Positions 1 through 64,000 of a stretch of 64,000 nt of DNA are shown in pieces; position 1 is the stretch's first letter; each line of letters opens with the position of its first letter. The notes below the pieces were generated by a model. It was not told where the DNA came from, made no database searches, and was given only the letters and a program-made list of their open reading frames with translations. The translations under genes and the position numbers were made by a program. This DNA comes from an uncultured Candidatus Rokubacteria bacterium (GTDB taxonomy: Bacteria > Methylomirabilota > Methylomirabilia > Rokubacteriales > CSP1-6). The stretch lies in assembly GCA_963762145.1 (NCBI GenBank), contig CAVXJS010000011.1, positions 384,001-448,000 on the forward strand, in the 5' to 3' direction.

Positions 1-1366
1 AGCCCTCGCGCAGGGCGACCCGGGTGAGGCCGCCGGGCAGGACCCGGATGCGATCGCCGTAGAGGATGAACGGCCGCAGGTCCACCCGGCGCGGCGCGAA
101 CTTGCCCTCGATGTGGGTGGGATGCGTGGAGAGCTGGACGAGCGGCTGGGCGATGTAGTTGCCCGGGTTCTTCTTCATCGCGGCCAGGTAGGTCTCGCGC
201 TCCCTGGCGGCCGCGAACGGGCCCATGAGCATGCCGTAGCCGCCCGCGTCCCCGGTGGTCTTCACCACCAGCTCGTCGAGGTGCTCGCCGATGTACTTGA
301 AGTCGTCCTTGCGGAACCCGAGGTAGGTCGGCACCTGGGGCAGGAGCGCGTCCTCGCCCAGGTAGTACTTGATGAGGTGCGGCATGAACGCGTAGACCGA
401 CTTGTCGTCGGCGACCCCCGCGCCGGGCGCGTTGGCGAGCGCCACGTTGCCCTCGCGGTAGACGTTGAGCAGCCCGGGCACGCCCAGCATGCTGTCGCGC
501 CGGAAGGCGAGGGGATCGAGGAAATCGTCGTCGATCCTCCGGTAGATCACGTCCACCTGGCGCTTGCCGTGCGTGCGCCGCATGAAGAGGTGGTTGCCCT
601 CCACCAGCAGGTCGCGCCCCTCCACCAGCGGCACCCCCATCTCGCGCGCGAGGAACGAGTGCTCGAAGTAGGCCGAGTTGTGGATGCCCGGGCTCAGGAC
701 CACCACCACCGGGTTCTGGCCGCGCCGCGGGGCCACGAACCGCAGCGTCTCGAGCAGCAGGGTCGGGTAGTCCTTGATCGGGCGCACCGGGTAGGAGCCG
801 AGGAACTCGGGGAAGACGCGGCTCAGGAGGTTGCGGTTCTCCAGCACGTAGGAGACGCCGCTCGGCACGCGGCAGTTGTCCTCCAGGACGAGGTACTCCC
901 CCTTGTCGTCGCGGATGATGTCGGTCCCGACCACGTGGGTGAAGATCTTCCGGGCCGGGACCACGCCCAAAAGCTGCCGCTTGTACTCCTTGCGCGACAG
1001 GATGAGCTCCGCGGGCACGATGCCGTCCTTGATGCACTTCTGGTCCTGGTAGATGTCGGCGAGAAAGAGGTTGAGCGTGGTGATGCGCTGGACGAGGCCG
1101 TCCTGGATGCTCTTCCACTCGGCGGCGGGGATGATGCGGGGGACGAAGTCGAAGGGGAAGATGCGCTCGAGCCCCTCCTTCTCCCCGTAGACCGTGAAGG
1201 TGATGCCCTGGCTTCGCAGGGTGAGCTGCTGCAGCCGCTCGCGGCGCTCCACGTCCTCCTTGGTGAAGGTCTCGAGGATGGAGATCAGGGCCTCGTAGTG
1301 GGCGCGGGGCTGGCCGTGGTGATCGAAGACCTCGTCGAAGCCGCTCCGGGGCGCGACCCACTTCAT
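1..1366 (-). CDS. Circularly permuted type 2 ATP-grasp protein (3' end runs off window)
   Basis: Manual minus-strand translation from ATG 1366: MKWVAPRSGFDEVFD...QGITFTVYGEKEGLERIFPFDFVPR...VLEDNCRVPSGVSY; GAGGAGG RBS upstream. Absent from the ORF track because it is open at the edge. Confidence 0.85.
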   Translation of the reverse strand, partial: MKWVAPRSGFDEVFDHHGQPRAHYEALISILETFTKEDVERRERLQQLTLRSQGITFTVYGEKEGLERIFPFDFVPRIIPAAEWKSIQDGLVQRITTLNLFLADIYQDQKCIKDGIVPAELILSRKEYKRQLLGVVPARKIFTHVVGTDIIRDDKGEYLVLEDNCRVPSGVSYVLENRNLLSRVFPEFLGSYPVRPIKDYPTLLLETLRFVAPRRGQNPVVVVLSPGIHNSAYFEHSFLAREMGVPLVEGRDLLVEGNHLFMRRTHGKRQVDVIYRRIDDDFLDPLAFRRDSMLGVPGLLNVYREGNVALANAPGAGVADDKSVYAFMPHLIKYYLGEDALLPQVPTYLGFRKDDFKYIGEHLDELVVKTTGDAGGYGMLMGPFAAARERETYLAAMKKNPGNYIAQPLVQLSTHPTHIEGKFAPRRVDLRPFILYGDRIRVLPGGLTRVALREG

Positions 1367-1458
1367 GGACGCGTCGCCTCCTCTGAGCCCAGAGCCTCTC
1401 CCGCGCGCCGGCCGGGTGTCAAGGCGGCGCGGGCCCGCGTGGTAGACTGGCCGCCGTC

Positions 1459-2010
1459 ATGTCGGCCGACGCGGCCCATCCGCCGCACACCCACCTCACG
1501 CCGGAGACGATCCGCTTCTGCCCGCTCTGCGGCGCGGGCCTCGTTCGCCAGCCGGTCGGGCCCGACAAGCGGCCCGAGATGGTCTGCCCCGGCTGCAACT
1601 TCATCTACTACGTGAACCAGAAGGTCGTCGCGGGCACCATTCCCTGGCAGGACGGCCGCCTCCTGCTCACCCGCCGGGCGATCACGCCCGCCCTCGGCAA
1701 GTGGACGTTCCCGGGCGGCTACGTGGACTGGGGCGAGACGGTGGACGCGGGCGCGCTCCGCGAGACGTGGGAGGAGACCGGGCTCACCGTCGAGCTGGGC
1801 GAGCTGGTCGGGGTGTATTCCTACGCGGGAGCCCCGGTGGTGATCGTGGTGTACGAGGCGGTCGTGACCGGGGGCACCCTGACGCTCTGCCACGAGAACG
1901 ATCGCCTCGAGTGGGTGACACCCGCGGAGGTGCCGTGGGACGAGCTGGCCTTCCCGTCCACGGTGGCGGCGGTGCGGGACTTCCTGGCGCGCCGGACCGC
2001 CCGCGGCTGA
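1459..2010 (+). CDS. Nudix hydrolase with N-terminal zinc ribbon
   Basis: CPLCG...CPGC ribbon; Nudix box GGYVDWGETVDAGALRETWEETG. Confidence 0.9.
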   Translation: MSADAAHPPHTHLTPETIRFCPLCGAGLVRQPVGPDKRPEMVCPGCNFIYYVNQKVVAGTIPWQDGRLLLTRRAITPALGKWTFPGGYVDWGETVDAGALRETWEETGLTVELGELVGVYSYAGAPVVIVVYEAVVTGGTLTLCHENDRLEWVTPAEVPWDELAFPSTVAAVRDFLARRTARG

Positions 2011-2165
2011 CCGGATCCGGCTCAAGACAACGCGCTACCCACGTGACCTCGGTGTCACGGTCGCTCGTCCGCGGACCGCCAGCTCGCCCTTCTGATTCTC
2101 GGGCTGATTCTCGGGTCTCACGCGTAGCGCCATTGGATTGCGCTCGCCTCGCCGCTCGACGCGGC

Positions 2166-2564
2166 TCAGCTCGCCCTGCCCTTGGCGGCGGCGCGCTCGA
2201 GGAAGCGGGCGAGGTCGGCCACCATGAACCGCTCGTGCCGTCCCTCCGCGATCTTCTCCACCTCGTCCCACGCCTCGACCTCGAAGAGGAAGCGCCGGCC
2301 GTCGGTCTCCCGCAGCACCGCCTTGGCGCGCACGCGCATGCCCGGCGGCGTGGCGGCCAGGTGACGCACGTCCACCCCGGTGCCCACGGTGGCCGCGCCG
2401 GGCGCCAGGTGCGGGACCATCACCGCGTGAGCCGCGTGCTCGAGCAGGTTGATCACGAACGGGGTGGCGAAGACGGTGACGCCGGGATTCCCGAGGGCGT
2501 CGGCGGTGAGCTGGCGCGTGACGACGCGCTCGACGGTGGCGGCCTGCCCGGGCTCGAGCGGCAT
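2166..2564 (-). CDS. FlK-like hotdog-fold thioesterase
   Basis: VFATP...LLEHAA, TVGTGVDVRHLAATPPG, AEGRHERF motifs. Confidence 0.85.
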   Translation of the reverse strand: MPLEPGQAATVERVVTRQLTADALGNPGVTVFATPFVINLLEHAAHAVMVPHLAPGAATVGTGVDVRHLAATPPGMRVRAKAVLRETDGRRFLFEVEAWDEVEKIAEGRHERFMVADLARFLERAAAKGRAS

Positions 2565-2626
2565 GGGTGTTCTTCTACCCCGATTGCCGCGCCAGGTCAA
2601 CGGGCCGGGGCACGTATACTTGCCCG

Positions 2627-3805
2627 GTGCCCGTCCTCCTGGCCGCCCTCGGCGCGCTGCTCGTCTCGCTCGACTCCGCGATCAACATCGCGCTTCCCGC
2701 GATGGCCACCGCCTTCGGGGTCGGCCCGGCGGAGATCCGCTGGGTCATCATCTGCTACGTCCTCACCTACGCCTTCACCGCGTTCGCGGCGGGCCTCCTC
2801 GCGGATCGTCTCGGCCCCGGGCCGGTCTTCACGGCCGGGCTCTGGCTCTGCGCGGCCACCTTCATCGGCTACGGATTCTCCTCCTCCTACGGCGTGACGC
2901 TGCTCCTGCGCGTGGCGCAGGGTGTGGGCAGCGGGATGGTCTACGGGACCGCGCCCGCGCTGGTGACGCTGTCGCTCCCGCCCGCGCGGCACGGCCGCGG
3001 GCTCGGCACGATGAGCCTGGGCATCGGGGTCGGCCTCGGTGTGGGCCCGGTGGTCGGCGGTTTGCTCGTGGACGCCTTCGGCTGGCCCGCATCCTTCGTG
3101 TTCCGCGCGCCGCTGTTCCTGCTCCTGGCGGTGCTCGCCCTCACCTCCTTCGGCCGGGTCGCCGGCACCGCGCCCACGCCGCGCCGGCTCGCGATGGCCG
3201 ATCTGCTGCGCCTGCCCGTGCTCCGCGCCGGCACGCTCGCGTTCCTCTCGCAGTACGCGCAGTTCGCGGTCTGGCTGCTCATGCCCTTCTTCCTGGTGAC
3301 CGCGCGCGGCCTCTCGCCCAGCGTGGGCGGGGTCGTCTTCGTGCTCACGCCGCTCGCCACCGCGCTCGCGGCGCCGCTCGGCGGGGCGCTCACCGATCGC
3401 ATCGGTCCGCGGTGGCCGCTGCGCATCGGGCTGGCGGTCGAGGCGGCGGGGCTGCTCGCGATCGGCACGGTCGGTGAGGCGACGCCGATCGCGCTCGTGG
3501 GCGCCGCGATGGCCATGGTGGGCCTCGGGGCCGGCCTCTTCCAGGTGCCCAACCTGGCCCTCATGATGGCGGCGTTCCCGCCCGCGCAGCAGGGCGCAGC
3601 GGGCGGGCTCGCATTCCTCGGGCGCACGCTGGGCAGCGCGGTGGGCGTGCAGATGACCGCGCTGCTCTTCGACGCGCGACTGCCGCGCGACGGCTTCCTC
3701 GCCGCCTTCCACGCCGCCTTCGTGGCCGCCGGTCTCGTCTGCCTGCTCGCGGCGGCTCTGGCGCTGCTCCCGACGCGGTCGTCCGCCCCCCGCGGCGGCC
3801 GGTGA
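2627..3805 (+). CDS. MFS transporter (drug:H+ antiporter-like)
   Basis: Many TM helices; GLLADRLGP motif A; start placed at GTG 2627, 6 nt after TATACT. Confidence 0.85.
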   Translation: MPVLLAALGALLVSLDSAINIALPAMATAFGVGPAEIRWVIICYVLTYAFTAFAAGLLADRLGPGPVFTAGLWLCAATFIGYGFSSSYGVTLLLRVAQGVGSGMVYGTAPALVTLSLPPARHGRGLGTMSLGIGVGLGVGPVVGGLLVDAFGWPASFVFRAPLFLLLAVLALTSFGRVAGTAPTPRRLAMADLLRLPVLRAGTLAFLSQYAQFAVWLLMPFFLVTARGLSPSVGGVVFVLTPLATALAAPLGGALTDRIGPRWPLRIGLAVEAAGLLAIGTVGEATPIALVGAAMAMVGLGAGLFQVPNLALMMAAFPPAQQGAAGGLAFLGRTLGSAVGVQMTALLFDARLPRDGFLAAFHAAFVAAGLVCLLAAALALLPTRSSAPRGGR

Positions 3806-5015
3806 GCGAGCCCGGCTCGCCGTACCGCTGGGCGATCCTCGCGGTCTGCGTCGCGGGTTTCATGCAGACCCACGTGCACCGCGTGGGCTTCGCTCCGCTC
3901 ATCCCGACCTTCATCGCGGACATGGGCCTCACCTACGCGGCGGCCGGGACGATCATGGCCGCGTACTTCTGGAGCTACGCGGTGATGCAGATCCCGGTGG
4001 GCGTGCTCACCGATCGGCTCGGAGCGCGCCGGGTGATGCTCGGCTGCATGGGGGTGCTGGCGGTGGGCGCGGTGGCCTTCTCGCTGAGCCAGACCTACGC
4101 GCAGAGCCTCATTGCGCGCTGCCTGCTCGGCACGGGCGCGGCGGCCACGTGGCTGCCGGGTCTGCGGCTGATCCAGGAGTGGTTCGCGCCGCGCGAGCGC
4201 GGGCTCGCCACCGGGCTCTTCTCGGCGGGCGGCGGCGTGGGCGGCACCGCCGCGCTGCTGCTCCTGCCGGTCATGGCGGAGCATCTCGGCTGGCGGGTGG
4301 GCTACGCGCTGCTCGCGGTGCCGGTGCTGGCCACGATGGTCGCGGTCTGGCTCCTGGTGCGGGCCGAGCCTCGCGCGCGCGACGGGGGGCGGTGGCGGGC
4401 CTGCCCACCCAGTTCCTCGCCGGCATGCGGGAGGTGCTCGCGACGCCCGCGCTCTGGCCCTTCAACCTCTATGTGCTCTTCTCCTACGGCGGTTACTTCG
4501 CGCTCCTCACCTGGCTGCCCACCTTCCTCGTGAAGTCGGAAGGGCTGACGCAGGCGGGCGCGGGCTTCGTGACCGCGCTCATCACCGGCGGCACCATCGT
4601 GTCGTGGCCGCTGGCCGGGTACCTCTCGGATCGCTTCGGGCGCCGCAAGCCGATCTTCCTGGTGAGCCAGGCCACGAGCGTGCTGGTGTGCCTGGCCTTC
4701 GCCTATCTGGTGCCGGGCGCCGGGCTCGCGGGCACCGCGGCGGTCGCCGCGCTCACCGGGCTCCTGCTCGGAGGGTTGATCACTCCGTTCGTGATGGTGA
4801 CCGAGCTGGTGCCCCCGCGGCTGATGGGGACCGCGTCCGGCGTGGTCAACGCGTTCTGCTTCGTGGGCGGGTTGCTGGTGCCGGTGGCGCTCGGCTACGC
4901 CCTCGACGTGACCGGGAGCTTTCCCGCCGCCTTCACGGCCTGCGCGGTCTTCGAGCTGGTCGCCCTCGGCATCGCGGTGTTTGCGCGGGAAACCGGACGC
5001 CGGGCCGCGGTATGA
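3802..5015 (+). CDS. MFS transporter (one frameshift near 4400)
   Basis: N-half in ORF 3802..4533 (GVLTDRLGARR) and C-half in ORF 4149..5015 (GYLSDRFGRRK). Confidence 0.8.
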
Positions 5016-5023
5016 TGGCGGCC

Positions 5024-6616
5024 ATGGAGATCCTCGACCCGGTCGGCTCGACGTCCGCGGCATCCCGGACGCTGGCTCCACGGCCCGCGACGCTGGCGGG
5101 CGCGGTCATCGGCGTGCTCGACAACTCGAAGCCCAATGCCCGCGTCCTGCTGGAAGGCGTGGCCCGCGCGCTCGCGCAGCAGGTCGGGGCCCGTGATGTG
5201 CGGATCTGGGGCAAGCCCGGCGCCTCCATCGGCGCCACGCCCGCCGTCCTGGACGAGATCGCCGCGCAGTGCGGCGCCGTCCTCACCGCCTCCGCCGACT
5301 GAGGGTCGTGCACGTCGTGGAGTATCCACGACGCCACGCAGCTCGAAGGGCGGGGGATCGCCACCGTCGTCCTGGGCACGCATGAGTTCCGCCCCCTCGC
5401 GCTCGCCGAGGCGAAGGCCAAGGGGCTCCCCGACCTGGGAATCGTCACGGTGCCGCATCCCATCGGCGGCATCGCCGAGAAGCTCGTCACCGGCAAGGCC
5501 CTGAACGCGGTGGACGCGGTGCTGGCCGCGCTCACGCGCGGCCCCGCGGGCGGGGTCGGCGCGGGCGCGGTCGAGGGCACGGTCGCGCGGCACCGGATCC
5601 CCGACGACCTGCTCGAGTTCCAGGGCTTCATGATGGAGCGGGGCTGGGGGGACGGCCTGCCCATGATCCCGGCCACGCCCGAGCGCGTCGCGGCCATGCT
5701 CGCGGGCACCGGCCGGCCCGCGGGCGATCTGGTGGCGATCCTGCCGCCGCGGCTCGGCCGGGCGACGGTGGAGCGCGTCGCGGTCAACGCGGTGCTGGCC
5801 GGCGCGCTGCCCGAGCATTTCCCGGTCATCCTCGCCGCGGTCGAGGCGGTGGCGCAGCCCGCGTTCAACCTCCAGGCGATCCAGACCACCACCCATCCCT
5901 GCTCGCCGCTGATCATCGTCAACGGGCCGATCGCGGCCCGGCTCGGCATCAACGGCGCGGGCAACGCGCTCGGGCAGGGCCATCGCGCCAACGCGGTGAT
6001 CGGGCGGGCGCTGCGGCTCGTGCTGCAGAACACGGGCGGGGCGCGGCCGGGGAGCGAGGACCGGGCCACCCAGGGCCATCCCGGCAAGTACAGCTACTGC
6101 GTCGCCGAGAACGAGGCCGCCTCGCCGTGGGAGCCGCTCTCGGTCGAGCGCGGATTTCCCGCGACGGTGAGCACGGTGACGGTGTGCGCCTCCGAGAGCC
6201 CGCACAACATCAACGACCACGGCTCGTCCACCCCGGAGGGCATTCTCACCACGGTGGCGGGCACCGCCGCGACGGTGGGCTCCAACAATATCTACCTGGG
6301 CGGCGAGCCGCTGGTGATCCTGGGGCCGGAGCACGCGGCCACCGTGGCGGGCGGAGGCTGGAGCAAGGCGGACTTCAAGCGCGCGCTCTGGGAGCGGGCG
6401 CAGGTCCCGCTCTCGCGCTTCGATCCGGCCAACCTGGCCCGCTTCGAGGTGATCCACCCGGCCGGGTTCAAGGACCAACCGCCGGAGACGCTGGCCCCGC
6501 TCGCGCGGGCGTGGACCGACCTCATGATCGTGGTGGCGGGCGGGGCCGGGAAGCACTCCGTGCTGATCCCCACCTTCGGAGCCACGCGCTCCGTCACGCT
6601 GCGGATCGAGGCCTGA
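5024..6616 (+). CDS. UGSC-motif selenoprotein fused to an uncharacterised ~345-aa domain (Sec at TGA 5300-5302)
   Basis: ORF ending LTASAD* continues in frame as GSCTSWSIHDA...PHPIGG into ORF 5450..6616; UxxC motif; hairpin after the UGA. Alternative starts at 5012 and 5015. Confidence 0.85.
5313..5333 (+). promoter_or_regulatory. Putative bacterial SECIS hairpin
   Basis: CGTCGTGGA-GTA-TCCACGACG, perfect 9-bp stem; loop G at +20 from the UGA. Confidence 0.7.
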
Positions 6617-6619
6617 GGG

Positions 6620-8248
6620 CTAGCGCGCGGGCGCGTAGAGGCGGGCGAAGTACTCCTGCACCATGCGGTCCGAGCTGAAGCGCTCGGTCGCCATCCGGAT
6701 CGAGGCGCGCATCATCGTGGTCCAGCGCGCGGGATCCGCGAACGCGGGCAGGACCTCTCCCTCGAGCGTCTCGTAGAGCGCGCGCAGGTCGCGCGCGTCC
6801 GGGTCGGGCGGGGTCGACTCGTCGCCGATCGCCCAGCCGGTGACGCCGTGCTCGCAGCCTTCCGGCCACCAGCCGTCCAGCACCGAGAGGTTCAGCGTGC
6901 CGTTCATCGCCGCCTTCATCCCGGAGGTGCCGCTCGCCTCCATCGGACGGCGGGGCGTGTTCAGCCACACGTCGGCGCCGCGGGTGAGCACGCGGCCCAG
7001 GGCCATGTCGTAGTCCTCGAGGAACGCCATGCTCTCGGGCCACTGCCGCAGCGCCGCCACCAGCCGCGCGATCACCGCCTTGCCCTCGTGATCCGCGGGG
7101 TGCGCCTTGCCCGCGAAGAGCACCTGGACGCGATGGCGCTTGACCAGCGCCGCGAAGCGCTCCGGGTCGCGCAGGAGCAGGTCGGGCCGCTTGTAGGTGG
7201 CCGCGCGGCGCGCGAAGCCGATGGTCGGCGCGGCCGGGTCGAGCCGCACGCCGGTGCGCCTGCGGACCTCCGCGAGCATCTCGGTCTTGAGGGCGCGCTT
7301 GGCCGCCAGCAGCCGCTCGTCGCTGCCCAGCCCGGCGGGGATGCGGGCGTCCTGCCAGGTTCCGGGGTGGACCCCGTTGGTGATCGCGATGATGGGCGCC
7401 GCCTCCTTCACGTGCGCCCACATGGCGCGCGCGGTCTCCCCGTGCAGCTGCGCCACCGCGTTGGCCAGGTGGGCCAGGCGCAGGCCGGCCACCGTCATGT
7501 TGAACGGGTCGCCGCCGATCTCGGCCAGCTCGCTCGGCACCAGCTCGCAGCCGGCTCCGAGGCGCCGCAGGTCCGCGAGCGAGTGCACCTCGTTGCCCGC
7601 GGGGACCGGGGTGTGGGTGGTGAAGACGATGCGCTCCCGCGCGGCCAGCCACGCGTCCCGGAAGGTCTGCCCGGCTTCCATGCGGTCGGCGATCATCTCG
7701 ATGCCCGCGAAGACGGCGTGGCCCTCGTTGAAGTGGTAGCGCTCGACCGGCAGGTGGAGCGCGCGCAGCGCCCGCACCCCGCCGATCCCGAGCAGCATCT
7801 CCTGCGCCACGCGACAGTCTGGCCGCGGGTCGTAGAGTCGCCGGGTGATCCACAGGTCGCGCGGATCGGTGGGCTCGAGCAGGTAGAGAGGCGCGATCGC
7901 GTAGCGGCCCACGCGCCAGACGCGGCACTCGACCTCGCGCGCCGCAACGCGCACGCGCACCCGCGCGCCGGTGTCGGTGAGGACGTCGGGCTTCTGATCG
8001 GTCCACTCGTCGTGGGGATAGCCGTCGGCGCCGATGTGCTGGGAGGTGTAGCCCTGGCTCCAGCGGAGTCCGATGCCGACGACGGGCAGGCCGAGGTCGC
8101 CCGCCGACTTCATGAAGTCGCCCGCGAGCACGCCGAGGCCGCCCGCGTAGGAGTGGAAGGCCTCGTGCAGGCCGTACTCCATCGAGAAGTAGGCGACCAG
8201 CGGAGGGCGGGCCGGGGCGTTCAACGAGGCGGTCACGTCTTCGAGCAT
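6620..8248 (-). CDS. glgP: Alpha-glucan (glycogen/maltodextrin) phosphorylase
   Basis: AYFSMEYG, YAGGLGVLAGD, ARRAATYKR, EASGTSGMKA (PLP Lys). The true start may be GTG 8236. Confidence 0.9.
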   Translation of the reverse strand: MLEDVTASLNAPARPPLVAYFSMEYGLHEAFHSYAGGLGVLAGDFMKSAGDLGLPVVGIGLRWSQGYTSQHIGADGYPHDEWTDQKPDVLTDTGARVRVRVAAREVECRVWRVGRYAIAPLYLLEPTDPRDLWITRRLYDPRPDCRVAQEMLLGIGGVRALRALHLPVERYHFNEGHAVFAGIEMIADRMEAGQTFRDAWLAARERIVFTTHTPVPAGNEVHSLADLRRLGAGCELVPSELAEIGGDPFNMTVAGLRLAHLANAVAQLHGETARAMWAHVKEAAPIIAITNGVHPGTWQDARIPAGLGSDERLLAAKRALKTEMLAEVRRRTGVRLDPAAPTIGFARRAATYKRPDLLLRDPERFAALVKRHRVQVLFAGKAHPADHEGKAVIARLVAALRQWPESMAFLEDYDMALGRVLTRGADVWLNTPRRPMEASGTSGMKAAMNGTLNLSVLDGWWPEGCEHGVTGWAIGDESTPPDPDARDLRALYETLEGEVLPAFADPARWTTMMRASIRMATERFSSDRMVQEYFARLYAPAR

Positions 8249-8273
8249 ACAACGGGGCGGGCCGGAGGCGGGC

Positions 8274-9539
8274 TCAGGGGCGGGGCTTCCAGGGGTGGGT
8301 GATGAGGCGGGCGCCTCGCTGCCAGGTCAGGTAGGCCCAGGCCCACTCGAAGAGGACGAGGAACCGATTGCGGAAGCCGATGAGGAACAGGATGTGCACG
8401 AAGACCCAGGCGAGCCACGCGGGCAGGCCGTGGATCTGGAGACGGCCGACCACCGCCACCGCGGCCGCGCGGCCGATGGTGGCCATGGTCCCGCGATCCC
8501 GGTAGCGGAACGGCCGGGTCGGCAGGCCGGCCAGGAGCCGGCGCACGTTCGCCGCGACGGCCTGCCCTTGCTGGATCGCCACCGGCGCCAGGCCCGGGAG
8601 CGGCTGCCCGTCGGGTCCCGGACAGCTCGACATGTCGCCGATCGCGAACACCATCGCGTGGCCGGGGATGGAGAGATCCGGCTCCACGAGCACCCGGCCC
8701 GCACGATCGAGCGGCGTCCCGAGCGCGCGGGCGAGGGGGGAGGCGGCCACGCCCGCCGCCCACAGCACGGTGCGGGCGCGGATCTGCTCGCCGCCGAGCC
8801 AGACCGCGTCGTGGGTCACCCGCGTGACCGGCGTCCCGGTGCGAATCTCCACGCCGAGACGGGCGAGGGCGGCGGCCGCGTGGCCGGACAGCGGATCGGG
8901 AAAGCTCGCGAGCAGGCGCGGACCGGCCTCGACGAGGACGATCCGCGCCTTCGTGGGATCGATGACCCGGAAGTCCCGCGCGATCGTCTCGCGCGAGATC
9001 TCCGCCAGCGCGCCCGCGAGCTCGACGCCGGTCGGTCCGCCGCCGATGACGACGTAGGTCAGGAGCGCCCGCTGCTCGGCCCCGTCCCGCTCGCGCTCCG
9101 CCTCCTCGTAGGCCAGGAGCACGCGTCGCCGGATCTCGAGCGCGTCCTCCAGGCTCTTGAGGCTCGGGGCCAGCTCCTCCCAGTCGCCGTGGCCGAAGTA
9201 CGAGTTGCCCGCGCCCGCGGCCAGCACCAGCGCGTCGTAGGTCAGCTCGCCGTCGTCCAGGATCACGCGACGGCCGGCCACGTCCACCGACCGGACCTCG
9301 GCGAGCAGGACGGTGACGTTGGCGGCGCGCCTCAGGACGGAGCGGAGCGGGGTCGCGATGTTCGACGGATTGAGGGCGGCGGTGGCGACCTGGTAGAGCA
9401 GGGGCTGGAAGAGGTGGTGGTTGCGCCGGTCGAGCAGCGTGACACGCGCCCAGCTTCCGGTGAGCGCGCGGGCGGCGGAGAGCCCGCCGAATCCGCCGCC
9501 GACGATGACCACGTGCGGTCGCTGCGCTCCCGTGCTCAC
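8274..9539 (-). CDS. ndh: Type II NADH dehydrogenase
   Basis: GGGFGG, FQPLLYQVAT, GGGPTGVELAG and AIQQG motifs. Confidence 0.88.
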   Translation of the reverse strand: MSTGAQRPHVVIVGGGFGGLSAARALTGSWARVTLLDRRNHHLFQPLLYQVATAALNPSNIATPLRSVLRRAANVTVLLAEVRSVDVAGRRVILDDGELTYDALVLAAGAGNSYFGHGDWEELAPSLKSLEDALEIRRRVLLAYEEAERERDGAEQRALLTYVVIGGGPTGVELAGALAEISRETIARDFRVIDPTKARIVLVEAGPRLLASFPDPLSGHAAAALARLGVEIRTGTPVTRVTHDAVWLGGEQIRARTVLWAAGVAASPLARALGTPLDRAGRVLVEPDLSIPGHAMVFAIGDMSSCPGPDGQPLPGLAPVAIQQGQAVAANVRRLLAGLPTRPFRYRDRGTMATIGRAAAVAVVGRLQIHGLPAWLAWVFVHILFLIGFRNRFLVLFEWAWAYLTWQRGARLITHPWKPRP

Positions 9540-9577
9540 CCGGCCATCTTCCGAGCGCGCCCGGGGGGTGTCAACCC

Positions 9578-9606
9578 TTGACAGGACGCGGGGTTGGACA
9601 TAGGGT
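9578..9606 (+). promoter_or_regulatory. Sigma70-like promoter of the second UGSC locus
   Basis: TTGACA-17 nt-TAGGGT; AGGAGG RBS before ATG 9631. Confidence 0.55.
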
Positions 9607-9630
9607 GACCCCGGACAGGAGGATCTGGGC

Positions 9631-10674
9631 ATGGCCACGCGGATCAGCTCCCAGCGGTACGCCGTCGAGGACTTCAACGAGGCGCTCGAGCTCTGCTACA
9701 CCCGCGGCTGGACCGACGGGCTGCCGGTCGTGCCGCCCACGGAGCCGGCGGTGCGCGCGATGCTGGACGCGGTGGGGCTCGAGGCCGACGCGCAGGTCGC
9801 CTTCATCACGAATCGTCAGGTCGCCATCAGCGCCGAGAAGGTGGCGATCAACACGGTGATGGCCGGCTGCCGGCCCGAGCACATGCCGGTGGTGCTGGCC
9901 GCGGTCGAGGGCATCGCCGATCCGCGCTGGGGCTATCACGGACCGGCCACGTCCACCGGCGGCGCGGGCGTGCTGATGATCGTCAACGGGCCCATCGCGC
10001 GGCGGCTCGACTTCAACTGCGGCGACAACCTCTTCGGCCCGGGCTGGCGCTCCAACGCCACGGTGGGCCGCGCGGTGCGCCTCGTGATGCGCAACGTGAT
10101 CGGCACCATTCCGGGGCGCCTCGATCGCGGCACGGTCGGCCACCCCGGCAAGTACACCTACGTGATCGCGGAGAACGAGGCGGAGAGCCCGTGGACGCCG
10201 CTGCACGCGGAGCGCGGCTGCCGGCCGGAGGACAGCGCGGTGACCGTCATGGCCGCGCTGGGACCGAACCAGTTCTACAATCAGCTCTCGAGCACCGCGG
10301 CGGGTGTCCTGGGCACGATGTGCGACGCCATGCGCTACCCCGGCATGGTGGGCCAGCCGAACTACTGCGTGGTGCTGGCCGGCGAGCACATGCGGACCAT
10401 CGCGGCGGACGGCTGGTCCAAGTCCGACATCCGCAAGTACGTCTTCGAGAACACCACGAACACGATCGCGCATCTCAAGCGGACCGGGCGGCTGCCCGGC
10501 GCGATCAAGCCGGAGGACGAGACCGCGACCCGGCCCCTGGTGTTGACCCCGGACGACCTCCTGGTGGTGGCGGCGGGCGGTCGCGCGGGCTCATTCTCGT
10601 GCTACATCCCGGGCTGGGCGAGCCGGACGTCGTCGCAGGCGGTAACCACCGTGATCAAAGAGAGGAGAACATGA
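9631..10674 (+). CDS. Uncharacterised UGSC-partner protein (paralog of the C-terminal domain of 5024..6616)
   Basis: Shared motifs GWxDGLP, AxNxVxAG, NGPIA, NAxxGRAxRL, GHPGKYxYxxAENE, SPW. Confidence 0.85.
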   Translation: MATRISSQRYAVEDFNEALELCYTRGWTDGLPVVPPTEPAVRAMLDAVGLEADAQVAFITNRQVAISAEKVAINTVMAGCRPEHMPVVLAAVEGIADPRWGYHGPATSTGGAGVLMIVNGPIARRLDFNCGDNLFGPGWRSNATVGRAVRLVMRNVIGTIPGRLDRGTVGHPGKYTYVIAENEAESPWTPLHAERGCRPEDSAVTVMAALGPNQFYNQLSSTAAGVLGTMCDAMRYPGMVGQPNYCVVLAGEHMRTIAADGWSKSDIRKYVFENTTNTIAHLKRTGRLPGAIKPEDETATRPLVLTPDDLLVVAAGGRAGSFSCYIPGWASRTSSQAVTTVIKERRT

Positions 10675-11213
10675 TGGCGGGCTTCGAGATCCTGGATCCG
10701 ACGGTCGAGCCCCGGCGCCAGCCGCTGACGTACGTGGCGCGGCCGGACTCGCTCAAGGGCAAGCGCATCGGCCTAGTGGAGAACACCAAGTACAACTCCG
10801 ACAAGCTGCTGGTCAAGATCGGCGACATCCTGAAGCAGGAGTACGGGGCGTCCGAGACCCGGATGTGGCGAAAGCACAACGCCGGCGTGCCCGCGCACGC
10901 GGAGATCCTCGAGGAGGCCAAGCGTACCGTCGACGTCGTCGTCGCCGGCATCGGGGACTGAGGGTCCTGCTCGTCGGGCAGTGTGCTCGACGGAATCGTG
11001 TTCGAGAAGGTCGGAATCCCGGCCGCGTCCATCGTCACCGATGTGTTCGAGGGTACCGGACACGCCATGGCCCAGTCCTGGGGCGTCCCGGAGTACCGTT
11101 TCCTGGCCCTGCCGCATCCGATCGCAAACCTGAGCGAGGCCGACCTCGACGCCCGCGCCCGCGCGATCGCGCCAGAGGTCGTCCGACTGCTATTGAAAGG
11201 CCAAGAAGGCTAA
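10671..11213 (+). CDS. UGSC-motif selenoprotein (Sec at TGA 10959-10961), 180 aa
   Basis: VAGIGD*GSCSSGSVLDG continues in frame into ORF 10983..11213; homologous to the N-terminal domain of 5024..6616; RBS AGGAG. Confidence 0.85.
10971..10993 (+). promoter_or_regulatory. Putative bacterial SECIS hairpin
   Basis: TCGTCGGGCA-GTG-TGCTCGACGG, 10-bp stem with two G-U pairs; loop G at +20. Confidence 0.7.
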
Positions 11214-11222
11214 GCAAGCACA

Positions 11223-11369
11223 ACGGTTGTCCGCAGCTGGGGGAGTGCGGGGGCCATGTCTGGGCCCCCGCAGATGAAGGGCTTGAAGAAGTAAACGGTT
11301 GTCCGCCAGAAGCAGTAGACGGTTGTCCGCCATCTGGGGGAGTGCGGGGGCCATTTCTGGGCCCCCGCA
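11223..11369. repeat. REP-like composite intergenic repeat
   Basis: ACGGTTGTCCGC x3 (11223, 11295, 11319); hairpin TGCGGGGGCCA-N4-TGGGCCCCCGCA x2 (11246-11272, 11343-11369). Confidence 0.8.
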
Positions 11370-11396
11370 TTAACCAGAGCCTGAAGAACTAACCGA

Positions 11397-12368
11397 ATGT
11401 CCGCGGACTACCGCCCCCCGTTCTGGTACCGCGGCCGGCATCTCCAGACGCTCTGGGGGCCGATGCTACGTCACTGGCGGCGCCCGCCGCTCCGCCGCGA
11501 GCGTCTGCACACGCCCGACGGCGATTTCCTCGACCTCGACTGGCTGGCCCGCGCGCCCGAGCGGGGCCCGCTTCTGCTGATCCTCCACGGGCTCGAGGGC
11601 TCGGCCCGCTCGCACTACGCGCGCGGGCTGCTGCGGAGCGCGGAGGCCCTCGGCTGGCGGGCGGCGGTCCTGCACTTCCGCTCGTGCAGCGGGGAGGTCA
11701 ACCGGCTGCCGAAGCTCTACCACTCGGGCGAGACGTCGGACCTGGAGTGGGTGCTCGGCGAGCTGGCCGGGCGGGAGCCGGCGCCGCGCATCGGCCTGGT
11801 GGGCGTCTCCCTCGGGGGCAACGTCGCGCTCAAGTGGCTCGGCGAGCAGGGGAACTCGGCGCCCGCCGAGATCCGGGCCGCCGTCGCCATCTCGACGCCC
11901 TTCGACCTCGCCGCCTGCGCCCGCGTGCTCGATCGGGGCTTCAACCGCGTGATCTACACCGGGAGCTTCCTGCGCACCATGCGGGCCAAGATCCGCGCCA
12001 AGCGGCACCTCTACGACGGCCGCCTCGACGTGGACGCCGCGCTCCGGGCGCGGACCTTCACGGAGTACGACCGGTTCTTCACGGCCCCGGTGAACGGCTT
12101 CGCCGACGAGGTCGACTACTGGACGCGGGCGAGCAGCGCGCCCTATCTCGAGCGCATCCGGCGTCCCGTGCTCCTGATCAACGCGATCAACGATCCGTTC
12201 ATGCCCGCCGCGAGCCTGCCCACCGCGGTGGTGGAGCGGTCGCGGTGGCTCGAGGCGGCCTTCGTCGCCGAAGGCGGGCACGTGGGGTTTCTCGACGGGG
12301 CGTTCGGGCGCGCCTCGTGGGCGGAGCGCCGCGCGCTCGCCTTCCTGTCGCGCCATCTGCTACGATGA
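11397..12368 (+). CDS. YheT-family alpha/beta hydrolase
   Basis: HLQT, HGLEGS, GVSLGG nucleophile elbow, NDPF, GGHVGF. Confidence 0.88.
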   Translation: MSADYRPPFWYRGRHLQTLWGPMLRHWRRPPLRRERLHTPDGDFLDLDWLARAPERGPLLLILHGLEGSARSHYARGLLRSAEALGWRAAVLHFRSCSGEVNRLPKLYHSGETSDLEWVLGELAGREPAPRIGLVGVSLGGNVALKWLGEQGNSAPAEIRAAVAISTPFDLAACARVLDRGFNRVIYTGSFLRTMRAKIRAKRHLYDGRLDVDAALRARTFTEYDRFFTAPVNGFADEVDYWTRASSAPYLERIRRPVLLINAINDPFMPAASLPTAVVERSRWLEAAFVAEGGHVGFLDGAFGRASWAERRALAFLSRHLLR

Positions 12369-13657
12369 CCGGCGTGATTCGTGACGCGTACGGCCTGACC
12401 GTCTCGACCGACTCGCGCGCCGCGGTGGACGCGCACGACCGTGGGGTGCGCGCGCTGCTCGGCTTCGGCGCCGAGGCGGTGGACGAGTTCCGCCGCGCGG
12501 TGGAGGCGGACCCCGATTTCGTGCTCGCCCGCGCGGCCCTCGCGGTCGCGCTCTACCTGGACGAGCAGATCCCGGAGGGACGCGCGGAGATGGAGCGCGC
12601 GACGGCCGATGGGGCCGCGCTGACCGGCCGGGAGCGGCGGCACCTGGAGGCCCTGCGGCTCTTCGTGGGCGGGCGCGGGAACGACGCCATCCCGGTGATG
12701 AAGGAGATCCTGGCCGAGCACCCGCGCGACGTGCTCCTGATGCAGCGCCTCTACTTCCTCTACTTCTGGCAGGGTCGCTCGGCCGACATGCTCGCGCTCA
12801 CGAGCGAGCTGCGCCCCGCGCTCGAGGGCGACGGCTACGCGCTCGGCTACCACGCCTTCGCCCTCGAGGAGAACCGGCGGTTCGCCGAGGCCCTGCCCCT
12901 GGCCGAGCGGGCGTTGGCCCGGAACCCGCGCGACGCGTGGGCGGTACACGCCATCGCGCACGTGCACTACGAGCGGGGCGACAACCGGCGCGGCATCGAG
13001 AGCCTGCCGCCGCAGATCCATCCGTGCGACCACCTCGGCTACTTCCGGAACCATCTTCTGTGGCACCTGGCCCTGCTCCACCTGGCCGAGGGCGACTACG
13101 AGCGCGGCGGGCGCCTCTTCGAGAGCGTGTTCGGCCGCATCCCGATCACGATCGCCTCCGATCTCCAGGATTCGGTGGCGCTGGCCTGGCGGCTCGACCT
13201 GTTCGGCCATCCCGACCCGAAGCGATGGAGCCAGCTCGCGACGGCCGCCCGCCGCTGGATCGAGATGCCGCTCCTGCTGTTCCACGATCTGCACGTGGGC
13301 ATGGCGCTCTCCGCGGCGGAGGACTGGGCGGCCGCGGAGGAGCACCTCGAGCGGCTGCGCGCGCGCGGGAAGAAGTCGAGGAACGCCACCCTGCCCGAGG
13401 TGGTGGTGCCGCTGCTGGAAGGCCTCCACGCCTTCGCCCGGGGTGACTACGCCGGGTGCGTGGCCCGGATGGAGCCGGTGGACGCGCGCGTGGTCGAGGT
13501 GGGCGGCAGCCACGCCCAGCGCGAGGTGTTCCACGACACGCTCCTGGCCGGCGCCCTGCGCGGCCGGCTGCGCGAGCCGGCCGTGGCGCTCCTCGAGCGC
13601 CGCCTCGCCAAGCGCCCGAACCCCGGGCACTTCTGGGAGAAATCACGCGCCTCATGA
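12365..13657 (+). CDS. TTC38-like tetratricopeptide repeat protein
   Basis: DAWAVHAIAHV, HLLWHLAL, VGGSHAQREVF; alternative start GTG 12374. Confidence 0.8.
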   Translation: MTGVIRDAYGLTVSTDSRAAVDAHDRGVRALLGFGAEAVDEFRRAVEADPDFVLARAALAVALYLDEQIPEGRAEMERATADGAALTGRERRHLEALRLFVGGRGNDAIPVMKEILAEHPRDVLLMQRLYFLYFWQGRSADMLALTSELRPALEGDGYALGYHAFALEENRRFAEALPLAERALARNPRDAWAVHAIAHVHYERGDNRRGIESLPPQIHPCDHLGYFRNHLLWHLALLHLAEGDYERGGRLFESVFGRIPITIASDLQDSVALAWRLDLFGHPDPKRWSQLATAARRWIEMPLLLFHDLHVGMALSAAEDWAAAEEHLERLRARGKKSRNATLPEVVVPLLEGLHAFARGDYAGCVARMEPVDARVVEVGGSHAQREVFHDTLLAGALRGRLREPAVALLERRLAKRPNPGHFWEKSRAS

Positions 13658-14982
13658 ACTGGCCCGGCCTCGGCCGCGAGACGGTGGACCTGCTGCGGCA
13701 GTACCTCATGCTCGACACCACGAATCCGCCCGGCAACGAGACGGTCGGCGCGCGCTTTCTGGAGACGGTGCTCGGGGGCGAGGGCATCGCCACCGAGACG
13801 GTGGAGTCGGCCCCCGGCCGCGGCAACCTGGTGGCGCGCCTCCGGGGCGACGGGTCCGAGGGCGGGATCGTGCTGCACCACCACATCGACGTGGTCTACG
13901 CCGACCGGCGCTACTGGACGGTGGATCCCTTCGGCGGGGAGATCCGCGACGGGTTTCTCTACGGACGCGGCGCCATCGACATGAAATCCACCGGCGTCCT
14001 CCACCTGGCCGGGATCCTCGCGATCAAGCGCGCGAAGGTGCCCCTCAAGCGCGACCTCATCCTGCTCGCCACCGCGGACGAGGAAGCGGGCAGCCGCTTC
14101 GGCGCGCAGTTCGTGGCCGACCGGCACCGCGACTGGCTGGCCGGGGCGGAATACGCGCTGTCCGAGCTCGGCGGCATCTATCCGGAAGAGGGCGCGACCG
14201 CGCCGTTCGGGAGCATCGTCACCTCGGAGAAGACGGGTCTGCCCCTCCGCCTCACGGCGCGGAGCGAGCCCGGCCACGGCTCGATGCCCTGGCCCGACAC
14301 CGCGCCGAACCGGCTGATCCGCGCCCTCGGCCGCCTGCTCGAGGCGGAGCGCCCGCTGCGCGTCCTGCCCGACGTGCAGGAATACTTCGCCCGGCTCGGC
14401 TCGGTGCTGCCGGGCGAGGCGGGGCGGGGCTACGACGACCTCGAGCGCTCGCTGCGCGACGCGGGCTTCCGGCGCGCCTTCCTGGCCAAGCGCCTGAACG
14501 CAGCGATGCTGCGGACCACGTTCGCGGTCACGATGCTCAAGGGCAGCGAGAAGCGCAACGTGATCCCTCCCGAGGCGGTCGCCGACATCGATTGCCGCAT
14601 GCTGCGGGGGGACGACCCGGAGGAGATCGTGAGCTGGGTACGCGGCGTGATCGACGACGAGCGAGTGGAGGTGACCCTCTCCAACCCGCCGCCCAAGATC
14701 CCGAACTCCTCGCCGCCCGACACCCCGCTCTACAAGGCCCTCGGCCAGGCGCTGACGCGGCGCGCTCCGGGCGTGGTGGTGGCGCCCGACATCCTGGTGG
14801 GGTTCACCGACAACTGGGTATTCCGCAACTGCGGCCTGCACGGCTACGGGTTCAGCCCGTTCATTCTCGGCGACGACGAGTGGCGGCGCGTGCACGGCAA
14901 CGACGAGCGGATCTCGCTCGAGAACCTGACCGAAGGCGTGCGGTGTCACACCGAGATGCTGCTCGACGTGGCGGCCGCGTGA
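13654..14982 (+). CDS. M20/M25/M40 family metallo-hydrolase
   Basis: HIDVV, GRGAIDMK, ADEEAG and HGNDER motifs. Confidence 0.88.
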   Translation: MNWPGLGRETVDLLRQYLMLDTTNPPGNETVGARFLETVLGGEGIATETVESAPGRGNLVARLRGDGSEGGIVLHHHIDVVYADRRYWTVDPFGGEIRDGFLYGRGAIDMKSTGVLHLAGILAIKRAKVPLKRDLILLATADEEAGSRFGAQFVADRHRDWLAGAEYALSELGGIYPEEGATAPFGSIVTSEKTGLPLRLTARSEPGHGSMPWPDTAPNRLIRALGRLLEAERPLRVLPDVQEYFARLGSVLPGEAGRGYDDLERSLRDAGFRRAFLAKRLNAAMLRTTFAVTMLKGSEKRNVIPPEAVADIDCRMLRGDDPEEIVSWVRGVIDDERVEVTLSNPPPKIPNSSPPDTPLYKALGQALTRRAPGVVVAPDILVGFTDNWVFRNCGLHGYGFSPFILGDDEWRRVHGNDERISLENLTEGVRCHTEMLLDVAAA

Positions 14983-15467
14983 TGGCGCGCCGGGCGCTGA
15001 CGATCCGGCGGGGCACCGAGCGGGACGTGCCCACCATCCTGGCGCTGATCCGCGGCCTCGCCGAGTACGAGCGGCTCGCGCACGAGATGGAGGCCACCGC
15101 GGCGCGGGTGCGGGCTCACGGGTTCGGGCGCCGGCGCTACTTCGAGACGATCATCTGCCGGCGCGGCGGCCGGCCGATCGGGTTCGCGCTCTACTTCTTC
15201 ACCTATTCCACGTTCCTGGCCCGCCCGACGCTGTATCTGGAGGACCTGTTCGTCCTGCCCGAGGAGCGCGGGACCGGGGCGGGGAAGGCGCTGCTCCGCG
15301 CGCTGGCGCGCATCGCGGTCCGCCGCGGGTGCGGACGCCTCGAGTGGGCGGTGCTCGACTGGAACCGTCCCGCGATCGGCTTCTACAAGCGGCTGGGCGC
15401 GAAGCTGCGCCGGCAGTGGATCCTCACGCGGCTGACCGGGCCGCCGCTCCGCCGCCTGGCGCGCTGA
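14982..15467 (+). CDS. GNAT N-acetyltransferase (SSAT-like)
   Basis: LYLEDLFV..ERGTGAG, EWAVLDWN..AIGFY. Confidence 0.88.
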   Translation: MARRALTIRRGTERDVPTILALIRGLAEYERLAHEMEATAARVRAHGFGRRRYFETIICRRGGRPIGFALYFFTYSTFLARPTLYLEDLFVLPEERGTGAGKALLRALARIAVRRGCGRLEWAVLDWNRPAIGFYKRLGAKLRRQWILTRLTGPPLRRLAR

Positions 15468-15513
15468 GGGCAACCTCGACGATGCTGCGGGTGGCCGCGA
15501 TCTGGATCGCCGA

Positions 15514-16023
15514 GTGAGCATCCGCCTCGCGCTCGCGCTCCTGACCCTGATCGTCGGCGCGCCGGTTCCGGCGCTCGCTCAGTCCATCACGTGCCCGCCC
15601 GGCAGCACACGCGGCGGCACCGAGAGCGAGGTCGGGAAGTTCCACTGGTGCGAGCAGGTCACGGCCAGCGGGCCGATCCGCCAGGGCCCGATGGTGGGCT
15701 TCCATCCCAACGGCCGGCGGAGCTTCGAGCTCACCTTTGTGGACGGCACCCCCCGCGGGACCATTCGCGCCTGGTACGAGGGCGGCCAGCCGAGCATGAC
15801 CGGCGAGACGCGCCCCGACAACGGCACGCTCGTCCTCTGGGACGACCGCGGCCGGAAGCGGGCGCAGGTGGACGTGCGCGACCGGCAGGTCGTGACGCGC
15901 GCGTGGGACGAGGCCGGGCAAGAGGAGCGCTACCAGGAGGCGAAGCTCGCGAAGGCGATGCCCACCAACCGCAACCTCGGCTTCATCATGCAGCTCTGGG
16001 CGGTGGGGATCGGCATCCAGTAG
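15514..16023 (+). CDS. Exported hypothetical protein with MORN-variant-like beta repeats
   Basis: Signal peptide; FHPNGRRS and WYEGGQ repeat-like segments. Confidence 0.55.
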   Translation: MSIRLALALLTLIVGAPVPALAQSITCPPGSTRGGTESEVGKFHWCEQVTASGPIRQGPMVGFHPNGRRSFELTFVDGTPRGTIRAWYEGGQPSMTGETRPDNGTLVLWDDRGRKRAQVDVRDRQVVTRAWDEAGQEERYQEAKLAKAMPTNRNLGFIMQLWAVGIGIQ

Positions 16024-16038
16024 CGCAGGCCGCTCACC

Positions 16039-17475
16039 TCACGATGCCGCGGCGGACACCACCGGCGGGATCCGGTCCGCCCAGGGCGCGGCCGCCTCGA
16101 AGGCGGCGGCGGCCCGGAGCACCGCGGCCTCCTGGTGACGCCGTCCGACGATCTGCAGGCCGACCGGCAGCCCGCTCCGAGTGAAGCCGCACGGCACCGA
16201 GATGACCGGCAGCGCGGTGACCGTGATGCCGTAGGTGAGGAAGAACCACTGGGTGTAGTTCTCCGCGGTCTTCCCGTTGATCTCGGTGGGATAGGGCTGC
16301 TCCACCGGGAAGGGAGGCATCGCGACGGTGGGCAGGATCAGCAGGTCGCGCGTCTCCATGAAGGCGCGCACCCGCTGCCAGAGCTGGGTGCGGAGCCTCT
16401 CGCCCCGGCCGATCTGCTCGGGCGTCAGCGAGAGCCCCTGCTTGATGTTCCACACGAGCCCCTTCTGCATCTCCGATTCCCAGCGCGCGAGCTTGTCGGC
16501 GTGGCGCGCGACCATGCCGAGCCCGCGGGTGGCCAGCACGATGTCGTTGACCTCGGTGAAGTCCGGGCAGGCGCGCTCGACCTTGGCGCCCAGGGTCCGG
16601 AACACCGCGAGCGCGCGCTCCGCGACCGCGGCCACCTCGTGGTCCACCGGGATGAGCCCGTTGAGATCGGGCGTCCACGCGACCCGCCAGCCCTTGACGG
16701 ACGGCCGCTTCACCGCCGCGGGGAACTGTCGCGGGTCGACGTCGTAGGAGAGCGGGGCCCGATCGTCCGGCCCCGCCATCGCGGCCAGCATGAGGGCGAC
16801 GTCGCCCACGGTGCGGGCCATGGGGCCGGTCACGCTGAGGGAATCCCATCCCAGATCCGCCGGGTAGACCGGGATGAGGCCGGGGGAGGTGCGGAAGCCG
16901 ACGACGCCGCAGAAGGCGGCGGGCGTCCGCAGCGAACCGCCGAGGTCCGAGCCCTGAGCGAGGGGGCCCATCCCGGTCGCGAGGGCGACCGCCGCGCCCC
17001 CGCTCGAGCCGCCGCAGGTGAGCGCGGTATTCCACGGATTGCGAGTGGCGCCGAAGACCGCGTTGAAGGTGTTGCCCCCGGCCCCGAACTCGGGCGTGTT
17101 GGTCTTGCCGACCACGATCGCGCCGGCTCGCTTGAGACGGTCCACGTAGAGCGCGTCCTCGTCCGGCACGTGGTGCTCGAAGATCTTGGAGCCCCAGGTG
17201 GTGCGGATACCCTTGGTCGGCGTCAGGTCCTTGATCGACACCGGGACCCCGTGCAGAGGCCCGAGCGGAGCCCGCCGGCCGAGCGCGGCGGTGGCCTTCT
17301 TCGCGGCCGCGAGCGCGGACTCCCGCGCCACCGTGACGTAGGCGTTGACCCGCGGGTTGACCGCGTCGATGCGCGCGAGCACCGCCTGCATGACCTCGAG
17401 CGGGGACGCCTTGCGCGTGCGGTAGAGACGCTGGAGCTCGGTGGCGGGGACATAGCACAGGTCACGGTCGGGCAC
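16039..17475 (-). CDS. Amidase (AS family)
   Basis: KD, GGSSGG and GSDLGGSLR signature. Confidence 0.9.
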   Translation of the reverse strand: MPDRDLCYVPATELQRLYRTRKASPLEVMQAVLARIDAVNPRVNAYVTVARESALAAAKKATAALGRRAPLGPLHGVPVSIKDLTPTKGIRTTWGSKIFEHHVPDEDALYVDRLKRAGAIVVGKTNTPEFGAGGNTFNAVFGATRNPWNTALTCGGSSGGAAVALATGMGPLAQGSDLGGSLRTPAAFCGVVGFRTSPGLIPVYPADLGWDSLSVTGPMARTVGDVALMLAAMAGPDDRAPLSYDVDPRQFPAAVKRPSVKGWRVAWTPDLNGLIPVDHEVAAVAERALAVFRTLGAKVERACPDFTEVNDIVLATRGLGMVARHADKLARWESEMQKGLVWNIKQGLSLTPEQIGRGERLRTQLWQRVRAFMETRDLLILPTVAMPPFPVEQPYPTEINGKTAENYTQWFFLTYGITVTALPVISVPCGFTRSGLPVGLQIVGRRHQEAAVLRAAAAFEAAAPWADRIPPVVSAAAS

Positions 17476-17500
17476 GGAGGCTCTCCTCGGGCGGTGAGGG

Positions 17501-18499
17501 TTACGCGTCTGCCACCGCGGCGGAGCCGGTATCGTGGCCCGCCTTCCCGGCGGATAGAACCTTGCGGGGGTCGAGGGCGTCGCGGAGGCCGTCCCCGATG
17601 TAGTTGATGCTGAGCACCGCGAGGAAGATGGCGGTGCCCGGGAAGATGGCCCAGTGCGGGGCGAAATCGAGGTTGTCCTTGGCGTCGAAGAGGATGCGGC
17701 CCCAGGTCGGGATGTCGGGCGGAAAGCCCAGCCCCAGGAAGGAGAGCGACGACTCCGCGATGATGGCGGCGGCCACGTCGATGGTGCCGGCCACGATGAC
17801 CGGGCCGACCGCGTTGGGCAGGATGTGGCGCACGACCTGGCGCAGCGGCGGCGCGCCGAGGCCGCGCGCGGCCTCCACGAACTCCTTCTCGCGCAGCGAC
17901 AGGAACTGGGCGCGCACCAGCCGGGCCACCGGCATCCAGCGCAGCCCGCCGATCACGATGACGACCAGGACAAAGACTCCGGCCTCGGGTCCGAGGGCCT
18001 TCTTGAGGGCGTCCCGGAAAAGGTAGACCAGGAGCAGGAGGAGCGGGAGCTGAGGCAGGGACAGGAAGAGATCGGTGATCCGCATCAGGGTGTGATCGGT
18101 GACGCCGCCGACGTGACCGGCGGTCGCTCCCATGATGGTGCCGACCGAGATCGCGATGAGCATCGCGGCCACGCCCACCGCGAGCGAGATCCGGCCTCCG
18201 TAGAGCATCCGGGCCAGGAGATCCTGCCCCAGATCGTCGGTGCCGAGCGGGTGGGCCCAGGAGGGGCCCTTCAGCTTGGCCCTGAAGTCGATCTCGTCGA
18301 TCGGGACCCGGTAGACGAGGGGTCCGACCAGCACCGCCACGACCATCACCAGCAGCACGACCATCCCGATGGTCGCGAGCCGGTGCTTGCGGAAGCGGCG
18401 CCACGCGTCGCTCCAGAGTGTCTCCACCCGGGGCCGGCGCGCGACCGGCACCGTCCGCCGGACCGTCTGCGACGCCACGCCGTTGGGGGGAGGGGTCAT
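17501..18499 (-). CDS. Peptide/nickel ABC permease (OppC/DppC)
   Basis: HPLGTDDLG, EAA loop, GDGLRDALDP. Confidence 0.9.
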   Translation of the reverse strand: MTPPPNGVASQTVRRTVPVARRPRVETLWSDAWRRFRKHRLATIGMVVLLVMVVAVLVGPLVYRVPIDEIDFRAKLKGPSWAHPLGTDDLGQDLLARMLYGGRISLAVGVAAMLIAISVGTIMGATAGHVGGVTDHTLMRITDLFLSLPQLPLLLLLVYLFRDALKKALGPEAGVFVLVVIVIGGLRWMPVARLVRAQFLSLREKEFVEAARGLGAPPLRQVVRHILPNAVGPVIVAGTIDVAAAIIAESSLSFLGLGFPPDIPTWGRILFDAKDNLDFAPHWAIFPGTAIFLAVLSINYIGDGLRDALDPRKVLSAGKAGHDTGSAAVADA

Positions 18500-18500
18500 G

Positions 18501-19460
18501 TCAGCGGTACGAGATGCGCGGATCGAGCCATCCGTAGAGCAGATCCGCCACCAGGTTGAAGATCACCACGAGGCAGGAGAACACGAAGGTGATGGCCATG
18601 ATCACCGGGGTGTCGTTGGCGAGGATCGAGGTGATCAGGAGCGAGCCGATGCCGGGCACCCGGAAGATCTGCTCGGTGATGACCGCGCCGGTGAAGATGC
18701 CGGGGATCTGGAGCGCGATCAGGGTGACGACCGGGATCAGCGCGTTGCGCACCACGTGCTTGAGGATCGTGACCCGCTCGGACAGCCCCTTGGCCCGCGC
18801 GGTGTTGATGTAGTCGAGCCGGATCACCTCCAGCACTGCGGAGCGCACGTAGCGGGTCATGGCCGCGCCCTGGAAGAGCCCGAGCACCGTCACCGGCATG
18901 ATGACCTGGCGGATGTTCTCCCAGTACCAGCGCCAGCCCGAGCCGCCGATGTCCGCGCGGTAGATGAACGGCAGCCAGTCCAGGTAGATGCTGAAGAACA
19001 GGATGAAGAGGATCCCGGTGAAGAAGGTGGGCAGCGAGAAGCCGACGAACGCGAAGGTGGTCGAGATCTGGTCGAAGAGCGAGTAGGGGCGCATGGCCGC
19101 GTAGATGCCCACCGGCAGCGCCACCATGAGCCCGAGGAGCTGGGCCAGACCCAGCACCCAGAGGGTGGTGGGCAGCCGCTGCAGGATGAGCGTGCCCACG
19201 TCGATGCGGCTCACGAAGGAGAAGCCCCAGTCTCCCTTGAGCATGGACATGAACCATCGCGCGTAGCGCAGCGGGATCGGATCGTCGAGGCCGAACTGGG
19301 CACGCAGGTTCGCGCGCACCTCCGGCGGGACGTTGGGGTTGGTGGCCAGCTCCTCGAACGGATCGCCCGGAGCCATGGCGAGGATGGTGAACAGCACCAG
19401 GCTGATCCCCGCGAGCACGGGGAGCATGATCAGCACGCGCCGCAGCAGATACTTTGACAT
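18501..19460 (-). CDS. Peptide/nickel ABC permease (OppB/DppB)
   Basis: APGDP, TARAKGL, DLLYGWLDPRI. Confidence 0.9.
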   Translation of the reverse strand: MSKYLLRRVLIMLPVLAGISLVLFTILAMAPGDPFEELATNPNVPPEVRANLRAQFGLDDPIPLRYARWFMSMLKGDWGFSFVSRIDVGTLILQRLPTTLWVLGLAQLLGLMVALPVGIYAAMRPYSLFDQISTTFAFVGFSLPTFFTGILFILFFSIYLDWLPFIYRADIGGSGWRWYWENIRQVIMPVTVLGLFQGAAMTRYVRSAVLEVIRLDYINTARAKGLSERVTILKHVVRNALIPVVTLIALQIPGIFTGAVITEQIFRVPGIGSLLITSILANDTPVIMAITFVFSCLVVIFNLVADLLYGWLDPRISYR

Positions 19461-19474
19461 CTACCTCGTACGAC

Positions 19475-19519
19475 CGGGCGGGCGAGAGAGGACGGTCATC
19501 GACCTCTCTCGCCCGCCCG
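19475..19519. terminator. 17-bp stem-loop between binding-protein and permease genes (stabiliser/attenuator)
   Basis: CGGGCGGGCGAGAGAGG...CCTCTCTCGCCCGCCCG perfect inverted repeat; no U-tract. Confidence 0.55.
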
Positions 19520-19522
19520 CTC

Positions 19523-21319
19523 TCACGCCTCCTTGTACCAGAAGGGGAGGTGCCAGAAATCGGAGTCCCAGCCGCTCTGGGTCGCCCGGAGCTTGTTGCT
19601 GATCGCGGCCACCCGCGGGCGCCAGGCCACCGGGATCGCCACCACGTTCTTGATCACGAGGTCGTTCATCTGGATGAAGATCGCGGCCCGCTTGACCGGA
19701 TCCATCTCGCTCTCGGTCGCCCGGAAGAGCTTGCCGTACTCCTCGCTCTGCCAGCGCGTGATGTTGCGCCCCTGCCACTTGTTCTCCTTGGTGGAGACCT
19801 CCCAGGGGGTGAACTGCAGCATGAAGGTCTGCGGGTCCGGCACGGTCTGGGTGACCGTGTACATCTGGATGTCGGTGTAGAAGTGCGGGTAGGTGTCCGG
19901 GTTGGCCGGATCGGACGAGAAGTACACCGACGCGGTCACCGACTTGATCTCGATCTCGATGCCCGCCTTGGCCGCGGCCTGCTTGACGATGGCCTGGGTC
20001 TTCTGGCGGGGAGCGTTGATCGAGGTCTGGTACACGATCTTGAGCTTCTTGCCGTCCTTGGCCCGGACCCCGTCGGCGCCCTTCTTCCAGCCCGCGGCCT
20101 CCAGGATCTGGTTGGCCTTGTCCACGTTGAACTCCCACTTCGTGTTCTTGGACGCGAAGCGGGCGGGCGCGTTCAGGAAGTTCGCGGTGGTGATCGCGGT
20201 GCGCCCGTAGATCTGCTCCTGGATCGAGGCCCGGTCCACCAGCAGGCTGAGCGCCTGGCGCACCGCGGGGTCGGTCAGGAAGGGGTGCTTGGTCTTGAGG
20301 CTGGAGCGCTCGCCGTCCACCTCGGTCCACGGGTCGGTGTTGTTGAGCTGGATGTGCTCCATGTTGCCGCCGGTGACCATGTCGGCCTTGCCGCGGCCGT
20401 TCTGCTCGAAGCGCAGGAGGATCTCGTCCTCCACCTGCATGTTCCAGGCGTAGTCGTACTCGCCGGTCTGCATGACCGCCCGCGCGGCCGAGACCGCGTC
20501 GCCGCCGCCCTTCATCTCGATCGAGTCGAAGAACGGCCGGTTCGCGACGTGGTAGTTGGGGTTGATGTCGCCCCGCACGATGTCGCCCGGCTTGAAGTCC
20601 ACGAACTTGTACGGACCGGTGCCGACCGGCTTGAGGTTGTTCGGCGCCTCGCGCGACTTCTCGCCCTTGTAGGCCTCGAAGAGGTGCTTCGGGATGATCA
20701 TCCCGTCCACGCCGCAGAAGGCCTCACCCCAGAACGGGACCGGCTTCTTGAAGACGAGCCGCACGGTGTGGGGGTCCAGCACGTCGATCTTCTCGATGTC
20801 GGTGTACGAGCCGATCGTCCGCGCCGCGGTCTTGGGATCGCGCACGAACTCCCAGTTGAACACCACGTCGTCGGCGGTGAAGGGCTTGCCGTCGTGCCAG
20901 GTGACGCCCTTCTTGAGCTTCCAGGTCACGGAGCGGCCGTCGCGGGCGACGCCCCCGTTCTGAACCGACGGGATCTCGGCGGCGAGCACCGGGAAGAGGT
21001 TGCCCTCCGGATCGTAGGCCGCGAGCGGCTCGTAGAAGATCCGCGAGCCGTCCTGGTCCTTGGTGCCGGTGGCGAAGTGCGGGTTGAGGAGCGTCGGGGC
21101 CTGCCACCACAGCACCTTGAGCTGGCCGCCGCCCCCGCGCTTGGTCGGCGTGAACATCCCGCCCTTCGGCTGCGCCTGCGCGACCCCCGCGGAGGCGAGC
21201 ATCTGCGCGGCCAGCGGGGCGGTCAGCCCGAGCGCCATCATGCCCTGTACGAACTCCCGACGGCTCAAGCTCCCGGCCTTGACTCGGCCGATCATGTCCC
21301 TCAGTTCACGCTCTTGCAT
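19523..21319 (-). CDS. Family 5 ABC substrate-binding protein, Tat signal
   Basis: SRREFV twin-arginine; GVTWHDGKPFTADDV; GTGPY. Confidence 0.9.
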   Translation of the reverse strand: MQERELRDMIGRVKAGSLSRREFVQGMMALGLTAPLAAQMLASAGVAQAQPKGGMFTPTKRGGGGQLKVLWWQAPTLLNPHFATGTKDQDGSRIFYEPLAAYDPEGNLFPVLAAEIPSVQNGGVARDGRSVTWKLKKGVTWHDGKPFTADDVVFNWEFVRDPKTAARTIGSYTDIEKIDVLDPHTVRLVFKKPVPFWGEAFCGVDGMIIPKHLFEAYKGEKSREAPNNLKPVGTGPYKFVDFKPGDIVRGDINPNYHVANRPFFDSIEMKGGGDAVSAARAVMQTGEYDYAWNMQVEDEILLRFEQNGRGKADMVTGGNMEHIQLNNTDPWTEVDGERSSLKTKHPFLTDPAVRQALSLLVDRASIQEQIYGRTAITTANFLNAPARFASKNTKWEFNVDKANQILEAAGWKKGADGVRAKDGKKLKIVYQTSINAPRQKTQAIVKQAAAKAGIEIEIKSVTASVYFSSDPANPDTYPHFYTDIQMYTVTQTVPDPQTFMLQFTPWEVSTKENKWQGRNITRWQSEEYGKLFRATESEMDPVKRAAIFIQMNDLVIKNVVAIPVAWRPRVAAISNKLRATQSGWDSDFWHLPFWYKEA

Positions 21320-21418
21320 GGATGGTCCTCCCTGGGTAGGTCGACGATGACCGGTTGGATGGCCTCTTATACGGCTTCACCGGCAAAACTGTCAAGTTCG
21401 CCGCCGGGTTCCGGCCGG

Positions 21419-23218
21419 TCACGACTGCTTGTACCAGTAGGGTAGGCGCCAGAACGTGGAGTCCCACCCGGTCAGGTCCATGCCCTGCAGCGCGTTGGCC
21501 GCGCCCGAGACGCCGTTGCGCCACAGGACCGGGATCACCACCGCGTTGGTGATCACGATGTCGTTCATCTTGATGAACAGCGCCGCGCGCTTGACCGGAT
21601 CGAGCTCGCTGTCCGCCGCGTTGTAGGTGCGGTCGTACTCGTCGTTGCGGAAGCGGGTGATGTTCCGGCCCTGCCACTTGTTGGCCTTCTGGGAGGCCTC
21701 CCAGGAGCAGAACTGGTTCATGAAGTACTGCGGGTCCGGCGCGGTCATGGTGGTGTTGTACATCTGCAGATCGGCGTAGAAGTGCGGGTAGGTATCAGGG
21801 TTCGCGGGGTCCGACGAGAAGAAGACCGAGGCCACCACCGACTTGATCTCGATCTCGATGCCGGCCTTGGCCGCCGCCTGCTTGACGATGGCCTGGTTCT
21901 TCTGGCGGGGGGCGTTGATCGACGTCTGGAACAGGAACTTGAGCCGCTTGCCGTCCTTGGCCCGGATCCCGTCGGCGCCGCGCTTCCAGCCCGCCGCGTC
22001 GAGGACCTGGTTGGCCTTGTCCACGCTGAATTCCCAGCGCGTGTTTTTCGAGAAGAAGCGGGACGGTGCGTTGAGGAAGTTGGCGCTGGTCTGCCCGCCG
22101 CGCCCGTAGATCTCCTCCTGGACCGCGGCGCGGTCCACGAGCAGGGTCAGGGCCTGGCGGACCGCCGGGTCCGAGAGGACCGGGTGGGTCGTCTTGATGC
22201 TGGAGCGCTCGCCGTCCACCTCGGTCCACGGGTCGGTGAAGTTGCACTGCATGTGCTCCGGGTTCCCGGTGGGCCAGAGGTTGACGCGCCCCTTGCCGCC
22301 CTGCTCCATCCGGCGCAGGATGTCGTCCTCCACCTGCAGGTTCCAGGCGTAGTCGTACTCCCCGGTCTGCAGCACCGCGCGCGCGGCGGACACCGCGTCG
22401 CCTCCGCCCTTCATCTCGATGGCGTCGAAGAACGGGCGGTTGGCCACGTGGTAGGCGGGGTTCGCCTCGCCGCGCACGATGTCGCCCGGCTTGAAGTCGG
22501 TGAGCCGGTAGGGACCGGTGCCGACCGGCTTCAGGTTGGCGGGCGCCTCGCGGCTCTTCGCGCCCTTGAACGCGTCGAACACGTGCTTGGGCAGGATGGA
22601 GCCCCGCGTGCCGCAGAACGGGTCGGCCCAGAACGGCTGAGGCTTGGCGAAGGTGAGCTTGACGGTGTGGCTGTCCACCTTCTCGATCTTCGAGATCTCC
22701 CGGTAGGAGCCGCTGCTCACCGCGGCGGTGGCCGGGTCCGAGGCGAACTCGTAGGTGAAGATCACGTCGTCGGCGGTGAGCGGCTTGCCGTCGTGCCAGG
22801 TCACGCCTTTCTTGAGGCGCCACGTGACCGAGGTGAGATCGCGGGAGAGCCCGCCGTTCTGGATGGTCGGGGCCTCCGCGGCCAGGATCGGGATCAGGTT
22901 GCCGTCGGGATCGAAGCCGCCCAGGGGCTCGTAGAAGATGCGCGAGGCATCCTGGTCCTTGGTGCCGGTGGCGAAGTGCGGATTCAGGAGGGTGGGAGCC
23001 TGCCACCACAGCGTCTTGAGCAGCCCACCGCCGCCCCGCTTGGTCGGGGTGAAGGCCGGCGCCTTGGGCTGGGCCTGGGCGATCCCGGCCGAGGCCAGCA
23101 TCTGGGCGGCCAGGGGCGCGGTGAGGCCGAGCCCGATCATCGTCTGTACGAAGGCGCGGCGGCTCAGGCGGCCCGCCTTCACTTCGGAGATCATTCCGCG
23201 GAGCGCATGCTCGTCCAT
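21419..23218 (-). CDS. Family 5 ABC substrate-binding protein, tandem paralog, Tat signal
   Basis: Start MDEHALR; SRRAFV; long blocks identical to 19523..21319. Confidence 0.9.
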   Translation of the reverse strand: MDEHALRGMISEVKAGRLSRRAFVQTMIGLGLTAPLAAQMLASAGIAQAQPKAPAFTPTKRGGGGLLKTLWWQAPTLLNPHFATGTKDQDASRIFYEPLGGFDPDGNLIPILAAEAPTIQNGGLSRDLTSVTWRLKKGVTWHDGKPLTADDVIFTYEFASDPATAAVSSGSYREISKIEKVDSHTVKLTFAKPQPFWADPFCGTRGSILPKHVFDAFKGAKSREAPANLKPVGTGPYRLTDFKPGDIVRGEANPAYHVANRPFFDAIEMKGGGDAVSAARAVLQTGEYDYAWNLQVEDDILRRMEQGGKGRVNLWPTGNPEHMQCNFTDPWTEVDGERSSIKTTHPVLSDPAVRQALTLLVDRAAVQEEIYGRGGQTSANFLNAPSRFFSKNTRWEFSVDKANQVLDAAGWKRGADGIRAKDGKRLKFLFQTSINAPRQKNQAIVKQAAAKAGIEIEIKSVVASVFFSSDPANPDTYPHFYADLQMYNTTMTAPDPQYFMNQFCSWEASQKANKWQGRNITRFRNDEYDRTYNAADSELDPVKRAALFIKMNDIVITNAVVIPVLWRNGVSGAANALQGMDLTGWDSTFWRLPYWYKQS

Positions 23219-23229
23219 GGGAATCCTCG

Positions 23230-24276
23230 TCAGGGGTTGGAGGGTTTCGGGCTCAGCATGCGGACGGCCACGTCGATGGCCTCGAGCATGCTCTCGGGAT
23301 TGGCGATGCCCTTCCAGGCGCGGTCGAACGCGGTGCCGTGGTCCACCGACACGCGCAGGAACGGCAGGCCGACGGTGACGTTGACGCCGGAGAGGCCGGT
23401 CCAGGTGCCGGTCTGCTCGTCGTAGTTGAAGCCGAGGGTCTTCACCGGCACGTGGCCCTGGTCGTGGTACATCGCGATCACGATGTCGAACTCGCCGCCG
23501 CGCGCGCGCGAGAACAGGGTGTCGGCGGGCAGGGGGCCGTACACGTCGAGCCCCTCGCGCCGCGCGTCCTCCACCGCCGGGATGATCTGGGTCTTCTCCT
23601 CGTCGCCGAAGAGGCCGTCCTCGCCCGCGTGTGGGTTGAGGCCGCACACCGCGATCCGCGCCCGGGGCCGACCGAGGCCGGTCATGGTCTGCTGCGCGAG
23701 CCGGATGACCCGGCCCACCCGCTCGCGCGTCACCAGGTCGGGGACGCGGCGGAGCGCCACGTGCGTGGTGACGTGGATGACCTTGAGCTCCTTGCCCATC
23801 AGGAGCATCGCGAAGTCCTTCGTGCCGGTGAGGCGGGCCAGGATCTCGGTGTGTCCCGAGTGCTGGACGCCCGCGGCGGCGAGCGCCTCCTTGTTGACCG
23901 GCGCGGTCACCATGCCGTCGATCGCGCCGGCCTGGCAGAGCCGGACGCCGGTCTCGATGTAGGCGTAGGCGGCGCGCCCCGCCTCGGCGCTCACCGCGGA
24001 CTTGGGCAGCGTGGCGCAGTCCACGTTCGCGAGGTCGAAGCACTCGAGCCGGCCCGGCTCGAACGTGCACTCGGCCACCGACTTCACCGCGTGCAGGGCG
24101 AGCGGGGAGCGCAGGAGCGCCAGCGTCGCCGCCATCACCGAGCGGTCGCCGATCACGACCGGCCGGCAGGCGGCGGTGACCTCGGGGTGCGCCAGGGCCT
24201 TGGCGGTGATCTCGGGCCCGACGCCGGCGGGGTCGCCCATGGTGATGCCGAGCACGGGAAGGCGGGCGGTGGTCAC
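23230..24276 (-). CDS. pdxA: PdxA-family dehydrogenase (PdxA2-type by context)
   Basis: GDPAGVGPE, GHTE, NPHAGE, MYHDQG, RVSVDHGTA; overlaps the kinase gene. Confidence 0.88.
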   Translation of the reverse strand: MTTARLPVLGITMGDPAGVGPEITAKALAHPEVTAACRPVVIGDRSVMAATLALLRSPLALHAVKSVAECTFEPGRLECFDLANVDCATLPKSAVSAEAGRAAYAYIETGVRLCQAGAIDGMVTAPVNKEALAAAGVQHSGHTEILARLTGTKDFAMLLMGKELKVIHVTTHVALRRVPDLVTRERVGRVIRLAQQTMTGLGRPRARIAVCGLNPHAGEDGLFGDEEKTQIIPAVEDARREGLDVYGPLPADTLFSRARGGEFDIVIAMYHDQGHVPVKTLGFNYDEQTGTWTGLSGVNVTVGLPFLRVSVDHGTAFDRAWKGIANPESMLEAIDVAVRMLSPKPSNP

Positions 24277-25472
24277 GGGGTTTCTCCCAGGATCGTGGCG
24301 AGGAGATCGGCGGCGCCGAATCCGCCCGCCTTGGTGAGCAGCGCGAGGGAGCGGCCGTCGTCCCGCAGGACGAGGCGCCCGAGGGCCAGTCCGTCCGCGG
24401 GAGCGCCGGTCAGGTCGAATCGCCGCGGCCGGAGCGCGCGGAGGAGCGCGTAGGCGGTGTCGCCCCCGGTGACCACGACGAGATCCGGGGTGGCGCGCTC
24501 GAGGATCCGGGCGGCCGCCGCGGCCAGGTGGCGGGCGATCGTCTCGCGGTCCGCCGGCGTGGTCGCGCTGGCCACGACCGCGCCCCGTCCGCCCGCGAGC
24601 GCGGCCACCGCGGGCGCGGGATCGTCGTGGCCCCGCACGTCCGCGGTGACGAGCGGGACGCCCGCGGCGCGCAGGGCCTCGAGCTGGGCGCGGCTCGCGG
24701 GGTGGAGGCTCCCGACGATCACGAGGCGCGCGCGGCCCGGCGGCAGCGCGACGGCGGGCGCCTCGCACCCGAGCGCGCGGCTCAGCGCGCGCCCGAGGCC
24801 GGCCGATCCCGCGATCAGCGTGCCGGGCGCGGCGAGGGCGGCCTCCGCGAGGGTCGCGAGGTCGTCGTCGGTCTCCGCGTCGGCGGCCACGAGGGCGCCC
24901 CGGTGACGCTCGAGCAGGTGCGCGACCTTCAGGGCGCCCGCGCGGACGTCGTCGAGCCCGAGCGTGACCGCGGGGGCGCCGCCCGCGAGCAGCGCGGCCA
25001 CGTCGGCGGTGGCGCCGCGGAACGCGGGGTCGCGGGCGATCGCCGATTCGTGCACGGGAACGGAGTCGACCAGGAGACGGCCGTGCCGGACGACGCGGCG
25101 CTGGGCCGGGAAGGAAGGGCACACGAGTGCGCCGGTGAACGGCGGGCCGTGCTCGAGCAGCGCGGTCAGCTCGACGCCGGCCGCCCCCCGCAGGGTGGAG
25201 TCGATCTTCTTGAACACGCGGCCCTCGGCGAGCCGCCGGCCCAGGGATCGCGCCGCGGCGTGAATCGCGTCGGTGGCCTCCCGGGAGGCCAGGGCGCGGC
25301 TCTCGGTGTCGATCGCGATCACCGGCATCGAGCTCGAGTCGTCGGGGCCGGTGAGCGCGGGAGCGGCCAGGACGCCGACCGGCCCGGGGCCCGCGAAGAG
25401 GCAGCCCGTATCGCAGGCGCCGGTCAGGTCATCGGCGATGATCGTGACCACCTGGGATGCCGTTGCCGCCAT
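24273..25472 (-). CDS. Four-carbon acid sugar kinase family (DUF1537)
   Basis: ADDLTGA, KKIDSTLRG, TGGDT, KAGGFG. Confidence 0.88.
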   Translation of the reverse strand: MAATASQVVTIIADDLTGACDTGCLFAGPGPVGVLAAPALTGPDDSSSMPVIAIDTESRALASREATDAIHAAARSLGRRLAEGRVFKKIDSTLRGAAGVELTALLEHGPPFTGALVCPSFPAQRRVVRHGRLLVDSVPVHESAIARDPAFRGATADVAALLAGGAPAVTLGLDDVRAGALKVAHLLERHRGALVAADAETDDDLATLAEAALAAPGTLIAGSAGLGRALSRALGCEAPAVALPPGRARLVIVGSLHPASRAQLEALRAAGVPLVTADVRGHDDPAPAVAALAGGRGAVVASATTPADRETIARHLAAAAARILERATPDLVVVTGGDTAYALLRALRPRRFDLTGAPADGLALGRLVLRDDGRSLALLTKAGGFGAADLLATILGETP

Positions 25473-25558
25473 GCGTGGCTAACCGTATCACAGAACGGCC
25501 CGTTCACGGACCGCGCCCGGGGCAAGGAGGCCGCGGGCCCGGGGTGTATACTCTGCCC

Positions 25559-26089
25559 GTGAAAACCCGCGTCGTGATGGCGCTCCTCGCCCTTGCCGCG
25601 GTGCTGGCGCCCGGCGGGGCCGCGGGAGAAGACCCGGTGGCGGCCCTCTCGCTGATCCGGCCGAAACCGGCCAAGGATGCGCCCGATTTCGACCTCCGGA
25701 CTCCCGACGACCGCGTCGTCCGCCTCGCCGATCTCAAGGGCAAGGTGGTGTTCCTGAACTTCTGGGCCACCTGGTGCGAGCCGTGCCGGGAGGAGATGCC
25801 GGGCATGGAGCGGCTGCACCGGGCCTACAAGGACCGCGGCCTGGTGGTGCTGGCGGTCTCCCTCGACTCGCAGGGCGCAAGCGTGGTGAACCCGTTCGTC
25901 AAGAAATTCGGGCTCACGTTCCCGGTCGCGCTCGATCCCAAGATGGCGGTGCGCGAGCGCTACGGGGTGTGGGCGGTGCCGTCCACCTTCCTGATCGACC
26001 GCAAGGGCAAGCGCGTGCTGTTCGCGAACGGGGCGCGCGAGTGGGACGGCAAGGCTTCTCACGCGGTCATCGAGTCGCTGCTGAAGTGA
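25559..26089 (+). CDS. TlpA/ResA-like thiol-disulfide oxidoreductase
   Basis: LNFWATWCEPCREEMP; N-terminal signal/anchor. Confidence 0.88.
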   Translation: MKTRVVMALLALAAVLAPGGAAGEDPVAALSLIRPKPAKDAPDFDLRTPDDRVVRLADLKGKVVFLNFWATWCEPCREEMPGMERLHRAYKDRGLVVLAVSLDSQGASVVNPFVKKFGLTFPVALDPKMAVRERYGVWAVPSTFLIDRKGKRVLFANGAREWDGKASHAVIESLLK

Positions 26090-26823
26090 GCGAATCGCTC
26101 GGGATCTTCGTCGCGTTCTCGGCGGGCCTCTTCTCGTTCCTGTCTCCGTGCGTGCTGCCGCTCTTCCCGTCGTATCTCTCGTTCATCACCGGCATGTCGG
26201 TGGACCGGCTGACCAACGAGGTGACCGCGGGCGCCCGGACCCGGGTGCTCGTGCACTCGCTCGCCTTCATCCTGGGCTTCAGCGTGGTCTTCGTGAGCCT
26301 GGGCGCGTCGTTCAGCGCGGCGGGCCAGTTCCTGCTCGACTACCGCGAGTGGATCCGCATCGCGGGCGGCGTGCTGATCATCGTGTTCGGGCTCTACATC
26401 GCGGGCGTCCTGCGCATCGGGATCTTCGGCCGCACTCAGCAGCTGCAGATCCAGAGCAAGCCGGCCGGGCTGCTGGGCTCCTTTCTGGTCGGTCTCACGT
26501 TCGCGATCGGCTGGACGCCCTGCGTGGGCCCGATCCTGGGCTCGATCTTGACCCTGGCCAGCAGCGACCGGACGGTCGGTCAGGGCGTGACGCTCCTGCT
26601 CTTCTACTCGGCCGGCCTCGGGCTGCCGTTCCTGCTCTCCTCGGTGGCCCTCGGGGCCTTCCTGCGCTTCTTCAAGCGCTATCGCCCCTTCATCCCGACC
26701 GTGGAGCGCGCGGCGGGAGTCCTGCTGGTGCTCGTCGGGATCCTGGTCGTGACGAACTACTACGTGCTGCTGAACTCGTGGGCGATCAGCCTGACGCCGG
26801 AGTGGTTGCTCAAGCGGCTCTGA
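26086..26823 (+). CDS. ccdA: Cytochrome c biogenesis protein CcdA
   Basis: SPCVLP and WTPCVGP motifs; several TM segments. Confidence 0.88.
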   Translation: MSESLGIFVAFSAGLFSFLSPCVLPLFPSYLSFITGMSVDRLTNEVTAGARTRVLVHSLAFILGFSVVFVSLGASFSAAGQFLLDYREWIRIAGGVLIIVFGLYIAGVLRIGIFGRTQQLQIQSKPAGLLGSFLVGLTFAIGWTPCVGPILGSILTLASSDRTVGQGVTLLLFYSAGLGLPFLLSSVALGAFLRFFKRYRPFIPTVERAAGVLLVLVGILVVTNYYVLLNSWAISLTPEWLLKRL

Positions 26824-27503
26824 CCGCCAGCCCGCCGATCCAGCGGTCGATCTCGTCCTGGACCCGCTCGAAGACCTCCTCCTGCGTGGCCGGTCCCGCG
26901 CTCGGGGCACCTTGAACGAGTGGTCGCCGCCCTCGACGACGTACAGGGTCGCCGTGCCGCCGAGCGAGGCGCAGCGCGGGCCGCAGCTCCTCGGGCGTGC
27001 CGAAGGCATCGCGCGAGCCCTGCACGATCAGCAGCGGCTGGCGGATCCGCGCCAGGTGCTCGGCCCGAAGCTGCTCCGGCCGGCCGGGCGGGTGCAGGGG
27101 ATAGCCCAGCGCCACGAGCCCCGCCAGGTCCGGGAGGCCCTGGGCCGCCAGGTGCGAGGCCATGCGGCCGCCCATGGACTTGCCGCCGATCACGAGCGGG
27201 GCCGCCGCGAGATCGGGTCGGGCGCGGATGGCGGTGATGACGTCGCGGAAGCAGGCCTCGAGGGTGGGGGCGCGGTCGGGCAGGCGCCGGCCCTGCTCGG
27301 TGTACGGGAAATTGAACGTCACGGCGTGGCAGCCGCGCCGGGCGAGGGCCAGGGCGAAGGCCACCATGAAGGCGCTCGACTGCGGCGCCCCCGCGCCGTG
27401 GGCCAGGATGAGGGTGGCGAGGGCGCGCGACGGGTCGGGGGGGCGGATACACGAGCGCGGTCACCGTCCCCGAGGCGACGGTGACGCGGACCGACTCGGC
27501 CAG
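26810..27503 (-). CDS. Alpha/beta hydrolase (KANL3/Tex30-like), frameshifted
   Basis: LAHGAGA, GGKSMGGR, GYPLHP and GGDHSF spread across frames; start approximate. Confidence 0.75.
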
Positions 27504-27518
27504 GACCGGTCCTCCGCC

Positions 27519-28914
27519 TCAGCCGCCGAGGAGATGCTCGGCGGCCTCCATCAGACTCTCGGACAGGGTGGGGTGCGCGTGGATGGTCACGGCCAGATCT
27601 TCGACCAGCGCGGCGGTCTCCACCGCCAGCGCGGCCTCGGCGATCAGCTCGCCCGCGCCGGGCCCGACGATGCCGACGCCACATACCCGCCCGGATGCCG
27701 CATCGGCGACGAGCTTGGTGAGCCCGTCCGCCCGGCCGAGTGTCGCCGCTCGACCTGATGCCGCCCACTGGAATTTCGCCACCTTGACCGATAGCCCCTG
27801 AGCTTTGGCCTGAGCCTCGCTCAGCCCGCACCAGGCAATCTCCGGGTCGGTGAAGACCACCGCCGGGATCGCCACGTTGTCGAACGCGGCGGGCCGTCCG
27901 GCCAGCACCTCCGCGGCGACCTTGCCCTGCCGCATCGCGCGGTGGGCGAGCATCGGCTCGCCGGTGACGTCACCGACCGCGTAGATGCGCGGGTCCTCGG
28001 TGCGGCAGCGCTCGTCCACCTGGATGAAGCGGCCGTGCTCGGTGAGCCGGACGCGGGTGGCCTCGAGGCCGAGGCCGTCGCTCTGGGCGCGCCGGCCCAC
28101 CGCCACCAGCACCCGGTCGAACCGCTCCGTGCCCCGACCCTCGAGATCGGCCTCGATCTCCGAGCCGAGCTCCCGGAGGCCGGCCACCCTGGTCGCGAGG
28201 TGGATCGTGCTGAAGATCTGCGTGACTCGCCGCTGGAGCGGCTGGACGAGGTCACGATCCACGCCGGGCAGCAGGCCGTCCGTCATCTCGACCAGGGTCA
28301 CACGGCTGCCCAGCATCGCGTAGACCGTGCCCAGCTCGAGGCCGATGTACCCGCCGCCGATCACGAGCAGCCGCTCCGGGATGTCGGGAAGCTCGAGCGC
28401 GGACGTGGAGTCCATGATCCGCTCGCTCTCGATCGTGAGGCCGGGCAGGCCGCTCGGACGTGAGCCGGTGGCCACGATCGCGTGCTTGAAGCGGACCTTC
28501 CGGAGCGTCTCGCCGGCCTCGATCCGCAGCGTGCTCGAGTCCTCGAAGATGCCCCGCCCCCCGATGACCTCGACCCCCTTGGCCTTCGCCACCGAGGCGA
28601 GCCCCCGCGCCAGCTTGCCGACGACCCGCTCCTGCTTCCACTTCCGCAGGGGGTCGAGCGAGATGCGCGGCTCGCCGAAGTCCACCCCGAACTCCTTCGC
28701 GCGCTCGGCCTCGCTCAGGACCGCGGCCACGTGCAGGAGGGCCTTGCTGGGGATGCAGCCCTCGAACAGGCATGCCCCGCCGAGGCGCTGCCGCCGCGTC
28801 GATCACCACGGTCTCGAGGCCGAGCTCGGCGCAGCGGAAGGCGGCGGAGTAGCCGCCCGGGCCGCCGCCCAGCACGGCCACGTCCACCTCGTCCACCAGC
28901 TCGCCCATGACCAT
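27519..28914 (-). CDS. lpdA: Dihydrolipoyl dehydrogenase E3 (frameshift near 28790)
   Basis: GGGPGGY, CLFEGCIPSK, GGGYIGLE, HAHPTLSE. Confidence 0.9.
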
Positions 28915-28917
28915 CGC

Positions 28918-30236
28918 TCAGCCCTCCCAGAGGAGCCGCTCGGGCGCCTCGAGGAGCTGCACGATCTCGGTCGCGAAGCGGGCGCCGTCGGCACCGTCGG
29001 CGACGCGATGGTCGAAGGTGAGGGTGAGCGGCAGCATGAGGCGCGGCACGATCTGGCCCTGCCGCACCACCGCCTCCTGGCGGGCGCGCGCCACGCCGAG
29101 GATGGCGACCTCGGGGTAGTTGATGATGGGGATCGCGGCGGTGCCGCCCAGGGCCCCGATATTGGTGATCGTGAAGGTGCCGCCGCGCAGGTCGTCGAGG
29201 GTGGCCTTGCCGTCGCGGACGCGCTGGGCCAGGGCGCCCAGCTCCCGGCCGATCTCCAGCACCGGCTTGCGATCGATGTCGCGCAGCACCGGCACGATGA
29301 GGCCGCGCTCGGTCGCCACCGCCACGCCGAGGTGGTAATAGCGCTTGAGCACCAGCTCACCCGCGCCGGGATCGAGGCTCGCGTTGAAGGTGGGATGGCG
29401 CAGCCAGGGCGAGCGCCGCCGCCTTCAGCAGGAACGCGGTCAAGGTGAGCGTCACACCCTTGGCCCGTGCGCGCCTCGAGGTTCCGGGCGATGATCGCGT
29501 CCAGGTCGGTGATGTCGGCGCGGTCGAAATGGGTGACGTGGGGAATCAGGGTCGCCGAGAGGGTCATGCGCTCGGCGATGGTGCGGCGCAGGTGCGAGAG
29601 CGGCGCGCGCTCCACCGGGCCCCACTGCTCGAAGCGCGGCAGCGGCGGGGTCTCGAGGCCTACGGTGGCCAGCGGCTTGGCGGGACCCGGCGGCGCGGCG
29701 GCCTTCGCGGCTGGCGCGGGAGCTGCGGCGCCCGGCGGAGTGGCCGCCGCGGCACGCACGTCCTCGTCGAGCACGCGGCCGCCCGGGCCGGTGCCGCGCA
29801 CCGCCTTGAGATCCACGCCCAGCTCGCGAGCCAGGCGCCGCGTGGCCGGCGTCGCGGGCGTCGGGCCTTCCGTGCGCGGGGCGGCCGCGGGAGCCGTCGC
29901 CGGGGCAGCGGCCGTCCGCGTGGCAGCCGCGGGCATCGGCGCCTTGGCCGGCGGCGTCGCGGGTGCGCTCCGGGTCGGTGCGGGCGCGCGCCGGCCGGGG
30001 CGCCATCGGCGAACGTGACGAGCGGCGCGCCGACCTTGACGCGTCTGGCCGGGCGCCACGTGGATCTTCTCCACCCGCCCGCCAATGGGCGAGGGAATCT
30101 CGACCTGCGCCTTGTCGGTCTCGACCTCGAGGAGCGGGGCGTCTTCCGCGATGACGTCGCCCTCACGCACGAGGACCGCGACGATCTCGGCCTCCGTCAA
30201 GCCTTCTCCTAGGTCAGGGAGGCTAAACGTCCGCAT
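28918..30236 (-). CDS. 2-oxoacid dehydrogenase E2 acyltransferase (several frameshifts)
   Basis: Lipoyl domain ETDKA, E3-binding GTGPGGRV, catalytic DHRVADG. Confidence 0.88.
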
Positions 30237-30250
30237 TTATTATATCCGCA

Positions 30251-31232
30251 TCAGTAGGACAGAGTCTCTCGGCAGGCGTCGACGAGCCGGGCCAGGTCGG
30301 GCAGGTTCGCGCGCTCGCGGGCGAATCCCACGAAGGGCACGTCATGGGCCGTCACCCGGCGGATCGGCGCCTCCAGCGACAGGAAGGCGCCCTCCATGAT
30401 GCTGGTCGCGATCTCGGCGCCGGGGCCGAAGCTCTTCGGCGCCTCGTGGACCACGACCGCGCGGCCCGTCTTCTGCACCGAGGCGGTCAACGTCTCGCGG
30501 TCCAGCGGCGAGATCGTGAGCAGGTCCACGATCTCGATCTCGGCCCCGTCCTCCTCCTTCAGGCGGTCGGCCGCCTCCCGGGCCATGCGGACCATGGCGC
30601 CGTAGGCGACCAGCGTGAGGTCCGTGCCGGCCCGGTCCACGTGGGCCCGCCCGATCTCCATGGTCTCGATCTCGTCCGGCACATCCTCCTTGGCCGCGTG
30701 GTAGAGCGCCTTGGCCTCGAAGAAGATCACCGGGTCGGGATCGCGGATCGCGGCGGCCAGCAGGGCCCGGGCATTGCGCGGACCCGAGGGGATCACCATC
30801 TTGAGCCCGGGGACGTGGGCGTAGAACTGCTCCTCGCTCTCCGAGTGATGCTCGAGGGCCCGCACCCCGCCGCCGAAGGGCATGCGCACCACCATCTGGC
30901 AGCCGAACCGCCCCTGGGTGCGCATGCGATAGCGCGCGACATGGTTCTCGATCTGATGGAAGCACTGGAAGGCGAAGCCCGAGAACTGGATCTCGCAGAC
31001 CGGCTTGAGGCCGTAGAGGGCCATGCCCACCGAGGCCCCGATGATGCCCGCCTCGGCGAGGGGGCTGTCCATCACCCGCGTACCGCCGAACTTGCGGTGG
31101 AGGTCCTCGGTGACGCGGAAGACGCCCGCCGTCCACCCCCACGTCCTCGCCGATCACGAGCACGTCCGGATCGCGCTCCATCTCCTGGAGCAGCGCCAGG
31201 TTCAGGGCCTTCACCATGTTCAGCTTGGCCAC
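30251..31232 (-). CDS. pdhB: 2-oxoacid (pyruvate) dehydrogenase E1 beta (frameshift near 31130)
   Basis: GEDVG, PLAEAGIIG, EIQF, HHSES. Confidence 0.85.
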
Positions 31233-32350
31233 GAGCGTCTCTGTCCTCTCATGGGTGGGCTGGGCGGGCCGGTCTCCGTTTGCGGCGCGCGGCCGAGCCG
31301 CGCCGCCATCTCGGCGCGCTGGACGGCGAGCGCGGCCGGCGGGTTGCCGTAGGCGTGATCGAACATGACGAGCGGATCCGGCGGCCCGGCCGCCTCGAAG
31401 GCGGCCACGTCGCGCGCGATCTCCGCGTCCACCGCCTCTTCCAGGCCGGGCTCCAGCAGGTTTCGCGACTCGAGATAGGCGCGGAAGCGGGTGAGCGGAT
31501 CCTTCCGCTCCCACGCCTCCACCTCCTCGGCCGAGCGGTACTTGGTGGGATCGTCGGAGGTGGTGTGCACGCCCAGGCGATAGGTGACGCATTCGATGAG
31601 GGTCGGGCCGTCGCCGCGGCGCGCCCGCTCGACCGCCTCGCGGCTGGCCGCGTACACCGCGAGCACGTCGTTGCCGTCCACCTGGAGACCCGGGAAGCCG
31701 TAGGCCAGCGCCTTCTGGGCGATCGTCCGCGAGTGGGTCTGCTTCTTGAGCGGAATCGAGATCGCCCACTGGTTGTTCTGCACGATGAAGACCACCGGCA
31801 CGTGCCACACGCCGGCGAAGTTCATGGCCTCGTGGAAGTCGCCCTCGGAGGTGGCCCCGTCGCCGCAGTACGCCATCACCACCGCGTCGTCCCCGCGGTA
31901 CTGCGCGGCGTAGGCCAGGCCCACCGCGTGCGGGACCTGGGTGGCGACCGGGATGCAGATCGGGAGGTCGAGCTGATCGGGCTCGGGCCGTCCGCCCTCG
32001 AGATAGCCCGAGAAGAAGAGCAGGAGCTTCTCCATGGACCAGCCGCGCCAGAGCATGGAGGCGGTCTCGCGGAAGGACGGGACCATCCAGTCCGTCCGGC
32101 GCAGGGCGGCGACGCTCGCCACCTGGGTCGCCTCCTGGCCCTTGATGGGCGCGAAGGTGCCGATGCGCCCCTGGCGCTGCAGTCGCAGCATGCGCTCGTC
32201 GAAGCGCCGGGCCAGCAGCATGGCGCGGTAGAGGCGCTTGAGCTCGTCCGGGGGGATCTGAGGATCGAGGGCGGAGTCCAGGTTGCCGTCACTGTCCAGG
32301 ACGGACAGGTGCTCGATCGTGAACTGCGGCTCGATGACGGTTCTGGGCAT
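31220..32350 (-). CDS. pdhA: Pyruvate dehydrogenase E1 alpha
   Basis: GQEA, TPP motif GDGATSEGDFHEAMN...NNQWAIS, HTTSDDP. Confidence 0.88.
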   Translation of the reverse strand: MPRTVIEPQFTIEHLSVLDSDGNLDSALDPQIPPDELKRLYRAMLLARRFDERMLRLQRQGRIGTFAPIKGQEATQVASVAALRRTDWMVPSFRETASMLWRGWSMEKLLLFFSGYLEGGRPEPDQLDLPICIPVATQVPHAVGLAYAAQYRGDDAVVMAYCGDGATSEGDFHEAMNFAGVWHVPVVFIVQNNQWAISIPLKKQTHSRTIAQKALAYGFPGLQVDGNDVLAVYAASREAVERARRGDGPTLIECVTYRLGVHTTSDDPTKYRSAEEVEAWERKDPLTRFRAYLESRNLLEPGLEEAVDAEIARDVAAFEAAGPPDPLVMFDHAYGNPPAALAVQRAEMAARLGRAPQTETGPPSPPMRGQRRSWPS

Positions 32351-32406
32351 TGGCGGCCGGCCCGTTCCCACGCATTCTACCCCGGACCCGGGGTATTCTC
32401 TCCGCC

Positions 32407-33315
32407 ATGCGCGTCCGGGTTCGCGTGCCCGCCACCTCCGCCAACCTCGGGCCGGGCTTCGACGCGCTCGGCCTGGCCCTGGGCCTGTACAACGAGGTGG
32501 TCTTCGAGGAAGCCGACGGCATCACCGTGGCCGTGGAGGGCGAGGGCGCCGGGCGCCTCGACGACGGCGCCAAGAACGTGGTCGCGCGGGGGGTCGCGCT
32601 GGCCTTCGAGGTGGCGGGCCGGCCCTTCCGCGGCGCGCGCCTCCGCTGCGTCAATCATATCCCGCTGAGCCGCGGCCTGGGCTCGAGCGCGGCCGCGTGG
32701 GTCGGCGGCCTGGTCGCGGCCAATGCGGTGCTGGGCGAGCCGCTCGATCGCGAGGCGCTCGTGACGGCGGCGGCCCGGGCCGAGGGCCATCCCGACAACG
32801 TGGCCGCGGCGGTGCTGGGTGGGCTCACCGTGTCCTGCGCCGACGCCGCGCGCGTCACCGCGGTGAGCCTGCCCGTGCCGCCCGAGATCGCCTGGGTCGT
32901 GCTGCTGCCGGGCACCGAGAGCTCCACCCGGGAGGCGCGGGCGGTGCTCCCGGACTCGGTGCCGCGGGCCGACGCGGTCTTCAACGTGCAGCGGGTCAGT
33001 CTCCTGCTCGCCGCCCTCGGCGCGGGCCGCCCGGACCTGCTCGACCTCGCCATGCAGGATCGTCTGCACCAGCCGTATCGCCAGCGGCTCTTCCCGTGGA
33101 TGGAGGCGGTGGCCGCCGCGGGGCGGCAGGCGGGCGCGCTCGGCTGCGTCCTGAGCGGCGCGGGGCCGTCGATGCTCGCGGCGGTGCGCGGCCGCGGCGA
33201 CGCGGTGGCGCGCGCGATGGAGCGCGCGCTCCGGGAGGCCGGCATCGAGGGGCGGGCACTCGCTCTGCCGGTCGACGCGGCGGGCGCGACGTGGGAGAGG
33301 CTGTCCGAGACTTGA
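32407..33315 (+). CDS. thrB: Homoserine kinase
   Basis: [34 protein letters not shown]. Confidence 0.93.
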
Positions 33316-33341
33316 CTCCCACTCGGAGCAGGCAGTACGAT
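33312..33341 (+). promoter_or_regulatory. Sigma70-like promoter of dcd
   Basis: TTGACT-18 nt-TACGAT. Confidence 0.45.
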
Positions 33342-33358
33342 CGGTTCGAGGTGTACCC

Positions 33359-33910
33359 GTGATCAAGAGCGACCGCTGGATTCGCCGGATGGCCGCCGAG
33401 AAGGGCATGATCAAGCCCTTCGAGGACCGGCAGGTGCGGAAGGGCGGGATCTCCTACGGGCTCTCCTCCTACGGCTACGACATCCGCATCGCGGATGAGT
33501 TCAAGATCTTCACGAACATCAACACCACGATCGTGGATCCCAAGAGCTTCGACCCGCGTTCCTTCGTTGACGTGCAGGGCGAGGTGGCGGTGATCCCGCC
33601 CAACTCGTTCGCGCTGGGGCGCTCGGTGGAGTATTTCAAGATCCCGCGCAACGTGTTGACGATCTGCGTGGGGAAGTCTACGTATGCGCGGTGCGGCATC
33701 ATCACGAACGTGACGCCGTTCGAGCCGGAGTGGGAGGGGTACGTGACGCTCGAGATCAGCAATACCACCCCGCTCCCGGCCAAGATCTACGCCAACGAGG
33801 GGATCGCGCAGGTCCTCTTCTTTGAATCGGACGAGGCCTGCGAGACGTCATATGCGGACAGGCAGGGGAAGTATCAGGGCCAGCAGGGAATCGTGCTGCC
33901 GACCGTCTAG
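33359..33910 (+). CDS. dcd: dCTP deaminase
   Basis: [31 protein letters not shown]. Confidence 0.93.
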
Positions 33911-33956
33911 GCCCTGAACGCCGGCTCCGCGGATCGGAGCCAGGAGGTGACGTCCC

Positions 33957-34160
33957 ATGGCTGAGCAGAAGAAGAAGGAAACGAGGCCGACCAAGCCCGC
34001 CGAGGGTGGTGACGAGGGCGGCGCGGGAAGCGCGGAGCTGTCCAAGAAGGGCAAGAAGATCAAGGAGGAGCTGGACAACCTCCTGGACGAGATCGACGAT
34101 ATCCTCGAGGAGAATGCCGAGGAGTTCGTGAAGAGCTACGTCCAGCGCGGCGGACAGTAG
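33957..34160 (+). CDS. pup: Prokaryotic ubiquitin-like protein Pup
   Basis: C-terminus LLDEIDDILEENAEEFVKSYVQRGGQ matches the Pup consensus; AGGAGG RBS. Confidence 0.9.
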   Translation: MAEQKKKETRPTKPAEGGDEGGAGSAELSKKGKKIKEELDNLLDEIDDILEENAEEFVKSYVQRGGQ

Positions 34161-34196
34161 CCGCGGGCTGGACGGGAGAAAGATCGGAGCGGCCTC

Positions 34197-34412
34197 ATGC
34201 CCATCTACGAATACGCGTGCCTGGCCTGCGGGGCCGAGTTCGAGAAGCTCGTGCAACGCCTGGAGCCGGTGGTCTGCGCGTCGTGTGAGAGCGAGCGCGT
34301 CAGCCGGAGGCTCTCCCTGGTCGGCGTCAAGACCGGCGGACGCACGAGCGACGCGTCGTCCGCGCCCATGAGTGGGGGCGGCTGCTGCGGGGGTGGGTGC
34401 GGCTGCCGCTGA
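34197..34412 (+). CDS. FmdB-family zinc-ribbon protein
   Basis: MPIYEYACLACG...CASC; Gly/Cys-rich tail GGGCCGGGCGC. Confidence 0.85.
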   Translation: MPIYEYACLACGAEFEKLVQRLEPVVCASCESERVSRRLSLVGVKTGGRTSDASSAPMSGGGCCGGGCGCR

Positions 34413-34440
34413 GCCCGCGACCGAGCCGTCGCGACCGGCG

Positions 34441-34460
34441 AGGGGCCTTCGGGCCCCTTT
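34441..34460 (+). terminator. Intrinsic terminator-like hairpin
   Basis: AGGGGCC-TTCG-GGCCCCT followed by TT. Confidence 0.6.
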
Positions 34461-34497
34461 CGTGTCTGTGCGCCAGCTCGCGGCGAAGGGGCTCGGC

Positions 34498-34526
34498 TTT
34501 ACACGGTCACGGAGCGCTTCTATACT
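34498..34526 (+). promoter_or_regulatory. Sigma70-like promoter, probably leaderless, for LysR-selD
   Basis: TTTACA-17 nt-TATACT, 7 nt before GTG 34534. Confidence 0.6.
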
Positions 34527-34533
34527 CGGGCGC

Positions 34534-35427
34534 GTGGACCTACGCCAGCTCGAGATCTTCGTCAAGGTCGCCGAGCTCGGGTCGTTCTCCAAGGCGGCCG
34601 ATGCCCTCTTCCTGACGCAGCCCACGGTCTCGGAGCACATCAAGAGCCTCGAGGACGAGCTGGGCGTGCGCCTGCTGGACCGCCTCGGGCGCGGGGCGGC
34701 GGTGACCAAGGGCGGGGCCCTGCTGCAGGGCTACGCGCAGCGCCTCCTGGCGCTGTCGCGCGAGGCACGGCAGGCGATGGAGAGCTTCCAGGGACGCATG
34801 AGCGGCGAGCTCCTGGTGGGCGCCAGCACGATTCCCGGCGAGTACATCCTTCCCGCCCTGATCGGCCGGTTCAAGGAGAAATTCCCCGATATCGCGATCA
34901 CCCTGCTCATCGGCGGGAGTCAGGCGGTGACGGAGTGGGTGGCCGAGGGACGGGCCGAGGTGGGCGTCGTCGGGGCGCGCTCGAGCCACCGCGGCATCGA
35001 CTTCCGCGAGCTGCTGCCCGACGACATCGTCCTGATCGTGGGCGCGGCGCACCCCTGGCACGGGCGCAAGCAGGTCGTGCTGGAGGAGCTGCGCGCCGAG
35101 CCGCTCCTCCTCCGCGAGCGCGGCTCGGGCACGCGGGCGGCGTTCGAGGCCGCGCTCACCCAGGGCGGCACCGACATCGCGGCCTTCCGCGTGGTCGGGG
35201 AGATGGGCTCCACGCAAGCGATCAAGCAGGCGGTCAAGGCCGGGGTCGGCCTGTCGCTCGTGTCGCGGCGGGCGGTCGAGGAGGAGTGCCGGGCCGGCAG
35301 CCTCTGGTGCCTTCGCGTCAAGGATCTCAAGATCACCCGGGCCTTCTATCTCGCGACCCACCGGGAGCGCAGCCGCTCGCCGCTCGCGGAGGCCTTCCGC
35401 GCCTTCGTCGAGGCGGAAGCCGTCTGA
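34534..35427 (+). CDS. LysR regulator (CysL-like, selenium-metabolism-associated by context)
   Basis: LysR HTH SFSKAADALFLTQPTVS; GASTIPGEY, RERGSGTR; directly upstream of selD. Confidence 0.85.
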   Translation: MDLRQLEIFVKVAELGSFSKAADALFLTQPTVSEHIKSLEDELGVRLLDRLGRGAAVTKGGALLQGYAQRLLALSREARQAMESFQGRMSGELLVGASTIPGEYILPALIGRFKEKFPDIAITLLIGGSQAVTEWVAEGRAEVGVVGARSSHRGIDFRELLPDDIVLIVGAAHPWHGRKQVVLEELRAEPLLLRERGSGTRAAFEAALTQGGTDIAAFRVVGEMGSTQAIKQAVKAGVGLSLVSRRAVEEECRAGSLWCLRVKDLKITRAFYLATHRERSRSPLAEAFRAFVEAEAV

Positions 35428-35462
35428 CCGCCGCCCGTCGCGGCGTTCGCTCCTCCTCACGT

Positions 35463-36530
35463 ATGGAGCCGAGGCTGATCGATCCGAAGACCGGCAAGGA
35501 GATCCGTCTCACCGCCTACGCGGCCTGCGCGGGCTGAGCGTCGAAGATGGGTCCTGGAGATCTCCAGGACGTGCTCGGGGACCTGCGCGACGAGGAGCAC
35601 GCCGACCTGCTGGTGGGGCTCGGCCGGAGCGACGACGCCGCCGTCTATCGCGTGACCGACGACGTGGCCATCGTCGAGACGGTGGACTTCTTCCCGCCCA
35701 TCGTGGACGATCCCTATCTCTTCGGGGCGATCGCGGCCGCGAACTCGATGTCCGACGTGTACGCGATGGGCGGGCAGGTGCTGTTCGCGCTCAACGTGGC
35801 GGGCTTCCCGCGCGAGCTGCCCAAGGACATCATCGCCGCCGTCTTCCGCGGGGGCGCCGACAAGGTGCGTGAGGCGGGCGGCGTCATCGCGGGCGGGCAC
35901 ACCGTCGTGGACGCGGAGCCCAAGTACGGGCTCTGCGTGACCGGCCGGGTGGACCCGCAACGCATCCTGATCAAGGGCGGGCTCCGCCCGGGTCAGCGGG
36001 TGTTCCTCTCGAAGCCGCTCGGCACCGGGGTGATCGCGACCGCGGCCAAGAGCGACCGGTGCGAGCCCGCCGTGCTCGACGGCGCGGTGCAGAGCATGCT
36101 GCGGCTCAACCGCGTGGCCGCGCTCGCGGCGCTGGAAGCGGGGGCGACCGGGGCCACCGACATCACCGGCTTCGGGCTCCTCGGCCACGCCAGCGAGATG
36201 GTCGCCGCCTCCGGCGCAGGTCTGGTCCTTCGGAGCGCCGACCTGCCGCTCTTGCCGGGTGCGCGCGCGCTCGCGGACCTCGGAACCTTCAGCGGCGGCA
36301 TGGGCCGCAACCGCCGCTACCTGGAAGACGAGTTCGGACGGCTCCGCATCGACCCGGCGGTTCCGGACGCGCTCGTCAAGCTGCTCTGCGAGTCGGAGAC
36401 CTCCGGTGGTCTTCTCTTCGCCGTCGATCCAGCACGCGCCGTCACCGTGCACGAGGCATTCGCGCGCGCCGGCGAGCCCGTCTGGGAGATCGGTGAGGTA
36501 ACCGCCGAGCTGCCCCTCGCGCTGATCTAG
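35463..36530 (+). CDS. selD: Selenophosphate synthetase, Sec-containing (TGA 35535-35537)
   Basis: IRLTAYAACAG*ASKMGP (U-x-x-K) in frame with ORF 35547..36530; DDAAV, TVDFF, SDVYAMGG, TDITGFGLLGH. Confidence 0.92.
35551..35570 (+). promoter_or_regulatory. Putative SECIS hairpin of selD
   Basis: GTCCTGGA-GATC-TCCAGGAC; loop G at +22. Confidence 0.7.
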
Positions 36531-36554
36531 GCACCGGCGGCAAGATCAACCGCT

Positions 36555-36605
36555 TCGAGCGCGGGCTTCGCCCGCGCAACCTGCTTCTGGGGGGAGGTTC
36601 GGAAG
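36555..36605. repeat. REP-like element, left part (split by the IS)
   Basis: GCGCGGGC-TTC-GCCCGCGC hairpin, then GGGGGGAGGTTCGGAAG, which rejoins 37733-37754 into a second hairpin. Confidence 0.65.
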
Positions 36606-36620
36606 CGACTGTCTTGCCGG

Positions 36621-37553
36621 TCAAGCGGGTTGCCATGGGCGGCGGTCCCGGAGCATGGCGTTGAGGATCGTGAGCAACTTGCGCATGGCCGCGATGACGG
36701 CGACCTTCTTGGGGCGCCCCGCGGCCGTGAGCCGCCGGTAGACCTCCCGGATCACCGGGTTGTGGTGAATCGCCACGATGGTGGGCATGTACAGCGCGCG
36801 GCGGACGGCGGCCCGGCCCCCGCCGATCATGCGCCGCCCCCGCCAGCGGCCGCTGTCGCGATTCCACGGCGCCAGGCCGACGAGCGCGGCAATCCGACGC
36901 CGATCCAGCCGACCCAGTTCCGGGAGGTCGGCGATCAGCGCGTGCGCGGTGAGGGCGCCAATCCCGGGCGCCGAGGTCAGCAGATCCTCCGTCTCCCGCC
37001 ACACGGAGCTCGTGCGAATGAGCCGGGCGATCGCCGCGTCGACCTCCGCGATCGCCCGCGTGAGCCACGTGACGTGCGCCCGGATGCGCTGTTGCAGCCC
37101 GCGGACCCGCGCTTGGCGATGCCGGTTCTGCTCGGCCCCCAGCATATCGACGAGCTGGCGCCGCCGGGCCACGAGTTCCCCCAGCCCCTGCGCCTGCTCC
37201 GTGGCCAGCGGCCGCGCCGCCGGCTGCACCAACTCCGCAAAGCGCGCATTGGCCCGCGCATCGAGCCGATCCGTCTTCGCCAGCTGCCCCGTGGCCAGCG
37301 CAAACTGCCGGACCTGCCGGGGATTGACCACCGCCACCGGTAACCCGGCGTGCGCCAGCGCGGCGGCGACGGCGCTCTCATACCCGCCGGTCGCTTCCAG
37401 CACAATCAGCGTCGGCCGCAGGTCGACCAGCCGGTGCACCAGCGTGGCCACCCCCGCCTCTTCGTACGCCACCGCGAACTCCTCATCCGTGGGGCGTACA
37501 TGCACGTCCAGCCGATCCTTCGAGACATCCAGCCCCACGAAGATCCGTTCCAT
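36621..37553 (-). CDS. IS110-family DEDD recombinase, 310 aa
   Basis: VGLDVSK, LEATGGYE, KTDRLDA (RuvC-like DEDD); C-terminal Tnp domain with RDSG serine. Confidence 0.93.
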   Translation of the reverse strand: MERIFVGLDVSKDRLDVHVRPTDEEFAVAYEEAGVATLVHRLVDLRPTLIVLEATGGYESAVAAALAHAGLPVAVVNPRQVRQFALATGQLAKTDRLDARANARFAELVQPAARPLATEQAQGLGELVARRRQLVDMLGAEQNRHRQARVRGLQQRIRAHVTWLTRAIAEVDAAIARLIRTSSVWRETEDLLTSAPGIGALTAHALIADLPELGRLDRRRIAALVGLAPWNRDSGRWRGRRMIGGGRAAVRRALYMPTIVAIHHNPVIREVYRRLTAAGRPKKVAVIAAMRKLLTILNAMLRDRRPWQPA

Positions 37554-37719
37554 GTCCCGTCCTTGTCGATGCGGGCTCGCCGAGCGGCCCAAGCGACTGT
37601 TCGGGTTCACGGCACGTGAAGCGGCAGGCAGGGCCCCAGGCTTCCGAACGGTCTTGGCCGACCCAGGGGGGCGCGGGCTCCCGCCCGCCTTCACTCCGGC
37701 TACGCTATCCGCCGGAGTT
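37554..37719 (-). ncRNA. Predicted bridge RNA
   Basis: 5' hairpin 37693-37718; guides in canonical order: LTG 37674-37665, RTG 37649-37641, LDG 37600-37591, RDG 37566-37562, each matching the insertion junctions. Confidence 0.85.
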
Positions 37720-37732
37720 CCTAAGATACAAG

Positions 37733-37754
37733 GGGGGCGCAGCCCCCCTCCGAG
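37733..37754. repeat. REP-like element, right part
   Basis: GGGGGCGCAGCCCCCCTCCGAG completes the target hairpin. Confidence 0.65.
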
Positions 37755-38018
37755 CTATCTACTCGCGTCGGAGCGCTTCAGGAACGCGATCAGCTTCTGG
37801 CGGAGCTCGGCGGGGAGATTCGTCTCGGGGTGCTCACGAAGACGTCGGGCGGCGTTGACGGTACCTTTGTAAGTGTTGACGAAGGCCACGCACGGCGGGC
37901 AGCCGTCGAGATGCCACTCGAGCTGCGCGGTTTCCTCTTGAGGGAGCGACCCGTCGATGTAGTCGGCGAGCAGCTCGACACACTCCGGGCACCCGATCTC
38001 GCGCGACGCTCCGTCCAT
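37755..38018 (-). CDS. zf-HC2 (anti-sigma-like) zinc-finger protein
   Basis: C...LADYIDGSL...HLDGCPPC (HxxxCxxC). Confidence 0.8.
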   Translation of the reverse strand: MDGASREIGCPECVELLADYIDGSLPQEETAQLEWHLDGCPPCVAFVNTYKGTVNAARRLREHPETNLPAELRQKLIAFLKRSDASR

Positions 38019-38150
38019 CCGCTCCCCCTCGCCGGTGAGGCGATGACCTTGTGTAGCGAAACCTTAACACAGGGCCGGCCCGGAGCAAGTCCGTCTTTGC
38101 TTTCGCGTCAATTGCCTTGCCGCGCGGCGCCGGTGTAGGCTCTCGAAGCC

Positions 38151-39197
38151 ATGGCCGCCCGGGTGGCTGTCCTTGCGCCGTTCGCTTCGCCGTCGGTGCG
38201 TGGGAACGCCATCACGGTGGATCGCATCACGCGCGGCCTCCGGCAGCGCGGCGTCGAAATACGGGTGTGGGATCTCTCGGTGGTGCCCGAAGGGGCGATC
38301 GAGCACCAGGTCGGCCAGTACGGACCCGCGGTCATCCACGCGTTCCACGCCTTGCGTACCGGCCCCACCGCGGTGCGGCTGGCGCGCCAGGTGGGCGTCC
38401 CGCTGCTGGTGACGGCCACGGGCACCGACGTGAACCACGACCTCTTCGACGAGGATGGCGCGCCGATCGTCCAGCGGGTGCTGGAGGGGGCGGGGGCGGT
38501 GAGCGTCTTCGACGAGTCCATGGTCGCCCGCATCATGGAGGCGCTGCCCGCGACGGCGGGCCGGCTCGTGGTGATCCCGCAAAGCGCCGTGTTCGAGATG
38601 CCGCCGTCCGGCCACTGGCCGCCCATCGCCGCGCTCCAGCGGCGGCCCGGCCCAATCATCCTGTTTCCGGCGGGCATCCGGAGGGTGAAGCGGCCCATGT
38701 TCCCGCTCGAGCCGCTCGAAGGCCTGCGCGACCGGTATCCGACGCTCGACCTCGTCTACGTGGGACCCATCATCGACGCAGCGGAAGGCGAGGCCTTACG
38801 CCGGCTGCTGAGCGCGTATCCGTGGGCGGAGTACCTGGGGGCGGTGCCGCACCATCGAATGCCCGCCCTCTTCGACCTGGCGGACGTGGTGCTCAACTGC
38901 TCGATCGCCGAGGGCGGGATGGCCAACGCGATCGTCGAGGCGCTCGCGCTCGGCCGGGCGGTGCTCGCCGCCGACATCGCGGGCAACCGATCGCTCGTCG
39001 AGGACGGGGTGACCGGCTTCCTGTTCGGCTCGACGGAGGAGTTCGCCGTGAAGGCCGACCGCCTGCTGCAGGATCCCGACCTCCGCGCGCGGCTCGGCGT
39101 GGCGGGGCGCGAGCGTGTCAGCGCGCGCTTCGGCGCCGATCGCGAGACCGACGGCTACCTCGCCGCGTACGCGCGACTGGCGCCCGGCTTCGCCTGA
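38151..39197 (+). CDS. GT4 glycosyltransferase, SenB/GPMC-system-like
   Basis: GNAIT, HAFHA, TGTD, IRRVKRP and SIAEGGMANAIVEA motifs. Confidence 0.8.
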   Translation: MAARVAVLAPFASPSVRGNAITVDRITRGLRQRGVEIRVWDLSVVPEGAIEHQVGQYGPAVIHAFHALRTGPTAVRLARQVGVPLLVTATGTDVNHDLFDEDGAPIVQRVLEGAGAVSVFDESMVARIMEALPATAGRLVVIPQSAVFEMPPSGHWPPIAALQRRPGPIILFPAGIRRVKRPMFPLEPLEGLRDRYPTLDLVYVGPIIDAAEGEALRRLLSAYPWAEYLGAVPHHRMPALFDLADVVLNCSIAEGGMANAIVEALALGRAVLAADIAGNRSLVEDGVTGFLFGSTEEFAVKADRLLQDPDLRARLGVAGRERVSARFGADRETDGYLAAYARLAPGFA

Positions 39198-39351
39198 GCG
39201 CGCGGCACGGTCTATGCTGTCGCAACGAGTCAATCGGGCGCCGCGCGGTTGCCGAGCGCCTTTCGCGTGCGGTCCGGGGGTGTGGCGCGCGTCACGTTGA
39301 GTGGAATTCCGGCATCGCGCGTGACGAAGTGGTGAAAGAAGGGGCAGGTAG

Positions 39352-39380
39352 TTGACGGGGCTGGAACGCCCCCCTATGAT
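39352..39380 (+). promoter_or_regulatory. Sigma70-like promoter of the MoxR operon
   Basis: TTGACG-17 nt-TATGAT. Confidence 0.6.
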
Positions 39381-39414
39381 GGATCAATTCCAACGCGAGG
39401 AAGGAGCCGTTCAA

Positions 39415-40452
39415 ATGGCGCAGCCTCCCGTTTCGAGCCAGTCCCAGGAGCAGCGAGTCCAGGAGTTCGTGAGCGCTCACCAGGCGCTGCGGGCCGAGGT
39501 CGGCAAGGTCATCGTCGGCCACCACGATGTCGTCGGCGAGGTGCTGGTCGGCCTCTTCGCGGGCGGTCACGTGCTGCTGGAAGGCGTCCCCGGGCTCGGC
39601 AAGACACTCCTGATCAAGACCCTCGCGGAGAGCCTCGAGCTCTCCTTCTCCCGCATCCAGTTCACGCCCGACCTGATGCCGGGCGACATCATCGGCACCA
39701 ACATCATCGTGGAGGACGCGGAAGCGCGGAAGCACTTCCAGTTCCAGCGCGGGCCCATCTTCGGGCACATCCTCCTCGCGGACGAGATGAACCGGGCCAC
39801 CCCGAAGACGCAGTCCGCGCTGCTGGAGGGCATGCAGGAAGGCTCGGTCACGGTCTCGGGGAACTCGCACCCGCTGCCGCAGCCCTTCTTCGTGCTCGCC
39901 ACCCAGAACCCCATCGAGATGGAAGGCACCTACCCGCTGCCGGAAGCGCAGCTCGACCGCTTCCTCTTCAAGCTGCGGGTGCGCTACCCGGCCCTCGAGG
40001 AGCTCACCGAGATCATCGATCGCACCACGCACGTGCGGCACGTCGAGGTCCGGCGCGTCCTGACCGGCGCGCAGGTGCTCGCGATGCGGGAGCTGGTGCG
40101 CGAGATCCCGATCGCCACTCACGTGCGGGATCTCGCTTCCTACATCGTGCTCGCCACCCACCCGCAGTGGGAGCGGGCTCCCGAGTCGACCCGCCGCTTC
40201 ATCCGCTACGGGGCGAGCCCGCGCGGAGCCCAGGCCCTGGTGCTGGGCGCGAAGGTCCGCGCGATCTCGGAGGGCCGCTTCAACGTCAGCGTCGAGGATC
40301 TCCGGGCCACCGCGCTCCCCGCGCTCCGGCATCGGCTCATCCTGAACTTCGAGGGTGAGGCGGAAGGAGTGGACGTCGACGACCTGATTCGCAAGACCGT
40401 CGAGGCCGCCGAGGCGATGACCGGTTCAGAGAAAGAGGTCTTCCTGAGGTAG
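39415..40452 (+). CDS. MoxR-family AAA+ ATPase
   Basis: GVPGLGKT, RIQFTPDLMPGD, ADEMNRA, ATQNPIE, LPEAQLDRF. Confidence 0.92.
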   Translation: MAQPPVSSQSQEQRVQEFVSAHQALRAEVGKVIVGHHDVVGEVLVGLFAGGHVLLEGVPGLGKTLLIKTLAESLELSFSRIQFTPDLMPGDIIGTNIIVEDAEARKHFQFQRGPIFGHILLADEMNRATPKTQSALLEGMQEGSVTVSGNSHPLPQPFFVLATQNPIEMEGTYPLPEAQLDRFLFKLRVRYPALEELTEIIDRTTHVRHVEVRRVLTGAQVLAMRELVREIPIATHVRDLASYIVLATHPQWERAPESTRRFIRYGASPRGAQALVLGAKVRAISEGRFNVSVEDLRATALPALRHRLILNFEGEAEGVDVDDLIRKTVEAAEAMTGSEKEVFLR

Positions 40453-40468
40453 GCAAGAGGAGAATCTG

Positions 40469-41953
40469 ATGCCCGGTCCCACGGTGATCGAGCGGCTCGT
40501 CGCGGACGTCGCCCGGCAGATCCGCCTGCGACGTGCGGAGTTCTACGGCCTGCGCGGGCTCTTGTGGGGCTCGATGGCCGCGGTGGTGCCACTCGTCCTC
40601 AAGGAGTCCCTGGGGATCTGGAGCTATGTGGGCGCCGCGATCCTCCTGCTGGCGGGCGCGGGAGCGGGCGCGCTCCGGGGCTTCCTGATGACGCTGCCGC
40701 CGGCCGAGGCGGCCCGGCTCGCCGACCGCGGCTACGGGCTTCAGGAGCGGGTGAGCACCGCGCTCGAATGGGCCGATCGGGCGGATCGCACCCCGATCGT
40801 GGAGGCGCTCGTCGCCGACGCGGCCGTCCGCGCCGACCAGCTCGGAGCGCGGCGCATCATCCCGCGCCGGGTGCCGCGCGAGGCCAAGTTCGTGCCCGTT
40901 CCCCTCGTGCTCGGCCTCGTGCTGGCCGCGGCCCCGCCGATTCCGCTCCCGCAGGGCGGCCTGCCCAACTTCTCGGTCTCGCGCGACGAGGAAGAGGAAA
41001 AGGTCAAGGACCGCGGCGGAGACCTGCAGCAATCGGAGCGCCGCCAGGCCACCCGGCGCGACCCGGTGCAGCGGGCGGAGGTGCAGGAGCGCACGTTGAC
41101 GCCGCGCATGGGCGGAGGCGGTCAGAGCCAGCCCGGCGATCTGGCCGCCGTCTTCAAGGACACCTCGCTGGCCGGCCGGGCGCCCGATTTCAACTCCTTC
41201 CTCAAGAAGGGCGACGACCGTCTGCGGATGCTGGAGCAGACGGACCGGCTGCCGGATCTTCAGAGCGACTTCACGCAGAACCAGGCCCGGGCCGTCTTCC
41301 AGAAGGCCAAGGCGCTGCGCGGCGGCCTGGACCCCAATAAGAAGGTGTCGCCGGAGAAGCTGCGGGAGCTGCTGCAGGAGATGGAGCGGCTCGGGCGGAA
41401 GAACCAGCCGGGCGGCGGGCAGAGCGACTGGTCGGGGGACGTCTACGAAGGCATGGAGGCCCTCGAGGGCGGGCAGAGCGACAAGGCCATGGAGGCGATG
41501 GAGCGCGCGCTGAACAAGATGCGCTCCAAGGAAGAGCGTGGCCGCGACGGCAAGTCGCTCAAGGGCGGGCGGGAGAGCGACCGCCGCGGCAACAAGCGCG
41601 GGAACGAGAAGGGCCAGGGTCAGGGCGGGCCGGGCGACGAGGGCGACTTCCCGGAGGGTGAGGGGCTCCTGCCCGGCCGCGGCAAGAGCGGCTCGCCGAA
41701 GGGCGATCCGACCGCGCGCCTGCGGGGCAATCCGTTCGACGTCGGCGTGGAAGGTGAGGCCCGCGCGGGTCGCAAGCAGGGAATCGACACCAACATGGTC
41801 GGCCGCGGCTCGCAGATGCCCTCGCGCCTGCAGTACATGGGCGTGCTGGGGCAGTACCGGAAGATGATGGAGGAATCCATCGCGCGCGAGCAGGTGCCGC
41901 GCGACTTCCAGAGCCAGGTGAAGGAGTACTTCCAAGCGCTGGATGAGAAGTAA
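40469..41953 (+). CDS. Membrane-anchored coiled-coil hypothetical protein of the MoxR operon
   Basis: About three N-terminal TM segments, Q/G/E-rich tail, C-terminal VKEYF; operonic. Confidence 0.7.
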   Translation: MPGPTVIERLVADVARQIRLRRAEFYGLRGLLWGSMAAVVPLVLKESLGIWSYVGAAILLLAGAGAGALRGFLMTLPPAEAARLADRGYGLQERVSTALEWADRADRTPIVEALVADAAVRADQLGARRIIPRRVPREAKFVPVPLVLGLVLAAAPPIPLPQGGLPNFSVSRDEEEEKVKDRGGDLQQSERRQATRRDPVQRAEVQERTLTPRMGGGGQSQPGDLAAVFKDTSLAGRAPDFNSFLKKGDDRLRMLEQTDRLPDLQSDFTQNQARAVFQKAKALRGGLDPNKKVSPEKLRELLQEMERLGRKNQPGGGQSDWSGDVYEGMEALEGGQSDKAMEAMERALNKMRSKEERGRDGKSLKGGRESDRRGNKRGNEKGQGQGGPGDEGDFPEGEGLLPGRGKSGSPKGDPTARLRGNPFDVGVEGEARAGRKQGIDTNMVGRGSQMPSRLQYMGVLGQYRKMMEESIAREQVPRDFQSQVKEYFQALDEK

Positions 41954-41957
41954 CGAC

Positions 41958-42851
41958 GTGGCCACCGCGCGTGCCGGCCACGAGTTGCTCTCGACGGACT
42001 TTCTCACCCAGCTCGAGCGCCTGAGCCTTCTCTCCCGCCGGTCCTTCCGGGGTCGGGTCAAGGGCGAGCGCCGCAGCCCGCGCAAGGGCATCAGCGTGGA
42101 GTTCTCCGACTACCGCCCCTACGGGGTCGGCGACGATCTGCGCTACGTGGACTGGAACGTCTACGCGCGTCTCGACCGCCTCTACCTCAAGCTGTTCGTG
42201 GACGAGGAGGATCTCTGCCTGCACCTGCTCGTGGACGCCTCCGGCTCCATGGGGTTCGGCGAGCCGTCCAAGCTCGACTACTCGACGCGGCTGGCCGGGG
42301 CCCTCGGCTTCGTGGGCCTGGTGGGGCTCGAGCGGGTGGGGGTGGGCGTGGTACGGGACCGGATGGCCGAGGGCTTCAATCCGGCGCGCGGTCGGAGCCA
42401 GGCGATCCCCCTCATGGACTTCCTGGGCCGCCTGCGCGCGGGTGGGTCCACCTCGCTCAACGACGGGCTCGCGGCCTACGCGCTGCGCGCCCGCGAGGCG
42501 GGCCTGGCCGTGCTCCTCACGGACCTGATGGACCCGGGCGGGTACGAGCGCGGGCTCAAGGCGCTGCTGGAGCGGCGCTTCGACGTGCACGTGATCCACG
42601 TGCTGTCCGCGGACGAGATGAATCCCGGCTTCGGGGGTGATCTGCGGCTGCTCGATTCGGAGAGCGATGAGGAGCGCGACCTCACCCTCGACGGCGAGGC
42701 CCTGCGCGGCTATCACGAGCGGCTCCGCACCTTCCTCGATCGCGCCGAGCAGTTCTGCCGGGGCAACGAGATCACCTACCACCGGGTCGTGACCGAGACC
42801 CCGGTCGAGGAGTTCATGCTGCGCCAGCTCAAGGGGCTCCTGCTCGCATGA
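41958..42851 (+). CDS. DUF58 protein
   Basis: EFSDYRPYGVGDDLRYVDW; DASGSM. Confidence 0.88.
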   Translation: MATARAGHELLSTDFLTQLERLSLLSRRSFRGRVKGERRSPRKGISVEFSDYRPYGVGDDLRYVDWNVYARLDRLYLKLFVDEEDLCLHLLVDASGSMGFGEPSKLDYSTRLAGALGFVGLVGLERVGVGVVRDRMAEGFNPARGRSQAIPLMDFLGRLRAGGSTSLNDGLAAYALRAREAGLAVLLTDLMDPGGYERGLKALLERRFDVHVIHVLSADEMNPGFGGDLRLLDSESDEERDLTLDGEALRGYHERLRTFLDRAEQFCRGNEITYHRVVTETPVEEFMLRQLKGLLLA

Positions 42852-45800
42852 ACTTCCTCAGCCCCTTCGCTCTGTTGATGGCCACCCTCTCGGTGCCCCT
42901 CCTCCTCCTCTATTTCTTGAAAGTGAGGCGGCGGCAGATGCGGGTATCGAGCCTGCTCCTGTGGGCTCCCGCGCTCCGGGACCGCGAGGCCTCGACCTTC
43001 TTCCAGCGGCTGCAGCGCGACCCGCTCCTCATCCTGCAGCTCCTGGCCCTGCTCGCCCTCACCGTCGCGCTGGCCCGGCCGGCGGTGAACGTGATGGGGC
43101 AGGGGGCGAAGCGCGTCGCCATCGTCATGGACAGCTCCGCGTCCATGAAGGCCACGGACGTGTCGCCGTCGCGCTTCGTGCAGGCGCAGCGGGCCGCCCT
43201 CGGGCTGCTCGGTCGCCTGGGCGAAGGCGCCGAGGTGATGGTGATCGAGGCGGGCGTGCAGCCCAAGGTGCTGGTCCCCTTCACCCGCGAGCACGACCGG
43301 GTCTCCGCGGGGATCCGCTCGATGGAGGCGCACAACCTTCCCAACCGCCTGCCGGAGGGGCTCCGCACCGCGCGTGCGCTGGTCGGACCCGACCCGCGCG
43401 CGGAGATCCACGTCTTCACCGACGGGGCGCATCCCGACGCGATCAAGGCCCAGGGGGACGACGTCCGGGTGCGCTGGACCGGCACCGGGCTCCGCTCTCA
43501 CAACGTGGGCATCACGAGCCTCGCGGTCCGCCGGAGCTACTTCGGGGCGTACAACTCGCAGGCATTCTTCTCGGTGGGCAATTTCTCGGGCGAGCGGCAG
43601 ACCCTGTCGCTCAAGCTGACCCTCGATGACGAGGTCCTCGCCGAGCGCACGCTCACCCTCGACCCGCAGGTGCGGCGGGCGGTCACGGTGCCGTTCAGCG
43701 AGCAGCGCGGCGGCGTGCTCAAGCTCAAGCTCGACGTGTCGGACGATCTCGACGCCGACAATACCGCCTACGCGGTCATGCCGCCGCCCCGGACGATCTC
43801 GGTCCTGCTGGTCAGCCCCGGGAATTTGTTCCTCGAGAAGGTGCTGAAGACCGATCCGCAGGTGCAGCTCGAGGTGCGCAAGCCCGACGCCTACCAGGGC
43901 GGCATGGAGGGCTTCGACGTCGTGGTGGTGGACAGCGTGAGTCCGCAGAAGCTGGGTAACGGCCGCTTCGTCCTCGTCAATACCGTGCCCGCGGACGTGC
44001 CGCTCGAGGTGCTCGGGCGTCTCGACAATCCCACCATCATGGACTGGGACCGCTCGCATCCGATCATGCGGCAGATCGACTTCGCCAAGGTGACGATGGA
44101 GGACGCGATGCGCGTCCGGCCGCTCGCGGCCGGGAAGACCCTCGTGGAGGCGGTGGGCGGGCCGCTGATCTACGCCCTGGAAGAGCGCGATCGCAAGGCC
44201 CTCTTCTTCGGCTTCGATCTCTTCCGCAGCGACTTTCCGCTGCGGGTGGCCTTCCCGCTCATGCTCTCCAAGGGGCTCCGCTGGCTACACCCGGCCGGGC
44301 TCGACCAGGCGAGCCTGCAGCTGCAGGCGGGCCAGCCGATCCTGCTGCCGGTGGAGCACGGCGTGACCTCCGCGACCGTGCGCACCCCGTCCGGACGCAG
44401 CGTGCGGGCGCAGGTCAACCGCGGCATGGCCAGCTTCACCGACACCGACGAGGTCGGGATCTACGCGGTGGTGACCGGCCGCGGCGAGACACGCGTGGCC
44501 GTCAACCTGATGAACGGCGACGAGTCGGACCTGACCCCCCAGGCGCTGCCCAGCTTCGTGGAGAGCGCGCGGCCCGAATCGTCTCCGGTGCTCATCGTGC
44601 GCGAGCTCTGGCCCTTCTTCGTGGCCCTGGCTCTGGTGCTCTTCGCGCTCGAGGGGTTCCTCTACTGGCGCCGGCAGACCGGTGGGCGTCTCAACCTGCC
44701 CCGCGGGCTGGGCGACCGCTGGGCCATCGGCCTGCGCTGCGCGCTCCTCGTGCTGCTGCTCTTCTCGCTGACCAAGCCGACGATCCCGCGCTGGGCCGAC
44801 CGCCTGAACGTGACGTTCCTGATGGACATGTCGGACAGCGTGAGTCTGGCTGCGCGCGAGAGCGCGTACCGGTTCGCGGCCCAGTCGGTGGCGGCCATGC
44901 AGGCGGGCGACCAGGCCGGCGTGGTGGTGTTCGGCGAGGAAGCGATGGTGGACCAGCCGCTCCGCGCGACCGTCAAGCTCGACCGGCCGCAGGCCCAGGT
45001 GGGCGGGAGCGGGACGAACCTGGCCCAGGCGCTCCAGCTCGGCCTGGCCACCGCGCCGCCCGGCCAGGCCAACCGGTTCGTGCTGCTCACGGACGGCCGG
45101 CAGAATCAGGGCAACGCCCTCGCGGTCGCGCAGGCGGCCAAGGACGCGGGCGCCGACATCTACTACGTGCCGGCCCCGCTGACCTTCCCGCAGGAAGTGG
45201 TCGTGGAGTCCATGGTGCTGCCGCAGGAGGTGAAGTTCGGCGAGCCGTTCCAGGCCAAGGTGGTGGCCTGGAGCCAGGCGGAGACCCAGGGCCGGCTCTC
45301 GCTCTACCGCAACGCCGAGTTCCTCGGCTCGCAGGTGGTGAAGCTGTCCCCGGGCAAGAACGTCTTCACCTACCGCCAGTCGCTCGAGCAGAGCGGGATC
45401 CACGTCTACCAGGCGGCGCTCGACGTGGACGGCGACACCATCGAGGAGAACAATCGCGCGGTGGGCACCCTGGTGGTGCGCGGGCGGCCCCAGGTGCTGC
45501 TCGCCGAGAAGGACCGCACCCAGGCGCAGGCCCTGGCCGCCGCCCTGCGCTCCCAGCACGTCGACGTGACGGTGGTGGAGGCGGACAAGATCCCCAAGGA
45601 CATGGCGGGGCTGCAGAAGTACGACGGCCTCATCCTGTCCAATGTGTCCTCGCTCAAGATGACGAAGAAGCAGATGGAGAACATCCGCGACTACGTCCGC
45701 GAGCAGGGCGGCGGCCTCGTGATGCTGGGCGGCGAGGAGAGCTTCGGCCTCGGCGGCTACTATCGCACCCCGATCGAGGAAGCGCTCCCGGTGACGATGG

Positions 45801-47246
45801 AGGTCAAGCAGAAGATCGAGATCCCGAGCCTCGCGGTGGTGCTCTCGATCGACCGCTCGGGCTCGATGGCCATGACCACCGACGAGAAGGTGACCAAGCT
45901 CGACATCGCCAAGGAGGCCGCGCACCTGGTGGTGGATCTCCTCGACGACCGCAACGAGGTCGGGGTCATGAGCTGGGACACCGAGTTCATCTGGGACGCG
46001 CCGCTGCAAGCCCGCCCGGGACAAGCAGGGCATCCACCACGCGATCTCCACGATCAAGGCGGGCGGTGGCACCGACGGCTATCCGGCGCTGAAGGAGGCC
46101 TACCAGATTCTGTTCGACCGGCCCGCGCTGCTGAAGCACGTGATCTTCCTGTCGGACGGGCAGATGACCCGCGGCGACTTCTCGGGCCTGCTGCGCCGGA
46201 TGGCCAAGGACAAGATCACGGTCTCCACGGTGGCCATCGGCAAGGACGCCGACGTGCCGCTCATGGTGGACGTGGCCAAGTGGGGGCGCGGGCGCTTCTA
46301 CTACACCGAGGACGACTCCACGATTCCGCGGATCTTCACCCTGGAGACGCAGCTGGCCTCCAAGGCGTCGCTCGTGGAGCAGCCCTTCAAGGCCACCGTG
46401 GCCAGCCCGGCCCACGAGGCCATCCAGGAGATCGACTGGAAGGAGGCGCCACCGCTCGGCGGGTACGTGGCGACCAGCATGAAGAGCAGCGCCGATCTGG
46501 TGCTGATGACGCACCAGGAGGACCCGCTCCTGGCCACGTGGCGCTACGGGCTGGGCCGGTCGGTGGCCTTCACCTCCGACGCCAAGGCCAAGTGGGGCGT
46601 GCTCTGGGTGCGCTGGGGCGGCTTCAACAAGTTCTGGTCCCAGGTGACGCGCTGGACGCTGCGCACGGGCACGAGGAGCGATACGGTCGCCACGGTCTCG
46701 CGCACTGACAACGTGGGCGAGGTGCTGGTCGACGCGATCGACCCCAAGGGCGAGTTCATCAACTTCCTCGACACGCAGGTCGGCGTGGTGTCGCCGGACA
46801 AGACGCGCACCGTGGTCGATCTCGAGCAGATCGGCCCGGGCCGCTATCGTGGGCGATTCCCGGCGAGCCAGGAGGGTGTATACCTGGTCGGGATGGCGCA
46901 GCGCCGGGCGGACCAGATGGTGGGCTCCCAGCTCGCGGGCCTGGTGGTGCCCTACGGCCAGGAGTTCCGTGACCTGGGCGTGGACGAGACGCTCCTCCGT
47001 GAGCTCTCCGAGCTCACGGGTGGCGGTATGCTGACCGAGCCGAAGGACGCGTTCCTTCAGAACCGGCACAAGTCGCGTCTGAGCGTGGACATCTGGCCGT
47101 GGCTGGTGGGGATGGTGGCGGTGTTGCTGATCCCGGAGATTGCGCTGCGCCGGGTCGGGCCGGTTGGCTTCGGCCGGTTGATGGCGCGTCTGCGGGCGGG
47201 CCGAGCCAAGGGAGGGCGTGGAGATGAGAGCGCTGATCCGAGCTAA
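42848..47246 (+). CDS. Large BatA/vWA multidomain membrane protein (frameshift near 46010)
   Basis: BatA-like N-terminus; three DxSxS MIDAS motifs (DSSASM, DMSDSV, DRSGSM); GATase-like GGGLVMLGG segment. Confidence 0.8.
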
Positions 47247-48570
47247 CCGGGCCGTCGTCACCGCACTGCTGCTCGCGCTGGTCGCCACCGCGGGGGTCGA
47301 GGCGGCCCCCAAGCCGCGCAACGTGCTCATCCTCCCGTTCGCCACCGTGGACCTCACGCGCGAGGAGCAGTGGCTCGGCGAGGGCGTGGCGCAATCGCTC
47401 ATGCTCGCCCTCGTGCACGTCCCGGGGCTCGTGCAGATCGACCGCGACCGCCTGCGGCAGCTTCCGCAGCCGGAGGCGTGGGACGAGACCGCCACCGCGG
47501 CCGCGGCCAAGCGGCTCGGCGCGGACATCGCCCTGTTCGGGGAGGTGAAGCGGACCGGGAGCGATCTGATCCTGCAGCCCCGCTTCGTCGAGCTGCGCGG
47601 CGATAGGGTCGAGCGCGGCGCCCTGGATACCGTGGCCATCGCGGAGGGCCAGCTCCTGGACCGGCTCCGCCCGCTCCCGGCGGGTTACCTGAAGGCCCTC
47701 AAGGTTCCCGCGAGCGACGTGGAGCTGGCGCGCGTCCAGAAGTGGGCGGCGCCCACCGGCCAGCTGCGCGCCTACGAGCTCTACGTGCGCGGGCGCCAGG
47801 CCGTGTACCGGACGACGCAGGATGGCAGTGAGGCGGCGGTCGAGTTCCTGAGCCGCGCCATCGAGGCGGATCCGCAGTTCGTCGCCGCCCAGCACGCGCT
47901 CGGGGTGGTCCACCAGAACCTCGGCAACCGCTGGAAGGCGGCCGCGCAGTTCCGCGCCTCCGCGCAGCTGGATCCGACCTACGCGGAGCCCTACAAGGCC
48001 CTCGGCGATCTTTACCTCACGGCGCCGCGCCGGCTCTTCGACGAGGCCATCAAGGCCTACGCCAAGGCCATCGAGCTGCGCCCGTTCTACGCGGAGGCGC
48101 ACGTGGGGCTGGGCGATGCGCTCGCCGCGAAGGGCGACGTGGATCCGGCGGTCGCCGCGTACCAGCGCGGCATCGAGCACAATCCGATGAACGGCAAGGT
48201 GTACGTGAGCCTGGGCAAGCTGTACTACGCGGAGAAGGGGCTCTACTACGAGTCGGTCACCGCCTACAAGAAGGCGATCGACCTGGATCCGACGTACCTC
48301 GACGCGCGGATGGGCCTGGCGGAAGTCTACGAGGACAAGGGCCTCTACAAGGAAGCCATCGAGGAGTACCGGAAGGTCGTGGACGCCGACGCCAAGAACA
48401 CCGGCGCGCTCTACAACCTGGCACTCGTCTACGAGAAGGTGGACCCGAAGGAGTCGATCACGCTCTGGGAGCGCTACATCGCACTCGCCGGGAGCCTTCC
48501 CGCGGAGAAGGACTGGGTGGACGTCGCCCGGCTGCACCTGCGCAAGCTGAAGCAGCAACAGGGCAACTAG
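47224..48570 (+). CDS. Exported TPR protein
   Basis: Signal peptide and multiple TPR repeats. Confidence 0.8.
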   Translation: MRALIRANRAVVTALLLALVATAGVEAAPKPRNVLILPFATVDLTREEQWLGEGVAQSLMLALVHVPGLVQIDRDRLRQLPQPEAWDETATAAAAKRLGADIALFGEVKRTGSDLILQPRFVELRGDRVERGALDTVAIAEGQLLDRLRPLPAGYLKALKVPASDVELARVQKWAAPTGQLRAYELYVRGRQAVYRTTQDGSEAAVEFLSRAIEADPQFVAAQHALGVVHQNLGNRWKAAAQFRASAQLDPTYAEPYKALGDLYLTAPRRLFDEAIKAYAKAIELRPFYAEAHVGLGDALAAKGDVDPAVAAYQRGIEHNPMNGKVYVSLGKLYYAEKGLYYESVTAYKKAIDLDPTYLDARMGLAEVYEDKGLYKEAIEEYRKVVDADAKNTGALYNLALVYEKVDPKESITLWERYIALAGSLPAEKDWVDVARLHLRKLKQQQGN

Positions 48571-48583
48571 CGGCCGGCGACAG

Positions 48584-48829
48584 CTAGATTCCCAGCAGCG
48601 TCTTGAGCTGTGGCTTGTTGAAGCCGCGGACCACCTGATCCCCGACCACGATCACCGGGATGCTCATTCCTCCCGACAGCTTGATCAGCTCGTCTCTGGC
48701 TCCCGCGTCGGCGAGGACGTTGATGTCCTCGAAGGCCACTCCCTGGGACGAAAGAAACTCTTTCGCCGCTTTGCAGGGCCCTCAGGTAGGGCTGCTGAAG
48801 ACTCGCACCTTGAGCTGTTGGTCTGTCAT
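48584..48829 (-). CDS. NrdH/YruB-like glutaredoxin selenoprotein, UGPC motif (TGA 48784-48782), 81 aa
   Basis: Manual translation: MTDQQLKVRVFSSPT*GPCKAAKEFLSSQGVAFEDINVLADAGARDELIKLSGGMSIPVIVVGDQVVRGFNKPQLKTLLGI; absent from the ORF track. Confidence 0.88.
48747..48767 (-). promoter_or_regulatory. Putative SECIS hairpin of the glutaredoxin gene
   Basis: GGCGAAAGA-GTT-TCTTTCGTC on the minus strand; loop G at +24. Confidence 0.65.
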
Positions 48830-48889
48830 GGGGCCAGTATACAGGACGTAACCACGTCGTCTCCGCGTCTCTGCTGGGCCGCCCCGCGG

Positions 48890-49648
48890 ATGCCCCTATG
48901 TCTCCTCGCGGTGGGTGTCCTCCTCCTCGCCCACGCGACGCCCGCTCGGGCCCACGATGGGAATGACACCGAGCTGAGCTTCTTCGATCCGCTGGTGACG
49001 CTCGCGCCGGGGATCTCGCGGGAGCTGGATCTGCTCTTCGAGCACACGCGGACCGGCCAAGAACGCCTCACCCTGATGTCCGCCAAGCTCCAGTATCCGG
49101 TCTCCCCCTGGCTTCAGTTCAGCGTGGAGATGCCGGGGCAAGTCCTGGAGCCGAGAGGGGGAGAGACGGCGTCCGGCGCCGGCGACCTGGTCGTGGCCGG
49201 CCAGGCCGCGGTGCTGAACTCGCGCCGAGAGAAGGTCGAGCTCGACGTGGGCGTCGAGCTCACGCTGCCGACCGGCTCGGCCACTCTCCTGGCGGGATCC
49301 ACCGCCGTCCGGCCATTCGTGAGCGGCGCAATCAAGCTTGGGCCCCTCGATCTGATCGCCAACCTGAGCCACCAGTGGGTGCTGGCCGGGCCCGTCTCGG
49401 GTGTCCGGCTCTTCCAGGCCAACGCCGCAGTCGGCTACCGGCTGGACTGGATCGCGCCATTCGTGGAGCTCAACCTGATTCAGCCCGTGCGGCGAATCGA
49501 GGACGATCGTCCTCAGCTGTACGTGCTCCCGGGGCTCGAGCTCTTCCTGCCGTGGAACCTGAGCCTGTCCGTCGGGGTCCAGCTCCCACTCACTTCCGCG
49601 AGATTTTTCGAGCAGCGGGTTCTCGGCTTCCTGAAGTGGCAGTTCTGA
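48890..49648 (+). CDS. Putative outer-membrane beta-barrel (MetA-pathway/transporter-like)
   Basis: Signal peptide, SGAGDL, LTLPTGS, alternating strands, C-terminal Phe (FLKWQF). Confidence 0.6.
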   Translation: MPLCLLAVGVLLLAHATPARAHDGNDTELSFFDPLVTLAPGISRELDLLFEHTRTGQERLTLMSAKLQYPVSPWLQFSVEMPGQVLEPRGGETASGAGDLVVAGQAAVLNSRREKVELDVGVELTLPTGSATLLAGSTAVRPFVSGAIKLGPLDLIANLSHQWVLAGPVSGVRLFQANAAVGYRLDWIAPFVELNLIQPVRRIEDDRPQLYVLPGLELFLPWNLSLSVGVQLPLTSARFFEQRVLGFLKWQF

Positions 49649-49772
49649 TCCGTCGCTGCCGGATTCAGTCACTCGATGACTCGTCGCGTCATGAGTCCTG
49701 ATTCCCAGGGGTTTGAATTCAACTAGATACCGGGCACCGGCCCATGGCCTCTCTCTTGCTCATGTCGAGGGC

Positions 49773-50162
49773 ATGACCTGGAGGCGAACCCGCGCGCAGG
49801 GCGGCTTCACGCTCGTCGAGCTGATGGTCGTCGTGGCCGTCATCGGCGTTCTGGCCACGATCGCGATCCCGCTCTACGCGAACGTGCTGGCCCGCGGCCG
49901 CATCGCGAAGGCGCAGGCCGACTCCCGGTCCCTCGCCTCGGCGGTCGGTGTCTATGGCGCCCACATGGGGACGATCCCGGCCTCCCTGAGCCAGCTGACC
50001 TCGGCCGTGACCAACGCGCAGGGGAACTGGGCGGGCCCGTTCATGAACTCGATGCCCATCCCTCCAGGGGGCTGGGCCGCATATGCCTACACCGCGAACG
50101 TTTCGGCCGGCACCTACCGGATCACCTCGAGCGGGGACGGCACCAGCGTCAGCTACCCGTAG
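49773..50162 (+). CDS. Type IV prepilin/pseudopilin-like protein
   Basis: G|FTLVELMVVVAVIGVLA class III signal peptide. Confidence 0.85.
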   Translation: MTWRRTRAQGGFTLVELMVVVAVIGVLATIAIPLYANVLARGRIAKAQADSRSLASAVGVYGAHMGTIPASLSQLTSAVTNAQGNWAGPFMNSMPIPPGGWAAYAYTANVSAGTYRITSSGDGTSVSYP

Positions 50163-50214
50163 GCTCGTGCGCGGCGCCCGCCGCGGCGGATCGTCCCGTA
50201 ACTCCCGGCCGACC

Positions 50215-50243
50215 TTGACTTAACGAGGGCCATTCCCTATCGT
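50215..50243 (+). promoter_or_regulatory. Sigma70-like promoter of the GalT-like gene
   Basis: TTGACT-17 nt-TATCGT. Confidence 0.5.
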
Positions 50244-50252
50244 GGCCCAAGC

Positions 50253-51237
50253 ATGAGCGATCTCCGCAAGGATCCGACCCGGGGCCGCTGGGTTCTGGTG
50301 CGGCCGGGCCCGAAGCGCCCCGCCGCTTCGGTGTGTCCATTCTGTCCCGGAAACGAATCGCAGACGCCCCCCGAGATCTTCGCCTACCGCGAGGAGGGCT
50401 CGGCGAGCAACGGGCCCGGGTGGTCGGTGCGGGTCATCCCGGAGGCCGATCCCTACTTTCGCATCGAGCAGGAGCTGGTGCGTGAGGGGCTGGGTCTCTA
50501 CGATCGCATCTCTCCACGGGGCGCCACCGAGCTGATCGTCGAGAGCCCGAATCACGACGACACCGCGGCCACGCTCGGAGACAGCCAGTGGGAGCAGGTG
50601 CTCTGGATGTACGGAGAGCGCATCCGGGACCTCAAGCTGGATCAGAGCATTCGCGACATCCTCGTCACACGGCGCCACCGGGCGGCCGGCTCGCAGGATC
50701 ACGCACCCGTACTCGCGTCTCACCGCGATTCCGATCATCTTCGACGAGGTCCGCCGCAAGCTCCGCGAGTGCCGCGAGCATTACGAGTACAAGCGGCGCT
50801 GCGTGTACTGCGACATGATCCGCCAGGAAATCGCGGCGGGCGATCGGGTGGTGCGGCTCACCGACCACTTCCTGGCCCTGGCGCCGTACGCGGCCGGCTC
50901 GCCCCACGAGACGTGGATCCTGCCTCGCCAGCACCATTGCCTCTACGAGGCCTCGCTCTCTGGCGAGAGCGTGGCGGATCTGGCCGGGCTCCTGAGCGGT
51001 CTCTTCCGGACCCTCAGCGGCAAGCTGGGGGACCCGCCGTTCGAGATGACGCTCTACACCGCGCCCAATCTGGCCGCCAAGATCCTGCCCGGGGAGTGGT
51101 CGACCATCGCCGACGACTACCACTGGCACATCGAGGTCCGCACCGTGCCGGACCGCCTCAACGGGATCGGGGGCATTCACGTCAACGAGACGCCTCCCGA
51201 GGAGGCCGCCAAGCAGTTCCGGGAAGGCTGGTCGTAG
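50253..51237 (+). CDS. GalT-like (HIT superfamily) protein with divergent active site (frameshift near 50690)
   Basis: LRKDP..GRWV, CPFCPGNE, CVYCD, YHWHIE; active-site motif reads HPYSR. Confidence 0.8.
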
Positions 51238-51290
51238 TCTGGTCAGACCGCTCTAAGTCGGGTGCCGGCCACCAGAAACCGAGATATACC

Positions 51291-51319
51291 TTGACAGGGC
51301 GCCCTCCGGGGAGCAGACT
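51291..51319 (+). promoter_or_regulatory. Putative isc operon promoter
   Basis: TTGACA-17 nt-CAGACT. Confidence 0.45.
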
Positions 51320-51325
51320 GCGACG

Positions 51326-51393
51326 GTAGGGGTCGGCGATAGTAAGGGTCGGATATAGGCCGTCGGTTATAAGCCGGTCGGATATAAGCCGGG
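51326..51393 (+). repeat. Degenerate ~15-nt tandem repeat in the isc leader
   Basis: GTCGG at 51332, 51348, 51362, 51377; consensus approx. GTCGGATATAAGCC. Confidence 0.6.
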
Positions 51394-51404
51394 AGGGCAT
51401 CGCG

Positions 51405-51844
51405 GTGCTGAGATTCACGAAGCGAGCGGATTACGGGCTCATGGCCGTGCACTTCATCGCCTCGCACGGCGAGGACGGCGCGGTGAGCGCGAAGCGGATC
51501 GCGGAGGAGTTTCACATCCCGCCCGAGCGGCTGGCCAAGATCCTCCAGCGCCTGGCGAAGAAGAAGCTGGTCGCCAGCTCAACGGGCCCAAGGGCGGCTA
51601 CGTGCTGACCCGGGACCCGTCGGAGATCACGGTGGGGCAGGTGGTCCGGGCGCTCGAAGGCCCGATCAGCGTGGTGAGCTGCATGAGCGAGCGGGACGAT
51701 TGCCCGCAGTTCGAGCGCTGCAACCTGCGGGGCCCGGTGCAGAAGATCCAGGCCAGCATCAGTCACGTACTGGATAGCATGACGCTCGCGGAGCTGGGAG
51801 CGGAGCCGACCGTCTCGCTCACCCCGCTCGCGGTCATTCACTAG
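51405..51844 (+). CDS. Rrf2/IscR-like regulator (frameshift near 51580)
   Basis: KRADYGL, GPKGGY, three Cys (SC...C...C); heads the isc operon. Confidence 0.82.
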
Positions 51845-51863
51845 ACTCGAGGAGAGCGACGGC

Positions 51864-53091
51864 ATGGCGTTGAAGCTTCCGATCTTCATGGATAGCCAGT
51901 CCACGACCCCGGTGGATCCGCGGGTGCTCGAGGCGATGATCCCGTACTTCACGGAGAAGTTCGGCCATCCGGCGAGCCGCAACCATCCCTTCGGCTGGGA
52001 AGCCGAGAGCGGCGTGGACGTGGCCCGCGACCAGATCGCCAAGCTGATCGGCGCCCGGGACCCGAAGGAGATCGTGTTCACCTCCGGAGGCACGGAGGCG
52101 ATCAACCTCGCGCTCAAGGGCGTGGTGGAGATGTACCGGGAGAAGGGCAACCACATCGTCACCACCACCATCGAGCAGCGGGCCACGCTGGACGTCTGCA
52201 AGCGGCTCGAGCGGCAGGGGGTCGAGGTGACCTACGTGCCGGTGGGCCGCGACGGGCTGGTGGACGTGGAGGCGGTCCGGGCCGCGCTGACCGACAAGAC
52301 CATCCTGATCTCGATCATGTTCGCCAACAACGAGATCGGGACGATCCAGCCGGTCGCCGAGCTCGGCAAGCTCGCCAAGGAGAAGGGCATCATCTTCCAC
52401 ACCGACGCCACCCAGGCGGTGGGCAAGATCCCGGTGGACGTGGAAGCGATGGGCATCGACCTGCTGTCGGCCACCGCCCACATGATCTACGGCCCCAAGG
52501 GCGTCGGCGCGCTCTACGTGCGGCGGAAGAGTCCGCGGGTGCGCATCGCCGCCCATGGTGGACGGCGGCGGCCACGAGCGCGGCATGCGCTCGGGCACGG
52601 TGCCGGTGCCGCTGGTGGTCGGCTTCGGCAAGGCGGCGGAGATCTGCCGCGAGGGCATGGGCGAGGAGAGCAAGCGGCTCGCCGCGCTCCGCGACCGGCT
52701 CCAGGAGCAGATCGTGTCCAAGGTGGACGAGGCCTACGTGAACGGGCATCCCACGCTGCGGCTGCCTCACAACCTGAACATCTCCTTCGCGTACGTGGAA
52801 GGGGAGTCGGTGCTGATGGGGCTCAACCGGGAGGCGGCGCTGGCCTCGGGCTCGGCCTGCACGTCGGCCACCCTCGAGCCGTCCTACGTGATCTCGGCGC
52901 TGGGCGTGGACTCGGAGCTGGCCCACTCGTCGATCCGCTTCGGGCTGCACCGGTTCTCCACCGAGGAAGAGGTGGACTTCGTGGCGCGCAAGACGGTCGA
53001 GGTCATACTGCGCTTGCGGGAGATGTCGCCGCTGTACGAGCTCGCCAAGGAAGGCGTCGACCTGAAGTCGATCCACTGGAAAGCGGAATGA
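51864..53091 (+). CDS. iscS: IscS-subfamily protein lacking the PLP-binding Lys and His (frameshift near 52550)
   Basis: TTPVDP, RSGT, SGSACTS and LREMSPL retained; IEQRA and TAHMIYGPKG replace EHxA and HKxYGPKG. Confidence 0.85.
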
Positions 53092-53138
53092 CGACGCCCC
53101 CCAGCCATCAGATCATTTGATCAGGAGGATGTACGGAC

Positions 53139-53556
53139 ATGGCCTACAGCGATAAGGTGGTCGACCACTACAACAACCCCCGCAACGTGGGGTCCTTCAC
53201 CAAGGACACCCCGGGGGTGGGCACGGGACTGGTCGGGCGCGCCCGAGTGCGGCGACGTGATGAAGCTGCAGATCAAGGTCAACGTCGAGACCGGCGTCAT
53301 CGAGGACGCCAAGTTCAAGACGTTCGGCTGCGGCAGCGCCATCGCCTCGTCCAGCCTGGCTACCGAGTGGCTCAAGGGCCGCACGGTGGACGAGGCGGCC
53401 AAGATCAAGAACACCGACATCGTCAACGAGCTGAAGCTGCCGCCGGTGAAGATCCACTGCTCGGTGCTCGCCGAGGACGCGATCAAGGCCGCGCTCCAGG
53501 ACTACAAGGAAAAGTGGAGCGCGAGCGAAGCCCCGGCGGGCCCGGCCGCGTCTTAA
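53139..53556 (+). CDS. iscU: Fe-S scaffold IscU (frameshift near 53237)
   Basis: NPRNVG, APECGD, FGCGSA, LPPVKIHC. Confidence 0.9.
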
Positions 53557-53577
53557 GGCCGAGGAGGCCCACGCTCA

Positions 53578-53904
53578 ATGGCACTGGCGCTGACCGAAAC
53601 CGCGGTGAAGCAGGTCAAGCAGCTGATGGAGACCCAGAAGCTGGAGAATGTCTATCTGCGGGTGGGGGTCAAGGGAGGCGGCTGCTCGGGTCTCTCCTAC
53701 CAGCTGGAGTTCGACAACGAGATCGGCCCCCACGACAAGAAGTTCGACATCGACGGGGTGCAGGTGGTCTGCGACAAGAAGAGCTACCTGTACCTGAACG
53801 GCACCACGCTCGACTACGTCACGCAGGGGCTGCAGGGCGGGTTCACCTTCGTCAACCCCAGCGCGAAATCGAGCTGTGGGTGCGGGACATCGTTCTCGGC
53901 CTGA
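53578..53904 (+). CDS. iscA: A-type Fe-S carrier IscA
   Basis: GGGCSG and CGCGTSF. Confidence 0.9.
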   Translation: MALALTETAVKQVKQLMETQKLENVYLRVGVKGGGCSGLSYQLEFDNEIGPHDKKFDIDGVQVVCDKKSYLYLNGTTLDYVTQGLQGGFTFVNPSAKSSCGCGTSFSA

Positions 53905-53927
53905 GGATCGGCCCGGATGACACGAAC

Positions 53928-53956
53928 ACGGGCCCTGCCGGGCCCGTTGTTGTTTT
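53928..53956 (+). terminator. Intrinsic terminator between iscA and hscB
   Basis: ACGGGCCC-TGCC-GGGCCCGT followed by TGTTGTTTT. Confidence 0.6.
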
Positions 53957-53968
53957 GAGGAAAGGCGC

Positions 53969-54564
53969 GTGAGCGATTACTTCACGGTGTTCGGGCTGCC
54001 CCGCAAGCTCGAGGTGGACACGGAGGCGCTGCAGCGGCGGTTCTACGAGCTGTCCCGCCAGCATCATCCCGATTTCCACCAGGGGGCGGGTGCCGACCGC
54101 CAGGCGGAAGTGCTGGGCCAGTCGGCGCTGATCAACCGCGCCTACCGCGCCCTGCGCGAGCCCCTCGCGCGCGTGGAGTACCTGATCGCGCTGGAGGAAG
54201 GCCGGGAGGTCCGCGAAGGCGCCATCGACAAGCCGAAGGCGCCGCGGGAGCTGCTGGAAGAGATGATGGAAGTGCAGGAGGCGCTCGAGGAGGCCCGGGC
54301 GGAAGGCCTCGCGGGAGACGCCGGCACCCGGCTCCGCGAGGAGCGCGGGCGGCTCGAGCAGCGCTACGCGGCCGAGGCGGCGGCGATCGTCGATCGGGCC
54401 GCCGAGTGGGACCGGCTGGTGGACGAGGGGGCGATCGCCGGCCGCTGCTCGAGTGGTTCAAGCAGCGGCTCGCGACCCGTGCCTACCTGCGGACCGTCAT
54501 CGACGACCTGAGTGATGCGCTGGGGGAGCGCGAAGACCAACATGTCTCGCATCGTCGGCATTGA
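53969..54564 (+). CDS. hscB: Co-chaperone HscB (frameshift near 54430)
   Basis: [13 protein letters not shown]-motif, INRAY. Confidence 0.85.
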
Positions 54565-56379
54565 CCTAGGGACGACCAACAGCCTGGTCGCCCACGTGGA
54601 GGGCGGCATCCCGCGGGTGATCCCGGACGCGGAGGGACGCAGCCTGCTGCCCTCGATCGTGGCGTGGACGAACCACGGCGTGGTGGTGGGCGAGGCGGCG
54701 CGCCGGCAGCTCGCGCGGAACGCGGCGCGCACCGTCTACTCGGTCAAGCGGCTGATGGGCCGCGGCTACGAGGACGTGAAGGACGAGCTGCCGCGGCTGC
54801 CCTTCGAGGTGACCCCGCAGGCCGAGGTGGTGAGCATTCGCATCGGCGATCGGGCGGTCACGCCGCCCGAGGTCTCGGCCCACGTGCTCCGCGCGCTGAA
54901 GCAGCGGGCGGAGGGGCACTTCGGCGAGCCGGTCGAGCAGGCGGTGATCACGGTGCCCGCCTACTTCAACGATGCCCAGCGGCAGGCCACCAAGGACGCG
55001 GGCCGCATCGCGGGCCTCGAGGTGCTGCGCATCGTCAACGAGCCCACCGCGGCCGCGCTCGCCTACGGGCTGCAGAAGCTCTCCCAGGGGATCATCGCGG
55101 TCTACGACCTGGGCGGCGGGACCTTCGACATCTCGATCCTGCGCGTCAAGGACGGCGTCTTCGAGGTGCTGGCCACCAACGGCAACACGCATCTGGGTGG
55201 CGACGACTTCGACCGGGCGATGGTGGACTGGCTCCTGGCCGACATCAAGAGCCGCCACGGGGTGGACCTGTCCGGGGACGCGGAGGCGCTGCAGGAGATC
55301 CGGCTCGGCGCGGAGGCCGCCAAGTGCCGGCTCTCCTTCGAGGCGCGCACCGTGCTCACGATCCCGTTCGAGGGCTTCACCTACCACCGCGACATCGCCG
55401 CGGGCCGACGTCGAGGCCCTGGTGGGGCCGCTGGTGGCCGCGACCCTCGGCCCGTGCCGCCAGGCCCTCGCGCGACGCCTCGCTGCGGGCCGACCAGGTG
55501 GACGAGGTGGTGCTGGTGGGCGGCTCCACCCGGATGCCGCTGGTGCAGCGCCGGGTCGAGGAGCTCTTCGGGCGGACCCCGCACAGCCGCATGAATCCGG
55601 ACGAGGTGGTCGCCCTCGGGGCGGCGGTCCAGGCGCAGATCCTGGCCGGCGGCATCACCGACATGCTGCTGCTCGACGTGACGCCGCTCTCGCTCGGGAT
55701 CGAGACCCTGGGCGGCATCGTGAGCGTGCTGATCGCCCGGAACACCACGATCCCGACGCTGGCGAAGGAGTACTTCACCACCTCGGTGGACGGGCAGACC
55801 ACGGTGGACATGCACGTGCTCCAGGGCGAGCGCGAGCTCGCCAAGGACAACCGCTCGCTGGCCCGCTTCGATCTGGCCGGGATCGACCCGATGCCGGGCG
55901 GCATGCCCAAGATCGAGGTGACCTTTCTCATCGACGCCAACGGAATTCTCCAGGTGCAGGCGCGGGAGCTTCGCACCGGCAAGGCGGCGAGCATCGAGGT
56001 CAAGCCGACCTACGGCCTCACCGAGGGCCAGGTGGAGCAGATGGTGGAGGACTCGTTCACTCACGCGGAGGCCGACGTCGAGGCCCGGCTGCTCATCGAG
56101 ACCCAGACCGAGGCCGACACCGTCCTCAATCACGTCGAGCGCGCCCTGCGCCAGGCCCGCGACATCGTGGGCGCGGAGGAGCTGACCGCGATCGAGGCGG
56201 CCCGCGCCGCGCTGCGGACCGCGCGGGCGGGAACGGACCGCGATCGGATCCGCGAGCTCACCACCGCGCTCAACCAGGTCACCGCGCCGCTCGCGGACCG
56301 GCTCATGGAGTCCGCGATCAAGGACGCGGTCACCTCGAAGCGGGCCGACCGGCTGCTGGAGAATTCGGAGAATTCGTGA
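54542..56379 (+). CDS. hscA: Hsp70 chaperone HscA (frameshifts near 55400-55470)
   Basis: [39 protein letters not shown]; isc context. Confidence 0.85.
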
Positions 56380-56702
56380 TGGCGGTCCACAAGGTCACGT
56401 TCCTGCCGCTCAACCGGACCGTCGAGGTGGACGACAGCAAGTACCCGCTGGCGGACCACGGCCGGCCGGGGTCGCTGCTCGACATCGCGCTGGCCAACGA
56501 CATCCACCTCGAGCACAACTGCGGCGGGAGCTGCGCGTGTACCACCTGCCACGTCATCGTCCGGGAGGGCGAGGACAACCTCTCCGCCATGGAGCAGGAC
56601 GAGGAGGACCGGCTGGACACCGCGGAGGGGCTGACCCTCCACTCCCGGCTCGGCTGTCAGGCGGTGGTCAAGGGAGACGTGGTCGTGGAGATACCCAAGT
56701 AG
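56379..56702 (+). CDS. fdx: ISC 2Fe-2S ferredoxin
   Basis: [14 protein letters not shown]...SRLGCQ. Confidence 0.9.
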
Positions 56703-56749
56703 GGCGAGCCGCCGCCGAAGGCAAGGCGAGCGAATAGGGAGAATGGATC

Positions 56750-56950
56750 GTGAAGTGGCAAGACGCCGAGGACATAGCGCTGGCCCTCATCGGAAGCTCA
56801 CCCGGGAGTGGACCCGCTGGGGTGCGCTTCACGGACCTGCACAAGTGGGTGATGGCGCTGCCGGGATTCACCGACGAGGCCAAGGGCTCCAACGAGGGCA
56901 TCCTGGAGGCGATCCAGATGAAGTGGCACGAGGAATTTCAGGATCGCTAG
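56750..56950 (+). CDS. iscX: IscX
   Basis: W.D..DIA, VRFTDLHKWV, ILEAIQ..W..E. Confidence 0.88.
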   Translation: MKWQDAEDIALALIGSSPGSGPAGVRFTDLHKWVMALPGFTDEAKGSNEGILEAIQMKWHEEFQDR

Positions 56951-56958
56951 GCCGCGAG

Positions 56959-57188
56959 CTACCAGGTGATCACGTGATCGTGCGCGAAGATCAGATCGAG
57001 CAGGCCCGCGTAGTCCAGGTCGCCCGGCGCGAGACGCCGGACCGCGACGCCGGCGGGGAGGGACGGCGGCGGCGCGGCGTCGAGCATGGCCACCGTGACC
57101 CGCGCGTCGGCGTCGCGGAGATTGGACTCGATCACCGGCCCGCGAGCGCGGCCGCGTCGCGCTTCACGAGGTGCAGGAAGGTGGCCAT
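56959..57188 (-). CDS. DsrH/TusB-like small protein (frameshifted)
   Basis: MATFLHLVK start; C-terminal [19 protein letters not shown] resembles DsrH ends. Confidence 0.6.
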
Positions 57189-57546
57189 CAGAACACGAGG
57201 AAGCGGGTGGCGCGGGAGAGCATGGCCGCGATCTCGGCCGCGGTGACCGGAACCACCGGATGGCCGTCGTGGTTCCAGTCGGCCATGGCGGCCGGAGCGC
57301 CCTCGACGTGGAACGGCACGCCCAGCTTCCGGAGCGCCGCGCGGAACTTGGCGATATCGTCGCCGTCCACCAGATCGTCGGTGTCGTCGTCGAGCAGATG
57401 CACCGCGGGTCCGGTGAGCACGATGGGCACCTCGTTCTCGCCCGCCACGATGCCCAGCGCGATGCGCATCGCCTCGTTGGCGCGGTGCGAGACGCGCGGG
57501 TCCTCCGAGATGAGGACGAGGGTGGGCTGGCTCGGGCTTTCGGCAC
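57188..57546 (-). CDS. DsrF/TusC-like protein (frameshift near start)
   Basis: LVLISEDP...[11 protein letters not shown]...LTGPAVHLL. Confidence 0.6.
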
Positions 57547-57547
57547 G

Positions 57548-57862
57548 CTAGTTCAGCGCGATGAAGCGATCGGTCCCGTTGATCACGTCGGTGAGCACCA
57601 CGAGGCCGCAGTTGGTGGCGCGCTCGGACAGGGGCCGGCGGCGCTTCTGGCAGCCGTAGGCGCACACGAAGAGTCTGAGGCCTCGATCGGCGAGGGCGAG
57701 GAGACGCGCGTCGTCGACCGCGTCCACCCCGTCGTCGATCAGGTACAGGTAGACGTCACCGCCGCCGTCCAGCGCGGCCGGGGACAGCCCGACGGCGGTG
57801 TCGAGGTCGGATGGGCGGAGGCGGTGGAGAGCATCAGACCGAGCTTCTTTGGCCGAGGCCAT
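57548..57862 (-). CDS. DsrE/TusD-like protein
   Basis: [18 protein letters not shown] (DsrE active-Cys position), TDRFIALN; N-terminus probably affected by indels. Confidence 0.7.
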
Positions 57863-57898
57863 GCGGGCGCAGCGTACCATCGTGAAAGGGGAGCGTCA

Positions 57899-59059
57899 AT
57901 GAACCGGAAGGTGTATCTCGATCACAACGCCTCCACCCCCGTGCATCCGGAGGTGGTGGAGGCGATGCTGCCGTACTTCAGCGAGCGCTTCGGCAACCCG
58001 TCGAGCGTCCACGGCTTCGGCCGCGAGGCCCGCGAGGGGCTCGAGACCGCCCGCGAGCAGATGGCGCACGTTCCTCCGCGTCGGCAAGGAGGAGGTGGTG
58101 TTCACCTCGGGCGGCACCGAGTCCGACAACATGGCGATCAAGGGCGTGGCGTGGCGCGCCGCCGCGGGCACATCATCACGTCGAAGATCGAGCACCACGC
58201 GGTGCTCCGCGGCGGTGCAGACGCTGGAGAAGCTAGGGCTTCGAGGTGACCTATCTGCCCGTGGACGGCGACGGCCTCGTCGATCCCGACGACGTCCGGC
58301 GCGCGATCCGCCCCGACACCATCCTGATCTCGATCATGCACGCCAACTCCGAGATCGGGACGATCCAGCCGGTGCGGGAGATCGGGCGCGATCGCGCGGG
58401 AGCACGGCGATGCCGTTCCACGTGGACGCGGTGCAGACCTTCGGCAAGGTGCCGATCGACCTCGACGCGTTCGGCATCGACCTGCTGTCGTTCTCCGGCC
58501 ACAAGATCTACGGGCCGAAGGGCGTGGCCGGGCTCTACATCCGCAAGGGCACCAAGATGGTCTCGATCCAGCACGGCGGCGAGCACGAGCGGCGCCGTCG
58601 GGCGGGCACCGAGAACGTGACCGGGCATCGTCGGGCTCGGCAAGGCGGTGGAGATCCGCGGCGCGCGACATGGCGGAGGAGGCCGTCCGGGTCACGGCGC
58701 TGCGGGACCGGCTGTGGGAGGGCATCAGCGCGCGGGTCCCCGACGTGCGGCTCAACGGCCACCCCACCGAGCGGCTCCCCGGCACGTGCAACATGTGCTT
58801 CCGCCACGTCGAGTCGGAATCGATCGTGCTCGGCCTGGATCTGAAGGGCATCGGCGTGTCGGCGGGCTCCGCCTGCACGTCGGGCAACGTCGAGCCGTCG
58901 TACGTCCTCGTGGCGATGGGGGTGCCGCTCGACTGGGCGATGGGCGCGGTGCGCATGTCGCTCGGCCGGACCACGACCACCGAGGACATCGACTACGTCA
59001 TGGAGTCGATCGAGCCGCTGGTGGCGAAGCTCCGGAGCGCGATGCCGGCCCGGGTCTAG
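57899..59059 (+). CDS. Canonical group I cysteine desulfurase (NifS/IscS-like), multiple frameshifts
   Basis: [30 protein letters not shown] and AGSACTSG all intact. Confidence 0.85.
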
Positions 59060-59067
59060 GCGGCGAG

Positions 59068-59465
59068 ATGCAGTACAGCCCGACCCTGATCGATCACTTC
59101 CGGAACCCGCGGAACGCTGGCATCATGCGGAATCCGGACGGGGTGGGCGAAGGCGAGTACAAGGACTGCATGGACCTGGTGCGGTTTCACCTGCGGGTGG
59201 AGGATGGCAAGGTGACCGAGGCCCGATTCCAGGCCTACGGCTGCGGGCCGACCATCGCGGCGGCGAGCGCGGCCACCGAGGTGGCGACGGGCTGTACGCT
59301 CGAAGCGCTGCTGGCGGTGGAGGCGGCGCGGGTCGAGGCCGCGGTGGGTGGACTGCCGGAGCCGCGGCGGCACGCGGCGGACGTGGCGGCCCTGGGACTG
59401 CGGGCGGCCGCGCGCGACGCGCTGACCGGGCGGAGAGGAGGAGCGAACGCGTGTTTGAGCGATGA
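59068..59465 (+). CDS. IscU/NifU-N-like protein with only two of three scaffold Cys (end approximate)
   Basis: [18 protein letters not shown]; RRHAAD where HC is expected. Confidence 0.75.
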
Positions 59466-60103
59466 GGCGGGACATGCGGACGGTGCTCGAGCGCGACCCG
59501 GCCGCGCGGTCGGCGCTCGAGGTGGTCCTCTGCTATCCCGGCGTGCACGCGATCTGGCTCCACCGGATCGCGCACCGCCTGTGGGGCGCCGGGTGGACCA
59601 CGCCCGCGCGCCTCGTGGCCCACGTGAGCCGATTCTTGACCGGCGTCGAGATCCACCCCGCGGCCGGGCTCGGGCCCGGGCTCTTCATCGACCACGGCAT
59701 GGGCATCGTCATCGGCGAGACGGCCGAGATCGGCGAGAACGTGTCGCTGCTCCAGGGCGTGACCCTCGGGGGCACCAGCGTGAAGCGCGAGAAGCGGCAT
59801 CCGACGCTCGGCGACAACGTCGTCGTGGGCGCGGGCGCCAAGATCCTGGGCGCGTTCACGATCGGTGCGGGCAGCCGGATCGGCGCCGGGTCGGTGGTGG
59901 TCCGCGAGGTCCCCGAGAACTCGGTGGTGGTCGGCGTGCCCGGGCGCGTCACCTTCCGCGACGGCCGGCGCGTCCAGGGCGAGATCGACCTCAACCAGGT
60001 CGATCTGCCCGACCCGCTGGCCCGGGCGGTCGAGTCGATGATGGACCGCATCCAGTCGCTCGAGCACGAGCTGGAGGTGCTCAAGCAGTCGGTGTCGCGA
60101 TGA
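59451..60103 (+). CDS. cysE: Serine O-acetyltransferase
   Basis: ERDPAA, YPG, GVEIHP, FIDHGMG, KRHPTLG; probable indel just after the GTG start. Confidence 0.9.
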
Positions 60104-60671
60104 TCGACCGCGACGGCGCGTGGGCGGTGCTGACCGAGTTCACGGCCGCCGAGAGCCTGCGCAAGCACGCGCTCGCGGTGGAGGCGGCGATGCGGGCGTA
60201 CGCCGCGCGCGAGCGGTGCGCGGACGCCGAGGCGTGGGGCACCGCCGGCATGCTCCACGACTTCGACTACGAGATGCACCCGACCGCGCCGCACCATCCG
60301 CTCAAGGGCGCCGAGATCCTCGCCGGCCGCGGCGTGCCCGACGCGGTCGTCTACGCGATCCTCGCCCACGCCGACTACTCCGGGTGCCCGCGGACCTCCC
60401 GGCTCGACCGCATGCTCTACGCCTGCGATGAGCCCGCGGGGTTCGTGACCGCGTGCGCGCTCGTGCGTCCCGGGCGCGCCATCGCCGGCCTCGAGGTCGG
60501 CTCGGTGCTGAAGAAGCTGAAGGACCGGGCGTTCGCGCGCACCGTCAACCGCGCCGACGTGTACCGCGGAGCGGAGGAGATCGGCGTGCCCCTCGACGAG
60601 CACCTGGGCTTCGTCATCCAGGCCTGACCGCGGCGGCGCCGCGCCTGGGCCTCGGCGGCCCGCCCGCGTAG
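60100..60671 (+). CDS. HD/HDIG-domain phosphohydrolase-like protein (probable frameshift near 60625)
   Basis: [28 protein letters not shown]. Confidence 0.8.
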
Positions 60672-60686
60672 CCCGCGCCCGATGCC

Positions 60687-61978
60687 GTGAGGGCGAAGCC
60701 CGTTGCCAGCCCGAGGGCGAAGCCCGTGCCAACTGAATCCGCGCCCGCGGTCCGGACCATCCTCCACGTCGACATGGACGCGTTCTACGCGTCCGTCGAG
60801 CAGCGCGACCGGCCGGAGCTGCGCGGCCGGCCGGTGATCGTGGGCGCGGACCCGCGCGGGCGCGGCGTCGTGTCCGCCGCCTCGTACGAGGCGCGCCGCT
60901 TCGGCGTGCAGTCGGCGATGCCGATCGGCCGCGCCGGCGCGGCTCTGCCCCGCACGCGCGTGTTCCTCCCCGTCGACCAGGACAAGTACGCGGCGGTCTC
61001 GCGCCAGATCATGGCGATCCTCGGCGACTTCACCCCGCTCGTCGAGCCCGTCTCGATCGACGAGGCGTTCCTCGACGTGACCGGCAGCCGAGGCGCTGTT
61101 CGGCGACGGGCGCGCGGTGGCGCGGCGCGCATCAAGGCCCGCATCCGCGCCGAGCTGCGACCTCACCGCGTCGGTCGGCGTGGCCGCCGAACAAGTTCGT
61201 GGCCAAGGTCGCGTCCGACCTCGAGCAAGCCGGACGGGCTCGTCGTGGTGGCCGCCGGGCGACGGAGGCGGAGTTTCTCGCGCCGCTGCCGGTCGGCCGG
61301 CTGTGGGGCGTGGGCCGCGTGACCGCGGAAGCAGCTCGAGGCGATCGGGTGTCCAGACGATCGGTCAGCTCGCCGCGCTCCCCGCCGAGTCGCTCGCCGC
61401 GCGCTTCGGCCCGGGCAGGCGCGATCTCCACGACGCTGGCCGACGGGCCGCGACGACCGCGCCGGTCGAGCCGTTCGCGGCGCCCAAGTCCATGGGTGCC
61501 GAGGAGACGTTCGGCCGCGACCATCGCGATGCGGCGCGCCTGCACGCCACGCTGCGCGCGCAGGCCGAGCGCGTGGCGCGCGAGCTGCGCGCGGAGGGCT
61601 ACGCGGGGCGCTGCGTCACCCTCAAGCTCCGCTTCGCGGACTTCTCACGATCACGCGCCGGCACACGCGACGAGCCCACCCAGGACGGGCTCGCGATCTA
61701 CCGTCGAGCTCGCGCGCTGCTCGACCGCAGTCCGCTTGCGCCAGCCCGTCCGGCTGATCGGGCTATCGGTCTCCGCGCTGGGCCCGGCGCGGCCGGCCAG
61801 CTGTCGCTGCTCGACGCCGGACGCGCATGCGCCGGGAGCGGCTGGCGCGCGCCGTGGATCGCCTCACCGGGCGCTTCGGCGACGGTGCAGTCCGCTGCGC
61901 CTCGCCGACCAGCGCGTGCGGTCCGCGCCGGCCGCCCCGGCGAGGCGGCCGTTGCCTTCGCGCGTAGCCTCGGGCTAG
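60687..61978 (+). CDS. dinB: DNA polymerase IV (many frameshifts; end approximate)
   Basis: ILHVDMDAFYASVE, SYEARRFGV, SIDEAFLD, KPDG, LWGVG, TLKLRFADF. Confidence 0.85.
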
Positions 61979-62022
61979 ACTCGCTGAACAGCGGTTCATT
62001 CTCGTCGTCGCAGGAGGCAGCC

Positions 62023-62781
62023 ATGGAGCGGCCCATCGCGTACGACAAGCTCGCCCGCGAGGATCGCTTCATCCGGATGCGGGCGCGCGAGGTCGCGCAG
62101 CTCAAGATCGAGCAGGGGCTCGCCCCGTTCCCGGACCTGCTCGCCCGCGAGTCGATCAAGGAGCGCGTGCACGGCATCATGGTGGGCGAGATGCAGGCGA
62201 TGGAAGGGCGCGGGCCGCACCGTCTACGACTTCCCGGACGCGCCGTGGGAGTTCACCATGGACATGGCGCGGCAGGTGTGGGACGAGTCGCGCCACGTCG
62301 AGATCTACCTCCGGCTGCTCGAGCACCTGGGCGGCTACATCGGCGAGTTCCCGGAGACGACCATCCTCTGGCGCTGCGCGTGCGCGGAGGACGCGGCGGC
62401 CCGCGTGGCCGGCGTGAACCGCGGCCTCGAGGGCCTGGCCTGCGACGTGTTCAACCAGCTCGTGCACATCGCGCGGAAGATGGGGGACCCGATCCTCGAG
62501 CGCGCGGTCGACTTCGTGCTGGCCGACGAGATCACCCACGTCCGGATGGGCTCGAAGTGGCTGACCAAGCTCACCGAGGGCGATCCGGAGCGCCGCCGCC
62601 TCGCCATCGAGTTCCAGGAGACCATCGACGAGCGCTTCAACCTGGGCGGTATCCGGCAGCGACGGCGCGCACGAGTGGTCCTGATCTCCATCGCCACCGA
62701 GGCGCGCCGAGCTGGGCGGCTTCACCGACGAGGAGATCGCGCGGCTCATCAAGACCACGCAGCGCTCGGCCGGTCTACTGA
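62023..62781 (+). CDS. Ferritin-like diiron protein (DUF455-like), frameshifted
   Basis: GEMQA, WDESRH, LEGLACD, ADEITH (two ExxH motifs). Confidence 0.7.
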   Translation: MERPIAYDKLAREDRFIRMRAREVAQLKIEQGLAPFPDLLARESIKERVHGIMVGEMQAMEGRGPHRLRLPGRAVGVHHGHGAAGVGRVAPRRDLPPAARAPGRLHRRVPGDDHPLALRVRGGRGGPRGRREPRPRGPGLRRVQPARAHRAEDGGPDPRARGRLRAGRRDHPRPDGLEVADQAHRGRSGAPPPRHRVPGDHRRALQPGRYPAATARTSGPDLHRHRGAPSWAASPTRRSRGSSRPRSARPVY

Positions 62782-62799
62782 GCCGCCCGCTCCTGCCGC

Positions 62800-63785
62800 A
62801 TGACGCACCCGCTCGCGGGATATCTCGAGGTCGACGAGTCGGCGAAGACCGTCCGGCACTACCGCTACGTCGGTCGAGCGGATGATGCGCATCCTGGGCG
62901 GCTGGATGGCGCTGACCCCGGAGCTGTCGGCCAAGCTGCTCATGGGCCGCCACGTCTGGGACAACGCCCAGCACGCGGACGCGTGGGGCAAGCGGCTGCC
63001 CGAACTGCGCGCCACCGCCCAGGTCTCCGAGCCCGCCAACGCGCGGCTGGTCGGCCTTCATGGACGCGGTCGAGGCCGCCGAGCGGCCCGAACAGACCGT
63101 CGAGCGCGTGGTCGCGATCTACCGGGTGCTCAAGCCGCACCTGCTCGCCACCTACAAGGCCCACCTCGCGACCGCCAACGCGGTCTACGAGCCGCCCACC
63201 TGCCGCATCCTCGCGCCGCTGCATCGAGGACGAGCGGCGCCACATCGCGGCGGGTGAGACCGTCCTGCGACATCTCCTCCGCAGCCCGGAGCTGGACGCG
63301 CGCGCGCGCGCCTGCGAGGCGCGGCTCTGGGCGCTGCTCGGCGGCGGGTGGCGTGACCGGGACGGGCGCGGTCAGCTCGGGTGAGCGCGCCGGGGACGCG
63401 CGGGTCGGCGCGCTGAGCGACGAGGCCGCCGAGTTCATCCGCCTCGAGCAGTCGACCGGCACCTGGCCGATCGCGCCCGCGCTCGCCGCGGCGCTCGCGG
63501 GCCTTCGGCGATGCGCTGGTCGCGGGTGACGTGGCCGGAGCCCGGCGCTGGCTCGCGCCCGAGGTGGAGGTGGGCGCGGGCCTGGGGACGAGGCTGCGCG
63601 AGGCGCACGGAAGCGGGCACTCGATCGTCGCGTGCGCGCGCCTCGGAGAGCAGCGCCTGGTGAAGCTCCGCCTCGAGGGCGCCCACGGCGGTCTCACGCT
63701 CCTGCTCCGCTGGGTGCCCACCGGCGCCGACTGGCGAGTCGTCGTGCTCGAGGCCGTCTCCGCTCCCCCCGCGTCGCCCGCCTGA
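62800..63785 (+). CDS. Ferritin-like hypothetical protein with C-terminal extension (heavily frameshifted)
   Basis: [12 protein letters not shown] and EDERRH helical motifs; could be two genes. Confidence 0.5.
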
Positions 63786-63790
63786 TCTCC

Positions 63791-64000
63791 GTGCTGCAGA
63801 GCGTCCTGATCGCCAACCGGGGAGAGATCGCCCGCCGGGTCATCCGCGGCTGCCGGGCCCTGGGCATCCGCGCGGTGGCGGTGTACTCGGAGGCCGACGC
63901 GGGGTGGCCGCACGTCGCCGACGCCGACGAGGCCGTGCTCATCGGCCCGGCCCCCGCGCGCGAGAGCTATCTCGACGTCGAGCGCATCCTCGACGCGGCC
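63791..64000 (+). CDS. Biotin carboxylase domain protein (5' part)
   Basis: [15 protein letters not shown]...AVYSEAD...ADEAVLIGP...SYL. Confidence 0.9.

Follow-up and report, generated by a model that had tools for sequence, protein, structure and literature searches.

The element, its recombinase and its ends

The window, a stretch of 64,000 nt from a soil Rokubacteria genome (a MAG with 70% GC and 88% completeness, its 6.26 Mb spread over 25 contigs), contains an IS110/IS621-type element of 1127 bp on the minus strand (37730-36604, one core counted). Read in the direction of its recombinase, the element consists of a non-coding left end of 177 nt (37730-37554), the recombinase frame that this end adjoins upstream, and a short right end of 17 nt beyond the stop codon (36620-36604). 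The left junction reads CGCCCCC (37739-37733), CT (37732-37731) and TGTAT (37730-37726), and the right junction reads ACAGTCG (36612-36606), CT (36605-36604) and TCCGA (36603-36599). A CT core is present at both junctions, as read directly and as seen in the alignment of copies.

Three copies of the element, 99% identical to one another, were found in the genome. An earlier reading made from the sequence alone (the sequence-only reading) had proposed checking whether other genomic copies sit in the same motif, and both of the others do, sharing the very base and hairpin of the window copy. Identity among the three sets in within a host motif common to them, 24 nt ahead of the left core, and runs to 5 nt past the right core, beyond which the outer flanks are unrelated; these limits define the element as 37730-36604. 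The copies differ at few bases, their 310-aa open frames are all intact, and a genome search gave each one match to the RNA model described below (R1) and one to PF01548, with neither kind of match found unpaired. Because the MAG is 88% complete and lies in 25 contigs, these and all other copy and site counts are lower bounds.

The recombinase gene (36621-37553, minus strand) encodes a 310-aa protein with DEDD RuvC-like and Tnp domains, assigned by Pfam matches (PF01548, 5.1e-21; PF02371, 6.4e-18) and by residue alignment. Its best solved relatives are ISCro4 (6e-36; structure 9t56, query residues 3-307) and IS621 (4.3e-34 over about 304 residues). Residues D9, E53, D95 and D98 align with D11, E60, D102 and D105 of IS621 (the structure chain numbering is offset by 2), S234-G235 align with S241-G242, and the five catalytic residues, together with the glycine that follows the serine, are invariant in 11 relatives. 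The starts of homologues fall no more than a few residues from the ATG at 37553, which makes 310 aa the right length; a longer GTG frame from 37694 overlaps the RNA and lacks support. The sequence-only reading had called this a compact 310-aa enzyme, of which the length stands but the adjective is overstated, as the protein falls short of IS621 (326 residues) by only about 5%. The motif AAGGA at 37564-37560 looks like the ribosome-binding site of the recombinase.

The extreme left end (37723-37730, minus strand) is formed by the right donor TGTAT and by CTT (37725-37723), one arm of the sub-terminal inverted repeat (STIR), and contains a -10-like TATCTT (37728-37723). The right end (36604-36624, minus strand) opens with a -35-like TTGACC over the stop codon (36624-36619), followed by AAG (36615-36613) as the other STIR arm and by the ACAGTCG and CT of the junction. 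The STIR thus spans 3 bp, AAG preceding the left donor and CTT following the right one; complementarity holds for its first pair in 57 of 64 loci (48 G:C, 9 C:G) and for its second in 60 of 64. TTGACC and the 15 nt after it close the right end, and TG followed by TATCTT opens the left, such that the two ends, read separately, would give on joining a predicted promoter with a 17-nt spacer between its -35-like and -10-like hexamers. A promoter scan found no promoter-like site in the integrated copy, so expression in place would need read-through transcription. A terminator-like hairpin at 37748-37733 with a T-rich tail was discarded as not meaningful (one found, 0.6 expected).

A predicted structured RNA with four guides at the left end

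When folded as a single sequence, the left end forms a 5' hairpin and then two stem-loops of like design joined by a short linker hairpin; in the first of these, a 10-bp stem closes a big internal loop that holds a small inner hairpin. The energy of this fold is unremarkable (z = -1.43, with 22 of 200 shuffles folding equally well), and some guide bases pair together in it, pairs that the family consensus lacks. The 5' stem-loop (37693-37718, minus strand), with an 8-bp stem, is present in the single-sequence fold where the sequence-only reading had placed it; this region aligns poorly among relatives and has no model pairs. The target-binding loop module (37623-37689, minus strand) is closed by a stem of 37689-37680 with 37632-37623, encloses an inner hairpin at 37663-37650 and is supported by covariation. 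The donor-binding loop module (37556-37605, minus strand) is closed by CCCG (37605-37602) with CGGG (37559-37556) around an inner hairpin at 37591-37572, and is supported by the fold and by covariation in helix 4. The proposed arrangement, with each guide pair flanking a small hairpin within a closing stem, was recovered both in the single-sequence fold and in the family consensus.

Relatives were collected by a genome-collection scan (17 loci) and a metagenome scan, in which 80 were kept of 592 confirmed. A covariance model, R1, was built from 32 aligned left ends using the RNAalifold consensus minus three unsupported loop pairs. R1 gave 101 matches in 100 sources (297,495 bases), one upstream of each recombinase gene and two in a single locus (L017), so that the covariance-model check suggested by the sequence-only reading succeeded in 100 of 100 sources; the 64-kb window held one match only. 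E-values from R1 are rough, having been obtained with a shortened calibration. A search of the 4227 Rfam families with positions 36000-38500 on both strands returned no match at E up to 1.

In the R1 alignment, 94.1% of cells are paired, as compared to 75.9% in shuffles and 36.5-49.6% when partners are slid by 1-3 columns, and compensatory changes on both sides occur in 18 of 26 pairs. In the target loop, both sides change in 12 of the 13 pairs of helix 1 (95.4% of cells paired) and in 3 of the 4 pairs of helix 2 (96.7%), and in the donor loop they do so in 3 of the 5 pairs of helix 4. Helix 3, the closing stem of the donor loop, is nearly invariant and hence uninformative on covariation. The R1 alignment leans towards structure because it was fitted to the model; an independent MAFFT/RNAalifold consensus, in which 14 of 29 pairs show compensatory changes, agrees with it, as does the slide control.

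The four guide strings that the sequence-only reading had picked out lie at the sites and in the order given there, with LT7 plus core starting at 37673, UCGGAAG at 37647, LD7 plus core at 37600 and ACAAG at 37566. When the left end was shuffled 200,000 times by mononucleotide, no shuffle contained all four strings in order, and 2 contained both target strings in order. The left target guide (LTG) with its core, CGCCCCCCU (37665-37673, minus strand), is identical to the top strand of LT7 plus core at 9 of 9 letters. The right target guide (RTG), UCGGAAG (37641-37647, minus strand), is the reverse complement of the core CT and the right target TCCGA at 7 of 7. A search of the 6.26-Mb genome for LT9 with the RTG string no more than 45 nt behind it returned three sites, all of them copies of the element.

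Whether guides match the flanks of their own insertions was assessed across the family with right ends located independently of the guides, by a TTGA 21 nt before the terminal CT, and left ends located by CTTGTAT, which is invariant in the 32-sequence alignment. Among the 101 rows, 80 left ends and 79 right ends were found, 75 of the latter with a plausible donor starting in AC. For the RTG, the 75 loci with a guide and an AC-donor right end comprised 57 distinct guides, in which 265 of 285 variable letters match the guide's own right flank, as against a non-own mean of 1.59 of 5; the own-flank total was reached by none of 10,000 permutations, in which the statistic is direct guide-flank identity or complementarity and not mere correlation, and kinship among loci was left in place. 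Perfect matches over the five letters were found in 45 of the 57 distinct RTGs, and the two core letters match in 100% and 98% of them. At an eighth letter the own-flank match falls to 16%, compared with 13% for non-own flanks, and this absence of signal marks the two extra RTG matches in the window as chance. The sequence-only reading had counted a long, 9-of-9 RTG match; seven letters of it hold, whereas U37648 and G37649 do not belong to the guide, G37649 being an invariant scaffold base of the inner stem, and at the two flank positions concerned the other genomic copies carry other bases.

The LTG test, in which own and non-own flanks were equally given three registers, covered 73 loci with 63 distinct guides. 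Here 316 of 441 letters match the own flank (non-own mean 3.03 of 7), a total reached by none of 5,000 permutations of the same statistic. The match is uneven along the guide: in the register of the window element it is 0.29 at LT1 and 0.67-0.79 at LT4-7, with LT1-3 at 29-54%, and 21 of the 63 distinct LTGs match at four or fewer of seven letters. The 7-of-7 LTG of the window element is at the high end of the family, and its 7+2 match exceeds the family norm. The claimed 10-of-10 LTG match is real over these 7+2 letters but not at the leading G37674, an invariant base after the stem.

The left donor guide (LDG) with its core, ACAGUCGCU (37592-37600, minus strand), repeats the final 9 nt of the element exactly. 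LDG7 equals LD7 in 72 of 76 loci, which carry 10 different donor sequences. A tenth matching letter, counted by the sequence-only reading, had to be dropped: U37591 forms, in the family consensus, the first pair of the inner DBL stem. For the right donor guide (RDG), the string ACAAG at 37566-37562 was confirmed but its extent was not, since the guide is probably longer and discontiguous. It is probably AUCGACAAG (37562-37570, minus strand), a 9-nt guide of which two segments, ACAAG and AU, would pair with the right donor (with CTTGT and AT, respectively) on either side of a 2-nt bulge; a discontiguous 9-on-7 pattern is described for the IS621 right donor guide (Durrant et al. 2024, PMC11208160). 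The right donor hardly varies across the family, so covariation of the RDG is read from few CTAG-variant loci. L044, alone among the rows for which both ends are listed, reads CTAGTAT and has CUAG in its guide, and L015, L016 and L018 likewise combine a CTAG right donor with a CUAG guide.

In IS621, according to Hiraizumi et al. (2024, PMC11208158), handshake guides lie just 3' of the core-pairing letters; once strands have been exchanged they pair with position 7 of the other DNA, and exchange is blocked if they pair with the cognate DNA. Candidates for both are present in the window. In the target loop, the first C of CC (37639-37640, minus strand) can pair with donor G7 but not with target C7; the reverse holds in the donor loop for the G of GA (37560-37561, minus strand), which of these two positions can pair with target C7 alone. 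In the family at large, 74 of 75 loci have a target-loop letter that pairs with donor position 7 (68 C:G, 6 U:A), and all six loci with a donor A7 have made the switch to U:A. The donor-loop letter is paired with LT7 in 68 of 76 loci, wobble-paired in 5 and unpaired in 3.

The host repeat and the relatives of the element

The element is inserted in a repeat with the motif CTCGGAGGGGGG-CNNNG-CCCCCC-T-TCCGA, which forms a hairpin of about 11 bp with one bulge (-20 to -27 kcal/mol), sits a few bases after stop codons and is usually followed by CCTCCCCCC and a second hairpin. Its left part at the window locus (37731-37754, minus strand) consists of CTCGGAGGGGGGCTGCGCCCCCCT, which includes CGCCCCC and CT, 24 nt that are common to the three copies with nothing shared further upstream. 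The right part (36552-36603, minus strand) contains TCCGA, ACCTCCCCCC (36598-36589) and a hairpin, GCGCGGGC-GAAG-GCCCGCGC (36577-36558), in the same layout as in uninterrupted copies. The insertion lies in the 3' arm of the hairpin and in the orientation of the upstream gene. The repeat occurs at least 11 times in the genome (8 uninterrupted pattern matches and 3 occupied copies), with looser variants in addition, so that the earlier statement that the RNA is programmed for a host REP-like hairpin is upheld by the number, position and folding of the motif. Insertions are tolerated there, since the GC-rich hairpin repeat whose 3' arm contains the target sits directly after stop codons.

No unoccupied copy of the exact 14-mer target was found in the genome. 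Six genomic sites lie within one mismatch of the 14-mer, and one of these is within the repeat. Of the three occupied sites, two have no mismatch and one has a mismatch at LT1 only. All eight empty repeat copies differ from the target: one carries a C to G change in the core, three have mismatches at LT1 and RT5, and in four the C run is one base shorter. This pattern fits guide-coded specificity, in a small sample from an incomplete genome.

Other members of the family show the same correspondence at other sites. In one genome (G109), three 1127-bp copies are inserted in a different repeat, and their own guides match CAGCCCC-CT and CT-TGGGG. Three loci (L022-L024) with 76-81% protein identity use the same repeat family as the window element; in L024 the target reads TCCGG, and the guide has changed to match. 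Two further relatives (L020 and L021) have interrupted recombinase frames. The distribution is patchy: among genomes sampled from the same order, R1 matched 38 of 151, with 1-5 matches in each, and at the level of genera it matched 16 of 53. The nearest titled relatives are Methylomirabilia and Rokubacteria MAGs, which, with the 70% GC of the genome, agrees with the guess of a high-GC, probably uncultured lineage. The 90% cluster of the recombinase has 126 members from several sources; among 15 of these 126, the name "nitrile hydratase accessory protein" is borne by several of 271-280 aa and "cobaltochelatase CobN" by one. A literature search found no paper pairing IS110 with Rokubacteria or bridge RNA with Methylomirabilota, and the supplementary tables of the 2024 papers may list such elements.

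The closest named IS found is ISMno7 of Methylobacterium nodulans (plasmid NC_011892.1), with 55% protein identity over 99% of the query. ISMno7 shares an R1 match directly upstream of its transposase gene (134.1 bits, E 5.5e-39), the CTTGTAT left end and a TTGAC...ACAGCCGCT right end, but has other target guides and resides in another host phylum. At 55% identity the two count as different insertion sequences under usual naming practice.

Mechanism, alternatives and meaning

Every defining feature of an IS110-group bridge system that is open to sequence testing was found in the element. By the published description of IS621, a 5' stem-loop comes first, then a target loop carrying LTG and RTG and a donor loop carrying LDG and RDG, with the DEDD/Ser recombinase downstream of all three (Durrant et al. 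2024, PMC11208160), and this layout, asserted from the start by the sequence-only reading, is borne out here by the RNA structure, guide-flank covariation, catalytic residues and same-site copies. The likeness to IS621 of E. coli (structures 8wt6-8wt9) extends to the two-domain DEDD/Ser recombinase with its five aligned catalytic residues and, as far as the published descriptions go, to the left-end RNA with its 5' stem-loop and two loops, the CT core, the strand logic of the four guides, the discontiguous right donor guide, the handshake guides, a predicted promoter across the joined ends, a STIR of 2-3 bp and insertion in a REP-type hairpin. REP-hairpin targeting has long been known for the IS110 family (Durrant et al. 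2024, PMC11208160).

Differences from IS621 include a distant protein (E 4.3e-34; 310 aa versus 326) and another target, CGCCCCC-CT-TCCGA here as compared to the published 11-bp ATCAGGCCTAC. In the clade of the window element the RTG covers the core plus five letters, whereas four are described for wild-type IS621, and the LTG is reliable mainly over four core-proximal letters. The donor, which had been said to resemble that of IS621, agrees with it at positions 8, 9, 10 and 12 but differs at positions 6 and 7 (CG here, AT in IS621), the comparison being between published named positions only. The difference between this clade and IS621 is one of degree only. ISCro4/IS622-type elements (Perry et al. 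2025, 10.1101/2025.05.14.653916) share the domain order and include the best-scoring solved relative (6e-36), but they are distant orthologues from Enterobacteria. For ISPpu10 of Pseudomonas putida, a target stem-loop has been described as a second layer of specificity (bioRxiv 10.64898/2026.03.19.712850); by that account ISPpu10 has in common with the window element a GC-rich stem-loop 5' of the core and the placement of all insertions in one intergenic repeat, but in the G109 relatives the core is placed otherwise relative to the palindrome. In the IS1111 group, the bridge or seek RNA lies in a long right end and the STIR spans 7-17 bp (Durrant et al. 2024, PMC11208160). These features were not found in the window element, where the right end extends just 17 nt beyond the stop codon, the STIR has 3 bp and the R1 match is in the left end.

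We are highly confident that the locus holds a complete, probably active insertion sequence of the IS110 group that works like IS621. Circularisation would join the right end (TTGACC) to the left end (TATCTT) and thereby create a sigma-70-type promoter, from which a bridge RNA of about 165-175 nt would be transcribed from the left end, and then the recombinase mRNA. The first internal loop would read CGCCCCC-CT-TCCGA by pairing its 5' side to the bottom strand and its 3' side to the top one, and the second would read the joined ends of the element, ACAGTCG-CT-TGTAT. A tetramer of the DEDD/Ser recombinase would then exchange strands at the CT core. The sequence-only reading had described an intact, naturally reprogrammed RNA-guided recombinase; covariation, catalytic residues and three same-site copies support this description, and transcription, circle formation and RNA-dependent catalysis would proceed as in the IS621 literature, from which all three are inferred.

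It is improbable, in our judgement, that the anatomy is right but mobility has been lost, with the copies left over from a past burst or from duplication of a repeat-flanked segment and the RNA not made today. In line with such a loss, the assembled contigs of four public runs, which drop rare forms and are silent on parts that they do not cover, yielded neither a joint of right end to left end, as expected of a circle, nor a precise empty-site contig; the integrated state lacks a promoter-like site in the promoter scan, and L020 and L021, with their broken frames, are among the relatives. Two contig joints that skip 1147-1150 nt were considered as excision and rejected, as they are off the element ends and join sides of 23-25 letters, and they were read as other repeat copies. 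Against a loss of mobility stand the three near-identical copies with full 310-aa frames and different outer flanks, at least three further left flanks in the contigs of the same runs, which diverge exactly at 37754/37755, and the 126-member 90% cluster from several sources. One soil metatranscriptome contig covers 37424-37685 at about 96% likeness, which is a weak hint of a transcript, with DNA carry-over possible.

The guide matches themselves admit two other readings, both less probable than an inactive element. The protein alone might pick the target, with the left-end strings serving as DNA binding sites or being captured copies of the target. Guide-flank identity alone does not distinguish RNA from DNA, and the invariant closing stem of the donor loop gives no covariation signal; nevertheless, compensatory changes in 18 of 26 pairs show selection on a folded single strand, the strand logic and handshake positions follow the published description of the solved IS621 RNA-DNA complexes (5' guides top-like, 3' guides complementary), and relatives with proteins about 50-80% identical sit at unrelated targets that match their own loops. 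Protein-only choice is very unlikely. Even harder to credit is that the four matches are a coincidence of GC-rich, low-complexity sequence. The target is C-rich, C runs are common in a 70% GC genome, and two of nine RTG letters did turn out to be chance; yet no shuffle in 200,000 gave the four strings in order, LT9 followed by the RTG occurs only at the three copies of the element, and neither the RTG nor the LTG total was reached by family permutation (0 of 10,000 and 0 of 5,000).

A bridge-RNA-guided, IS621-like insertion sequence at this locus adds no new biology, as the mechanism was published in 2024. A more speculative idea, to which we give limited credence and which is on balance unlikely, is that the labour of the guides has shifted in the Rokubacteria-centred clade, with the RTG (core plus five letters, 88-98% matched) as the main code, the LTG reliable over about four letters, and a GC-rich hairpin on the 5' side of the core as a structural gate that would supply the specificity the LTG lacks. 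If true, such a gate would explain the four empty repeat copies in which the core-proximal left target, the core and the right target all match the guides and the C run is one base shorter. What the analysis adds is a natural bridge-RNA element from an uncultured high-GC soil phylum, annotated with each functional letter assigned, a small natural mismatch scan of three occupied versus eight empty repeat copies in one genome, and a family alignment of about 100 loci that records which guide letters covary. These may be of use for mining orthologues for genome engineering and for the annotation of Rokubacteria MAGs.

The composite target repeat and the left junction of the element

The IS110-group element lies in a copy of a composite intergenic repeat, the two parts of which flank it at 37754-37731 and 36603-36552 of the window. 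Members of this family consist of a GC hairpin, followed by CCTCCCCCC and then by a second hairpin, GCGCGGGC-GAAG-GCCCGCGC, with an additional hairpin inserted in a long form. Further copies are found on genome contigs C7, C9, C14, C15, C19 and C21, relatives occur at three metagenome loci (L022-L024), and a stop codon always lies a few bases 5' of the repeat. Insertion has placed the T-rich left end of the element directly after the inner GC hairpin of the repeat, and together these form a terminator-like site (37748-37723, minus strand) that might damp read-through into the element. A scan of the integrated copy returned this one terminator-like site as compared to 0.6 expected.

Genes in the window

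Adjoining the element is an AIRS-domain gene (35463-36530, plus strand) that is selenophosphate synthetase (SelD)-like and is broken up by Table-11 ORF calling. An in-frame TGA (35535-35537, plus strand) falls within its N-terminal motif, ...AYAACAG-U-ASK..., and the gene reads through this codon and so probably encodes a selenocysteine-containing SelD. Elsewhere in the window, the stretches 19619-20695 and 21518-22594, spaced 1899 nt apart, are 77-83% alike and are probably tandem paralogous genes.

Related recombinases and elements

Among the listed members of the recombinase 90% cluster, several proteins of 271-280 aa carry the public name "nitrile hydratase accessory protein" and one is named "cobaltochelatase CobN", which looks like a propagated annotation error. 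One locus of a relative, L017 (525-717 and 1793-1981), holds two different bridge-RNA elements in tandem on a single contig, with ∼100 nt between the end of the first and the start of the second. Two other relatives, L118 and L119, lie ∼60 kb apart in opposite orientation on contig C11 of another genome (G141), and the right target guide of each matches the right flank of the opposite copy, not its own. Recombination between the two copies, inverting the 60-kb segment, would produce such a guide-flank swap.
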